Virus record (IMG/VR): IMGVR_UViG_3300005758_000043
Strand: one strand, 5' to 3'
DNA length: 44,150 nucleotides
Source: a virus
Lineage: Duplodnaviria > Heunggongvirae > Uroviricota > Caudoviricetes
This document shows, piece by piece, positions 1 through 44,150 of the stretch (positions are counted from its first letter, which is position 1; each line of letters starts with the position of its first letter). The translations under genes and the position numbers were made by a program. The notes under the pieces are model-generated. The model made no database searches. It was not told the DNA's origin and saw only the letters and a program-made list of their open reading frames with translations.

Positions 1-1
1 C

Positions 2-811
2 GTAGCAAATGATGCTACTGGAACTGCGACTCTTGTTAATGGCAGAAAAGTTAGAATCATTAGTGGAACTGGTGCAGGAAGTGAATTTGCCATTACGTCT
101 AATAGCGCAACAACATTAAACTTTTTAGCACAAGGATTTACTCCTGATACGACGACTCAATACATAATCATGGAAAATTATGGAATTGCATCGAGCGGAT
201 CAACTACAACATTAGTTGACTCTTCTCAAAACTGGCCAACTAATACATTAGTTGGAAAAAGAGTTAGATTTGTCGGGGCAACAACATTAGCTACTGAAGC
301 AGCTATTACCGCCAATACAGCCAATACTCTTACTTTTGCTCTTGTTGGTAACGCTCCTGATCAAAATACCCATTACTCTATATTAACAATGCCAGCTTCT
401 TCAACAGGAATCAGCATTAAATGTATCACAAATACATCAGATTCCTCTCTAAATAATAAGTATTTATATTTCTGGAGAGGCGGTAGCCCGAACCTTATGA
501 GATATGATTTGGCAAGTGAAATAAATGAATTTATTACATATTTCCCAATGACAGAAACATTCTCCACTGGGTCAATGTTCACTTATGATGATGTAGATCG
601 AATTTATCTTCAAAAAGATTCTACTGGTCGTATTTATTATTATGATATTGTAAAAAATCAAATTGTTCCATTTGCTACTGTTCCATATGGTATGGGAACC
701 GCTTTAATTGGAAATAGAATCGAAATCATTACAACTGATGATGGCTTGAAATATCTTTATTTACCAAGACACAGTTCTCAAGAATTTTGGAGAACATTAA
801 TTTTTACCTAA
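2..811 (+). CDS. 5'-truncated virion/tail-associated protein with repeated beta-rich modules and a C-terminal beta-propeller-like region
   Basis: The frame of ORF 170..811 is open back to position 2 (VANDATGTATLVNGRKVRIISGTGAGSEFAITSNSATTLNFLAQGFTPDTTTQYII-MENY...). This upstream module repeats at GKRVRFVGATTLATEAAITANTANTLTFALVGNAPDQNTHYSIL. The C-terminus has Kelch-like blades (YLYFWRGGS..LMRYD; IYLQKDSTGRIYYYD). Confidence 0.6.
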   Translation, partial: VANDATGTATLVNGRKVRIISGTGAGSEFAITSNSATTLNFLAQGFTPDTTTQYIIMENYGIASSGSTTTLVDSSQNWPTNTLVGKRVRFVGATTLATEAAITANTANTLTFALVGNAPDQNTHYSILTMPASSTGISIKCITNTSDSSLNNKYLYFWRGGSPNLMRYDLASEINEFITYFPMTETFSTGSMFTYDDVDRIYLQKDSTGRIYYYDIVKNQIVPFATVPYGMGTALIGNRIEIITTDDGLKYLYLPRHSSQEFWRTLIFT

Positions 812-812
812 T

Positions 813-971
813 ATGAATATTCAGACATTAATAGATCTTCTTAAAAATAAAATCTCATCCCTGCAAAATGAAAAAAATTCTGCATATATGAGAGGAGACA
901 TCGAATCTTTCGATAGATTAAATTTAGAAATAGAAGAAGTTGAAAAGATCGTTGTGAAATTACAATCATGA
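813..971 (+). CDS. small helical hypothetical protein (52 aa), below the ORF-track cutoff
   Basis: ATG at 813, one base after the upstream stop. It reads MNIQTLIDLLKNKISSLQNEKNSAYMRGDIESFDRLNLEIEEVEKIVVKLQS to TGA 969-971 and fills the gap between genes exactly. Confidence 0.7.
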   Translation: MNIQTLIDLLKNKISSLQNEKNSAYMRGDIESFDRLNLEIEEVEKIVVKLQS

Positions 972-2027
972 TTCTTTGCCAATCAAAGGCTCTAACATCA
1001 TATTGTAAACGAATTCATGGTATTTACCAATAGCTGGCATTCTAAAGAATGATGCGCTGTTTTTTGAGAACACCTCAATAATAGAAAGTATTTTTGCGGG
1101 TCTAAATGAAGAAAAGATATAAACTTCTTTTAAATAAGAAACAATCAATTCTATAAATACGAGCCGAATCATAACATCATAACATGATCTGTATTCTTGC
1201 CAAATTTCTTTTGTCAAAGATTCGGATCGCAATTTTAAAAATGATGATAACATTTCTTTCTCTTTATTTGAATCTAATCCTAAATAAATAGACAGCCTTG
1301 CTAAATCTAAGAATTGATTGCCTGCGTAGCAATCTACAAAGTCAATCATCTTGAACATTCCATTACGAGTCAAGATATTTGAAGGCTGTAATCTACCATG
1401 ACAAAATTCATCCTTCTTCACTAAAGAAGGTTTAGACAAACTATTGATTTCGTATTTTACTGAGGCAAGCAGGTCTTTTAAAGCATCAAAGTCGTAGTAG
1501 TCCTTCACTGCTGCCAATGCATCTTCAGGAAAGTTGTTTAATTCTGTAGATGCATAAAAAGAATTCAAATATTCGAAAAATGAATGATCAGCATTTTTGT
1601 CTTTTATTCTAGCGTAGCAATTAAAAAAAACATCCCAGTTTTCTATCAAACTTGCGAGTCCAAAGTCTTTAACGTTCTCCGCAAATTCAAATGATATTAT
1701 CGAATAATGAAGAATATCACCGAATTTAATTTTCTGACAATCAAAGATTTTTGGATGCGCTAGAGATGGCTGCTGTAATGCTTGCGCTTCATTTTTTAAT
1801 GAAGTATTGTTGGGATCGAAACTGTATTTAACACAGTATCCGATGTTGTTCTTGACCACTAAATAGCAGTCGTATTCATAATTAGAAGATAAAAATTCAA
1901 TAGAATCAAACTCCTTGATTTCGGAATTCTGGATTAAATGAGCAACAATTTCTTCGCCGCCGCCAACATCATCTTGTTGAGCTTCAAAAAGAAAGGGTCT
2001 AGACTTATAAATTGATTCAAAATTCAT
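966..2027 (-). CDS. APH/choline-kinase-like phosphotransferase fold protein with an atypical catalytic loop
   Basis: YCVKY (ATP-binding Lys), NEAQAL (helix C Glu), FCHGRLQPSNIL (Brenner-type HGDxxxxN motif but D->R) and MIDF (metal-binding Asp). Confidence 0.7.
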   Translation of the reverse strand: MNFESIYKSRPFLFEAQQDDVGGGEEIVAHLIQNSEIKEFDSIEFLSSNYEYDCYLVVKNNIGYCVKYSFDPNNTSLKNEAQALQQPSLAHPKIFDCQKIKFGDILHYSIISFEFAENVKDFGLASLIENWDVFFNCYARIKDKNADHSFFEYLNSFYASTELNNFPEDALAAVKDYYDFDALKDLLASVKYEINSLSKPSLVKKDEFCHGRLQPSNILTRNGMFKMIDFVDCYAGNQFLDLARLSIYLGLDSNKEKEMLSSFLKLRSESLTKEIWQEYRSCYDVMIRLVFIELIVSYLKEVYIFSSFRPAKILSIIEVFSKNSASFFRMPAIGKYHEFVYNMMLEPLIGKES

Positions 2028-2039
2028 ATTTTATAATAC

Positions 2040-2070
2040 AAAAAAACCCCAGTCTTTCGACTGAGGTTTT
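2040..2070 (-). terminator. intrinsic (rho-independent) terminator
   Basis: The minus strand reads CCTCAGTC-GAAA-GACTGGGG (8-bp stem with one U.G pair, GAAA tetraloop) followed by a U7 tract, just downstream of the 2089..2319 gene. Confidence 0.8.
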
Positions 2071-2088
2071 CAAGGATAGATGATTATC

Positions 2089-2319
2089 TTAGCCCAACTG
2101 AAGACTTCCCATTGAGAAGCTCTTGAGACTAGTCTTGTTCAATCTACGATGGAGAAAACGATTTCTATCATAGATAACAACAGTGCTTGGAGTTTCATTG
2201 ACAAATTGAGCGTTAATGACATCTCCAGACTTGGTGGTTAGACCAAAGAAGCGACCCTTACTGCCCTTCATTGCACCAACGATATTAGCCTGATTCTTGT
2301 TTTGATTTTTCTTACTCAT
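2089..2319 (-). CDS. small basic hypothetical protein
   Basis: The likely start is the ATG at 2319 (MSKKNQ...), downstream of the Clp stop. The sequence is beta-rich (GRFFGLTTKSGDVINAQFVNETPSTVVIYDRN). Confidence 0.65.
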   Translation of the reverse strand: MSKKNQNKNQANIVGAMKGSKGRFFGLTTKSGDVINAQFVNETPSTVVIYDRNRFLHRRLNKTSLKSFSMGSLQLG

Positions 2320-2330
2320 ATGCAGGTATA

Positions 2331-4598
2331 TTAGCATAGATTCAGTTCGCCGTCAAGAATTTTTGCAGAGATATTTTTCTTCTTAGGATTATTAATAATA
2401 AATTTTGACAAAGGAACCTCAAGCTTTTGGCGAACGATTTTCTTTACTTGGCGAGCGTGTTCTTCTGAGTTTTTATGCAAATCAAATAAATCTTCTCCAG
2501 TAAATTCAAAATTTACAGAAATACCCTTTTGATTCAGATTTTCAACAACTTCAGAAAGCTTCGCATCAAAGATTTTCGCAACAGATTTTTTATCAAGATT
2601 TTTAAACACTACCACCTCATCAATACGAGAAATTAATTCGGGAGGTAGCATTTTTTTGACGGATCTTTCGTAATTTTCTTCTTCTGTAGTTTGCTCTGGA
2701 ACAAATCCCATTTGTTTTTTAGAACTTGTATCCGCTCCAATATTACTTGTAAGAACAATAATGCAGCGAGAGAAATCAATAGAACGATTCAAATTATCAT
2801 TAATCTTTGCTTCGTCCAAAATCTGCAACAACAAATTCAAAACATTAGGATTGCACTTTTCAGCTTCATCAAAAAGAATCAAGCTGTTTGGATTTTTTCG
2901 AACAAATTCAGTCAATAAGCCTCCATCTTCATAACCAACATATCCAGCACTTGCGCCAATAAGTCGAGATATTGATGTTTGTTCTTGATATTCGCTCATG
3001 TTCAATTGCAGAAAGCTCTTTTCGTTACCGTAGAATTCTTTCGCAATCTGTTTTGCCGCAAATGTTTTTCCAACGCTAGTTGGTCCAACAAAAAAGAAGC
3101 TTGAAATTGGTTTATTTTTATTTTGGAACCCAGCTTTTGCGCAAGAGAGAATATCATAAATTTTTGAAATATTAGATTCTTGGCCAAAGATGTTTTTATT
3201 GATATTTTCTTCAAATTCTGCAAATGTTTTATTTTGAGATTCTTTAATTGTTTTGACATCTACATTAATTTTATCAGCGATCACTTCGCAAACATCATCA
3301 ATAGTAACTTTTACTTTATTTCCAGAAGAACGAATTCTCGCTTTTGAAGCAGCTTGATCAATTACATCAAATAGTTTATCTGGGAATCTTTGGTTTGGCA
3401 AATATACCTGACACATCTTTGCTGCAACATTAGCGATTTTGTTAGGAAAGGAAACGTTGTGATGCTGTTCATAACTAGGCAAAGAAGTTTTCAGCATTTT
3501 TAACACATACTCCAACTCTGGCTCATCGACATTGACAACATGAAAACGGCGAGCGAGCGCAGCATCCTTTTCAAAGTATTTTTTATACTCTGTAGAAGTT
3601 GTAGCTCCAATACACATAATTTCTCCGCGAGCTAATGCAGGTTTTAGCATATTCGCCAAATCTTGCGATCCTTCGCGACTGCCAGTGCCAATAATTGTGT
3701 GGATTTCGTCAATAAAAAGAATACCATCTTTTCTATTCTTCAATTCTGTGAGCAATTTAGAAAAGCGCTCTTCAAACTGTCCTCTATATTTTGTGCCAGC
3801 AACAAGAGATCCCAAATCTAAAGCGAAGATCTTCTTATCTGCTAGAGGCCCGTTATAATCTTTTTGTTCGATTAATTGAGCAAGACCTTCGACAATACTT
3901 GTCTTGCCAGTTCCAGCTTCTCCAATTAAAATACAATTGCTTTTAGTCTTCCTGCAAAGAACCTCTTCAATCAAGGAGATTTCTTTATCTCTCCCAGAGA
4001 TTCGTGGAAATGATTCTGTATTTGCTGTCTGATTAAACAGGGCGCAATACTTTTCCAAATAAGAAGTCGAAGGATCATCTTCTTCATCATCTTCATACTC
4101 ATCATCGTAGAAATCTGGCCCAAAATCAAAAGAGCCGTCTTCTCCAGAAATAAATGCTAAGGCAGATAGTTTTAAATGCTCAGTATCAATATCATTTTTC
4201 AAAAGAAGCTCGGAGAAATTTTGGTCCTCTTCTAAGAATGAATAAATTAAATGTTCGGTTCCAACATACGAATGTTCATATTTATTAGCGACTTTAAAAG
4301 ATTTTCTGATCAAAGAATTAATTGATTCGCAAATTCTATAAGGAGCAGTCGCGCCGATGAATTGATCTGGGTTTTTAGAAGCAAACCTATTCAGTAAAGT
4401 TTCGATTGTCTTTGCTTCTAATTCAATGCCTCTGGATTGAATAAATTCCAGAAATGCAGAGTTAGCATTAGCAAAGCAAAGATAAAAAACGTGAATTGAA
4501 TTGGCTATATTGTGACCCTTTGTTTCCACAAAAGGCTTTAGTTGATCCATTGACCTGCTGGCACTGGATGTAAATTTGATTTTATCAACGTCCATCAT
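2331..4598 (-). CDS. ClpA/ClpC-type Hsp100 AAA+ ATPase
   Basis: Clp N-domain repeat (HSYVGTEHLIYSFL), AAA1 Walker A GEAGTGKT and Walker B LFIDEIH, AAA2 Walker A GPTSVGKT and LILFDEAEK, PELISRIDE, and an MGF ClpP-docking-type loop. There is no long ClpB middle coiled coil. Confidence 0.92.
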   Translation of the reverse strand: MMDVDKIKFTSSASRSMDQLKPFVETKGHNIANSIHVFYLCFANANSAFLEFIQSRGIELEAKTIETLLNRFASKNPDQFIGATAPYRICESINSLIRKSFKVANKYEHSYVGTEHLIYSFLEEDQNFSELLLKNDIDTEHLKLSALAFISGEDGSFDFGPDFYDDEYEDDEEDDPSTSYLEKYCALFNQTANTESFPRISGRDKEISLIEEVLCRKTKSNCILIGEAGTGKTSIVEGLAQLIEQKDYNGPLADKKIFALDLGSLVAGTKYRGQFEERFSKLLTELKNRKDGILFIDEIHTIIGTGSREGSQDLANMLKPALARGEIMCIGATTSTEYKKYFEKDAALARRFHVVNVDEPELEYVLKMLKTSLPSYEQHHNVSFPNKIANVAAKMCQVYLPNQRFPDKLFDVIDQAASKARIRSSGNKVKVTIDDVCEVIADKINVDVKTIKESQNKTFAEFEENINKNIFGQESNISKIYDILSCAKAGFQNKNKPISSFFFVGPTSVGKTFAAKQIAKEFYGNEKSFLQLNMSEYQEQTSISRLIGASAGYVGYEDGGLLTEFVRKNPNSLILFDEAEKCNPNVLNLLLQILDEAKINDNLNRSIDFSRCIIVLTSNIGADTSSKKQMGFVPEQTTEEENYERSVKKMLPPELISRIDEVVVFKNLDKKSVAKIFDAKLSEVVENLNQKGISVNFEFTGEDLFDLHKNSEEHARQVKKIVRQKLEVPLSKFIINNPKKKNISAKILDGELNLC

Positions 4599-4604
4599 AA
4601 TATT

Positions 4605-4610
4605 TTACAC
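4605..4610 (-). promoter_or_regulatory. GTGTAA upstream motif (candidate phage promoter) before the clp gene
   Basis: The minus strand reads TGTGTAAAATATT-ATG in the 15-bp dnaE/clp gap. The same hexamer recurs upstream of four other genes. Confidence 0.5.
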
Positions 4611-4613
4611 AAG

Positions 4614-7172
4614 TTATTTTACTTCTGAGAGCTTCATGTAAATTTTGTCTTCAAGTAGCGACATTTTTTCAATAATAACAATGTCATTATTTTTTTTGCC
4701 GCTAAAAATTACAATCCCGCCTTTTTTTGGCATCACTTTCCCAGATTTGATATAATTGGTATAGCGTGGATCTCGCGCAGAATCAAGCATTAAAGCTGTC
4801 AAATTTCCACTTTCATCAGAAGCTTCAATTCTAGCGTATTTATTTCCACTGGCGCTCGTTCTGGCGATTACATCATTCACCGTTCCAACAAATCTAACTG
4901 TGCTATTATTTTCTTGAGATTGAATTTCGTGAGAAGAAGAAAGGAATCCTCCCATTTCTGACTTAAAAATCTCTCGGATATTTTGCGAATAACTATAGCC
5001 CAAAAGCTTAGATTCGAAATGCCAATTAGCAAACTTCAAATGTTTACGATTTTTTTCATAGATCTCTTTATAAGGAGAATATTTTTGTTTAAATGTAGCG
5101 AAACGCTTTTCGGAAAAGATCTTTTTATTATCATCGCCAATCAAACCTTCTTTTACACACGCGCTAATTGACTCAAGAATATCGTAATTGTATTGCTTGC
5201 CAATCGCTACGAAATTTCTTTTTTCGCGGTCAGTCAAAATATTGAACGTCTGAGCTTCAAGAACCAAACGGCAACGATCATTTTTAACGAATCCATCAAG
5301 CACTCCAGCTTGAATAAGAGCAGACAAAACTCCAATATTTACGCCCGCTTGCTTTGCAGCAAGAAATACTTCATATTTGTTTTCGAATTCATTTTCTCTA
5401 AATTCTAAAAGGGATTCTAGAATTTTAGTCGAAACACCTTTGATAGTATTGAGTCCATATCTAATATTCTTACCTTCGATTTTAAAGTCGATTTCAGATT
5501 TGCTCAAATCTGGCGGCAAAAGTTGAATATCAAAATGGCTTAATTCCTGAGTGATTTTGTTGATTTCTTCATGAGGGTTTGGCTCATACTGAGCAAACTT
5601 CAAAAGACTAAGAAAGAACTCTTGAGGATAATTAAATTTTAAATAAACTGTAATCGCTGCAAGATAAGCATAAGAAATGCTATGCGATTTATTGAAAGAA
5701 TAGTTTGCTGAATCTTCTGCGACTTTCCATAGCACTTCACCGATAGCTGGATCAAGATTATTTGCGGAGATTTTTTCTGCAATTTTATTTTTCCACTCTC
5801 CCATCTGCTCGACTTTCTTTTTGCCGACGATTCTTCTAAGTTGTTCAGATTCATCAAGACTAAATCCGACCTTTACTGCCATTTTCATCAACTGCTCCTG
5901 ATACAAAGGAATTCCTCCTGTGTAGCCAAGCACATCATCAAAAAATGGATGAACAGATTGGAATTCTCCATTCCGAGCATAATCAGCATAACGATCCATG
6001 AAATCGAGCGCACCTGGTCTGGCGATAGCCACAACCGCAGATAGCTGCTCTAGGTTCTTAGGAGCCACCTTCTGCGCTACTCTGAAGTTGGTGTCAGCTT
6101 CGATCTGAAAAAGCCCGCTAGGAGCCTTCAGAACTTGAAGAGCAGCATAAATAGATGGGTGATCGCAATCAATGTCGCTCACTTTTATATTCAATTGCTT
6201 GCAAACATCATGCACCACAGAAAGAGTTCTCAATCCAAGAATATCAAACTTGACCGTCAATTCTGAAACATTATTCATGTCATAACCAGAAACAACAGAG
6301 TCGTCGCCTGTTTTTTGAATTGGCATAATGTCTTCTAGCTCATAAAAGCTGATTGCAATACCAGAAGGATGAACTCCAGTATTTTTATTCAAGCCCTCAA
6401 TCTTTTTGGCGATGCTATAAACTCTTTTATTCTTATTTGCAAAAGCCTTGAAAGCCTCGCTCTCTGAATAAGCGGCCTCTAACTTTGCTACCTTGCCGAA
6501 TTTTTTTGGAATTGTATCACTGATTTCATTAACAGCAGATTCTGGCATTTCAGCGACAATTTTGCCGCATTCTTTAATGCATAACTTGCTGCTCAAGGTA
6601 TTCAAAGTTAGAATTTTAGAAGTCTTACCTTGATATTTTTGATTAATATATTCGATAACTTCTTGGCGGCGATCATAGCTAATGTCATTGTCAACATCAG
6701 GAGCAAGAGATCCATCCAAGAATTCTTCTCCATTTTTAATAATTTTCTTTGCTCGACTCTTAGAAACAAAACGTTCAAAGAATAGATCGTATTTAATTGG
6801 ATCAATATTAGTTACTCCAATAACATATAGAACTAAAGAACCTGCCGCAGATCCTCGACCTGCTCCAGTAGGAATACCAGCTTCATGACAAAAATTTAGG
6901 ACATCCCAATTCAGAAGAACATAATCAACAAATCCAAGTTCTTCAAAAATAGAAAGCTCCATCGTTAGTCGCTGATAATATTCTTGTTTATTCGCAAGCT
7001 TATCAATTCCTCGATCCTTCACTCCTTTGAAGCAAAGCTTACGCAAGAATAGAAAGTTGCTGACTTCTGGAGAACACTCCAATAAATCATAATACTTTTT
7101 TTCAATTTTGATGCTTGGCAGTTTAACGCCCGCTGGGAATGGTGAATCGTATGGTTCGAAAAAATTATTCAT
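4614..7172 (-). CDS. dnaE: DNA polymerase III alpha subunit (DnaE), core lacking the N-terminal PHP domain
   Basis: GRGSAAGSLV, FERF, catalytic PDVDND, HPSG, KFDILGL, YQEQ, FNKSHS and a C-terminal OB fold. It begins at the PHP/palm linker (GVKLPSIKI). Confidence 0.95.
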   Translation of the reverse strand: MNNFFEPYDSPFPAGVKLPSIKIEKKYYDLLECSPEVSNFLFLRKLCFKGVKDRGIDKLANKQEYYQRLTMELSIFEELGFVDYVLLNWDVLNFCHEAGIPTGAGRGSAAGSLVLYVIGVTNIDPIKYDLFFERFVSKSRAKKIIKNGEEFLDGSLAPDVDNDISYDRRQEVIEYINQKYQGKTSKILTLNTLSSKLCIKECGKIVAEMPESAVNEISDTIPKKFGKVAKLEAAYSESEAFKAFANKNKRVYSIAKKIEGLNKNTGVHPSGIAISFYELEDIMPIQKTGDDSVVSGYDMNNVSELTVKFDILGLRTLSVVHDVCKQLNIKVSDIDCDHPSIYAALQVLKAPSGLFQIEADTNFRVAQKVAPKNLEQLSAVVAIARPGALDFMDRYADYARNGEFQSVHPFFDDVLGYTGGIPLYQEQLMKMAVKVGFSLDESEQLRRIVGKKKVEQMGEWKNKIAEKISANNLDPAIGEVLWKVAEDSANYSFNKSHSISYAYLAAITVYLKFNYPQEFFLSLLKFAQYEPNPHEEINKITQELSHFDIQLLPPDLSKSEIDFKIEGKNIRYGLNTIKGVSTKILESLLEFRENEFENKYEVFLAAKQAGVNIGVLSALIQAGVLDGFVKNDRCRLVLEAQTFNILTDREKRNFVAIGKQYNYDILESISACVKEGLIGDDNKKIFSEKRFATFKQKYSPYKEIYEKNRKHLKFANWHFESKLLGYSYSQNIREIFKSEMGGFLSSSHEIQSQENNSTVRFVGTVNDVIARTSASGNKYARIEASDESGNLTALMLDSARDPRYTNYIKSGKVMPKKGGIVIFSGKKNNDIVIIEKMSLLEDKIYMKLSEVK

Positions 7173-7801
7173 AATTCAATGTCATAAATCTGCTTTAAGA
7201 AAATTTGGAAATTCATTTCAATATCATAAAGAGCATCGTGCAATTTATTAGGATCGTGAGGAATTCCATAGTGTTTTAATAGCGTTAGCTGAGATGTTTT
7301 TAACCCCTTTTCTTTATGGTTCAATAACTTATATTGCCAAGATGAAAAGTTTTCTTTTTCTGGTAGAATATTTTTGAAGATAGCTGTTGCAATAGATTTG
7401 GTGTCGATGATTCGATCAATATAAGAATAATCGCTTTGCAGACCCATCGCCTTCATCCATACATTTATCATGTAAACATCAAAACCCAAAAGGTTTTGCC
7501 CAATAATGATATATTCTGGATCAAAAAGATACTTTGAAAAATCATTCCAAACAATTTTTGGATCTTCTGCTCTGCGCTCGTATTCTTGCTCTGTAAATCC
7601 AGTAATTTTTGCGGCACCTTCAGATACTTTAATATTGTCCCATTGGATGTATCGGTCATTTTTAGACACGATATTTTTTCCTTCGGCAACAATCCAAGCG
7701 ATCTGCCAAGGGCGAGACTTGACCAAATTCAGACCTTCTGTTTCAGTGTCAAAAATCAAATATTTTTGCCTATTTTTAAATCTTAAAAGTTCTGATTTCA
7801 T
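7169..7801 (-). CDS. DEDDh 3'-5' exonuclease (DnaQ/epsilon-like proofreading subunit)
   Basis: ExoI IFDTETEG, ExoII GQNLLGFD, ExoIII HDALYD. ATGA overlaps with both neighbours. Confidence 0.9.
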   Translation of the reverse strand: MKSELLRFKNRQKYLIFDTETEGLNLVKSRPWQIAWIVAEGKNIVSKNDRYIQWDNIKVSEGAAKITGFTEQEYERRAEDPKIVWNDFSKYLFDPEYIIIGQNLLGFDVYMINVWMKAMGLQSDYSYIDRIIDTKSIATAIFKNILPEKENFSSWQYKLLNHKEKGLKTSQLTLLKHYGIPHDPNKLHDALYDIEMNFQIFLKQIYDIEL

Positions 7802-8538
7802 TGTTCTTGAAAGGACTCCCAGCAGAATTCGTCGCTGCCGAAATGGTTAAGGTTTGGAGAAGAAAGAGTAGCCTGTCTTCCAAAGCTGCGATTACAAAGA
7901 ATCTTGTATGTTTGGAAAGCTTCTACATCTGATTTGTAGCGATAATAAATAGATTTTACCAATTCAGGTATATAAACAGAATGATTAGAAGCGTATTCTC
8001 TAACTGCTTTTTCGATCATATTATCGAATGGAAGATTATTTCTTTCAATAAAATATAAAACAGGAATTGATTTGAAATCTGGAATGCAATTGCCTAAACA
8101 AAAGTGATTATTAAAAATAAAAGAATCATAAAATGGAACTGCCAATAGCATATTTTCGGTCCACATTTTAACTAAATCTTCATCGCTTATTCTGCCGTCA
8201 TGCTGAGTATTAACAAAGCTGTAAAAGCGATTCAGATCTTTGCACCCTTGATCATTTTTAGCAAATGCAATAAGCTTATGATTCGAATCATTATTCTCAT
8301 AATTATTACAGCAAGTAAATCTATAGCCAAAAATAAGCTGAATGCCCAGCTCTTGACATTTTTTAAATGCATCAAAAAAGCCGACCATCGAATCTTCGAC
8401 CAAATAAATAGTCGATAAATTATTATCCTTGGCAATAGAAAAAATACTATCTGGACCATCATCACGAACCTTGTCGGGATGATCCAGAGTTAAAATACTT
8501 TTTCCTATTGAATAGGTTGATTTAAAAATGGGAATCAT
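7798..8538 (-). CDS. stand-alone PHP domain of DNA polymerase III alpha
   Basis: FKSTYSIGKSIL (DnaE HxHSxYS-like start, His residues lost), LVEDSMVGF, GIQLIFG and LIAFAKNDQGCKDL match the DnaE N-terminal PHP pattern. Confidence 0.8.
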   Translation of the reverse strand: MIPIFKSTYSIGKSILTLDHPDKVRDDGPDSIFSIAKDNNLSTIYLVEDSMVGFFDAFKKCQELGIQLIFGYRFTCCNNYENNDSNHKLIAFAKNDQGCKDLNRFYSFVNTQHDGRISDEDLVKMWTENMLLAVPFYDSFIFNNHFCLGNCIPDFKSIPVLYFIERNNLPFDNMIEKAVREYASNHSVYIPELVKSIYYRYKSDVEAFQTYKILCNRSFGRQATLSSPNLNHFGSDEFCWESFQEQ

Positions 8539-8546
8539 ACATTACT

Positions 8547-8574
8547 AGAGTAATGTATATACACCCGATGTCAA
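8547..8574 (-). promoter_or_regulatory. sigma70-like promoter overlapped by a 9-bp inverted repeat
   Basis: TTGACA (8574-8569), a 16-nt spacer and TACTCT (8552-8547). The inverted repeat ATACATTAC-N4-GTAATGTAT spans 8537-8558. Confidence 0.45.
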
Positions 8575-9605
8575 TACCTTTTTTGATGTTTTGGACAACC
8601 TGAGTAATGACGTTTTTCGGCTTTACATCCCTCTGGGATTAGCGATTTATCAAATTCTTCTTTTAAATAAGATTTAACGTGTTTACCTTCTGCATTTATA
8701 ATTGCATAATATGTAAAATCAAATTTCATTGGGCAATGCCACATTGGAGTCCCATCTTTTTTGAGTTGGCCCTTTGATTTTGCAAATCCGCATTGAAGAG
8801 GTCCACTAAAAGAATTGTCAGATGGATATGGCTGACTTGCTGCAAAATTATTTATAGCATCTTGCTCAGAGAAATTATCAAGATATTGTTGAATTTCAGA
8901 CAACTGGTATTCAAAACCGTCCAAATCATCTTCTGAAATAGGACGCATTTGAATAACTCCATCAGACTCTGGATCTTGATCGTTTAAATCAAATTTGAGA
9001 AATAAAAATTCACTTACTCGATTATTGTATTCTGGATATAGATGTCTAGCTGCTAGGCTATACATATAATCCTGCAAATTATCACATATTTCTTTGCCCT
9101 TGAATTTTTGCTTGCTAGTCTTAAAATCTCTAATCAAAGCAAATTTATTCTTCTTATAAAGAAATAGTTTATCAATAAATCCTTTGATTTTATACTTTTT
9201 GTCATCAGTAGAGACAATAATTTCGAAATCTTTTTCAGAAAGAGAGTAAGTAGGTTTTCCGTTTTTAGTTCCATAGAAATCATACATCAAACCATTCAAA
9301 GTCATTTCTTTGATCAATTCGATATTTTCATCATCATCTACCTGCAATTTCTTAGCATGTTTTTTGATAAGTCGTTGAATAGATGGAACGCAAAATACAT
9401 CTTTCTCTTTAATAATTTTATTAAAGATCTTTTTTCTTTTAGTCTCACCAAGAAGTTCAAAAATCAAGTGGCAAATAGAACCTCTTTTTGCTCCATCATT
9501 TGAAGCATCTGGTAAGTTCAATTTATATTTGCACCAGTAAAGCCAACTGCAAGATTGAGCGGTTTTTATTCTGCTAGCAGATAATGGGGTTTCTGGTTCA
9601 TTCAT
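8571..9605 (-). CDS. PD-(D/E)xK exonuclease, Cas4/RecB/AddB-like
   Basis: LSASRIKTAQSCSW, GSICHLIFE, IKGFIDKL, IRDFKTSK and a C-terminal Cys cluster (QCGF..WHCPM..GC..GCP). The start is taken at ATG 9605. Confidence 0.85.
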   Translation of the reverse strand: MNEPETPLSASRIKTAQSCSWLYWCKYKLNLPDASNDGAKRGSICHLIFELLGETKRKKIFNKIIKEKDVFCVPSIQRLIKKHAKKLQVDDDENIELIKEMTLNGLMYDFYGTKNGKPTYSLSEKDFEIIVSTDDKKYKIKGFIDKLFLYKKNKFALIRDFKTSKQKFKGKEICDNLQDYMYSLAARHLYPEYNNRVSEFLFLKFDLNDQDPESDGVIQMRPISEDDLDGFEYQLSEIQQYLDNFSEQDAINNFAASQPYPSDNSFSGPLQCGFAKSKGQLKKDGTPMWHCPMKFDFTYYAIINAEGKHVKSYLKEEFDKSLIPEGCKAEKRHYSGCPKHQKRY

Positions 9606-10674
9606 GATTTGCAATTGTTTTTAGTAAAGACTCCACATCTTTTTGTTTAAAGAATGTCATGTATTTAGTAACGTATTGTTTGAGATCTTCCATATATTCT
9701 TTTCGATTCAACTCAAGACTATGCCACTGTTTAAGATCTGCGCCAGCCTGATGAGCTTCAAAGAAATCATTGTATGGATGTGGAGGAAGTTTAATTTCCA
9801 AAGATTCAAAATCAAAATAATTCCTAAGAGCCATTAGGATTTTAATTGTTCCGTTATATCCATGATTTGCCGCAGATCTAAAATCATTATTACCAGCGAT
9901 AGTAATTTTTTTAATTGGAGCGGAAATCAAATACGAAATAACTGCTGGACTGCATCCAATACCAAATGTAACAAGTGTGTTTTTAATACCCTGCTCATGC
10001 AAAGCGATGCTATCTCCAATACTTTCTACAAGAATTACTTCTTGGCAAGACTTAATAATTGAATCCACAGACTCATCATTTGGGATCATTGCTGGATAAA
10101 CCCAATTTCTTCTTTTTCCGAGGTGTTTCCATTTTGGCACTTGATCATTGCCTTCGTCAATTTTTCGACCACTAAAACCAATGATTTGCTTATGCTCGTT
10201 ATAGATTGGGAATACCATTCTTCGATACATTTTTCCCGCGCCCGCGAGTCCTGTCTTGTAAAACTTGAGAGTCTTTTCTGAGATATTCTTTTTTGTATAA
10301 AAATTATAATTTGGGAAAAGCTTCTGAAGTATTGATTCTGGATAAATTTCTTCCATTTCGATAGTTTCTTTTTTTGTATATACAAATTCGTCAGACTTCT
10401 TCAAAGAAGACAGAATTTGTTTTAATTTATTTTGATCTGAAGCGAGAGTTAATTGAAGTAATTTTTCAAATGGACTGGCTTTATTTCCAGAGGAGAAGTC
10501 TGTCCATACTCCAGAGTTTTTGTAAATCTGAATTGATGTATTATTTACCCCTCCCCTAAAAATAGCTCTTGTTCGCCAATGATTGCCAAAATCTAGCAAT
10601 TTATATCCAAGAGTTTCAAGCACAGATTGAATCTGCGATGGATCAATCGAAGTCTGGGATTTCGTCTCCGTCAT
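9598..10674 (-). CDS. DnaG-like DNA primase (Toprim) with degenerate zinc-binding domain
   Basis: RMVFPIYNEHKQIIGFSGRKI, PKWKH, Toprim VILVESIGDSIAL and GNND. It sits next to DnaB. Confidence 0.8.
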   Translation of the reverse strand: MTETKSQTSIDPSQIQSVLETLGYKLLDFGNHWRTRAIFRGGVNNTSIQIYKNSGVWTDFSSGNKASPFEKLLQLTLASDQNKLKQILSSLKKSDEFVYTKKETIEMEEIYPESILQKLFPNYNFYTKKNISEKTLKFYKTGLAGAGKMYRRMVFPIYNEHKQIIGFSGRKIDEGNDQVPKWKHLGKRRNWVYPAMIPNDESVDSIIKSCQEVILVESIGDSIALHEQGIKNTLVTFGIGCSPAVISYLISAPIKKITIAGNNDFRSAANHGYNGTIKILMALRNYFDFESLEIKLPPHPYNDFFEAHQAGADLKQWHSLELNRKEYMEDLKQYVTKYMTFFKQKDVESLLKTIANHE

Positions 10675-12151
10675 TTTCGTCTAGGTCTAGGTTGCCTTCT
10701 GCCGCTCTTGCAATATCTCGCAAATCGCCTCTTTCTGTGATGCAGAAGTTTTTAAATTCCAAATTGATAAAATTCTTTCTGAGTGTATCGCCAATTCTAA
10801 CTGGTTCAACAGCGCCTGCAATATCTTTGCCCAAGTGTCGAGCTTTGACGTTGATGAATTTATGAGTTCCAAATGAACGACCCTCTGTTTCAATTTCATC
10901 AGCAGTTTTATTTCTCAAAATAAACATGTGAGAACAAAATTGAGTAATTCGATCTGAAAGAGAAACAATACTTTCGTCATCAATAATATTTTGAGATTGG
11001 CGATTATTAGTGATACCGCTTCTATTTGATTGGACAGAAGTAATCATTGGAATAATAGGATTGCCTTCATGCAAGATTTCTTTTTGAATGCATTTTTTAA
11101 ATTTATCGACCATTTCGCCAACAACCTGCCATTCATTTTTGCCGCCAGCGGCTTCTGAAGTTGTTTTAATATAGTCAAATGAGAAAATCATTTTATTTCC
11201 TCTGCCTACTTTGCCATAGTAAAATCTTCTTAAAACTTTAAGCATCGAATCGACATCCATTCCACCCACATTATAGTAGAAGAATTTCATCTTTTTGATT
11301 TTTGGCCAAGCATCACGAACCTTATTCACAATATCCTGACCAGCCCTACGCCAATCTCCAGTTTCAAGCAAATGCATGGGAACTCCAGTGATTGCCGCGC
11401 ACTGACGCATGATCAATTCTTCCTTGCTCATTTCTCCGTTGTCGAAGTGTAGAACTGGAACGTCGTATTTGATTGCGACTTTGGTGCTGTAATCCATGCA
11501 CCACTGCGTCTTTCCGACACCAGAACGAGCAACAACAACAGTAATATTTCCAGGGCGCAGAAGAGAACCATAAATTTCATTGATCTTTGGGTGCGGCCCC
11601 ATCATACCAAATTCTTTGATAGGATTATTTCCTCTTTCTTCGATCAATGCCTCCATTTCCTCATAAATATTCTCAGGAACATCGTTACCAATCTCATACA
11701 GATTAATACGAGAATTATAAACATTATCGGCCTGCTCGATAATTTGAGAATAAGGAGTTTCTGGCCCAATAGACTTCATCTTCTTCGCCACTTCTTGAGC
11801 GGACTCAAAGATTTCGCGGCGAATAGTAAATTTTTTCAGTTCACGGGCAGTCTTTAAAAGATTGCCCTTGGGAACTTTTCTCAAAGCTAGAGAACGGATA
11901 TAATCAGCAGGATTAACTCGATCTTCAAAAGAGAGTCCTAAAGATCCTACACGTTGAGCAATAATAACTTCGTCAATCTGCTCCCCAGCATCAATTGACT
12001 GTTTAATAATTGTAAAAATGGTGCTGTGTAAATTCGAATCTTCAGAATAAAAATCCCGAGAGTTAATGAAATTAGAAATTTCGGAATAACTCTCAGGTTC
12101 TTTGATTAGAGCAGCAAGAAGTTGTTTTTCTAGCTCAAGATTATAGATCAT
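10643..12151 (-). CDS. dnaB: DnaB-family replicative helicase
   Basis: N-terminal LEKQLLAALI, Walker A ARSGVGKT, GEMSKEEL, FDYIK and SVQSNR. Confidence 0.9.
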   Translation of the reverse strand: MIYNLELEKQLLAALIKEPESYSEISNFINSRDFYSEDSNLHSTIFTIIKQSIDAGEQIDEVIIAQRVGSLGLSFEDRVNPADYIRSLALRKVPKGNLLKTARELKKFTIRREIFESAQEVAKKMKSIGPETPYSQIIEQADNVYNSRINLYEIGNDVPENIYEEMEALIEERGNNPIKEFGMMGPHPKINEIYGSLLRPGNITVVVARSGVGKTQWCMDYSTKVAIKYDVPVLHFDNGEMSKEELIMRQCAAITGVPMHLLETGDWRRAGQDIVNKVRDAWPKIKKMKFFYYNVGGMDVDSMLKVLRRFYYGKVGRGNKMIFSFDYIKTTSEAAGGKNEWQVVGEMVDKFKKCIQKEILHEGNPIIPMITSVQSNRSGITNNRQSQNIIDDESIVSLSDRITQFCSHMFILRNKTADEIETEGRSFGTHKFINVKARHLGKDIAGAVEPVRIGDTLRKNFINLEFKNFCITERGDLRDIARAAEGNLDLDENDGDEIPDFD

Positions 12152-12156
12152 ACCAA

Positions 12157-12184
12157 ATCATATTCAATTACCTCAAATTGTCAA
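12157..12184 (-). promoter_or_regulatory. sigma70-like promoter directly upstream of dnaB
   Basis: TTGACA (12184-12179), 16 nt, TATGAT (12162-12157), then 5 nt and the ATG at 12151. Confidence 0.55.
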
Positions 12185-12598
12185 TCATAAAATGACCCCA
12201 AAACTTTCGAACAATTCAGTAGAAACTAAATCATTTGGATATATCTCCACAAGAGAGATTCCATTGACTTCGCAAAAGCGCATTTTTTTATCATCTCTTT
12301 TTAATTGTTCTAAATATTTGAAACGACTGCCATGAAAGAATTTGACATATTTAGTGTGCTGTTGGCCTTGAACTTCTACTGCAATTTTTTTATTTGCATT
12401 ATAAAAGTCAAATGACATTCTTGTGCCAACCAACTTTAATTCTTCAAAAACAATGTCAGTTTTCCAAAATGGGAAAAGAAACTCTTTGACGGAATATTGG
12501 AATTTGCTTCTGCTTTTGCCATTCCAATCAATCAAAAATCTTTTGGCATTTTTTAATTCAGCAGTCGATCCAGTGAGCGTTTTAAACTTCATTGGCAA
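12185..12598 (-). CDS. DUF559/Vsr-like PD-(D/E)xK endonuclease
   Basis: SKFQ..VKEFL, MSFDFY, IAVEVQGQQH and RDDKKMRFCEVNGISLVEI. Confidence 0.75.
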   Translation of the reverse strand: MPMKFKTLTGSTAELKNAKRFLIDWNGKSRSKFQYSVKEFLFPFWKTDIVFEELKLVGTRMSFDFYNANKKIAVEVQGQQHTKYVKFFHGSRFKYLEQLKRDDKKMRFCEVNGISLVEIYPNDLVSTELFESFGVIL

Positions 12599-13715
12599 TA
12601 GCTTTCTTAAAATATGAAACTAAGAAATCGCACAGTGGTTTGTTATTTTCGATATAAGCAAATAATGCATCTTGTCCTTGAATCTTTTCGAATTTATCGA
12701 AACCATTTTCCCGTAGCAATTCATCAAATTCTTCTGTCGCAGAAATCCACGCACTTTTTCTAATCAAGAACTCCCATAAAAATAAAAGATCAACGACTTC
12801 CTTTTCAATCCAAACAGAATTGCCATTTGTTCGACCATACTTGATTGGATATGGAATTGTCAAATTAGTTTTTTCATTAGGAGATTTTTTGACAGTAACT
12901 TTCGCGTAATGACCAATTGGAGGGTTATTTGTAGCATCAATAACTTTATCAGCAGGATTTTTGAGAATAAGATCGCCCTTGAATCTAGGCTCAAATTCTA
13001 AAATAAAGTTCGCAAAGTGAAGAAGAGCATTACCTCCAGTAGCAGAAGTTTGTCGAACAGGAGCTTTAGAATATGGATCTAATTTAATATCAGCGCGAAC
13101 TTGACTAATAAAAATAGCCAAATGCCCGCGCTTTGCTAAAGCAATCGACAATCTCTTCATAAAATTTGCAGCGATGACTGCGCCACCAGCAACTTTATTT
13201 GAGTCCTCAAATCCCTTATCAAGATCTCCCTTAGAAATCAATCCATCCACAGAATCAAGCAAAAAGAAATACACATTGCCTTCATCATTTTTAGCAACCA
13301 ATTGGCGCATAGCATCGACAACTGTTTCATAAATATTACTTTCAAATACAAAGCAAGTTCCTTCAACCCATTCATCGGCATTAAAGACAAAATTCACGCC
13401 CGATCTTTCACGCATTTCTTTAGAAAGTCGCCCTTCAGCCTTGATATAAAAACCTTTTGATTTGGGAATATTTGCCAAAAAGTTTTTCATAAAGGATAGC
13501 GCAGAACTAGTTTTGCCTCCCTCATTCATACCGCAAAATCGGTGAAGACCTGGACCTAATCCGCCGCCTAAATGAAGATCTAGCTGCAAAGATCCACTAG
13601 ATACTTTGTAGTCGATTTCTTGTTCGAAATTATAATGATCTTGAGAATTTTGCTTCAAGAACGAACTAAGAATATCGCTTGATTTTTGAATTTCTTTTTC
13701 TTTAGTCTTGCTCAT
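12582..13715 (-). CDS. recA: RecA/UvsX-like recombinase
   Basis: VSSGSLQLDLHLGGG, Walker A GMNEGGKT, Walker B LLDSVDGL, FISQVR and ATGGNALLHFA. Confidence 0.88.
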   Translation of the reverse strand: MSKTKEKEIQKSSDILSSFLKQNSQDHYNFEQEIDYKVSSGSLQLDLHLGGGLGPGLHRFCGMNEGGKTSSALSFMKNFLANIPKSKGFYIKAEGRLSKEMRERSGVNFVFNADEWVEGTCFVFESNIYETVVDAMRQLVAKNDEGNVYFFLLDSVDGLISKGDLDKGFEDSNKVAGGAVIAANFMKRLSIALAKRGHLAIFISQVRADIKLDPYSKAPVRQTSATGGNALLHFANFILEFEPRFKGDLILKNPADKVIDATNNPPIGHYAKVTVKKSPNEKTNLTIPYPIKYGRTNGNSVWIEKEVVDLLFLWEFLIRKSAWISATEEFDELLRENGFDKFEKIQGQDALFAYIENNKPLCDFLVSYFKKAIANEV

Positions 13716-14052
13716 TTAAAAATTGTTTAATTGTTTTCACTGGCATCTTGACTTCAATATCTTCGCCAGTTTTATCTCCAAGATTATAACTCTCATAACG
13801 AGAAAGATCAATACAATAATTGAAAGCTCGAAACTTTTGATCCATTGTTTCTTTCAATTTATCAGAAACTATATAGGCTAAAGAGTCAAATTTTCTATCA
13901 AAAGAAACGATATTCATGAACTCTAAAGAATACCGCTCACAAAGATCATTCAAAAATTTCATCTCTCGCATATAAAACATACGCTTGTCCCTAAGAGGAA
14001 CAAGCGTGAGTCGAGCAAGAATATGTTTTTTATTAATCTTAGACTTGGCCAT
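13702..14052 (-). CDS. hypothetical protein
   Basis: A 116-aa ORF that overlaps both neighbours in the same operon. Confidence 0.7.
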   Translation of the reverse strand: MAKSKINKKHILARLTLVPLRDKRMFYMREMKFLNDLCERYSLEFMNIVSFDRKFDSLAYIVSDKLKETMDQKFRAFNYCIDLSRYESYNLGDKTGEDIEVKMPVKTIKQFLNEQD

Positions 14053-15127
14053 GCTCTAGCATATCATGCCTTACCATTTTGTCAACTAATTGTTTGAAAG
14101 AAGTTTTTGGCGACCAACCAAGTTCTTCGCGAGCTTTTTCAGAATCTCCATAAAGGATGTCAACTTCGGCTGGGCGATAAAAATTTTGATTGATTGCCAT
14201 CAACAACCTACCAGTTTCTTTATGCAAGAACATTTCATTTAGTCCTGTGCCTTGCCAGTAGCCTTCGATACCTGCTGCGGCGAATGCCAATTCAACAAAT
14301 TCGCGAACGCTGTGGGTTTCATTAGACGAAAGAACATATTCACGCAATTGTTTGCTGTAATCAGGATCAAGACTCCAAGATCTAGAAAATTCTCTATAGT
14401 AATCTTGATTCAACATTCTCCAAACACCATCAACAAAATCTTCTGCATCACTCCAATCTCTTGTAGAATCAATATTACCAAGTTCTAAGAGATCATAAGC
14501 TTCTGATGCGTCTATTGCTTTTTTAATACGAGCGACAGCTTTAGTGATTTTTCGAGTAACAAATTCTTCTCCTCTGCGAGTTCCTTCGTGGTTAAAGAGC
14601 CATCCTTGAACTGCATATATGCCATAAGACTCTCTATAAACTTTTACAAGATGTCTTGCTGAAGCTTTAGCTGCTCCATAAGGGCTACGCGGACGAAGAG
14701 GATGAGATTCTGATTGAGGCATAGTCACAACATCTCCAAACTCCTCAGAAGAGCCAGCATTGTAATAACGGCATTGCGGAGCAAACTTACGAATAGCTTC
14801 AAGCTGATAAAGAACAGCCATACAATTTGTTACCATATGATTCACTGGCATTGTCCAACTATTGCCGACGAAAGAATTCGCAGCAAAATTAATAAAATAA
14901 TGCGGCTGCTCTGTTCTAATAACCTCTTCAACATTTTGTGGATCTGTGATGTCTAGATCAATTAATCTAAATCTTGGATTACCAATAAGATGCTTAATGT
15001 TTTTATGATTAGGAACACTCAAACGTCTTACAGCCGCAACAACAATATGATTAGTATTCTCTAAAAGATAGTCTGCCATAAAGCTGCCATCTTGACCTGT
15101 AACTCCTGTAATAATTACTTTTTTCAT
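14039..15127 (-). CDS. gmd: GDP-mannose 4,6-dehydratase
   Basis: ITGVTGQDGSF, NFAANSFV, AGSSEEFG, SPYGAAK, LFNHEG, GEEFVTRKIT, LGNIDSTRDW and YRPAEVDILYGD. Confidence 0.95.
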   Translation of the reverse strand: MKKVIITGVTGQDGSFMADYLLENTNHIVVAAVRRLSVPNHKNIKHLIGNPRFRLIDLDITDPQNVEEVIRTEQPHYFINFAANSFVGNSWTMPVNHMVTNCMAVLYQLEAIRKFAPQCRYYNAGSSEEFGDVVTMPQSESHPLRPRSPYGAAKASARHLVKVYRESYGIYAVQGWLFNHEGTRRGEEFVTRKITKAVARIKKAIDASEAYDLLELGNIDSTRDWSDAEDFVDGVWRMLNQDYYREFSRSWSLDPDYSKQLREYVLSSNETHSVREFVELAFAAAGIEGYWQGTGLNEMFLHKETGRLLMAINQNFYRPAEVDILYGDSEKAREELGWSPKTSFKQLVDKMVRHDMLEHGQV

Positions 15128-15951
15128 TGATAAAAATGTTTCAAAAAATATTCAATTAGTTGATTTGGGCTAAATTCGAATCCTTTTAAATTCTGGATGA
15201 TACTATCGCAAGATTGAATAATTTCAACATCTTTTGGGGTTCCTAAACAGAAATAATTTTCAGATGGGAAATGTTTAACTTTTAATCCATTTTGAATCAT
15301 TAAATTAAAAGGCATGGTTACATAAAATTCATTGTTTACCCGAATATTTTTCTCTACCAATGCATTAAAATATTTTTTCATTATGCCCCCAGTTTTAAAA
15401 AAATAAATTCCACTAGAAGCATATTCATTCATTGGGTTGTCCGTATAAAACTCTTTTTCTTTAATTTCGAGGACATCATTATTATCTGAAACCTTCATAT
15501 AAGCAAAATAATTATTATGAATTCTATGAGGATGCCAATCTTTATGAGAAGCTATTAATCCATGACAATTCTCAGATCTTGCAAATTCTATAAATTTTGA
15601 AAAATCCCAATTAATAAATAAATCACAATAACAAATAACTATTTCTTCGTCTTGAGGAATAAGATCATACGCCTGCTGGACAGAGAAAACTGGCCCTAAA
15701 AAGTGATCATCGATAATAATAATTGACGAATTTGGAAATTTATTAACTAAAACATTGTCAATATTAAAATTTTTTATGTCACTTTTTTTTGTGATGAAAA
15801 TATAATCAGAGTAATCTTCCTCATTTTCATACACAGACTTAACAGCTTTTTCAATAACCAAGGAATCAGAAATTTTAATTAAAGGTTTAATTGGAAATCC
15901 TTTTTCCGTAAATCTATTGCTATGCCCAGATAAAATAATAATTTTCTTCAT
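15124..15951 (-). CDS. sugar-phosphate nucleotidyltransferase-like (GT-A/NTP_transferase fold) protein
   Basis: ILSGHSNRF..KGFPIKPLI, ICYCD, IKEK, ASSGIYFFK, NNEFYV and CLGTPKD. Confidence 0.75.
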   Translation of the reverse strand: MKKIIILSGHSNRFTEKGFPIKPLIKISDSLVIEKAVKSVYENEEDYSDYIFITKKSDIKNFNIDNVLVNKFPNSSIIIIDDHFLGPVFSVQQAYDLIPQDEEIVICYCDLFINWDFSKFIEFARSENCHGLIASHKDWHPHRIHNNYFAYMKVSDNNDVLEIKEKEFYTDNPMNEYASSGIYFFKTGGIMKKYFNALVEKNIRVNNEFYVTMPFNLMIQNGLKVKHFPSENYFCLGTPKDVEIIQSCDSIIQNLKGFEFSPNQLIEYFLKHFYQ

Positions 15952-16760
15952 ATCATATTAGAATGTTTTAGGATTTTAATTAATTGATTTTTATAAGGCT
16001 CAAATGGACGCATGCAATGTATATCGATATATTCATTATTTTTGAGTCTATTTAAATCATATTGGTAATCTCCATTGAAGGATGCTCGATCAATCCTATG
16101 ACCATTTCCACATGGAGAATCCATATAAGAGAAACCCTTGAACTTTAAATTATGGTTTAATATTTTATTCCTAATTAATTCTGATGAATAATTTTCTTCA
16201 GCACACCAATAATATTGATCTTGATTTAAAAAACTATTACCCTTCCACAGATTAAATCCTAAACCATATTTTTGCTGATCTACAATAAATTTAACTTCTT
16301 CTTCAATAGAAGACATTCTATTATATACTTGAGTGAAAAGACTGCCTTTTGCAATGTGATAGTGCGCTGGCAAATCACCTCCATCGCTCCATCTTTTTGC
16401 CCCGCATCCTTCGCAGTTCATATGTAAATAATAATCGTCGCTGACATTAGAAATGGAATCGGTTATCCATGCCTTTTGCAAAAAAAACATGTCTATATCT
16501 CCAAGAAACCAAGTAGTATCCTCTTCAAGAGATGGGTAGAAAAATTTAGACCAAGTAATTTGCAATACCTTTGGCAAAGATTGATCGAATTTTTTTTCTA
16601 TAATATCTCCATATTTATCGGACATGTTTGTTTTTTTAACATCTCCATATAAAATACATATAGGATCAATATTAAATTTTTCCTTAAGAATTTGTGATTG
16701 CAAATTCCAAAAATCGCTGTATTCTTCCGAAGTAGAAAATATTGCTTTTTGTATTTTCAT
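15948..16760 (-). CDS. putative glycosyltransferase-like protein
   Basis: DxD-type FLGDIDMFFL. The start is taken at ATG 16760, which forms an ATGA overlap with the upstream stop. The gene lies in the sugar-modification cluster. Confidence 0.5.
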   Translation of the reverse strand: MKIQKAIFSTSEEYSDFWNLQSQILKEKFNIDPICILYGDVKKTNMSDKYGDIIEKKFDQSLPKVLQITWSKFFYPSLEEDTTWFLGDIDMFFLQKAWITDSISNVSDDYYLHMNCEGCGAKRWSDGGDLPAHYHIAKGSLFTQVYNRMSSIEEEVKFIVDQQKYGLGFNLWKGNSFLNQDQYYWCAEENYSSELIRNKILNHNLKFKGFSYMDSPCGNGHRIDRASFNGDYQYDLNRLKNNEYIDIHCMRPFEPYKNQLIKILKHSNMI

Positions 16761-17299
16761 TTTGAGATTTGTATATAAAACGATGGGCAACCATCTTTTG
16801 CAATATATTTAATTTTTTGATTAAACTTTTCGCAAAATATTTTAACAGCATATTCTACTTGGTAATGGTAATCATGACCCATAATAATGCCACCATTTTT
16901 TATTTTTTCGTAAGATAAGCATAGGTCATCATATACAGCTTGAGCGGTATGATCGCCATCGATATAAATAGCATCAAAAAAATTATTCTCACAACTTAAT
17001 AAAAAAGACACAGATTTAGATCTGACAATATGAATTGATGGATCATCTTTATATTGTTGGTATAAATTTAAATAAATAGCTTCCATATCATCAATCTCAT
17101 AATGATTATTGCCATCTTTATCTCCCGATCCATACTTTCCAGTCCAAATATCAACTAAGTATAAATTTTTTGGATTGCATCTAGAAATAATTTCTCTTGA
17201 GAAATCTCCAACAAACACTCCAATTTCTAATATATTAGAATTTTTTGGCACCAGATCTAAAAGATCTGTTCTTGTATCGTAATAAACAATTTCGCTCAT
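16757..17299 (-). CDS. class I SAM-dependent methyltransferase (Methyltransf_24-like)
   Basis: ILEIGVFVGDFS, LYLVDIW, FDAIYIDGDHT and GGIIMGHDY. Confidence 0.85.
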   Translation of the reverse strand: MSEIVYYDTRTDLLDLVPKNSNILEIGVFVGDFSREIISRCNPKNLYLVDIWTGKYGSGDKDGNNHYEIDDMEAIYLNLYQQYKDDPSIHIVRSKSVSFLLSCENNFFDAIYIDGDHTAQAVYDDLCLSYEKIKNGGIIMGHDYHYQVEYAVKIFCEKFNQKIKYIAKDGCPSFYIQISK

Positions 17300-17301
17300 A
17301 T

Positions 17302-18060
17302 TTATTTAAAATATCTTGGATATAAAAATCTATAGATTGAATTTAAAACATCTCCATCATACTGTTCTGGATAAAAATGTTTTACTGAAATGAAATCTCC
17401 AAATTCGTAATCTTTTTGAGCACAAAATTCTGGATATAAATCATTTTTCAATAATTCAATAGATAATATTGATTGATCATTTCTATGATACAAACATTCA
17501 GTATTTTTTCCATCTGGATTTTGAATATGTGGATAAGGACCGCTCAATTTTTCATCCAAACAAAGCGATAGAATTGTTTTTAAAAATTCAATGTTTTTGG
17601 ATGTGGATTTGTAACCTTGAAATCCAGCCCAAATTTGGGAACAGTTTAAATATTTGAATCCATTGAGTTCTTTTATGCATTTAACAGTTGTCCAATTTTT
17701 AATCAAAAATTGTCCAGATTTATAAGGCAAAATAAAACAATCGTTATGAAAATATTTATCAATAGCGCAAAAGCTTTTCTTTATTAAATGAGTCGAATCT
17801 GTATATAAAACAACATCAGAAGTTTCCAATTCTTTTAAAATTGCCCAATATTTATAAGCAAATAAAAAAATATCATTCAAATTTTTTGGATGATCTGGTA
17901 TATATTTTACATTGATAAATTCGGGAATTTTTATATTAATTTCTTTACCTATAAAATATAGACAATGATTAATGTCTGGATTGACCAGATATGAACTTTC
18001 TAAACATAAAACAGCTTTATTTAGAAATTTTAAATTACAACATGTGATTAAGCTGGTCAT
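17302..18060 (-). CDS. putative glycosyltransferase
   Basis: FAYKYWAIL, VLYTDS and HRNDQSILS, a pattern typical of viral GT-A-like proteins. Cluster context supports it. Confidence 0.6.
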   Translation of the reverse strand: MTSLITCCNLKFLNKAVLCLESSYLVNPDINHCLYFIGKEINIKIPEFINVKYIPDHPKNLNDIFLFAYKYWAILKELETSDVVLYTDSTHLIKKSFCAIDKYFHNDCFILPYKSGQFLIKNWTTVKCIKELNGFKYLNCSQIWAGFQGYKSTSKNIEFLKTILSLCLDEKLSGPYPHIQNPDGKNTECLYHRNDQSILSIELLKNDLYPEFCAQKDYEFGDFISVKHFYPEQYDGDVLNSIYRFLYPRYFK

Positions 18061-18766
18061 TATATTTAGATCTAATTTCTAATACTTCTTTTATTGCTTT
18101 ATCGATATTTTTTTGATCGCTAGAAACACCAACTGGATTTCTATAATAAAGTCCAACAATTTCTTTAAGATTTTTCATTTTCCCGCCATTTACTAGCACT
18201 CTAAACCACATATCATAGTCTGCGGCGGAAAAATATTTGGTATCAAATACTCCAAATCTATCGTGAATAGATTTTTTCCAAACTGGAAGGCAATGAGGAG
18301 AATTATGGACAAGTTGATTTTGTAATGTGCCTTCTAAAGCGGGGTAATATGTTTTAGATGCGCAAAACTCAAAAATTTCATTAGGAATTTCGCTAATTAA
18401 AGTAGGTCCATAGCATATATCATAATCTGGATTCTCTTCTAAAAATGAAACTTGCTTTTCTAAAGAATTGAAAGATCTTCGGTCATCAGTATTCCAATTG
18501 GTTAATATATCAGAAGAAGATAGTTCAATACCTTTATTCCAAGCCTCATAGACGCTACATTTATTGAGTTTGTAATATTTAAAATTTTTAAGACTCAAAA
18601 AAGGCTTAATTATTTCATAATCAGAATTATTAACATTATCATTACAATCTAATAATAAAAACTCTGATTCGTTAAATATGGTTTGCCTTTTGGCATCAAC
18701 TAAAAAATGATACAAAAATTCAGAAGAATTATAAATAGAAGTTATGACAGAAACTCGATGACTCAT
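18035..18766 (-). CDS. family 2 glycosyltransferase
   Basis: VSVITSIYNS, YEAWNKGI, NWNTDDRR and AADYDMWFR. Confidence 0.85.
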   Translation of the reverse strand: MSHRVSVITSIYNSSEFLYHFLVDAKRQTIFNESEFLLLDCNDNVNNSDYEIIKPFLSLKNFKYYKLNKCSVYEAWNKGIELSSSDILTNWNTDDRRSFNSLEKQVSFLEENPDYDICYGPTLISEIPNEIFEFCASKTYYPALEGTLQNQLVHNSPHCLPVWKKSIHDRFGVFDTKYFSAADYDMWFRVLVNGGKMKNLKEIVGLYYRNPVGVSSDQKNIDKAIKEVLEIRSKYNDQLNHML

Positions 18767-18785
18767 ACTTTCGTATGATCATACA

Positions 18786-19754
18786 TTAAAGATCTATTTC
18801 TTCAACAAAATCTTCAACTTTTTCCAAATCTTGCCATCTTGCGAAGATTTCGGATTGATCAATAAATGAAGAATCGTCCCAATCCCAATCCATTCCGTCA
18901 TCATCGCTTAAAAGAAAGTCTTCTGAAGCCATGGAAGAAACTGGTTTTTTACTCCAGAATTTGCAACTCCAGTAGCGAGCTTTCCACTTAGGCCCAACAT
19001 TTGTATCGCATTGATGTCTTGCTCTAAAGCTTTTTCTTCTTTCTGGATCGTCGCGGCGAATCTCCATATTTGGATCACCAAATTTAACCATTACAATATT
19101 GCCTTTATCGTTTTTGACATAGACTCCAAATTTTTTATTTGATCCACTAGGCAATCTAAAAGGTTTATTGAGCGTCTTTTTTTCAGCTTCAGAATAATCA
19201 ATATCAAACAAGTCAATATCGCCTTCTTCTTCTAAATTGACATTTGCTTTGATAAGATCAATCCTTGCAATATCAAAATCAATCGAGTCGAATTGCCAAA
19301 ATACATCTTCCGCTTTTTGCTCGTAATAAAGTTCTGATCCAGAAGCGACATCTTGATCTGCCGCTCTATAAGAATCTTTTACTTTATCGCCGCGCATCAT
19401 CTTCAAAAACATATTTACGCGAGCCATCGCCCAACTATTTCTGCTTTGACCTGGTCTATGAGAAGAAGAAAAAGCCCCCAAGCCTCTACGATAAACTTTT
19501 TTCAATTGAGACAAGGAGACTTTTTTATCGTATTTTTCATTATGGGATTTTACTTTTTCTTGAAGAGAGCTTACGATTTTTTCATTAAACTCAATTTTTC
19601 CGCCGTCTTCTCCAGCAGATCCTTTTCGGTTTTTATCTGAACCTGTTTTTTGATCAGATTTAGGAGCAGGAGTCTGCGCTCCACTCTTAGGTCCAGGTCT
19701 ATTAGCAGAAGACTCAAATAAATTTTTAATTTTATCAGAAAAATCCAATTCCAT
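18786..19754 (-). CDS. two-module basic/acidic viral protein (DUF5824-like plus DUF6321/DUF5754-like modules)
   Basis: LKKVYRRGLGAFSSSHRPGQSRNSWAMARVNMFL and KKFGVYVKN..VKFGDPNMEIRRDDPERRKSFRARHQC..ARYWSCKFW, motifs recalled from large-virus proteins. The tail is acidic. Confidence 0.55.
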   Translation of the reverse strand: MELDFSDKIKNLFESSANRPGPKSGAQTPAPKSDQKTGSDKNRKGSAGEDGGKIEFNEKIVSSLQEKVKSHNEKYDKKVSLSQLKKVYRRGLGAFSSSHRPGQSRNSWAMARVNMFLKMMRGDKVKDSYRAADQDVASGSELYYEQKAEDVFWQFDSIDFDIARIDLIKANVNLEEEGDIDLFDIDYSEAEKKTLNKPFRLPSGSNKKFGVYVKNDKGNIVMVKFGDPNMEIRRDDPERRKSFRARHQCDTNVGPKWKARYWSCKFWSKKPVSSMASEDFLLSDDDGMDWDWDDSSFIDQSEIFARWQDLEKVEDFVEEIDL

Positions 19755-19772
19755 AATTATAGTTATAATTTA

Positions 19773-19778
19773 TTACAC
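19773..19778 (-). promoter_or_regulatory. GTGTAA upstream motif
   Basis: The minus strand reads TTTTGTGTAATAAATTATAACTATAATT-ATG in the nrdA/next-gene gap. Confidence 0.45.
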
Positions 19779-19803
19779 AAAATTTGATATTTTTGTTATT
19801 TTT

Positions 19804-21486
19804 TTAATCAGCGCAAGACTCGCATGCGTCCCATTTTTCTCCACCTTTTTCTAACGCTGCATGAGCTTGAGGGAAATAGTAGTAAAGAGTTTTTAAGCCT
19901 TTCTCAAATGCATATTTATGAATCTGATAAATATCGTGTTTTGTATAATTTGGACGATTAAACAAATTAATACTCTGAGCCATATCAATAAAAACTTGTC
20001 TATCAGCCGCCAAATCAATTATATCTTTTGGAGAAATTTCAGAAGCAGTTTTGAAGATAGATTTTTCCTTTTCATCGAGGAAATCAAGGTGCTGGACAGA
20101 TCCTAAGTTAGCTAAGATAGAATCCCAAACTTCAACAGTATCCTTGCCTTTTGATTCCAAAAGAACTTTAAGATGTTTATTTTTAGAAGTAGATTGAATT
20201 CCAGCTAGTGATTTTACATAGTAATTACTAAAACTAGGTTCAATTCCAAGAGTTGTGTCGCATAAGAATGAAGTTGATTTGTTTGGAGCAACCATCATTA
20301 ACGATACATTGCGGCGAACCATTTCTGCATCTTGGCACATTTTAGGGCTGCCAAGTTTTTCTCCAATTTCTAATGCATATTCTTCGCCAACGCTTCGGAT
20401 TGTAAAGAAAATATCTTTATTGATCCATCTGCTGTTAAGATCTCCAAAAGCGCATCCTTTAGATTGAAGATATTCATGGAAACCAAGAACGCCAAGGCCA
20501 ATATCTCTTTTTTCCATAGCGGAACGGCGAGCTTTCTCCATAAAAGGAACGCCTTCGGTAAGCCTAATAAATTCAGATACGTTAATATCTAAGAACATGT
20601 AGGCATCTTTAATAATCTGAGGATTTGCCTTGATTTCATCCCAATGAACGGCATTTAATGAGCAAATGACGCAAACAAAACTCTTGTCATCATACTTAGG
20701 AGTAAGAACTTCGGTGCAGATATTGGTAGAAGTGACCGTGTGACCGAGTTTAGCATAAACTGGGCTTTGATTCTTATTGCAATTTTCAATATCAACAAGA
20801 TATAATTTGCCAGAAGCTTCTCTAATGCTAAGGCACTTCAGGAATCTTTTTTGAGCTTCTTTGTCTCCATTTTGGATTCTATTTCTAAATCCAATTGGAA
20901 GAGTAACTCCAAGATTGTTATTTACCAAAGGATCATTTTTATCTGGATTTGTTTTATCGCAGCGTTGCAGAATATCATAAAATTCTGGATCGTCAATAGA
21001 AATGAATGGCACAGAATAACCCCTTCTTTGAGATCCCTGAGAAACTTTTTGGCTTGCGCTAACAAGATCTTCAATCCAATCCAGCTTAGAATTTGTATAA
21101 AATCCTTCTTCAACGAATTCACCTTTATTCGATAAATTGGTAAAATCCGCGCCAACGCCGCCACCTAACTTAGACATCATTGCAGTTTCTCCAATTGCAT
21201 AATAAATGCCTTGAATACTATTTGTCGGAGAAGTGATATAACATGAAGCTGGGAGAGGAGACGTTCCACTTTTCTTCTCCTTTCCTAAATTAGCCCACTG
21301 TGGAGTAGAAGGGCTTAAGATTCTTCTTTTGATATAAGAAGCAATCCTATCAGCCAGCCCTTCGGAATAGTCTGATTCATAGCGTTTGACAACAGCTTTG
21401 ATTTCATCAATTCTTCCATCCAGCGTATTTCCATTTAAATAATTCTTCGCACGAAGAAATTCTAGTTGTTCAGTTCCAAAACTCAT
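19804..21486 (-). CDS. nrdA: ribonucleotide reductase class I alpha subunit, no ATP cone
   Basis: LSPSTPQWAN, LPASCY, GGGVG, TNICTEV (Asn/Cys/Glu active-site motif), APNKSTS, KTLYYY and C-terminal CESC. The start is taken at ATG 21486 after the nrdB stop. Confidence 0.93.
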   Translation of the reverse strand: MSFGTEQLEFLRAKNYLNGNTLDGRIDEIKAVVKRYESDYSEGLADRIASYIKRRILSPSTPQWANLGKEKKSGTSPLPASCYITSPTNSIQGIYYAIGETAMMSKLGGGVGADFTNLSNKGEFVEEGFYTNSKLDWIEDLVSASQKVSQGSQRRGYSVPFISIDDPEFYDILQRCDKTNPDKNDPLVNNNLGVTLPIGFRNRIQNGDKEAQKRFLKCLSIREASGKLYLVDIENCNKNQSPVYAKLGHTVTSTNICTEVLTPKYDDKSFVCVICSLNAVHWDEIKANPQIIKDAYMFLDINVSEFIRLTEGVPFMEKARRSAMEKRDIGLGVLGFHEYLQSKGCAFGDLNSRWINKDIFFTIRSVGEEYALEIGEKLGSPKMCQDAEMVRRNVSLMMVAPNKSTSFLCDTTLGIEPSFSNYYVKSLAGIQSTSKNKHLKVLLESKGKDTVEVWDSILANLGSVQHLDFLDEKEKSIFKTASEISPKDIIDLAADRQVFIDMAQSINLFNRPNYTKHDIYQIHKYAFEKGLKTLYYYFPQAHAALEKGGEKWDACESCAD

Positions 21487-21490
21487 ATAG

Positions 21491-22474
21491 TTAAAAATTA
21501 AAATTATCCAAGTCAACATCAATATCCTCTGAAGCATATCCGCCAGCAGGACAGTCAAAGAAATCTGGTTCGCCCGCGTTCAGGACTTTTTCCATGAACC
21601 ATTTATTTTTTTGCTCATATAGATCGGCATTGTAATCGAATCTTACTCCAAGTTCAAGATCTTTACAAACTTCATTGATATTAAAGTTCAGAAAGTTTAT
21701 AACCTCTTCTTTTGTGAGGTGGGATGGAGTGCCATTTTCAAAAAACCAATTAATCAAATTGATTTCTGCTTCATAAGCATCTTTGATATTCTTTTCTACG
21801 AGTTCAATCAAATACTCGTCCCAGAGTTGAGGATGCTGGCTCTTGATTTTATTGATTATTGCCATACCGCAAGAGTAATGAACCATTTCTTCGGTGGCTG
21901 TAGTTTGCTGCAATGATGAAATTGTTTTGAGTCCTTTATTAGCCTTAGCATAAGACATCAAAATATAAAACTGAGTAAACAAACTGACTCTTTCAACAAG
22001 AGAAGTAAACAAAACAAGCTTTTTGAGGATTCTCTTTTTACCGATCACTTTTGGATCATTTTCCAAATATTTAGCAAGATAAGTAATTCTTCCCTCGGTT
22101 GCTGGATGACTGTGAATTTCCTGTGGATCAATTTTTAAATTCTCAAGCAAAGAATGGTATGATCGTCTATGAGTTGTTTCTGACATTCCAAACAAGCCTC
22201 CAATATCGCCAATAATCGTCTGTGGAAGATCAAAATGCAAAGAAGGCCAATATACCTTCACTTTGTCTTCAACGATGGCCACAGCCAAAATACAGCGCTT
22301 AATTGCCTCTTGGTCAACCTTGGTCATCGAATTGAAATAATAAGGGACATCCTGTTCTTTGATCAATTTTTCATACTTAGCTGGAGTCCAAAACCCTCTA
22401 TACATGATTCCCACATATTTATCCAGAAATTGATACTCTGGATCTAAATATTTACCCGCTTCAAAAATACTCAT
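21491..22474 (-). CDS. nrdB: ribonucleotide reductase class I beta subunit (class Id/NrdBi-like ligand pattern)
   Basis: GFWTP, VEDKVKVYW, SETTHRRSY, LVERVSLFTQF, EEMVH and PDFF. The start is taken at ATG 22474. Confidence 0.92.
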   Translation of the reverse strand: MSIFEAGKYLDPEYQFLDKYVGIMYRGFWTPAKYEKLIKEQDVPYYFNSMTKVDQEAIKRCILAVAIVEDKVKVYWPSLHFDLPQTIIGDIGGLFGMSETTHRRSYHSLLENLKIDPQEIHSHPATEGRITYLAKYLENDPKVIGKKRILKKLVLFTSLVERVSLFTQFYILMSYAKANKGLKTISSLQQTTATEEMVHYSCGMAIINKIKSQHPQLWDEYLIELVEKNIKDAYEAEINLINWFFENGTPSHLTKEEVINFLNFNINEVCKDLELGVRFDYNADLYEQKNKWFMEKVLNAGEPDFFDCPAGGYASEDIDVDLDNFNF

Positions 22475-22488
22475 AATAGTAGTGTGTT

Positions 22489-22494
22489 TTACAC
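22489..22494 (-). promoter_or_regulatory. GTGTAA upstream motif before nrdB
   Basis: The minus strand reads CGTGTAAAACACACTACTATT-ATG. Confidence 0.45.
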
Positions 22495-22754
22495 GTTGTA
22501 TCACATCTAAAATCAATCTGCAATGAAAATTTTCTTAAATTTTTTTCTTGACATCTAGGAAAAATGTCTTACGATAACGTAGCTACTTTACGATAATAAA
22601 CAATAAACTTTGGATGAGCCTAACGCGATTCACGATCAATCTATAGCGAATACGAATTAAATTAATTTTAAGCGAACCATATTGGTTGAAGTTTTACGCT
22701 ATTGATTATCCAAAGTTATTCAAAATTAATTTAATAGGACGAAAATTTTTGATA

Positions 22755-22783
22755 TTGACAAATATCGGAATACGTAGTATAAA
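22755..22783 (+). promoter_or_regulatory. consensus sigma70 promoter of the plus-strand operon
   Basis: TTGACA (22755-22760), 17 nt, TATAAA (22778-22783), then 6 nt and the ATG at 22790. Confidence 0.8.
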
Positions 22784-22789
22784 TATTTT

Positions 22790-23074
22790 ATGCTAGAACA
22801 ACAACACCAAAGAGCCTTTTTATGCTCAAGCGCTGAATGGACGCAGGTTGTGGAAAAAGCCTCTTCTTTTGAGGAGGCTGCGGCAATTGCCTTGCGTCAA
22901 CAAGTGGATTGTGATTCTGAAAAATTTTCTGTAGCAGCAGCTATTTCTGTTGTGCCAATTCAGATGTTTCAAGATGAAACTAAATTAATTTACTCTCCGT
23001 CTGTTTTGGCGGATATTGGCATGCATAAACATGCGACCGAAATGATCAAACAAATCGAAGAAGATGAAGGTTAA
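22790..23074 (+). CDS. hypothetical protein
   Basis: A 94-aa ORF right after a consensus promoter, overlapping the dUTPase start. Confidence 0.7.
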   Translation: MLEQQHQRAFLCSSAEWTQVVEKASSFEEAAAIALRQQVDCDSEKFSVAAAISVVPIQMFQDETKLIYSPSVLADIGMHKHATEMIKQIEEDEG

Positions 23075-23558
23075 AGCAAACTCACTCGATAAAATTTCCA
23101 AGCCTGCTCTCCAAGGAGATGCGGGCTTTGATGTTATAGCTAGTTCAGGCCCAGCTATCGTTGGAACAGAAGTATTGCCTGATGTATATTCGCATATATC
23201 ATATATTGAATATGATACTGATTTAATCATCGAACCAGATTCTGGAATACACTCTTATTTTTTTCCAAGATCTTCTATATCCAAAACCAACTTGATGTTT
23301 GCTAATAGCGTTGGAGTTATTGATAATGGATACAGAGGAACGCTTAAAGTTAGATTTAAATACATCGCACAGCCTTGTGATTTAATTATTCATAATGGAT
23401 CTATTTTTACGCAAGTTAATTGGTCATTTATTTATAAAAAGGGAGATAAAATTGGACAGTTAGTATTCAGCGAAACTCTCACTCCAGAACTTGAATTAGT
23501 TGATTCATTTGAAGAAACCAGTAGAAATGCAGGAGGCTTTGGCAGCACAGGATCATGA
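23064..23558 (+). CDS. dut: trimeric dUTPase
   Basis: All five motifs are present: AGFD, PRSS, GVIDNGYRG, GDKIGQLV and RNAGGFGSTG. Confidence 0.95.
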   Translation: MKVKANSLDKISKPALQGDAGFDVIASSGPAIVGTEVLPDVYSHISYIEYDTDLIIEPDSGIHSYFFPRSSISKTNLMFANSVGVIDNGYRGTLKVRFKYIAQPCDLIIHNGSIFTQVNWSFIYKKGDKIGQLVFSETLTPELELVDSFEETSRNAGGFGSTGS

Positions 23559-24139
23559 ATATTATTGGAATTTCTGGACCAGCAAGAAGTGGCAAAGATA
23601 CTCTAGGGGACAATATAATGTCGATTCTTAAGGAATGGGGCATTGCTTGTCAAAAAGTTTCATTTGCAAATGAACTTAAAAAAGAAACTGACGATTTTCT
23701 AAAAGATAAAATTGGTATTAGTTCATTCACTCAAAATGACGAAGAAAAGAAAATCATTCGTCCATTTTTGGTTACTTGGGGAACGCATGTTCGAAGAAAG
23801 TTAAATCCTGATGTTTGGATTGATTCTGTAAAAAACCTTCTTTCAGATAAGGTTGTTTCTATCATTAGCGATGTTAGATTTGAAAATGAATTAGAATGGG
23901 TTAAGAAATCTGGCGGATATTCTATCTTTGTAGAAAGATATGATCCAGAAGGAAATCTTATTCCTCCAGCAAACAAAGAAGAAGAGGAGCATACAATGAA
24001 ACTTAAATCAGATTGTGATTGTTCGTTTGTATGGGGAAGCATTTCGGATGAGAAATGGCTTTCAGCTATTGCTTACGAGGTCTTATTAAAGGCCATTCCA
24101 GAAAGCCAATTAGAAACATGGACTCAGACTTGTCATTAA
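23555..24139 (+). CDS. deoxynucleoside monophosphate kinase-like P-loop kinase
   Basis: IGISGPARSGKDT, SFANELK, RPFLVTWGT..RR..PDVWI and IISDVRFENE. Confidence 0.8.
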   Translation: MNIIGISGPARSGKDTLGDNIMSILKEWGIACQKVSFANELKKETDDFLKDKIGISSFTQNDEEKKIIRPFLVTWGTHVRRKLNPDVWIDSVKNLLSDKVVSIISDVRFENELEWVKKSGGYSIFVERYDPEGNLIPPANKEEEEHTMKLKSDCDCSFVWGSISDEKWLSAIAYEVLLKAIPESQLETWTQTCH

Positions 24140-24687
24140 TTGAAAACATCAAACAAAATAACGATAGCGAAAGTCTTCGTGAACTAATTGATAGACATTC
24201 TGGAATCTATATAGATATGGTTAACAGAACTGTTTCTGATTCTTGTTCATTCATGAATAAAAAGGAGATCCTTTTGGATAAGGATTATTATATTTATTCT
24301 GCGGCTTTAAATTTCCAACCAAGTAAAAATACTAAATTTTCTACTTATTTGGCAAATGATACTCGCTGGAGATGCCTGAACATGTTTAATAAAAATAAAA
24401 AAATGGTCCAAGAGCCTTTAGATGATTCTATAAAAGAAAAATCTAGCTCTGATGATTTTTTATCAGATCTTCAACAACAAGAACTCGTCAACAAAATTAT
24501 TGATTTGGCGAACAAAAGTTCAGACAAAAGAATTAAGAAAATTATTGACATGAGATATTGTTTTGGTTATACTAAAACTCACTCATGGAAAGAAATTTCC
24601 AAAGCTCTAAACATGAGCATACAAGGATGTATCGACATTCACAATAAATTTATTCAAAAAATAAAGAAAGAAATAACAAATGTATAA
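24118..24687 (+). CDS. phage sigma70-family (region 2 + region 4) transcription factor
   Basis: Region 2-like LIDRHSGIY..KFSTYL and region 4 HTH IIDMRY..SWKEISKALNMSIQGC. The start is taken at ATG 24118. Confidence 0.75.
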   Translation: MDSDLSLIENIKQNNDSESLRELIDRHSGIYIDMVNRTVSDSCSFMNKKEILLDKDYYIYSAALNFQPSKNTKFSTYLANDTRWRCLNMFNKNKKMVQEPLDDSIKEKSSSDDFLSDLQQQELVNKIIDLANKSSDKRIKKIIDMRYCFGYTKTHSWKEISKALNMSIQGCIDIHNKFIQKIKKEITNV

Positions 24688-25075
24688 CACAATCATCGCA
24701 GCAGGCTACTTGGTAAACGATCCAATCGTTCGAAATACTTCCACTGGAAAGACCATTTGCACAATCCGCATGTGCATTTCTGAAAATAATGCAAAGAACA
24801 AGTGCTTTATTGACGTAGAAGCTTGGGAGAAGACCGCAGAGGTCTGTGCCAAGTATCTTACTAAGGGCCGCGAAGTCCTTGTCGAAGGCGAACTTTGCCT
24901 TTCTTCTTGGCAGGGTAACGATGGAAAGACTCAATCAAAGAACTTTATCAGAGCGAATCGAGTAAAGTTTATCGGTTCTGCAAAGAGTTCAAGTGATGCT
25001 TCTCAGTCTGGTTCATCCAGCGCACCCGCTCCAGCAGCATCTCCATCAGGAGATGAAGACGATATTCCATTCTAA
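24680..25075 (+). CDS. ssb: single-stranded DNA-binding protein
   Basis: OB fold (GYLVNDP..FIDVEAWEKTAEVCAKYLTKGREVLVEGEL) and acidic C-terminal tip DEDDIPF. Confidence 0.93.
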   Translation: MYNTIIAAGYLVNDPIVRNTSTGKTICTIRMCISENNAKNKCFIDVEAWEKTAEVCAKYLTKGREVLVEGELCLSSWQGNDGKTQSKNFIRANRVKFIGSAKSSSDASQSGSSSAPAPAASPSGDEDDIPF

Positions 25076-26151
25076 TGAAACTCCTTGTTGAAACTCCAAT
25101 TAATTCCCTGAGCTTTGGTAATGTTTCTGTTAACATTCTCAGGGAATTGCATAAGAAAAATGTAGAAGTCGGGCTGTTCCCAATTGGGAACCCAGATCTC
25201 TCTGCTTATTCACTAGATCAGTCTTTTACTAAGTGGCTCCAAGAAAGCATTGATAAGAGACTTGATCTTTTGTCGGAAAAAACTCCAGTATTCAAACTCT
25301 GGCATCTGAATGGGGGCGAAAATAGAAAAACTCCAAAGCAACATTTATATACTTTTTATGAATGTAGCCAACCAACAAAAGATGAGGTTTCTGTCTGTAA
25401 ATCTCAAGATTTAACGTTCTTTAGTTCCAAATATTCAAAAGACCTGTTTGATGCTGCTGGTTGCACTAATACTGCTTTTCTTCCTCTTGGCTTTGATCCA
25501 GATTTTAAACCAACAAATAAAGAATACCTACGGGGCGTTATTCATTTTGGTTTGATGGGTAAATTGGAAAAGAGAAAGCATACAGTTTCTATTATTCAAA
25601 CTTGGTTAAAGGCTTTTGGAAATGATAATCGCTATCAGCTTTCCTGCTGTATTACAAATCCATTTTTAAAGCCAGAACAAATGCAAGCGGCTATCGCTAA
25701 TATTCTTCAAGGTAAGCGTTATACGAATATTAATTTCCTTCCATATTTATCAACAAATAAAGAGGTTAATGAATTCCTAAATGCTATTGATATTGATTTG
25801 ACGGGTCTTAGCGGTGGGGAAGGTTGGAATCTTCCTAGCTTTAATGCTACATGTTTAGGCAAATGGTCTATCGTCTTAGCCGCTACATCACATCTTGATT
25901 GGGCTACACAGGATAATTCAATCATGATTGAACCTAATGGCACAATGCCAGTTGATGACGGGTTTTTCTTCAGTCGCGGGCAACCATTTAATCAAGGCGT
26001 ATTTTACACTTGGGATGAAGATGTAGCTATTGCTGCGATGGAACTGGCTGTTAGAAAACATTCAATTGTCAATAAAAATGGAATTGAATTAGGCAATAAA
26101 ATGACTTACAGTGCTACTGTTGATTCAATTATTGAATCTTTCGCTAATTAA
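25075..26151 (+). CDS. GT-B (GT4-like) glycosyltransferase
   Basis: LPLGFDP..FKP, GKLEKRKH and GGEGWNLPSFNATCLGK (E-G-F-G-L-P-type motif). Confidence 0.75.
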   Translation: MKLLVETPINSLSFGNVSVNILRELHKKNVEVGLFPIGNPDLSAYSLDQSFTKWLQESIDKRLDLLSEKTPVFKLWHLNGGENRKTPKQHLYTFYECSQPTKDEVSVCKSQDLTFFSSKYSKDLFDAAGCTNTAFLPLGFDPDFKPTNKEYLRGVIHFGLMGKLEKRKHTVSIIQTWLKAFGNDNRYQLSCCITNPFLKPEQMQAAIANILQGKRYTNINFLPYLSTNKEVNEFLNAIDIDLTGLSGGEGWNLPSFNATCLGKWSIVLAATSHLDWATQDNSIMIEPNGTMPVDDGFFFSRGQPFNQGVFYTWDEDVAIAAMELAVRKHSIVNKNGIELGNKMTYSATVDSIIESFAN

Positions 26152-26160
26152 GCTTATAAT
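26132..26160 (+). promoter_or_regulatory. sigma70-like promoter
   Basis: TTGAAT (26132-26137), 17 nt, TATAAT (26155-26160), then 5 nt and the ATG at 26166. Confidence 0.6.
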
Positions 26161-26165
26161 ATTCT

Positions 26166-26567
26166 ATGCCAATATATATTTATCACAATTTAGAAACCGA
26201 CGAATATCGAGAAGTCTTTCAATCTATGAAAGAAAAACATGAATATTTTGGAGAAAATGGTGATGAAAAAAATTGGAAAAGAGTATTCACGGTTCCGCAG
26301 GCTTCTATCGACTCTGTTATTGATCCATTTAGTTCTCAGCAATTTACAGATAAAACTTATAATAAAAAGGGAACTTATGGCGATCTAATTGATAGAAGCG
26401 CGGAGCTTAGTGCAAAAAGGTCAGAAACAGCAGGAGGTATTGATCCAGTAAAAGAAAAGTATTTCGAAAACTATTCGAAAGCAAGAAAAGGCGCAAAACA
26501 TCCTGATCAGTTCAAAAAGAAATTTGAAAATCAACATGTTTCTGTTGACTTCACTGCAAAAAATTAA
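26166..26567 (+). CDS. FmdB-like small regulatory protein lacking the zinc-ribbon cysteines
   Basis: The N-terminus MPIYIYHNLETDEYREVF..WKRVF follows the MP-x-Y-x-Y ribbon pattern without CxxC pairs. Confidence 0.5.
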   Translation: MPIYIYHNLETDEYREVFQSMKEKHEYFGENGDEKNWKRVFTVPQASIDSVIDPFSSQQFTDKTYNKKGTYGDLIDRSAELSAKRSETAGGIDPVKEKYFENYSKARKGAKHPDQFKKKFENQHVSVDFTAKN

Positions 26568-27736
26568 AACGCTGGAGCAAATGCGCCCATAATCGAAAAT
26601 GGCTCGTAATATGCTCCACTCGTTGAGAGTTCTCGTTTCATAAAAAATCCTCCAGTCTCATTTGCGGCAAATGAATAAGTAGCATTGAATTGCATTATCC
26701 CATTTGTCTGCATCGAGTAGCTGGAGGATTCTAGTTTTGCATTTTCAATCTTATAAAAACCAGATTGTGATTTAGTTTGATCGGCAAATGATACTTCTAA
26801 AGAATATCCGCTTTCATTTCCAAGCAAAGATTGTATATTGCCAACTGCTAATCCAGAAACTAAACAAGAAATCTGCACTTGTCCATTGTTTGGAAAAAGA
26901 AGTTTTCTATCAAATATATAATTACTTCCTAGTCCATAAAGAGGAACTCTGGCCAAATCCAAATCTAAAGAAAAAGATTGTAGCAATGGATTTGCGCTTG
27001 GATCTAAATTAACTCCTCCTATTTGCAAATTCTGAAGAGAAAAAGTGCTTGCACTAGATAATGCTACAGGTGCATTATATTCGTTTCTTGATTCTGGATT
27101 ATTTTTTATATATGTTCCTGTTATAGTTTGATATAACTGTGAAAGATCTAAATTGCCCGATCCGCTATTATTTCCAGAAATGCTATTGATCGCTGGTATT
27201 GGCATTTTGTTGCCAGTTAAAGATTCACATCTTACATTTGAAGCTGAAAAACCAACAGATACCGCTGGAATCTGCCCTATTGCAAATGCAACAGAATATT
27301 TTGTAAGATAACAATTTCCAAAATTCATTGCATTGTATCCACTGAAATTTGAAGGTAAGTTTTTAGCAGCAGTGAAACCATCTTGACCAGCTTCTGTATT
27401 AATCAATAAATATATGTTATTATTTTTACCTTGCAGATTTGATAATGCTGGTTCATAACTATCTCCAGAACCTTTTAATCCGAAAAGCAACTCATTGCTT
27501 AAATAAGGAGTTAAATAGTAACTCATTGATAACTCAACTTCTGGAGCTTTTACAATATCATTTACAGCATAGTCTTGACTGCCAATTTGCTTGATTTTTT
27601 GTCTATCGCTTGTGATAGAGCAATCGGTGCTTTGCACAAGAGAAAGTAATCGCGCCGAATCTTGTCCAGTAGTCCAAGATGGAGAATCGCCAATCAATGC
27701 GAATGTTGAGTTGCTTTTTATGACTATTTTTTTCAT
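26564..27736 (-). CDS. tail-tube-fold paralogue (distal tail/tube initiator candidate)
   Basis: It shares motifs with 42962..44068 (LVQS..R..I.Q.G; NCYLTKYSVAFAIGQIPAVSV; LQSFSL.L.R.PLY.LG) and lies downstream of the tape measure gene. Confidence 0.6.
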   Translation of the reverse strand: MKKIVIKSNSTFALIGDSPSWTTGQDSARLLSLVQSTDCSITSDRQKIKQIGSQDYAVNDIVKAPEVELSMSYYLTPYLSNELLFGLKGSGDSYEPALSNLQGKNNNIYLLINTEAGQDGFTAAKNLPSNFSGYNAMNFGNCYLTKYSVAFAIGQIPAVSVGFSASNVRCESLTGNKMPIPAINSISGNNSGSGNLDLSQLYQTITGTYIKNNPESRNEYNAPVALSSASTFSLQNLQIGGVNLDPSANPLLQSFSLDLDLARVPLYGLGSNYIFDRKLLFPNNGQVQISCLVSGLAVGNIQSLLGNESGYSLEVSFADQTKSQSGFYKIENAKLESSSYSMQTNGIMQFNATYSFAANETGGFFMKRELSTSGAYYEPFSIMGAFAPAF

Positions 27737-28677
27737 GTTCCTGTTGGTATTACTCCTAGTGGATCTTCAATCAATGATACTTCAATATCATGAGAATCAA
27801 AATATTTAAAAGTATGACTCCACGAAGGGGCATAAAATACCTTTTCCCTATTATACACAGATTGAGGAGTATGCGAGAATTTTCTAAAACCCGCTTTGTT
27901 TTCTAAAAAGTGGAGAATCGCTTTAGCTTGTCTTGTTGACACATTACTGAATTTATAAGAGAAATTAGTTTGCGCCAAATTTCTGCGAGTTTTCATTCGC
28001 TGAATAAACGAGTTTTTGAATTCTATTTTATCTACTTTTAAAGTAACATCGTTTTGTAATCCGACATCAGGTTCAAAGAAAAATGCTTGAGTCCATTTTG
28101 ACGATGATCCTGTCGGTCCATCAACTGATGCGCTTGAAGATGTATGATCTCCACTGCAATAATAATAGTTGTTTAATTTATTTGCGCTAATGCCGCTATA
28201 AACAATATCATATTTCTTATATGAAGTTGCCGCAGACCATGTTTGTAGCGGACTATTAATAAATGTCATTCCAGACCAGTTGAGTAAAGCTGGAGCTTGA
28301 TTAACTTCGAAAGATACTGCTACTTCGTAATGGTTTTTATTTATGTGATTGACTGCATAGTTATCACATACTCCACTGATAGTTTTATAAAAGTTAGATG
28401 CGTCGGTGAAGCCAAATAATTTATTACCTTCTTGACGTTCAATATAAGAAACTAATTGTTGCGCGGAGATTTCATTAACGTCAAATCTTAATTCAAACTT
28501 AGCATCAATACTATTGATTGATGATGGGATCATGTTGAAGTATCCATTTTGAGTTTCATATGTATTTGATCTTGCGCTGAAAGAAGCTCTTGATCCATAT
28601 ACAGGCTCTAAACTCAAACCCGTTAATGGAGTTACTCCAGTTATATTTCCAGTTGTTCTATCGTAAAATGCGCTCAT
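27733..28677 (-). CDS. minor tail protein with two lambda gpM-like repeats and an inserted small carbohydrate-binding-like module
   Basis: Repeat 1: EPVYGSRASF..QQLVSYIERQEGNKLF. Repeat 2: EPDVGLQNDV..KAILHFLENKAGFRKFSHTP. Insert: WSAATSYKKYDIVY..YYCSGDHTSS. Confidence 0.6.
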   Translation of the reverse strand: MSAFYDRTTGNITGVTPLTGLSLEPVYGSRASFSARSNTYETQNGYFNMIPSSINSIDAKFELRFDVNEISAQQLVSYIERQEGNKLFGFTDASNFYKTISGVCDNYAVNHINKNHYEVAVSFEVNQAPALLNWSGMTFINSPLQTWSAATSYKKYDIVYSGISANKLNNYYYCSGDHTSSSASVDGPTGSSSKWTQAFFFEPDVGLQNDVTLKVDKIEFKNSFIQRMKTRRNLAQTNFSYKFSNVSTRQAKAILHFLENKAGFRKFSHTPQSVYNREKVFYAPSWSHTFKYFDSHDIEVSLIEDPLGVIPTGT

Positions 28678-29465
28678 GAATGTCCAATATAATTTAATGT
28701 TAGTTTGACTCCTCCATCCGCACTGCTAGATAAAGATTCTCCAATCAAAGAAGCATTAGGTATTTGCAGTTGTTGCAAAGTAACAGTCTTATCTTTTGAC
28801 TTTATAGAGAATGTTACTGTTTTGTTTTCTTTTTTCGATAAAAATTCCATTCCGCTTGCTAAAAATGAATCATCTACTTCAATTTGAACTGTAGCAGAAA
28901 ACTCAAAAGGTCCAACTGAAAGTATCTCTGTTGGAAATTTAGAGCCAATATTATAAATTGGTTTTCTGGAGCATCTGATAGCATAATCAAAACCAACTAC
29001 TCTATTTGTAGAAGAATAATCGCATGTTAATGAAATAGATCCTTGGTTTGGAATATAGAAAGTTGGCGCAGCAATCGACCCAGATGCATTGTTGACTCCA
29101 GTTTTTAATTCATCATAAATTGTTACATTGGTGCTGACTTTTGGTATTGAGCCAACAGCGCAATTAACCATATATTCATCAAGATAGCCACTTTTAAATC
29201 CATAGCTGTTGCCGCCATAATTCAAGCTTCCGCTCATTTGAGACGAGCCAGTGTAATTTAACAAAGGATCTTGATAAATAAGATTTCTTGATATGCTTAG
29301 TTTTTGCTGAGTTGCTCCATTGATAACAGTTGTTGCTCTTTCGAATCCTAGATATTTTGAAATAGCTGGAGAATTAGAATAGGAAATATCTAAGTTTTCG
29401 ATGCCAAAAATCTCTTGGCCCGAAACAAATAGTTTGTTTTCATGATTTGTGATTTGCCCAAACAT
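28674..29465 (-). CDS. tail-tube-fold paralogue (tube initiator/hub candidate)
   Basis: GYLDEYMVNCAVGSIPKVS and RKPIYNIGSKFP align by eye to the major tube protein. The gene follows the tape measure gene directly. Confidence 0.55.
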   Translation of the reverse strand: MFGQITNHENKLFVSGQEIFGIENLDISYSNSPAISKYLGFERATTVINGATQQKLSISRNLIYQDPLLNYTGSSQMSGSLNYGGNSYGFKSGYLDEYMVNCAVGSIPKVSTNVTIYDELKTGVNNASGSIAAPTFYIPNQGSISLTCDYSSTNRVVGFDYAIRCSRKPIYNIGSKFPTEILSVGPFEFSATVQIEVDDSFLASGMEFLSKKENKTVTFSIKSKDKTVTLQQLQIPNASLIGESLSSSADGGVKLTLNYIGHS

Positions 29466-29466
29466 A

Positions 29467-32400
29467 TTACATTCCTCTTCTTAATTGCCCGCCGAGTCTC
29501 TTTTCTTCTTGGATGACCTTGAGAACTGCGTCTCTGATCTGTCTAGCGAGTTGTTGCTTCCCTTCTGAGCCATTACCGTCAGAAGTCTCAGAAGACTTGC
29601 CAGAGCCGCCTTCTACGTTAATTGTGATGTTTCCAGCAGAACCAGATGCTTCAATCAATTCATCAAGTTTGGAAATCAAACGATCATTCAATTCTTCGCT
29701 CTTTTCTTCTGTTGGAAGAGACTTTGCTCCGCTGTTCAACGCTTGAAGATTTCCGCTACCGATATTTTGTGCAGCAGCACGATTCATGATGAACTCTCCA
29801 CCAGAAAGCATTGTTGATACCGTGTCGATGCCTGATGTTGAAGGAATTGGTCCACCTGTAGCTCTATACTTTTCAAATGCCATTCCATTAACATCACCAA
29901 CAATTTTTGCGCGAGGAGTGAATGCTGTATCGCTAAATATATTAGATAGACCTCCAGATCCGTTATATCCACTCCATACTCCATTTATTCCAGAACCAAT
30001 GGATGACATATATCCTTGCCCTAAATTTTGAGCTTGAGTATATCCATTATTAAAACCAGTTACCGCAGACTTAACCAAAGAACCACCAACAACAGAAATA
30101 CCAAGCATCAATAATTGATTTCTCAAAGCTTTTGATTGCTCCTTTTGTTTCTTTTGCTCTTCTTTTTTGGCTTCATAATCTCTCAAATACAAAGAGAAAG
30201 CTTCTCCCTTTGCAGAGCGCAATGCTTCCGCCGCTGGGCTATTCTGTCTTCCAAAATTTGTCAATCTTGCGCTTTCAGCTTCCAAATTAATAGAAGCATA
30301 ATTTCCGCTATTGATAATTTCATCTCTTTTGCCTGTAGTATAAGATTGTGTAGCAAAACCTAACAAGTTTTTAGAACCAGAGATCGCTCCTAATCCATAT
30401 TGACCTGGTGTATAGAAATTGCCTTGTGGGCCTTTTTGAACTGGTCCACCTTTTGCATATCCGCTTATAGATCCACTATTAAGAGCATTCAAGAAATCTG
30501 GTCCATACTTTTGAACAGCTTTTTTGTTCATAACAAATTCACCGCCCATAAGCATAGCTGGAACATCGTCCTTATTTCCAGAGCCTCCAACGATTGCTCC
30601 TCCAGAAGCCCTGAACAATGAAGAGAAACTTGGAATCAAATTACCCAAACCACCTACAGCTTTATCAACTAAATTGCCAATGATTTTTTGATTGATTCCT
30701 TTAACAAATTCGTATGCGGCAGCTTTTAAAGCATCTCCTAGCGATGCAGTTCCCTCGATTGCTGAATTGATGGCATTTGCCATTCCACTCGCAAACATAG
30801 CAGGAATTTCTTGCCCAAGTTTAGATTCAAATTCTTGGACGCTCTTATTCAATTCGCGAAATGCATTTGTCATCCCCTCTTTGAAAGATCCTGGTTGTGC
30901 CTGTGCTGTTTGAATATCGAACTTTGTTTTTAAAGTTTTACCACTTTCAAATTGGGTTGCTTTTATATTTCTGAGTCCTTCTGCGGCTTTAGTCAATTCT
31001 GTAGCTTTTTCTATTGCAGCATCTCCAGTATATCCAATAGCTTCGGCAGCTTTTTGAGCAGCTTCGCTGAGATCTCCCGACATCATAGACAATTTCTGAA
31101 CTTCGGCCCATGCTTTATCAGGGCTTTTTTCCCAATTTTTTGTATAGAATGTTTCTCCATTAATGGTTTTTGATAATCCCATTTCAGGTTGCAAATTCTT
31201 TTCCAATTGCGATCCTGCTTGCACATTGTGAGTGTATGGAGAATTGATATTTGGATTATTAAAAAGATCTTTAAATTGTTTTTCTGTAAGTGGATTTGTT
31301 TGTGCAAACCTTCCTGGATTTTTAAGTGGTTCATAATATTTTGCATTTTTTGCTACACTATCAACACTTTGTCCATACATAGATGCTCTATTGAAAACAG
31401 TCGATAAAAATGCCGCTTGCGCATCTTGAGATTGACCGCCAACTTCAGAGGCAATTAATTTGCGCAAATGCGCTGTATCCACTCCAGTCAAGTCTCTATT
31501 TTGCATTGGAGTGTTTGCTGGTGATTCAGCAACTTCTTTTGCTAAAGCATCATATAACTTTTGTAAAGCTTCTGTATTTGCAGCCAATTGTTTCGTATTC
31601 TCCAAAGTCATTTGCTCTGTTTTAAATTGAATTTCTGCTTCTTTTGCCGCTTTTTCAAATTCAAGTTGTTGAGTTTTATCAAAGAATTCTTTTTCAATCT
31701 GCTGTTGCTTGTTAAGGTATTCTTGAGGATCGGTTATTCCCGCAAAGTTTTTTGGATTTTGTAATTCAAAATCTTTTTGCATGCTAAGTCTTTCAATACG
31801 GCCCGAAAGAGCAATGTTTTCTCTTTGTTTTTCGGCCATTGATCCAGTGAATGATAACAATAATTTATTGAATTGCTTTTCTAAATCTTTTGATGCATTA
31901 AGGAATGCTGGATTTAACTGTTCTAACTTGCTTATCATTTCTTCCGTAGCAAGAGAAGCTTCGTTCATTGCCGAACCAATTTGCGCTGTGGATTGAGAAA
32001 AATTAGACTGCTCTAATTGCGCTCTAGATTTTCTATAGTCTTCTTCAATATCTGGAGCATTTTTTATGCTCATCATTTGTTTTAAAGAATCTTCGGCTCC
32101 AGGGACACCTTGTTCCGCTAAAGTTTTAAGATTACTTATTTGATTTTCTATAAAATCTGTTTGTGAAGATCCGCTTTTTAAATAATCTGCTGATGCAATT
32201 ATTTTTTTGTAAAAATAGTCTGCGGAATCGACAACTAATTTCTGCGAACTAAAAGCTGCATCTAATTTTATAATTGCAGCATTTTTTTCAGCTTCAGCAA
32301 TATCTTTTCCTAAATTTGCGAGTTCATTAATAGAACTTGCTTTCTCAATTTTAGACACAAGCCCTTGTCCAAGATTTTTTTCAAGAGCATTAGATAATAA

Positions 32401-35400
32401 ATCTTTTTGAAGATTTCTAAAAATTGTTTGCTGTTGATTTTGAGCTTTTAATACAACAGAAGATCTTTCTTTTTTATTAATTAAGACATCAATATTATCT
32501 TGCATTCCTTTCGGAGCAATAGATTTTAATTGTTCTGCTCTATTTTTAAAGCTATCATCTCTTATATTTAATAACTTTTCTTCATATGAAAGCTCCTCTT
32601 TGAGCAAATCAATATTTTGTAATCTAAAATTTCTTTCGTTATTCAAAGCAGAATTCTTAGCTTCAACAATAGCAGTTGTTTTTTTGGTTAAATCTTCTTG
32701 TATTTTCGTTAATTTGATTTGATCAGCAATTGAATTTAATTGGCTGTCTAATAAATTTAAAATCTTTTTATAAGCTTCTCCTTCTCCAAATATAGATTTT
32801 AATTGATCTTCTAAAGAATTTTTAATTTGAGAATTATAGCCTTGTTGTTGAATGATTTGTTCGGTTATTGAATCCACTAATCCACGAATTTTTTCAAAGC
32901 TCTTCTCGTTTATTTTTCCAGCAATAGCTTCTCCAACAGCGTTTTTGATAGCTTCTTGACTTCTTAAAAAATCTGCTGCTGCACCCGCTTGTTGCTTAAC
33001 TAGTTCAATAGAACTTTTTCTAGCAGATAATTCACGATCAATTGATATTTTTCTCGCATCTGTTGTATTAATTAATTCTTTTTCTATAGATAGTAATAAA
33101 TCTTGTTGGCTATTAATATCTAATAAAGCTAATTTATATTTGATAGCATTATCTAATTTTTGCTCTGCTAATTGTAAATTAATAAGATTAACTGATTCTT
33201 GTATTTTAGCTTCTTTTGTAGTATCTTGAAAAATATCTAAAAGTTTTTTTGCTAATTCTTGTTTTTTTCCAGCATCATTAAGATTTCCAGATTCAGCGAT
33301 TGATTTTCGAGCTTCATCTATTTTCTTTTTTAATTCTGGATTTCCTGCTATATTTGTATTTACAGAAGCAAATAAATCATTAATGAATGGATCTAATTCG
33401 ATTCCTTTTAATCCTGCCGAAACAGCTTTTTCATATTTTTGTCTAGATTCTTCACTTGATAACTTATCAACCAAATCTGTTTCAAAAGCAGTTAGAGCTT
33501 TAAATTGCAAATCGCTAAATCCTTTGTAAACATCTTCAGAAGATAATTTAGCGGTGCCAGATTCTAGATTAGTAGTTCCAACTGTATATTTCTTTTGAAG
33601 CGCTGTCGGGCCTCCCACATTATATTGTTCTTGTAATTGAGCTTCAGATATTGAAGCTTGTCGTGCTAAAAATTCTTTATTATTTTTAAATGTAGCGAAT
33701 TCGAATTGTTGAGCATTTGCTTTTGCAGCATATTCAGCTTGGGATGCATCGCTAGAAATTTTATATTTATCTCTTAATTGCTTTTTTTCGCCTTCTGTCA
33801 TATAGGTAGCCATGAAACTACCTAATGCACTTTCTCCAGTATTAAACTGTCCTTTTCCGAATCCTTCGATCTTGCTACTAGTTATTTTAGATAATGATTT
33901 TGCAGCCGCTTCAGCTTCTGTATCAATAATGTTAAGCGCTCTAGCAAAACCTGTTCCTAGATCCATGAGCCATCCAGCCAAATCTTTTCCAAATATTTTT
34001 CCAATTGCATTTACAGCTTGAAATGCTGTTATAACTTGCCCTATAACTGGAAGCATTTTTCCAAACAATGGTCCTATTTTAGTAATAGCTCCTAAAGTCC
34101 CTCCTGCGACTTTACCTACTACCCCTGTTTTAGAAGCTGCATTTGCAAGTTTGCTTGTTATCATTCCTCCACCAGAAGAAGAAATTGCTGATGCTGCATC
34201 AGCTAAATCTGCCGCTGATGCCCCAGATTTTCTTGCTGTATTGAAATTTTCTAAAGAGTTTTGAAGTTCAGACTTAGGCTCTTTTCTCATTTGCCTGCCC
34301 ATTTTGGTGAATTCATTGAAACTCAAAACTCCAAAACTTACATCATTTAATCCTTGAGCTAATTTTTGCCCAGATTCTCCAAGCTCAGAAAACACTCCAG
34401 TTAATGCTGAAGCTACAGACTGAAATAAGAAAACCTTACCAACAAAATCTGCTGCGCTTTTATTATCTGAGTCTGTTGTTTGAGATAATCCTTGATTATT
34501 TAATTTTTTAGCTGCTAAAGCTTCTCTTTTTGCTTTAGCTTCTTGAGCCGCAATTTCTCTTGCTTGCTTTATAGATTCCGCTTGTTTTTTAGATTCATCA
34601 GCAACCTTTTTTGAAACATCAGTGCTATTACCCAAAGCTACTAATGCAGCCTCTAGTTTTTTAGATAGCTTATCCATATTGCCACCAGCCGCAATAGCTT
34701 TTTTTCCAAATTCATTAATAGCTTTTTCAACATCAGATCCAAACTTTGTGCCACCTCCTAATGAACTTGCCACTTGACCAGCGATTTCTGGAATTTTTGC
34801 AGCATAATTCGGCACAAATCCACTAGCCGCACCATAAGTCTTTGGATTACGCCCTTCTTTGATTGCACGGCTAACACCTTGATGCCCACCCATTGGTTCA
34901 TCACGACGATTAGCGACCATCAAACCCATTGGGTTTGCCGCGTTCTTGAGCGAAGGACTCTTATCAATATAGATCTGCGAAGAAGGAACTCCAGCCGCCA
35001 TTTCGCGGCTAATTGCCTGCTTGAGAGGATCAGCAAAATTAGGTAAGAATCCTCTCGCTGCATATTTCGAAGTTAAGCCCCCAATACCAGAAAATAGTGT
35101 TCGTTGGAATTCTTTTTTTGGCATTTCAGTTACAAACTTCTTTAACTCTTCAATGGTTTCGAAATCATTACCACCAAAAGAACCTGATGTTACAAGATTT
35201 GGAATCTGTCTATATTTAAGTTGAGGGAAACTATAAATCAACTCGTCCCAATTACTCATTTTATTAAAATCAATAGGCTTTTTTGATCTTGAGATTTTTC
35301 TCTCTTTTTGAGAAACGAGTTGATCACTAAGAATAGGTAATTTTGTTCTTTTTGATAATTTTGCTAATTGTAAAAATAATTTATAAGCGTCTCCTTTCTT

Positions 35401-38400
35401 TTTTGAAGTTATATAGTCAATTTTTAAGGATTTTTCATCCATAAAATCATCTACTTCAAAATCTAAAGTGCTGCCTTTTTCAGTCTTGTATCGTCTGTAT
35501 AGCGATCCATAATTATCTTCTACCCAAAAGCTTTTTTGTGCAAAGTTTGGAATAAAACCATTTGCGGCTGTTTTTTGTTGAGTTTGTTTTATGAGAATTT
35601 TGCCTATTATATCTCTCGCAATACCAGAAACTTTAGCGGCCCCAGGATCAAGAATTCCAATTTTTGCGCCAGCAGCAGCCATACTCCTCAAAGTAGCAAA
35701 TGCGCCAACAGCATTTTGAGGATAATTTCTCAATTGATCTATTTGATTTTCAGCATTTTTGTTTACTGTATAGTTTGAGCCGTGTAGATCTTCTATGCTC
35801 AAACCTCTAGCTCCAAGTGCGCTAAATAAAACTCTTCTTCCAAAAGATTCAGAAACCTGCGATCCTAATGCGGTTTTTGCCAAAGGATCAGATATGACTT
35901 CTTTTCTAATAGATAGTTTTCTTTTTGAATCTTCAAGGCTAGATAAATTTTTAGGTCCAAATATGCTTGGAATATTTGCATATTTATTTATAAATTCAGA
36001 AACGAGCCATTCGAACTCTACTGCTTTACTAGGTCCATCCTTAAAAAATTTCTTGACGCCAACTTGAGTTCCATCTTTTTCTCCAAGTCTATAAAATGCG
36101 CCCTGCACTCCTCTTCCTATTTCTCTCGATTTAGAAACATAATTGGGAATATAGCCTGATGCTTTATTTTCTAGTTTGGGCGTTTTTATTTCGCCCATCT
36201 GAATTGCATTCTTGATTTTAGTATCAAATGAATTTATATTGTCATTATTTAAAGCGTTTTTGAAATCTAAAGCTTTAACTCTATTTAAAACATTGCTTAA
36301 ATGACTATTTGGTTGTAAACCATTGGCGCTCCCAAAAGATGCCGCAAATCCTTTAATTGATCCTTCTCCAAGAATATCAAAATTCGCATTTGATTTTTTA
36401 CTTTGAATTCCAGAGGCAGCTTGCAAGGCTGTTTCAAAAACATTTCCAACAGCACTCTGTAAAGTTCCTTCGTTGAGCGTTTTATTAGCAATATCTAAGA
36501 ATTTTTGGTCATCAACTACATCTGGATTTATTCCTATATTTTTTACATAATTTCTAGATGTGTTTATGAAAGATTGTCGTAATTCTTTATATAGAAAATC
36601 ATCAGGATGAGAAACAACAGATGCAATCTTAATAATATTACCGCCTTTAGTTGTTGCAAAACCTGTTTTTTGTTTAGAAGATGGATATAATAACGCAATA
36701 TTAGATGAATAATCTCCTTGCATTAATTTAATAGACTCTTCTTCTTTTATTCTTCTTTGGAGAGATTTTTCTCCGCTAGATCTCCAGTTTAGATAAGCCT
36801 CGCGAACAGTTTCGTCTCCTAAACTTGAGTATGGATTTTTTTTATCATTTATATTTAAATTTGGGTTATCATTAATAAAAGCATTCCATTCGCCCTTAAC
36901 TGTTTTACCAGATAGTCCAACACGATCTACAAATAAATCCCTTGATGCTGCTGCAAAATTAGGAATCAATCCCCCTGCCGCTCCAATTTTTTTAGCTCCA
37001 GCAGGAAGACCCATTTTTTTAACCATATCTCGGTTGAAAATAGCTGTGCCACCACTTCCTGCGAAATTAGGAATTGCATATTCTCCTGTATGAGCAACAA
37101 TAGATCCTTTTTTGCCGCCGCCAAAATTGAAGTTCGGAATAACCACAGGCTTGTCGCCTGATCTTGCTCCACCAACACCTCTGCTAATGTCAGAGCTTTC
37201 TTTAGCTAACGCTGGCATATATCCAGCCGCCGCATTCTTTTCTGGCACTCTAAGACCTTGCCCTGTCGCTCTTATCCCTAATCCATATGAAGGGCTAGCT
37301 AAATCTTTAGAAATAGCAGCACTTCTTCTGATTACGGCTTCTTGTTGAATTAAAGCATCAGTAATAACTTTTAATTGACCTGCTCTGTTTCCTTCTAATG
37401 AAAATAGTTTTTGCTGCAAACCGATATTAGTAGCTAATGCTGTATTGATTGCTTTTTCAACATCTGCAATATCTTTTGCAGCTTTTCCAATTCCGAAGAA
37501 ACCTTTTAAACTTGAGAAGCCGAATTGAACCAGATCCTTAGATAGTTTAACAATAATAGCTCCAAATAAAGCTAAACCTGGTCCACTAATCAAGTTTCCA
37601 ATTCCTTTAACTAATCCGCGAACAAATCCACCCATCGCACTTTCTTCGCCCAAGATATTTTGGATACTATCCAATAAACCTCCAAAGAAATTAAGCAAAT
37701 CTCTTAAATTATCAGTAATTCCAATTTTGCCTAATGTAGCTCCCAATTGTTCGGCGCTAATAGAAACTTTATTAATGATTGCTGAAAGTGTTTCATTTAA
37801 TGCGGCATTCTTTTTATAAGCTTCTGAAGTCGCTCCTTGAGATAGTTTAACAATATCAGCATATTTTGATTGTTCGCTTCCCAAATCTTTAACAGCGGCA
37901 AGTAAGTTAGACAATTGATAAACACCACCAAGTTTTTTGGAAATATCTGCTTGTTTAGTTTGGCTTAATCCTTGAAATTCCTTAGCTAAATTTTGGAGAA
38001 TTTCTGTTGCTGGTAAAATTTTTCCAGCAGTATCTACCACTTGGATTCCTAAGTTATCAAGATCTTCTAAAGCTCCTTTATCTTGGATCTTGGAGAAAAT
38101 TGTTTTAAAAGCGTTACCAATAACAGCACCACCACGCGCAGTTCTTTCTTGAACTGTTGTAATAATACCTACAAGCTCATCAAATGAAACTCCAGCTTGA
38201 TCAGCAACAGAAGCGGAACGTTTGATACCTTCGATAAGATCTCGTTCAGAAACAGCGTATTGCTGAGAAACAACAACCAATTTATTCAAAATCTGGGAGC
38301 TTGTAATCCCAGCATCTGCAAATGAATTGATAGCAGCAGTCAAACCTTCAACAGATTGTTGCGCATCCAGCCCAGAAAGTCTTGATAAGATAAGAGCATC

Positions 38401-38865
38401 ATTGAGTCTTTTTAAAACTTTTTGTGCATCTAAACCTTGTCTGGAAAGTTCCAAAGCTCCTTCTGCAACTGTTTCAAATGATTGGCCTGTAGATTTAGCC
38501 AAGTTGAAAAGATTATTGCCAAATTTATCAAGCTCGCTAGAACTTTGTTTCAAGTTGATATTAATATCGGTTAAAGCTTTTTCTGTGGCAATTGTATTTT
38601 TTACCAATGCTTGAAAAGCTTTAGATACGCCATTAATAACACCAACTGAAGCTCCGAAAGCGAATACACGCGCATTCGCGGCTTCCATAGATTTCGTGAA
38701 CTCGTCTGCTTGCCCAGTAATTCTTCCTAATGGTTGTGCCAACGCATTGATTTGTCGGCTATTGGTTCCCAAATTGATCTGAGCATTACGTCCAGCAGTT
38801 TTTAACGCTTGTTGAATACTTTGCTCTAATCCTACTTGAGTTACTGGTAACTGAATTGATTGCAT
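29467..38865 (-). CDS. giant tape measure protein (3132 aa) with embedded enzyme-like domains
   Basis: N-terminal TP901-type core (LFNLAKSTGQSFETVAEGALELSRQG..GNAFKTIFS), long coiled-coil/Ala-Gly helical tracts, two C-terminal A-x-GG..D-x-V-x-x-ML-x-GGEF repeats, and its position in the tail module. SD-like AAGGA upstream. Confidence 0.9.
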   Translation of the reverse strand: MQSIQLPVTQVGLEQSIQQALKTAGRNAQINLGTNSRQINALAQPLGRITGQADEFTKSMEAANARVFAFGASVGVINGVSKAFQALVKNTIATEKALTDININLKQSSSELDKFGNNLFNLAKSTGQSFETVAEGALELSRQGLDAQKVLKRLNDALILSRLSGLDAQQSVEGLTAAINSFADAGITSSQILNKLVVVSQQYAVSERDLIEGIKRSASVADQAGVSFDELVGIITTVQERTARGGAVIGNAFKTIFSKIQDKGALEDLDNLGIQVVDTAGKILPATEILQNLAKEFQGLSQTKQADISKKLGGVYQLSNLLAAVKDLGSEQSKYADIVKLSQGATSEAYKKNAALNETLSAIINKVSISAEQLGATLGKIGITDNLRDLLNFFGGLLDSIQNILGEESAMGGFVRGLVKGIGNLISGPGLALFGAIIVKLSKDLVQFGFSSLKGFFGIGKAAKDIADVEKAINTALATNIGLQQKLFSLEGNRAGQLKVITDALIQQEAVIRRSAAISKDLASPSYGLGIRATGQGLRVPEKNAAAGYMPALAKESSDISRGVGGARSGDKPVVIPNFNFGGGKKGSIVAHTGEYAIPNFAGSGGTAIFNRDMVKKMGLPAGAKKIGAAGGLIPNFAAASRDLFVDRVGLSGKTVKGEWNAFINDNPNLNINDKKNPYSSLGDETVREAYLNWRSSGEKSLQRRIKEEESIKLMQGDYSSNIALLYPSSKQKTGFATTKGGNIIKIASVVSHPDDFLYKELRQSFINTSRNYVKNIGINPDVVDDQKFLDIANKTLNEGTLQSAVGNVFETALQAASGIQSKKSNANFDILGEGSIKGFAASFGSANGLQPNSHLSNVLNRVKALDFKNALNNDNINSFDTKIKNAIQMGEIKTPKLENKASGYIPNYVSKSREIGRGVQGAFYRLGEKDGTQVGVKKFFKDGPSKAVEFEWLVSEFINKYANIPSIFGPKNLSSLEDSKRKLSIRKEVISDPLAKTALGSQVSESFGRRVLFSALGARGLSIEDLHGSNYTVNKNAENQIDQLRNYPQNAVGAFATLRSMAAAGAKIGILDPGAAKVSGIARDIIGKILIKQTQQKTAANGFIPNFAQKSFWVEDNYGSLYRRYKTEKGSTLDFEVDDFMDEKSLKIDYITSKKKGDAYKLFLQLAKLSKRTKLPILSDQLVSQKERKISRSKKPIDFNKMSNWDELIYSFPQLKYRQIPNLVTSGSFGGNDFETIEELKKFVTEMPKKEFQRTLFSGIGGLTSKYAARGFLPNFADPLKQAISREMAAGVPSSQIYIDKSPSLKNAANPMGLMVANRRDEPMGGHQGVSRAIKEGRNPKTYGAASGFVPNYAAKIPEIAGQVASSLGGGTKFGSDVEKAINEFGKKAIAAGGNMDKLSKKLEAALVALGNSTDVSKKVADESKKQAESIKQAREIAAQEAKAKREALAAKKLNNQGLSQTTDSDNKSAADFVGKVFLFQSVASALTGVFSELGESGQKLAQGLNDVSFGVLSFNEFTKMGRQMRKEPKSELQNSLENFNTARKSGASAADLADAASAISSSGGGMITSKLANAASKTGVVGKVAGGTLGAITKIGPLFGKMLPVIGQVITAFQAVNAIGKIFGKDLAGWLMDLGTGFARALNIIDTEAEAAAKSLSKITSSKIEGFGKGQFNTGESALGSFMATYMTEGEKKQLRDKYKISSDASQAEYAAKANAQQFEFATFKNNKEFLARQASISEAQLQEQYNVGGPTALQKKYTVGTTNLESGTAKLSSEDVYKGFSDLQFKALTAFETDLVDKLSSEESRQKYEKAVSAGLKGIELDPFINDLFASVNTNIAGNPELKKKIDEARKSIAESGNLNDAGKKQELAKKLLDIFQDTTKEAKIQESVNLINLQLAEQKLDNAIKYKLALLDINSQQDLLLSIEKELINTTDARKISIDRELSARKSSIELVKQQAGAAADFLRSQEAIKNAVGEAIAGKINEKSFEKIRGLVDSITEQIIQQQGYNSQIKNSLEDQLKSIFGEGEAYKKILNLLDSQLNSIADQIKLTKIQEDLTKKTTAIVEAKNSALNNERNFRLQNIDLLKEELSYEEKLLNIRDDSFKNRAEQLKSIAPKGMQDNIDVLINKKERSSVVLKAQNQQQTIFRNLQKDLLSNALEKNLGQGLVSKIEKASSINELANLGKDIAEAEKNAAIIKLDAAFSSQKLVVDSADYFYKKIIASADYLKSGSSQTDFIENQISNLKTLAEQGVPGAEDSLKQMMSIKNAPDIEEDYRKSRAQLEQSNFSQSTAQIGSAMNEASLATEEMISKLEQLNPAFLNASKDLEKQFNKLLLSFTGSMAEKQRENIALSGRIERLSMQKDFELQNPKNFAGITDPQEYLNKQQQIEKEFFDKTQQLEFEKAAKEAEIQFKTEQMTLENTKQLAANTEALQKLYDALAKEVAESPANTPMQNRDLTGVDTAHLRKLIASEVGGQSQDAQAAFLSTVFNRASMYGQSVDSVAKNAKYYEPLKNPGRFAQTNPLTEKQFKDLFNNPNINSPYTHNVQAGSQLEKNLQPEMGLSKTINGETFYTKNWEKSPDKAWAEVQKLSMMSGDLSEAAQKAAEAIGYTGDAAIEKATELTKAAEGLRNIKATQFESGKTLKTKFDIQTAQAQPGSFKEGMTNAFRELNKSVQEFESKLGQEIPAMFASGMANAINSAIEGTASLGDALKAAAYEFVKGINQKIIGNLVDKAVGGLGNLIPSFSSLFRASGGAIVGGSGNKDDVPAMLMGGEFVMNKKAVQKYGPDFLNALNSGSISGYAKGGPVQKGPQGNFYTPGQYGLGAISGSKNLLGFATQSYTTGKRDEIINSGNYASINLEAESARLTNFGRQNSPAAEALRSAKGEAFSLYLRDYEAKKEEQKKQKEQSKALRNQLLMLGISVVGGSLVKSAVTGFNNGYTQAQNLGQGYMSSIGSGINGVWSGYNGSGGLSNIFSDTAFTPRAKIVGDVNGMAFEKYRATGGPIPSTSGIDTVSTMLSGGEFIMNRAAAQNIGSGNLQALNSGAKSLPTEEKSEELNDRLISKLDELIEASGSAGNITINVEGGSGKSSETSDGNGSEGKQQLARQIRDAVLKVIQEEKRLGGQLRRGM
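34798..37234 (-). repeat. six copies of the A-x-G-[FYL]-[ILVM]-P-N-[FY]-A-like peptide linker inside the tape measure gene
   Basis: AAAGYMPALA (~37201-37234), AAGGLIPNFAA (~36948-36982), ASGYIPNYVS (~36133-36162), AANGFIPNFAQ (~35537-35569), AARGFLPNFAD (~35029-35062) and AASGFVPNYAA (~34798-34830). Confidence 0.85.
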
Positions 38866-38892
38866 ATACGGTCCTTATTCCCTTTGACATAT

Positions 38893-38898
38893 TTACAC
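38893..38898 (-). promoter_or_regulatory. GTGTAA upstream motif before the tape measure gene
   Basis: The minus strand reads TTTTGTGTAAATATGTCAAAGGGAATAAGGACCGTAT-ATG. Confidence 0.5.
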
Positions 38899-38913
38899 AA
38901 AAAAAACAATATA

Positions 38914-39888
38914 TTACCCCATTAATTCCATCAATTGCTCCATATTCATTGATCCTCCTTGTTTTTTGAGTTCGTCAGATAATTTTAAAGTTTTTGCATT
39001 TGGATCAATAAATTCTAAATCTTCTTGTGTAGCGCCAAATACTGCCGTTGCGCCAGTTTCTTTGCTAGCAAAATTGGTTGGTGAAGTTTTATTCTTTTTA
39101 TTTTCTGAGAAATTTAAAACGGCTGTTGGGTCTTTTTTGATATGCTCTGGAATATCCTCGTTATACTGGAAAATATTAAAGAAGATTCTAGCATATAAAG
39201 CTAATTTTAATTGATAAGCTGAAAGCTGCACAATAGGCTTTCCATAAAAAGCGGAAACATCTTCAGTTTGAGAAATATACATATTAAAGAAATCTCTTAA
39301 AACAACATGTTGGATATTTTCTTCGCATAGTCTTTTTCCGCATATTTCATATTGCTTTAAAAGCGGAGCTATTTCATCATCACTCAAGTTTGCAAACTGA
39401 TCGTCAGTAAAATAGTGCTGCGTCAACTGAGGATCTTTATAAACAATATATCGAATAAATTCTTCATTTGCTCTTGCAGATGCATATTCTTCCGCCGTTT
39501 TTCCAACAACATCTCTGCGCATTTTTAACAATTTATTCAATTCTACATTTTTCTCATCAATCTGTTTTTGCAGATCGTTTTTCTGAGATGGAAGAATTAG
39601 TTTCTTTTTAGTTTGAGATAATGCATCTATCTCAGATTTCAACGAGGCAATTTGATCTTCTTCTTTATCTGACCATAAGCCGTCTTCTTTTAACTGCAAA
39701 AGCATCTCCTCTTCCGAGGGGATGCCTTTGTTCATTGCAATTGTTTTATACTTTTCGTAGTAACGATGAATATATCTTTGATCTCGGATAGAAAAATGTT
39801 TTAGATATACAGCAGATCCAAAATATTCGAATTCTGTATAACCATCAAAGATTTCTCCGACTATTCCAATATATTCTTCTTCACTCAC
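38914..39888 (-). CDS. putative tail assembly chaperone (second)
   Basis: A charged helical 324-aa protein directly upstream of the tape measure gene. It starts at a GTG in a GTGA overlap. The function is inferred from position. Confidence 0.5.
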   Translation of the reverse strand: MSEEEYIGIVGEIFDGYTEFEYFGSAVYLKHFSIRDQRYIHRYYEKYKTIAMNKGIPSEEEMLLQLKEDGLWSDKEEDQIASLKSEIDALSQTKKKLILPSQKNDLQKQIDEKNVELNKLLKMRRDVVGKTAEEYASARANEEFIRYIVYKDPQLTQHYFTDDQFANLSDDEIAPLLKQYEICGKRLCEENIQHVVLRDFFNMYISQTEDVSAFYGKPIVQLSAYQLKLALYARIFFNIFQYNEDIPEHIKKDPTAVLNFSENKKNKTSPTNFASKETGATAVFGATQEDLEFIDPNAKTLKLSDELKKQGGSMNMEQLMELMG

Positions 39889-40646
39889 ACTTCGTCGTTT
39901 TCAAGTTTCTTCATAAGACTGTCGAAAGATTCTTTATCAGATGCTTGGTTAAAGAACCAAAACGCCAAAATAGTCGCAGCCTTCTTAGCAATTAAGAAAT
40001 ACAGAGAATCATCAGACTCTTCTTTTTTGTAATATTCTTCAAGCTTTGTTTCAAAATCACCTTTGCCAAAATAAGGAACTGGGCTTTCATCATCTTGACT
40101 TTGAATATAGGTCAACATGATAACATACCACAAAATAAGACGATTCTGAGCTTTCACATCAGCAGTGTGATCAAATAAAGATTGATAATTGGATTCAAAT
40201 TCAACAATCTGGCGGCGGACTTCGGCCAATTCTTTAGTGATTTCAGAAACTCTTTCTGTTTGTTTTTCGCTCTTATTTTGAACGATCTCCAATCTGGAGA
40301 ATTCATTTTGCAAATCAAAAATCTTCTTATAAGAATCGACAAGTGATTTTGCATCATCTTCACTCATCAAGCCGCCACTGTCGCTATACTTTTTCGCTAA
40401 CATAGCCTTGGTTAAGATTCCCTTCTTTACGCATCGGCTCATTTCAACACTAAACTCAAGTTCAGCTTCTTCAAGCTCGCGGCGAGAAGGTCTTTTGAGC
40501 TTGATAGTAACAGGCTCTTTTACAGTGACTTTTTTCTTTACTGTGATTTCTTCCTTTGTTTTTTTGTCAATTTTTGTGCTGACTTCTTCCTTTTCAACTT
40601 CGCGATCTACCACAAAGCTATATAGTTCCTTGAATGTTTTGTCCAT
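39885..40646 (-). CDS. putative tail assembly chaperone (first)
   Basis: A charged, coiled-coil-rich 253-aa protein with IKLKRPSRRELEEAE. The function is inferred from position. Confidence 0.5.
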   Translation of the reverse strand: MDKTFKELYSFVVDREVEKEEVSTKIDKKTKEEITVKKKVTVKEPVTIKLKRPSRRELEEAELEFSVEMSRCVKKGILTKAMLAKKYSDSGGLMSEDDAKSLVDSYKKIFDLQNEFSRLEIVQNKSEKQTERVSEITKELAEVRRQIVEFESNYQSLFDHTADVKAQNRLILWYVIMLTYIQSQDDESPVPYFGKGDFETKLEEYYKKEESDDSLYFLIAKKAATILAFWFFNQASDKESFDSLMKKLENDEV

Positions 40647-40650
40647 ATGG

Positions 40651-40938
40651 TTATTTAAATATAAATGTTACGGTATAATTTTCTAGTTCTGATGAGAAAT
40701 CTCTTAAAGATTCATTACCAACATCTAGTATTTTTTTTCTAATCCAATTAGATTTTTGATCATCAAAATGATTTGCCGCATTGATTATCCCATGATATTC
40801 ACTAGGGATATTTTCATAAAGCTTGCGATAATGATAATCATGATCTGCTTTCATATCTTCTACAATCTTCAACATCGTTTTAAATAACAGTGTTGTTGAC
40901 TGTTTATATCGTTTTTCTAGGGAATTTTGAGCATTCAT
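40651..40938 (-). CDS. hypothetical protein
   Basis: A 95-aa ORF, first gene of the leftward tail operon, with AAGG upstream. Confidence 0.7.
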   Translation of the reverse strand: MNAQNSLEKRYKQSTTLLFKTMLKIVEDMKADHDYHYRKLYENIPSEYHGIINAANHFDDQKSNWIRKKILDVGNESLRDFSSELENYTVTFIFK

Positions 40939-40969
40939 CCTTATACCTTATTTAATAATATAAAAAAAA

Positions 40970-40975
40970 GTGTAA
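40970..40975 (+). promoter_or_regulatory. GTGTAA upstream motif of the rightward structural operon
   Basis: AAGTGTAAAATTCAAT-ATG (40984) in the divergent gap. Confidence 0.5.
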
Positions 40976-40983
40976 AATTCAAT

Positions 40984-41451
40984 ATGCCAAGTTTAATTAG
41001 TGAAGCAAGACAACAAAGTATCGAAACTGTTTTGCGCAATTTGCACGATACATTTGTTAAAGAAATCACTGTCTATAAAAATGCTCAAGGTATTTGTATA
41101 AGCAGTTCTCCGACATTCAACAGTATTTATGGAGATAAAGGGCCATCTCAAAGCATTCAATATGAGATGATTTCAAAGACATTTAAAGCGAGAGTTTACT
41201 TTGTCAAATCTGAGCAAGAATTCTTTTATAATGGTCGCGGCCTTAATGGTTCAAATGATAAGCTTATTTTGCCTCAAGGATTTGTAAAAATTATTGTAGA
41301 TGCCGATGCTTATTCATTTATTAAAGAAGCGCGCAAAGTTGAATTTGATGGAGTCGTTTACTCAATTCGAAGCGCGGGTAATCATGCTAACCCAGAAGGT
41401 TTATTCAATAATATCTTCTATGAATTCCACTTAACACCTCTTAATGAATGA
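40984..41451 (+). CDS. putative head-closure/head-tail joining protein
   Basis: Beta-rich FKARVY..VKIIVD..KVEFDGVVYSIRS. It is the first of three genes before the tube gene. The start is taken at ATG 40984. Confidence 0.45.
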   Translation: MPSLISEARQQSIETVLRNLHDTFVKEITVYKNAQGICISSSPTFNSIYGDKGPSQSIQYEMISKTFKARVYFVKSEQEFFYNGRGLNGSNDKLILPQGFVKIIVDADAYSFIKEARKVEFDGVVYSIRSAGNHANPEGLFNNIFYEFHLTPLNE

Positions 41452-42065
41452 GCCGTAGAATCGTAATACCACCTTCAACTTTAGCAGAGGTTGAGAAGCA
41501 AGCTATTCAGCTTATTGGGAAGCAATATTTGCAACAATCTTTAACCGAAGAGTTTGATAGAATCAAAGAAGAAATGATCCAAGAGTTTATGAATCATCCA
41601 GTAACGGAAGAAATCATGAATGGAATCAATGCGGAAAATACTTCTGGAACACTATCAAATAGAACAGGCAATCTTTTTTCTTTTATTGGCTTCGATGCTT
41701 CAGACGATCCAATTTCACAAATTATTAATCTTCTAGAACAGTCAAATATAAAATTCTTATACAATAATAGAAAAAATTTTATAGTCAAAATTACAATACC
41801 AACAGCCGAATCAATTTTTGCCATTACTCCCATGCCGTGGGCGCAGGGAAGAAGTTGGGCAAAAGGAATAGAGTCTGGAATTTCTGGACTTGGTTTTTAT
41901 CTTCAAAAATTCAACCAAGGTCGATCTGAAGGCGGTATTCAAGTTGATAAAAAAATATCTTCTGGGAAATTCAAAAACACACCTTACATTTCTTCTTTAA
42001 TAAATAAATATACTCAAAAATTTACATCAATCAATTACTCTAAAATAAGAATAGCCAAATTATGA
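41448..42065 (+). CDS. putative neck/tail-completion protein
   Basis: It lies between the head-closure-like and terminator-like genes and contains GNLFSFIGF and PWAQGRSWAKGIE. The function is inferred from position. Confidence 0.4.
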   Translation: MSRRIVIPPSTLAEVEKQAIQLIGKQYLQQSLTEEFDRIKEEMIQEFMNHPVTEEIMNGINAENTSGTLSNRTGNLFSFIGFDASDDPISQIINLLEQSNIKFLYNNRKNFIVKITIPTAESIFAITPMPWAQGRSWAKGIESGISGLGFYLQKFNQGRSEGGIQVDKKISSGKFKNTPYISSLINKYTQKFTSINYSKIRIAKL

Positions 42066-42910
42066 AGCCTCAATTTATCCACAGCGCAACAACTTCTTTT
42101 TTCTTATGGTTTGATAACTATCTTATCAAAAAAGGAGAAGCTTTTTCAAACAAAACAGGAAAACTTTATCACTATGCAGATGATCGTTTAGATCCTCGTT
42201 TTGAGACTTTTGGAAGTCCTTATAAACAATGGGTTACAGATAGTTCTATCTCAGGAGCTAATATTCCAACTGGTATATTTATCAATGGAGTCCAAAAAAA
42301 TCGCAGCGATGGCATCATCTTTGATTTTGACAATGGCCGCATTTTATCTAGCGGAATTTCTCAAAACGATTTTGTTACAGGATCTTTCGCAGTCAAAGAT
42401 TTTAATATCTATTTTACCAATGAAACAGAAGAAGACTTGTTGATTGACAGAAAATTCGTGGCAAATCCTAGAGTGTATTCTCCTCAAGAAAATTATGTAA
42501 ATCCTTATGATGCAGTTATTCCTGCTATTTTCTTATCTAGCTCTACTGTTAAAAATGATCCATTTTCTTTTGGTGGAGAAGATACGACCAAAATACTTAT
42601 GAAGGCTGTTATATTAGCCGAAAACTCATATCAATTAGAAGGTATTCTCTCTATATTTGCCGATTCCAAACAATCGGTATTTCCGACTATTCCATTTGAG
42701 GCTCATCCTATTACTGAATATGGAGATTTAAAAAGTGGATTTTATTCTTATGAAGCTTTAAAATCTCAATACCAAAACAATCAATTATTCTTTGTTAATG
42801 ATGTTGATACGTCAAAATTATCAGACAAATCCTCAAAGAGTTTGACGAATGATTTGTATGTTGGATTTATTGATTTTGAAATTCACCAACAACGTTATCC
42901 TAGAATATAA
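42062..42910 (+). CDS. putative tail terminator/structural protein
   Basis: It lies directly upstream of the tube gene and contains IPAIFLS..PFSFGGED and VGFIDFEI. The function is inferred from position. Confidence 0.4.
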   Translation: MKPQFIHSATTSFFLWFDNYLIKKGEAFSNKTGKLYHYADDRLDPRFETFGSPYKQWVTDSSISGANIPTGIFINGVQKNRSDGIIFDFDNGRILSSGISQNDFVTGSFAVKDFNIYFTNETEEDLLIDRKFVANPRVYSPQENYVNPYDAVIPAIFLSSSTVKNDPFSFGGEDTTKILMKAVILAENSYQLEGILSIFADSKQSVFPTIPFEAHPITEYGDLKSGFYSYEALKSQYQNNQLFFVNDVDTSKLSDKSSKSLTNDLYVGFIDFEIHQQRYPRI

Positions 42911-42961
42911 AAATTTCACTTTTTTTGAATTAAGTTGTAAAGACAGTAAACATAAAAATTT

Positions 42962-44068
42962 ATGGCACGAAACAGAGTAATTTATCAATCTGAAGGTCTT
43001 TATGTAAGTAAAGAATACAATTCTACTGGCAGTGGAGATCACTTCCAACTCAAGAGAGTTCAATCCGCTAATTACAATTTCAACATTGCTCGTCAAGATG
43101 TTAACCAATATGGGCAACTTGCTCGTATCGACTCTATTGTTCTTGAGACTCCAACTGTTGGTCTTGATTTTACCTATTATGTAACTGATGGTAAAAACGA
43201 AAGAGCGCTTGGTTTCTACGTTCAAACTGGTGGCGCATCTTCTGGACAATTCCCATCTGGTCACGTTCAAGACGGAACAGGCCGCAATTTCTATATTGTT
43301 ACCACTTCCGAAGGTTCTGACCTTAATGCTGAAGCAAATCTTAGCGGAAAGTCAGCAATTGGAGTTGGTAATGCATATTTGACTAATTATACTCTTGATC
43401 TTGCTGTTGGTAGTATTCCTACTGCATCTGTAAGTTTCGAAGGTTCTAATATGAACGCTTTCAATATTGCAGCGGGCAATAGCGGTTCTGGCGCAGGCGT
43501 TGTTCCTCAATCTGGAACATCTATTGGTCTTGGAGTTATTTTGCCAAATTCTGCTAACCAAACTGGAGCGGCTGTTGACGGCACAATTTCGGCTCTTCGA
43601 CCTGGTGACGTAACTGTTTCTTTCGGTGGGTTCACTGGAACTGGTGTTGGAGGATTTACTTCTCTTACTGATTTGCACATTCAAAGCGCAAGCCTTGCTC
43701 TTCCTCTTGGAAGAACTCCAATTCAACAACTTGGCACCAAGTTCGCGTTTGCAAGAACAGTTGACTTCCCAATTGTTTCTACTCTTACCCTTAATGGTAT
43801 TCAATCTGAAACTTCTCAAGGAAGCTTGATTGATCTCGTTCAAAATAATCCAAAGAATGATATCACCATTAGCGTTAAGCAACCTGGAACAAATAATGTC
43901 GCTATTACTTATACCATTACTAACGCTCAGTTAGACTCAGTTGGTTTCTCAAGCTCTATCGGTTCCAATAAGACTGTTGACTTGACATTCTCAACTCAAA
44001 TTGGTGGTGCTAACGATGCTGTTAACGGTATTAGAGTAAGCGGTTCTTATACAGGAAGCCCTTTTTAA
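42962..44068 (+). CDS. major tail tube protein
   Basis: A Gly/Ser/Thr-rich beta protein with internally duplicated halves (RVQSANY..RQDVNQYG; HIQSASL..RTPIQQLG). It has two paralogues next to the tape measure gene and sits in a typical neck-tube gene order. Confidence 0.7.
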   Translation: MARNRVIYQSEGLYVSKEYNSTGSGDHFQLKRVQSANYNFNIARQDVNQYGQLARIDSIVLETPTVGLDFTYYVTDGKNERALGFYVQTGGASSGQFPSGHVQDGTGRNFYIVTTSEGSDLNAEANLSGKSAIGVGNAYLTNYTLDLAVGSIPTASVSFEGSNMNAFNIAAGNSGSGAGVVPQSGTSIGLGVILPNSANQTGAAVDGTISALRPGDVTVSFGGFTGTGVGGFTSLTDLHIQSASLALPLGRTPIQQLGTKFAFARTVDFPIVSTLTLNGIQSETSQGSLIDLVQNNPKNDITISVKQPGTNNVAITYTITNAQLDSVGFSSSIGSNKTVDLTFSTQIGGANDAVNGIRVSGSYTGSPF

Positions 44069-44136
44069 TTAGCCCCTCTGAACCAAGTTTTTATGCTGAA
44101 TTTGGTATTTATGGAGCTTTTGCTCCGTCAGTTTAA
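44059..44136 (+). other. candidate -1 ribosomal frameshift site and hidden C-terminal extension of the tube protein
   Basis: The heptamer C-CCT-TTT (44059-44065) directly precedes TAA. The -1 frame reads LISPSEPSFYAEFGIYGAFAPSV* to 44136 and resembles the C-terminus of the 390-aa paralogue. Confidence 0.7.
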
Positions 44137-44150
44137 ATAAATATATAAGG

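Follow-up and report, generated by a model that had tools for sequence, protein, structure and literature searches.

Truncated kinase domains of Ser/Thr/Tyr type, grouped as Kinase-PolyVal (Pfam accession PF18762), occur in phage and plasmid polyvalent proteins that are predicted to be injected (Iyer, Burroughs, Anand, de Souza, Aravind 2017, PMC5512222). According to work cited there (PMC5512222), T7 gp0.7 is a Ser/Thr kinase used in host takeover, its targets being host transcription and translation factors. Enzymes are also found within tape measure proteins (TMPs). The 5002-aa TMP of Thermus phage P23-45, gp96, has an N-terminal part that is the virion RNA polymerase and transcribes pre-early genes (Chaban et al., 2024, PMC10770324), and peptidoglycan hydrolase motifs are embedded in the TMPs of mycobacteriophage TM4 (gp17), T5 (pb2) and others (PMC12617516). 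Lambda gpH* is ejected and forms a trans-envelope channel (PMC12617516). We describe here a kinase-like domain built into a TMP between copies of a linker motif; for neither a kinase in a TMP nor the linker motif did we find a report in the literature.

The domain is encoded in a 44,150-nt stretch of DNA (the window) from the uncultured phage record IMGVR_UViG_3300005758_000043, within an uninterrupted open reading frame of 3132 aa. On the evidence of its sequence, the carrier protein is a TMP of TP901 type. It matches PhageMin_Tail (PF10145) in Pfam with an E of 6.5e-31 (108 bits against a cut-off of 33) and PHROG tape-measure families with E down to 1e-48, and its N-terminal 520 aa are common to 2396 TP901-type TMPs. 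The PhageMin_Tail domain, great length and location upstream of distal tail genes that characterize the type are all present. A siphovirus-type tail tip is indicated by a lambda gpM-like gene lying downstream. A Kyte-Doolittle scan with a 19-residue window gave two hydrophobic segments, with an array of exchangeable cassettes placed between them. Relatives in the same TMP lineage contain SLT, VanY, NlpC/P60, lysozyme or GH19 domains. The carrier features are as follows.

29467..38865, minus strand: TMP gene (P0001), from its 3132-aa open frame and its PF10145 and PHROG matches
37924..38502, minus strand: PhageMin_Tail (PF10145) domain, aa 122-314, from Pfam
37531..37605, minus strand: first hydrophobic segment, aa 421-445, N-terminal to the cassette array (Kyte-Doolittle, peak 1.69)
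34801..37224, minus strand: cassette array, aa 548-1355, with six linkers (linker scan and TMP comparisons)
34378..34446, minus strand: second hydrophobic segment, aa 1474-1496, C-terminal to the cassette array (Kyte-Doolittle)
27733..28677, minus strand: gene for a lambda gpM-like minor tail protein, located downstream of the TMP gene (PF05939, E 4.3e-16; phrog_14)

A host guess from a phage ribonucleotide reductase yielded nothing, and DnaE gave distant matches only (25-32% identity). As a weak hint to the host, the metagenome bin that yielded one close TMP relative is labelled Bacteroidota.

A first-pass annotation had proposed that a protein kinase-like domain is embedded in the TMP, citing five kinase motifs and a fit exactly between two linker motifs. 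All five motifs lie where it had placed them, inside the 3132-aa TMP, and linkers do bound the domain on both sides (aa 904-909 and aa 1103-1108). The module comprises the following features.

35560..36138, minus strand: minimal protein-kinase-like (PKL) domain, aa 910-1102 (AF2, structural matches and dN/dS)
36139..36156, minus strand: upstream linker GYIPNY, aa 904-909 (motif scan; disordered in the model)
36091..36120, minus strand: Gly-rich loop IGRGVQGAFY, aa 916-925, with G917, G919 and G922, at the predicted beta1-beta2 turn (conservation and model)
36046..36063, minus strand: predicted beta-3 strand VGVKKF, aa 935-940, with Lys938 (conservation and model)
36007..36021, minus strand: predicted helix C, VEFEW, aa 949-953, with Glu952 (conservation and model)
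35773..35793, minus strand: catalytic loop EDLHGSN, aa 1025-1031, with Asp1026, His1028 and Asn1031, followed by Asn1035 (conservation and PDB-sequence profile)
35668..35760, minus strand: predicted two-helix insert between catalytic loop and D-x-G, aa about 1036-1066 (motif spacing and model)
35641..35655, minus strand: DFG-equivalent ILDPG, aa 1071-1075, with Asp1073 and Gly1075 (conservation)
35542..35559, minus strand: downstream linker GFIPNF, aa 1103-1108 (motif scan)

The family alignment spans 34 homologous modules, whose least similar pairs share 26% identity, and has a mean column identity of 24%. Within the Gly loop, G917 and G919 are invariant (34/34 each), and G922 is present in 28/34 with Ala in the remainder. 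Both G936 and K938 of beta-3 are found in every module (34/34). The catalytic loop retains D1026 in 33/34, H1028 in 31/34, N1031 in 34/34 and N1035 in 32/34, the residue two before Asp1026 being variable among the 34 modules, and D-x-G retains D1073 in 34/34 and G1075 in 33/34. Lys988 in the last N-lobe strand is invariant and is followed by Glu in 19/34 or Gln in 8/34. That the motif residues form invariant columns amid such low mean column identity makes the pattern well beyond chance. Some TMPs hold several copies of the kinase cassette, and the catalytic residues are preserved in these tandem copies within a single TMP as well as in 13 further IMG/VR loci. The domain is under purifying selection, with a dN/dS of 0.15 against its closest relative.

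Two details of the first-pass annotation needed adjustment. It had assigned the helix C Glu to VEFEW, where the second Glu (E952) is kept in 33/34 modules, with one Asp instead, whereas the first (E950) is kept in only 13/34. Its estimate of an insertion of about 35 aa before the DFG-equivalent has the right order of magnitude; the measured spacing from Asn1031 to Asp1073 is 42 residues, and ranges from 26 to 69 across the 34 modules.

Searched as a single sequence, aa 895-1110 matched nothing in Pfam, PHROGs or PDB sequences, and single-sequence AF2 returned an uninformative, all-helical model (pLDDT 39). AF2 run on the 34-sequence alignment gave a pLDDT of 88.2 and a pTM of 0.82, with elements in the order beta1-3, helix C, beta4-5, helices D/E, catalytic loop and D-x-G. 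In this model, strands at residues 12-16 and 20-28 flank the Gly loop, beta-3 spans residues 31-38 and helix C residues 46-59, so that K938 and E952 would form the Lys-Glu pair expected of the PKL fold. Insert helices are predicted at model residues 134-142 and 150-162, and model residues 1-9, which correspond to the upstream linker, are disordered (pLDDT below 50). The model has one helix after D-x-G, with the end of the module some 30 aa further on. The predicted C-lobe is without an activation segment and helices F to I, and substrate binding is therefore unreadable from the fold.

Structural comparisons of this model point uniformly to kinases. Foldseek against the PDB produced 26 matches at E <= 0.001, and all 50 matches listed are kinases, with Bud32/PRPK the best (E 2.9e-5). 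VIA-align against 48,161 chains likewise placed only PKL proteins among its best 50, including Rv3197 (ABC1) at Z 10.6, Rio2 at 10.2, Bud32 at 10.0, Rio1 at 9.8, APH(2'') at 9.4, OspG at 9.0 and NleH at 7.8; macrolide phosphotransferases and APH(2'') together span Z 8-9.4. Searches of BFVD and of the ESM Atlas by shape and by features concur with a kinase fold, the Atlas language-model features pointing to an OspG_kinase cluster at 0.94. A profile search of PDB sequences gave weak matches to CDPK, MET, p38, CDK2 and Bud32 in which both the Gly loop and the catalytic loop line up, the latter with DLKPEN from calcium-dependent protein kinases.

The embedded kinase-like domain is thus strongly supported by conserved motifs, a confidently predicted fold and structural matches that are uniformly to kinases. 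The annotation had named the lack of a predicted kinase fold, or of conservation of the K/E/D/N/D residues, as grounds for refutation, and both points came out in its favor: a kinase fold is predicted and the residues are conserved. It had also suggested a profile search. No Pfam kinase family scores above threshold for the window's domain, and the domain has no match to Pfam kinase models at E <= 10. Among the 34 members, Pkinase is the commonest sub-threshold Pfam match (6/34, best E 0.002); ABC1 also appears below threshold and APH does not.

Judged from motifs and model, aa about 910-1102 are a genuine minimal PKL domain with a full N-lobe and a reduced C-lobe. The module combines a predicted bilobal fold with the G-x-G-x-x-G, Lys/Glu positions, D-x-x-x-x-N loop and DFG-like Asp of PKL proteins, and its C-lobe appears pared to the catalytic loop, a variable two-helix insert, the metal-binding Asp1073-x-Gly and one last helix. 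It falls outside Pkinase (PF00069), as it does not reach the gathering threshold and lacks the H-R-D His/Arg, an APE-ended activation segment and helices F to I. No Pfam match links it to the RIO, Bud32 or OspG sequence families (PF01163, PF22303 and others), to which its likeness is structural only. The module resembles Bud32/PRPK, RIO1/RIO2, OspG and NleH in its size class (about 170-230 aa), reduced C-lobe and complete catalytic core, but differs from them in its two-helix insert, in having D-L-H-x-x-N rather than D-L-S/T-x-x-N, and in having no His two before the catalytic Asp.

Comparison with Kinase-PolyVal reveals a similar mixture. The module resembles that family in that its C-terminal subdomain appears lost while the ATP-binding and phosphotransfer residues are intact, and in being embedded with unrelated enzyme domains in a giant phage polypeptide that is encoded among virion genes, predicted to be injected and variable like a cassette. 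An insert falls in the catalytic region, between the catalytic His and Asp in Kinase-PolyVal and as 26-69 aa ahead of D-x-G here, perhaps at a corresponding place. Kinase-PolyVal is described with a conserved Glu N-terminal to strand 2 and a conserved Gln in the last N-lobe strand. In the module no Glu is kept ahead of or inside the Gly loop, and the last N-lobe strand instead carries the invariant Lys988. At E <= 10 the PF18762 HMM matches neither the window's genome nor two related virus records nor the 34 members, and the MPTase peptidase domain, a point of contrast with Kinase-PolyVal, was not seen in the cassettes scanned. The carrier also differs, TMPs being mentioned nowhere in the published description (0 occurrences in PMC5512222). 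The domain founds a new kinase family with a core of ~190 aa, set apart from Kinase-PolyVal by the HMM searches and by the residues described for it.

The module is one of several in the TMP. Linkers of the form A-x-G-[FY]-[IVLM]-P-N-[FY] occur at aa 548, 632, 904, 1103, 1272 and 1349, and the strict pattern A-x-G-[FY]-[IV]-P-N-[FY] was observed 4 times against 0.0 expected (2000 shuffles). The six copies are encoded by differing codons, which argues that selection acts on the peptide. The kinase cassette is present in 24 of the 120 closest TMPs (best 120 of 2396) and absent from the four closest, whose N-domains are 88-90% identical. Homology to P0035 and P0036 ends at aa 637 and returns at about aa 1270, and homology to P0037 ends at aa 909, the linker preceding the kinase. 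Its patchy presence and the breaks of homology to close relatives exactly at linkers mark the kinase domain as accessory cargo. In this TMP lineage it is one of over 30 cassette types that are swapped between A-x-G-F-[IV]-P-N-F-A linkers, and in relatives a cassette with weak P-loop matches adjoins the kinase cassette. Two other cassette families of the window's TMP, used as profiles against PDB sequences, retrieved nothing, and Pfam gave nothing significant for the other cassettes and the rest of the TMP.

An exhaustive homologue search matched solely giant TMP-like proteins or their fragments; one of the related-loci searches used an 8-sequence subset of the 34-sequence alignment. No stand-alone homologue came up when proteins of 106-490 aa were screened by word index, 50,697 phage records queried by tblastn gave no cultured-phage match, and no cassette relatives were found in GTDB species genomes. 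The family so far occurs only within a lineage of giant TP901-type TMPs from uncultured siphovirus-like phages, which counts over 2000 metagenomic members.

We next consider what such a cassette might do. T7 gp0.7 is an early gene product that appears after DNA entry and is not part of the virion, whereas the window's domain sits in a virion-type protein, the TMP, and no sequence relation between the two was detected. P23-45 gp96 shares the arrangement of a nucleotide-using cytoplasmic enzyme in the N-terminal part of a giant siphophage TMP, at work as infection begins; its RNA polymerase is fixed and essential, with activity and early function shown by experiment, whereas the putative kinase is an optional, linker-bounded cassette. 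Like the TM4 gp17 and T5 pb2 TMPs, whose hydrolases serve entry, the window's TMP has a putative enzyme module built in, but those hydrolases act on the wall in the periplasm without ATP. A kinase would need the cytoplasm, the periplasm not being known to contain ATP.

The reading that best joins these observations, and which we consider somewhat probable, is that a PKL cassette in the TMP is delivered via the tail and phosphorylates a host target early. The cassette would ride with the TMP in the tail lumen in an extended, non-native state and would be ejected before the DNA as the TMP forms a trans-envelope channel. Folding would follow at the cytoplasmic face, with the cassette still attached to the channel or freed by linker cleavage. 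Drawing on ATP of the host, it would there phosphorylate a host target, in all likelihood a protein, ahead of any phage gene expression. Catalysis, virion presence, topology and target are what we infer here. This reading is made plausible by the accessory, cassette-like behavior of the module together with the TMP-fused virion RNA polymerase of P23-45. Against it weighs the size of the domain: three to six folded copies of ~21 kDa each should be too bulky for a 3-4 nm tail lumen, and unfolded storage or removal before assembly must therefore be assumed. OspG and NleH, kinases secreted as type III effectors, have to traverse a narrow conduit unfolded. A bolder version, possible but doubtful in our estimation, casts the TMP as an effector polyprotein with linkers as processing or docking sites. 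Its enzymes would be threaded unfolded and freed in the host cytoplasm within seconds of adsorption, and the kinase would hit a host defence or takeover target before expression. Besides the kinase, the set would include one module whose residue pattern is of nuclease type and another that may hold a P-loop, and the kinase would be a phage counterpart of OspG and NleH.

An active kinase might instead work late, in the producing cell, phosphorylating host or phage proteins or the TMP around tail assembly, with the array maybe trimmed at its linkers as lambda gpH is to gpH*. ATP would be at hand and no translocation needed, the linkers are kept as peptides as a processing site would be, folded cassettes would be too large for the tail lumen, and the TMPs of lambda and T5 are cleaved in maturation (PMC12617516). 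We regard this as unlikely, however, because the gain, loss and swapping of cassettes among TMPs with near-identical N-domains, with several kinase copies in some, fit variable effectors better than a fixed assembly step. Moreover, a late enzyme would need no fusion to a virion protein, and the P23-45 RNA polymerase is a TMP-fused enzyme active in the newly infected cell. The nearest structural neighbors, Bud32 and RIO, act largely as ATPases. The domain could be a Bud32/RIO-type ATPase or nucleotide switch rather than a protein kinase, its ATP binding or hydrolysis powering channel opening, cassette release, DNA entry or a similar conformational change in the ejected TMP; RIO, Bud32 and ABC1 as top structural matches and a C-lobe predicted to be without substrate-binding subdomains speak for this. 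Its absence from 80% of the closest TMPs (best 120 of 2396) indicates, however, that the domain is not core ejection machinery, and the catalytic Asp1026, a residue beyond those that bind ATP, is kept in nearly all modules. We thus hold this account to be improbable.

It is distinctly unlikely that the domain phosphorylates small molecules in the manner of APH, Kdo/WaaP or choline kinases, with a host lipid, sugar, nucleotide signal or antibiotic-like compound as substrate. The appeal of this option lies in the catalytic loop, since D-L-H-x-x-N is the form of APH and Kdo kinases and D-L-K-x-x-N that of Ser/Thr kinases, in the APH(2'') and macrolide phosphotransferase matches, and in the weak P-loop cassette next to the kinase cassette in relatives. 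Yet the APH helical substrate-binding subdomain is missing from the AF2 model, and the sub-threshold Pfam matches include Pkinase and ABC1 but no APH. The N-x-x-x-N following the catalytic loop moreover recalls protein kinases, in which N-I-L-L-D/N occupies this position. Chance resemblance, or a dead pseudokinase with a structural role in the TMP, would account for the failure of the single sequence in Pfam, PDB and AF2 searches, but catalytic residues invariant or nearly so over 34 divergent modules, a confident alignment-based model whose listed structural matches are all kinases, and the low dN/dS render it highly improbable. A chance pattern or dead domain is contradicted by the AF2 fold, Foldseek, VIA-align and residue conservation alike.

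The advance lies in a new, well-supported kinase family and a clear case of modular exchange rather than in a new principle, Kinase-PolyVal and the P23-45 TMP-RNA polymerase being partial precedents. The compact core of the family, with every catalytic residue conserved, comes with a natural system of swappable cassettes with defined linkers. If the delivered-kinase reading holds and the cassette is both active and delivered, the tail lumen would be a route for protein effectors with the TMP itself as carrier, adding to the proteins that are packaged in the head and injected, and host proteins could be modified before phage transcription.

The kinase motifs lie in a single minus-strand open frame (29467-38865; 3132 codons) whose product, judged from its homologies, is a tape measure protein (TMP). 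Pfam places PhageMin_Tail (PF10145) at residues 122-314 (E 6.5e-31), and the N-terminal third of the protein matches 11 PHROG tape-measure families at E <= 1e-12. Two genes downstream (27733-28677) a lambda gpM-like minor tail protein is encoded, so the tail is probably of siphovirus type. The parent IMG/VR virus record spans 93 kb at an estimated completeness of 72%, and searches that included tblastn against 50,697 phage records found no close cultured relative of the phage.

The first-pass annotation had proposed a kinase-like domain fitted between two linker motifs of this protein. All five of the motifs it named are found where it placed them, and linkers border the module on both sides. 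Counts below refer to an alignment of 34 homologous modules (mean column identity 24%, pairwise identity down to 26%).

Kinase motifs and bordering linkers in the TMP
TMP aa 904-909, minus strand: GYIPNY linker, upstream border of the kinase module
TMP aa 916-925, minus strand: IGRGVQGAFY, Gly-loop motif (G917 and G919, each 34/34; G922, 28/34, remainder Ala)
TMP aa 935-940, minus strand: VGVKKF, beta-3 motif with the beta-3 Lys (K938, 34/34)
TMP aa 949-953, minus strand: VEFEW, helix C motif (E952, 33/34)
TMP aa 1025-1031, minus strand: EDLHGSN, catalytic loop (catalytic Asp D1026, 33/34; H1028, 31/34; catalytic Asn N1031, 34/34)
TMP aa 1071-1075, minus strand: ILDPG, D-x-G motif (D1073, 34/34; G1075, 33/34)
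TMP aa 1103-1108, minus strand: GFIPNF linker, downstream border of the kinase module

The invariant or nearly invariant columns of the alignment are almost exactly the protein kinase catalytic set, and the Lys, Glu, Asp, Asn and Asp on which the annotation relied are each retained in 33 or 34 modules. The helix C Glu assigned to VEFEW is present and is, more precisely, the second Glu of that motif. Pro971, Lys988 and Asn1035 are also conserved and are peculiar to this family, and the same conserved residues recur in 13 translated IMG/VR modules. Comparison with the closest relative (80% identity) gives a dN of 0.123 and a dS of 0.822, a ratio of 0.15 that places the kinase module under purifying selection.

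From the 200-aa piece alone, AlphaFold2 returned a worthless model (pLDDT 39); from the 34-sequence alignment it produced the anticipated kinase fold with a mean pLDDT of 88.2 and a pTM of 0.82, all five models reaching at least 85.8 and values below 50 occurring only at the two linker ends. In the model, the Gly loop and Lys938 lie on the first three strands; helix C with Glu952 follows, then two further strands. After helices D and E, the chain passes through the catalytic loop and an insert of two helices to a short strand that runs into Asp1073-x-Gly, and it ends in a last helix. This succession is that of a kinase. Foldseek against the PDB gave 26 matches at E <= 0.001, led by Bud32/PRPK, TTBK1, the ABC1 protein Rv3197, RIO2 and CDKs (best E 2.9e-5), and its best 50 rows were all kinases. 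A Foldseek-independent search of 48,161 chains likewise returned protein kinase-like (PKL) folds in 50 of its best 50 rows (Z scores: Rv3197 10.6, Rio2 10.2, Bud32 10.0, Rio1 9.8, APH(2'') 9.4, Ark1 9.3, OspG 9.0, NleH1 7.8). Kinase families were also returned by BFVD and by the ESM Atlas, searched both by shape and by language-model features.

As a single sequence, the window's 200-aa piece matched nothing in Pfam, PHROG or PDB sequences; among the 34 members, the commonest sub-threshold Pfam match was Pkinase (6 members, best E 0.002), with ABC1 in two. The family profile reached CDPKs, MET, p38, CDK2 and Bud32 among PDB sequences (E 0.04-2), in alignments that bring the Gly loop and the D-L-x-x-x-N loop into register. 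We take it as established, with very little doubt, that the TMP module has a kinase fold.

The domain is minimal: approximately 190 residues, without an activation segment or helices F to I. Its loop reads D-L-H-x-x-N, the position two residues ahead of the catalytic Asp is not a His, and the insert between Asn1031 and Asp1073 measures 42 residues in the window and 26-69 across the family. No closest kinase family can be named because ABC1, RIO, Bud32, APH and OspG score within one Z unit. Nearest in concept among published families is Kinase-PolyVal (PF18762), a kinase that lacks the C-lobe, has an insert in its catalytic region and occurs in giant polyvalent proteins of Bacteroidetes and Verrucomicrobia phages, predicted to be injected (Iyer et al., 2017, PMC5512222). 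The PF18762 HMM found no match at E <= 10 in the genome to which the window belongs, in two virus records related to it or in the 34 modules, and two signature residues described for Kinase-PolyVal are unconserved in the TMP modules. On these grounds we treat the TMP kinase as a separate PKL family that may resemble Kinase-PolyVal in its working; the two are possibly distant sisters.

When 1.84 billion representative proteins were searched exhaustively with HMMER, 28 relatives of the module were identified, all of them giant proteins of approximately 1400-5300 aa or their fragments. Their modules are flanked by the same linkers (approximately 200 aa from linker to linker), in several cases as tandems of two or three copies, and all full-length carriers have the TMP N-terminal domain in common with the window's protein. 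A further 14 loci are present in IMG/VR, on contigs of up to 170 kb. No stand-alone module was found by the HMMER search or by a word-index search of proteins of 106-490 aa, and no relative was found in GTDB species genomes of prokaryotes. One 124-kb record, IMGVR_UViG_3300042878_003046, contains two diverged kinase cassettes approximately 4.3 kb apart, apparently within one TMP; they are 34% and 31% identical to the window's, and one reads D-L-I-G-E-N instead of D-L-H.

At E <= 1e-30, 2396 relatives match the first 520 aa of the TMP, and a close one among them is labelled as from a Bacteroidota metagenome bin. Each of the closest 120 contains 2-10 linkers and 24 contain the kinase module, which is absent from the four closest (N-domain 88-90% identical). 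The homology of the window's TMP to its relatives is interrupted at linkers. Against the related TMPs P0035 and P0036, 89-90% identity over residues 1-637 stops at the linker at 632-637, and homology is back at approximately residue 1270, at the linker at 1272. Against a third, P0037, it extends to residue 909, at the linker before the kinase, and restarts in the cassette after it, so that with respect to P0037 the kinase is inserted cleanly from linker to linker. Kinase carriers contain more than 30 cassette families in varied order, the array usually ending in a conserved module of approximately 77 aa. The window's array (residues 548-1355) lies between hydrophobic segments at 421-445 and 1474-1496.

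Other cassettes of this and related TMPs
36157-36972 (TMP aa 632-903), minus strand: cassette before the kinase, 6-member family
35053-35559 (TMP aa 1103-1271), minus strand: cassette after the kinase, family of at least 10 members
34801-35052 (TMP aa 1272-1355), minus strand: array-closing module of approximately 77 aa, common to most TMPs of the lineage
P0002:914-1075, P0003:1144-1304, P0006:881-1041, P0007:891-1051 and P0010:858-1018 (related TMPs): P-loop-like cassette, weak Walker A match

The cassette before the kinase has conserved columns in the E...D...D-x-K order of PD-(D/E)xK nucleases (F179 in the consensus A-F-E-A-A; F198-D199 and D236-F237-K238 invariant) and no match in Pfam or in a profile search of PDB sequences. 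The one after it adjoins the kinase in six TMPs, has invariant G56, L81, Q84 and P112-Q113, and has no Pfam or PDB sequence match. At the array-closing module, homology to close relatives restarts (78% identity to P0035); this module may anchor the variable region at a fixed point on its downstream side. The P-loop-like cassette, approximately 160 aa, directly precedes the kinase in five TMPs and may, from its weak matches (AAA_29, E 0.008), be a second ATP-using enzyme. Precomputed Pfam annotations include SLT, VanY, NlpC/P60, phage lysozyme and GH19 domains in TMPs of the lineage (P0038, P0045, P0052, P0068, P0136 and others). One scaffold thus carries cell-wall enzymes and, presumably, cassettes that act in the cytoplasm.

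Six A-x-G-[FY]-[IVLM]-P-N-[FY] linkers occur in the window's TMP (residues 548, 632, 904, 1103, 1272 and 1349; 34804-37224, minus strand). In a strict form the pattern is observed 4 times, the expectation from 2000 shuffled versions of the protein being 0.0, and a logo of 146 copies reads A-x-G-F-[IV]-P-N-F-A. Codons differ among the six copies, so the conserved unit, and the target of selection, is the peptide rather than a DNA repeat. This suggests that the linker works as protein, as a processing site or docking element; cleavage, chaperone binding and tube docking are possibilities.

The analysis shows that the TMP contains an intact kinase-type catalytic core that is under selection and is optional cargo. 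We propose that this cargo is present in the virion, would exit the tail together with the TMP, would reach cytoplasmic ATP and could phosphorylate a host target ahead of phage transcription. The cassettes would have to be stored unfolded, because three to six folded domains of approximately 21 kDa would not fit a 3-4 nm tail lumen. Indirect support for the proposal comes from other TMPs. Lambda gpH* is ejected before the DNA and builds a trans-envelope channel, and the lambda and T5 TMPs undergo processing (PMC12617516). In Thermus phage P23-45 the TMP (5002 aa) has a nucleotide-using enzyme fused in: its N-terminal part, a virion RNA polymerase, transcribes the pre-early genes (PMC10770324). 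A TMP-fused enzyme of this kind can thus act in a newly infected cell.

The conservation of catalytic residues, the AlphaFold2 model and the uniformly kinase structural matches contradict the readings as a chance resemblance or a dead domain. Among readings that accept the fold, it is improbable that the kinase acts in the producing cell and is then trimmed off, and we give a similarly small chance to a Bud32/RIO-like ATPase switch; a small-molecule kinase seems slightly less probable than either. Delivery of a kinase into the host remains our preferred reading.

We found no tape measure protein reported in the literature to contain a kinase. Both parts of the idea have been described before: phage proteins that are predicted to be injected and carry a truncated kinase, and a TMP with a fused enzyme. 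What is new here is a PKL family in a new carrier, in which modular exchange is unusually clear.

What the first reader, a model, noticed from the sequence alone, without database searches (positions are those of the whole stretch)
44059..44136. Hidden -1 frameshift extension on the major tail tube protein that reproduces the GAFAP C-terminus of its paralogue
Seen in sequence: the tube gene ends AGC CCT TTT TAA, which gives a perfect X-XXY-YYZ heptamer (C CCT TTT). A -1 slip adds LISPSEPSFYAEFGIYGAFAPSV*. The 390-aa tube paralogue at 26564..27736 natively ends ..SGAYYEPFSIMGAFAPAF*. The last 16 residues align with 8 identities (Y, F, I, GAFAP), which is unlikely for non-coding DNA. Established: programmed frameshifts give C-terminally extended major tail proteins in several phages (e.g. 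SPP1, PSA, A2), usually adding Ig-like domains. Inference: a minority of tube subunits display a short GAFAP peptide, a possible docking tag for a decoration/fibre protein or a modification signal. The ORF track misses this.
Basis: partly seen in the sequence, partly recalled or inferred. Interest (0 to 1): 0.82.

Follow-up and report, generated by a model that had tools for sequence, protein, structure and literature searches.

The report
Frameshift-added docking tag on tail tube
An uncultured freshwater phage very probably lets a few ribosomes slip back one base at the last codon of its tail-tube gene, which adds a conserved ~20-residue tag that always comes with one particular neighbouring gene, a likely way to hang a small number of accessory proteins on the tail.

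Summary
The tube gene (42962..44068) ends AGC CCT TTT TAA. The -1 frame from 44065 encodes a 23-residue peptide that ends like the paralogue at 26564..27736.

Twelve distinct relatives (52-100% tube identity, independent metagenomes, one complete 134-kb genome) keep the -1 ORF. Their length differences are whole codons, and pN/pS is mostly 0.13-0.6. All have T_TTT at the last Phe codon, 0-1 codon before the stop. None of 98 relatives without the ORF has T_TTT there.

Only U_UUU is conserved, not the full heptamer, and no conserved RNA structure follows the site.

The tube protein has a T5 pb6/p140-like tandem tube fold.

New here: tag, terminator and a 323-aa gene just past the window form a ~1.2-kb cassette gained or lost at least five times (11/11 against 0/73). 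Tag type tracks that gene's subgroup. The unlinked paralogue carries the same tag type only in cassette-bearing genomes.

Best reading: a programmed -1 "shifty-stop" frameshift makes a minor tagged tube isoform, and the tag probably docks the cassette protein. Frameshifting and binding are both inferred; neither has been shown.

This is a new variant of known 3'-terminal frameshifts in phage structural genes. An unpublished note of this scan describes a similar tag in an Enterococcus phage.

The parts
42962..44068 (+). Major tail tube protein gene (368 aa, P0002), T5 pb6/p140-like tandem-duplicated tube fold
   Evidence: ORF. AF2 model pLDDT 73.6, pTM 0.76. Foldseek hits 8xan_A, T5 p140 7qg9_G, T5 pb6 7qg9_A/5ngj, DT57C and P74-26 tube at E 1e-10 to 1e-6. 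More than 3591 homologues, all ending at the same point.
44059..44068 (+). Shift site: C CCT TTT followed by TAA. The conserved core is T_TTT (44062-44065), read by tRNA-Phe, with the 0-frame stop in the next codon
   Evidence: T_TTT is present in all 12 distinct extension-bearing relatives and in 0 of 98 relatives without the extension. Only 7.4% of other Phe codons in these genes are T_TTT. In L098 and L105 a -1-frame stop 3 codons upstream confines the shift to the 4-5 codons that hold CCT TTT.
44065..44136 (+). -1 frame extension: 23 codons plus stop. SPSEP linker followed by the hydrophobic C-terminal motif F-x-I-Y-G-A-F-A-P
   Evidence: Translation. Conserved in L010, L013, L011, L132, L098, L017, L104, L105, L018, L019 and G013. 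Indels are all whole codons, and pN/pS is mostly 0.13-0.6 with synonymous sites near saturation.
44147..44150 (+). Start of a 12-bp-stem intrinsic terminator hairpin that runs past the window end (record 89324-89351). It lies after the extension, not after the 0-frame stop
   Evidence: In relatives without the extension the terminator follows the 0-frame stop directly.
26564..27736 (-). Tube-fold paralogue (390 aa, P0001). It is the last gene of the tape-measure operon and is p140-like by position
   Evidence: BLASTP against P0002 gives E 4e-20. It follows the tape measure gene (PF10145) and a double gpM-like gene (PF05939).
26567..26614 (-). Native in-frame C-terminal tail of the paralogue (AYYEPFSIMGAFAPAF), the same tag type as the -1 extension but with different codons
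   Evidence: Family members carry either this class A tail, a Trp-rich class B tail, or none.

Best explanation
The tail tube gene is recoded at its very end. With tRNA-Phe on the last sense codon UUU and the UAA stop (in three relatives a sense codon, then the stop) in the A site, a minority of ribosomes slip back one base onto the overlapping U_UUU. They then read UUA and 22 more codons. The product is a minor tube isoform with a flexible SPSEP-type linker and a hydrophobic C-terminal strand, F-x-[IV]-[VY]-G-A-[FL]. T5 pb6 carries its outward-facing Ig domain at the same terminus, so the tag should be displayed on the outside of the tube. The tag belongs to a ~1.2-kb cassette made of the last tube codons, the tag, a terminator hairpin and a 323-aa gene (record 89393-90364, just past the window). 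The tag most likely recruits that gene's product, which has conserved N- and C-terminal parts and a hypervariable middle. Frameshift efficiency would then set how many copies sit on the tail. In some phages, including this one, the same tag is fused in frame to the p140-like distal ring protein, so all three of its copies carry it. Shown: the ORF, its conservation and coding signature, slip-site conservation, the cassette structure, co-occurrence and co-variation. Inferred: that frameshifting occurs, that it is ribosomal and of low efficiency, that the tag is surface exposed, and that it binds the 323-aa protein.
For: (1) The -1 ORF is kept in 12 distinct sequences from independent metagenomes, with tube identity 52-100%. 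No in-frame version exists among 120 homologous proteins or 177 loci. (2) Coding signature: extension lengths are 18-27 codons and all differences are whole codons. GGN, GCN and TTY vary synonymously within the conserved motif, and pN/pS is mostly 0.13-0.6. (3) T_TTT occurs at the last Phe in 12/12 against 0/98, with a background of 7.4%. The shift window is pinned to 4-5 codons in L098 and L105. (4) The terminator lies after the extension in ext+ loci and directly after the stop in ext- loci. (5) The extension and the 323-aa gene co-occur: 11/11 ext+ and 0/73 ext- among distinct tube sequences with a judgeable flank, 5 of 5 independent tree pairs are concordant, and at least 5-6 gains or losses are needed on the tube tree. 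Near-identical tube genes differ only by the cassette, and homology breaks about 10 nt before the stop and resumes after the 323-aa gene. (6) Tag type follows the subgroup of the 323-aa protein, including L132, whose tube is distant but whose cassette is window-like, and the intermediate L011. (7) The paralogue lies 16 kb away. It has the class A tail in 3 of 5 cassette-bearing genomes and in 0 of 13 cassette-free ones, and its tail subtype matches the tag of the same genome: GAFAP in both proteins here, TYISSFDIVGA in both in G001, GAFVP in both in the 140-kb contig. (8) In T5 the p140 C-terminus contacts the collar protein p132, and the pb6 C-terminal domain points outward (PMC10038345; PMC8718954).
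Against: There is no protein or RNA evidence. No RNA run holds the locus. No conserved stimulatory RNA structure or SD-like element was found, so efficiency may be very low. The canonical heptamer is present in only some relatives. Tag and 323-aa gene are physically adjacent, so their co-occurrence alone could be linkage. Two cassette-bearing genomes (G002, G013) have a class B-type tail on the paralogue, so the paralogue's tag is optional. The 323-aa protein has no recognisable family and folds poorly in silico.
Confidence: 0.6

Rival explanations
1. The frameshift tag is real but works inside the tail. It would act as a C-arm or staple that adds a strand to a neighbouring tube ring or to a special first or last ring. 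On this reading the 323-aa gene travels with it only because it is adjacent.
For: C-terminal arms that fold onto the next ring are known in 80alpha gp53 (PMC8718954). The 3132-aa tape measure implies a very long tail that might need reinforcement. Tag and gene are one physical cassette.
Against: Near-identical tube proteins do without the tag (L128 against L132). Tag type co-varies with the 323-aa protein and not with the tube. The unlinked paralogue has the tag only in genomes with the 323-aa gene.
Confidence: 0.15
2. The extended product is made by RNA polymerase slippage on the T run, which adds one U to some transcripts, and not by ribosomal slippage. The protein product would be identical.
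For: The run is T5 here and T6 in L132. One inserted U gives exactly the same protein.
Against: Three relatives have only T4 (CCT TTT followed by C or A). From general knowledge, that is far shorter than runs known to support efficient transcriptional slippage. The stop codon position 0-1 codon after the run fits a ribosomal 'shifty stop' (review PMC5009743).
Confidence: 0.1
3. The -1 ORF is not translated. It is either a decaying remnant of a former in-frame C-terminus, or a nucleotide-level element such as a leader or recombination junction for the downstream gene.
For: The block AGCCCYTCTGAA just after the stop is invariant at nucleotide level in 10 of the 11 aligned ext+ sequences (L011 differs), more than the peptide requires. 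No expression data exist.
Against: Synonymous sites are near saturation while the peptide motif, the frame and the stop position are kept. All indels are whole codons. The same peptide is encoded with different codons at the paralogue's in-frame end. The slip site is under selection.
Confidence: 0.07

Closest known systems
Listeria phages A118, A500 and PSA: 3'-terminal frameshifts in the major capsid (cps) and major tail (tsh) genes (reviewed in PMC5009743)
   Same: Recoding happens at the last codons of a major tail protein gene. The stop codon in the A site acts as stimulator (tsh: CCC_UGA). The result is a minor C-terminally extended structural isoform.
   Different: The Listeria tsh shift is +1 on a Pro codon; here it is -1 on U_UUU. 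The extension here is only 18-27 aa. It is shared with a paralogue and tied to a mobile downstream gene.
Phage T7 gene 10A/10B (and T3) capsid -1 frameshift (PMC5009743)
   Same: A -1 shift occurs just before the stop of a major structural gene, on a G_GUU_UUC-type site with imperfect P-site re-pairing (compare GTT TTT C in L018). It gives a minor longer isoform.
   Different: T7 recodes a capsid gene and not a tube gene. T7 adds about 50 residues with no known partner gene. T7 has a long-range 3' stimulator; none is evident here.
SPP1 gp17.1/gp17.1* and Lactobacillus phage A2 tail proteins (PMC8718954, PMC5009743)
   Same: A frameshift makes a sub-stoichiometric, outward-facing C-terminal addition on tube subunits (3:1 in SPP1).
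   Different: Those additions are complete FN3 or Ig-like domains that act themselves. Here the addition is a short peptide that is too small to fold and probably recruits a separate protein.
T5 p140 C-terminus contacting the p132 collar (PMC10038345)
   Same: A tandem-duplicated tube-fold paralogue in the tail-tip module uses its C-terminus to hold an accessory ring or fibre anchor.
   Different: T5 has no frameshift and no shared tag on the major tube protein, because pb6 carries an Ig domain instead. No relation between the 323-aa protein and p132 was tested; its only searches, against Pfam and PHROGs, gave no match.
Earlier notes of this scan on an Enterococcus phage (e1-1938892, e1-1968870): a frameshift-added ~21-aa tag proposed to complete a split FN3 domain of the next gene's protein
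   Same: A short -1 tag at the end of the tube gene, with the candidate partner encoded by the next gene downstream.
   Different: The host, tube family and tag sequence are unrelated. There the second tagged protein is the capsid; here it is a tube paralogue with the tag in frame. Split-domain complementation could not be tested here.

Membership tests
Programmed 3'-terminal -1 ribosomal frameshift ('shifty stop' type) | Slippery sequence that lets the tRNA re-pair in the -1 frame | tested here: met
   U_UUU in 12/12 ext+ sequences and in 0/98 ext-. The full X_XXY_YYZ is present in only a minority (window, L011/12/16, L104, G013).
Programmed 3'-terminal -1 ribosomal frameshift ('shifty stop' type) | Conserved -1 ORF under purifying selection, reachable only by a shift | tested here: met
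   pN/pS is mostly 0.13-0.6 and indels are whole codons. No start codon opens the ORF (an in-frame GTG occurs only 4-5 codons before its end in L017 and L105). -1-frame stops lie 3 codons upstream in L098 and L105.
Programmed 3'-terminal -1 ribosomal frameshift ('shifty stop' type) | Stimulator: slow A-site codon (stop), downstream structure or upstream SD-like element | tested here: inconclusive
   A stop codon follows directly in 9 of 12 and one codon later in 3. There is no conserved RNA structure (consensus -0.8 kcal/mol). Some relatives have GGAG upstream, but it is not conserved.
Programmed 3'-terminal -1 ribosomal frameshift ('shifty stop' type) | Both protein products detected | not testable with these tools
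   The phage is uncultured and no RNA run is listed.
T5 pb6/p140-type tandem-duplicated tail tube proteins | Two tube-fold beta-sandwich domains in one chain | tested here: met
   The AF2 model aligns over its full length with 7qg9_G (p140), 7qg9_A/5ngj (pb6), 8xan_A and 8ed0_A at E 1e-10 to 1e-6. Single-domain tube and Hcp proteins match only half of it.
T5 pb6/p140-type tandem-duplicated tail tube proteins | Trimeric (pseudo-hexameric) rings | not testable with these tools
   Inferred from the fold and from the double gpM-like neighbour.
T5 pb6/p140-type tandem-duplicated tail tube proteins | C-terminal Ig-like (Big_2) decoration domain as in pb6 | tested here: not met
   The protein ends right after the second tube domain and has no Pfam hit. 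In this respect it resembles p140, P74-26 and SH-Ab15497.
Frameshift-appended Ig-like/FN3 decoration domains (SPP1 gp17.1*, A2, T3) | The extension is a complete folded Ig-like domain | tested here: not met
   The extension is 18-27 residues: a Pro/Ser linker plus one hydrophobic strand.
Tag-and-partner docking (tag binds the product of the next gene) | Physical binding of the tag to the 323-aa protein | not testable with these tools
   Only co-occurrence and co-variation are shown.

The most novel reading that the evidence does not exclude
The tag plus the 323-aa gene is a portable 'tag-and-catcher' cassette. A ~20-residue C-terminal peptide is enough to recruit the accessory protein to any tube-fold ring. 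Its copy number on the long tail is set by the efficiency of a minimal U_UUU-stop frameshift. The same peptide has been grafted in frame onto the distal p140-like ring in some lineages. The cassette moves horizontally between phages whose tube proteins are only about 50% identical.
Probability: 0.4. Interest if true: 0.75.

Novelty: new variant of a known kind. Interest (0 to 1): 0.62.

Why it matters
Gene callers miss this isoform in an abundant family of uncultured freshwater and marine T5-like phages (more than 3,500 tube homologues). If confirmed, it would show three things.

- Recoding can be used to meter a short docking peptide, not only to append a whole decoration domain.
- The peptide and its likely partner gene spread together as a unit.
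- The same tag can be hard-wired onto a paralogous ring.

This gives a testable rule for how accessory or adhesin-like proteins are attached to non-contractile tails. It also offers a minimal natural tag and partner pair that could be used for phage display or tail engineering.

Tried and rejected
- **Complex prediction.** The 323-aa protein (alignment A2) was folded with the 32-residue -1 ORF (A3). The result was no verdict (ipSAE 0.00, 0.63, 0.00; controls not run). It is not evidence either way.
- **AF2 model of the 323-aa protein.** The model was poor (pLDDT 47), so no fold search was made on it. The Atlas look-up gave no usable hit.
- **Family searches.** Pfam and PHROGs gave nothing for the tube protein, the paralogue or the 323-aa protein. 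A PDB sequence profile search gave nothing. tblastn of the tube protein against the INPHARED phage collection found no match.
- **Profile search for fusions.** The 323-aa family was searched against 1.84 billion representatives, and 25 proteins matched. None is fused to a tube protein. One is a 1655-aa LapA-repeat adhesin with a weak match (E 6e-5) to the variable middle region; this is a hint only.
- **RNA and read data.** No RNA holder is listed for the locus, so transcript slippage could not be examined. The reads laid on the locus were contigs only.
- **Frameshift stimulator.** No conserved structure was found. The strong z-score of the window fold is due to the terminator.
- **Tag on the capsid or other genes.** None was found in the 93 kb available.
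- **More class A paralogue genomes.** The class A contigs L193, L221 and L222 are too short or wrongly placed to include the tube gene. L247 could not be extended. The P0126 look-up did not display the 140-kb contig.
- **Sequencing error or inactivating indel.** Rejected, because the T run and frame are the same in many independent assemblies.

Full report
**1. The observation.**
The ORF 42962..44068 (+, 368 aa, P0002) ends AGC CCT TTT TAA. The T run occupies 44062-44066. Reading from 44065, the last T of the Phe codon, gives LISPSEPSFYAEFGIYGAFAPSV and a stop at 44134-44136. The 390-aa ORF at 26564..27736 lies on the minus strand and ends AYYEPFSIMGAFAPAF.

The two proteins are paralogues (30% identity over 332 residues, E 4e-20). 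The window is part of a 93,140-nt IMG/VR record. In its six-frame translation G[AS]F[AVI]P occurs only twice, both times 2 residues before a stop, and these are the two sites in question. A looser motif adds only two random short ORFs. Contigs from three runs show the same T5 run.

**2. What the proteins are.**
Neither protein matches Pfam or PHROGs. An AF2 model of P0002 built from 45 homologues (pLDDT 73.6, pTM 0.76) matches tandem-duplicated tube proteins over its whole length. The hits are SH-Ab15497 major tail protein, T5 p140 (7qg9_G), T5 pb6 (7qg9_A, 5ngj), DT57C and the P74-26 tube, at E 1e-10 to 1e-6. Single-domain tube and Hcp proteins match only half of the model.

P0002 closes a four-gene plus-strand operon. 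The divergent minus-strand operon holds a 3132-aa tape measure (PF10145), a 263-aa gene, a double gpM-like gene (PF05939) and finally P0001. P0002 is therefore the major tube protein of a T5-like, presumably three-fold tail. P0001 is a p140-like ring protein of the tail-tip module.

**3. The -1 ORF is conserved and coding.**
The tube family is large: more than 3591 proteins. All of the 120 best end at the same place, and none carries an in-frame extension. I collected DNA for 177 relatives.

The -1 ORF is present in 11 distinct sequences besides the window's own. Examples are:
- L010: LISPSEPTTFDAFGVYGAFVPAS
- L011: LSSPFEAFDIVGAFVPAS
- L017: LSSPSEPSYISSFDIVGALI
- L018: a 27-residue version with a longer Pro-rich linker
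- L132: 52% tube identity
- the complete 133.8-kb genome G013

Extension lengths range from 18 to 27 codons, and every length difference is a whole number of codons. Within the invariant motif F-x-[IV]-[VY]-G-A-[FL], the Gly, Ala and Phe codons vary synonymously. pS is 0.3-0.9 while pN/pS is mostly 0.13-0.6. No start codon opens the ORF. The only in-frame GTG lies 4-5 codons before its end, in L017 and L105. In L098 and L105 a -1-frame stop lies 3 codons upstream of the slip point, so the shift must occur within the 4-5 codons that contain CCT TTT. A strong terminator hairpin follows the extension. In relatives without the extension the terminator follows the 0-frame stop directly.

**4. The signal.**
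All 12 extension-bearing sequences have T_TTT at the last Phe codon. It is CCT TTT in ten and GTT TTT in two. The 0-frame stop comes immediately after in nine and one codon later in three.

None of 98 relatives without the extension (at least 50% identity) has T_TTT in its last four codons. Elsewhere in the ext+ tube genes only 13 of 175 Phe codons (7.4%) are T_TTT.

What is conserved is re-pairing of tRNA-Phe on U_UUU next to a stop. This is a 'shifty stop' in the sense reviewed in PMC5009743. It is comparable to T7 gene 10 (G_GUU_UUC) and, with opposite sign, to the Listeria phage tsh genes (CCC_UGA).

RNAalifold finds no conserved structure after the site. T4 runs in three relatives make RNA polymerase slippage unlikely as the general mechanism.

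**5. The new finding: a cassette.**
Downstream of the terminator, just past the window end (record 89393-90364), lies a 323-aa gene (P0216). It has no Pfam or PHROG match and few relatives: 20 and 25 representatives among 1.84 billion. Its N-terminal 135 and C-terminal 70 residues are conserved, and the middle is hypervariable. Short forms of about 200-220 aa lack the middle.

Every locus with the extension has this gene. Every locus without the extension lacks it, with the convergent 159-aa gene serving as a positional control. Among distinct tube sequences the count is 11/11 against 0/73. Five of five independent tree pairs are concordant.

On the tube tree the trait needs at least 5-6 gains or losses, and near-identical tube proteins differ in it, for example L132 against L128. 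In four such pairs nucleotide homology stops about 10 nt before the tube stop codon and resumes after the 323-aa gene. The last tube codons with the slip site, the tag, the terminator and the gene therefore form one ~1.2-kb unit.

Tags fall into two types..F-G-[IV]-Y-G-A-F-[AV]-P.. and Y-[IV]-x-x-F-[DS]-I-V-G-A-[LF]. These types match the two subgroups of the 323-aa protein. This holds for L132, whose tube is distant but whose cassette is window-like, and for L011, which is intermediate in both.

**6. The paralogue gives evidence free of linkage.**
P0001 homologues end in one of three ways:
- a class A tail, the same motif as the tag
- a Trp-rich class B tail (W..I..LWQNI.VNW..)
- no tail

Pairing contigs gives the following counts. 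Class A occurs in 3 of 5 cassette-bearing genomes: this record, G001, and the 140-kb contig of L013. Class A occurs in 0 of 13 cassette-free genomes.

In each class A genome the paralogue's tail subtype equals the tag subtype. Both proteins have GAFAP here, TYISSFDIVGA in G001, and GAFVP in the 140-kb contig. The genes lie 16 kb apart, and in this record the codons of the shared motif differ. In T5 the p140 C-terminus contacts the collar protein p132, and the pb6 C-terminal domain points outward (PMC10038345; PMC8718954). A C-terminal tail on these rings is therefore well placed to hold an accessory protein.

**7. Interpretation.**
The best reading is a programmed, probably low-efficiency, -1 ribosomal frameshift at the last sense codon. 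It would give a minority of tube subunits an outward-facing docking tag for the cassette-encoded protein. In some phages the same tag is hard-wired on the distal ring.

The frameshift itself, its efficiency and the binding are all inferred. The rivals are an intra-tail staple function, transcriptional slippage, and an untranslated relic or nucleotide element. Each is less consistent with the co-variation data, the T4 sites and the coding signature respectively.

**8. Comparison and novelty.**
Frameshift-extended major tail and capsid proteins are known. Examples are SPP1 gp17.1*, A2, T3/T7, and Listeria A118, A500 and PSA (PMC8718954, PMC5009743).

This case differs in four ways:
- the tube family is a T5-like tandem fold
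- the signal is minimal, U_UUU plus a stop
- the product is a short tag rather than a folded Ig-like domain
- the tag is shared with a paralogue and coupled to a mobile partner gene

Notes from this scan describe a similar short tag with next-gene partner in an Enterococcus phage. I took that as a lead only. I rate the finding a new variant of a known kind.

Noticed in passing
window 26564-26614 and homologues (P0128-P0199, L194-L224): Most homologues of the p140-like paralogue end in a different, Trp-rich C-terminal module (W..I..LWQNI.VNW..L, 'class B') instead of the FDIVGAF-type tail. Close relatives (71-73% identity) can differ in class, so the C-terminal tail is a swappable module. The partner of class B is unknown.
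   Followed up: partly
window 44070-44081 and the same position in 9 relatives: The block AGCCCYTCTGAA (Ser-Pro-Ser-Glu) 4-6 nt after the slip site is invariant at nucleotide level in 10 of the 11 aligned ext+ sequences (L011 differs), although Ser has six codons. It could be a frameshift stimulator or a recombination junction of the cassette.
   Followed up: no
record C1:89393-90364 (= L014:2755-3726, just past the window end): The 323-aa cassette protein evolves much faster than the tube protein: 44-50% identity where the tube proteins are 85-90%. It has a hypervariable middle that is absent in ~200-220-aa forms. The middle weakly matches LapA adhesin repeats of a 1655-aa protein (E 6e-5).
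   Followed up: partly
record C1:12611-12688, 16608-16791, 18835-18911 (upstream of the window): The phage's 30-tRNA cluster includes tRNA-Phe(GAA), tRNA-Leu(UAA) and two tRNA-Pro(UGG). These are the tRNAs that read CCU, UUU and the first -1-frame codon UUA at the shift site (aragorn). This may be coincidence in a near-complete tRNA set.
   Followed up: no
window 29467-38865 (-): The tape measure protein has 3132 residues (PF10145 at residues 122-314). The usual ~0.15 nm per residue is general knowledge, not tested here. On that figure the tail would be several hundred nm long with a few hundred tube subunits, so even a 1-5% frameshift would give several tagged subunits per tail.
   Followed up: no
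window 42945-42961 and L014:2735-2754: The tube gene and the 323-aa gene have A/T-rich leaders without a Shine-Dalgarno-like sequence. This would fit a host that does not rely on SD, but the host was not identified.
   Followed up: no
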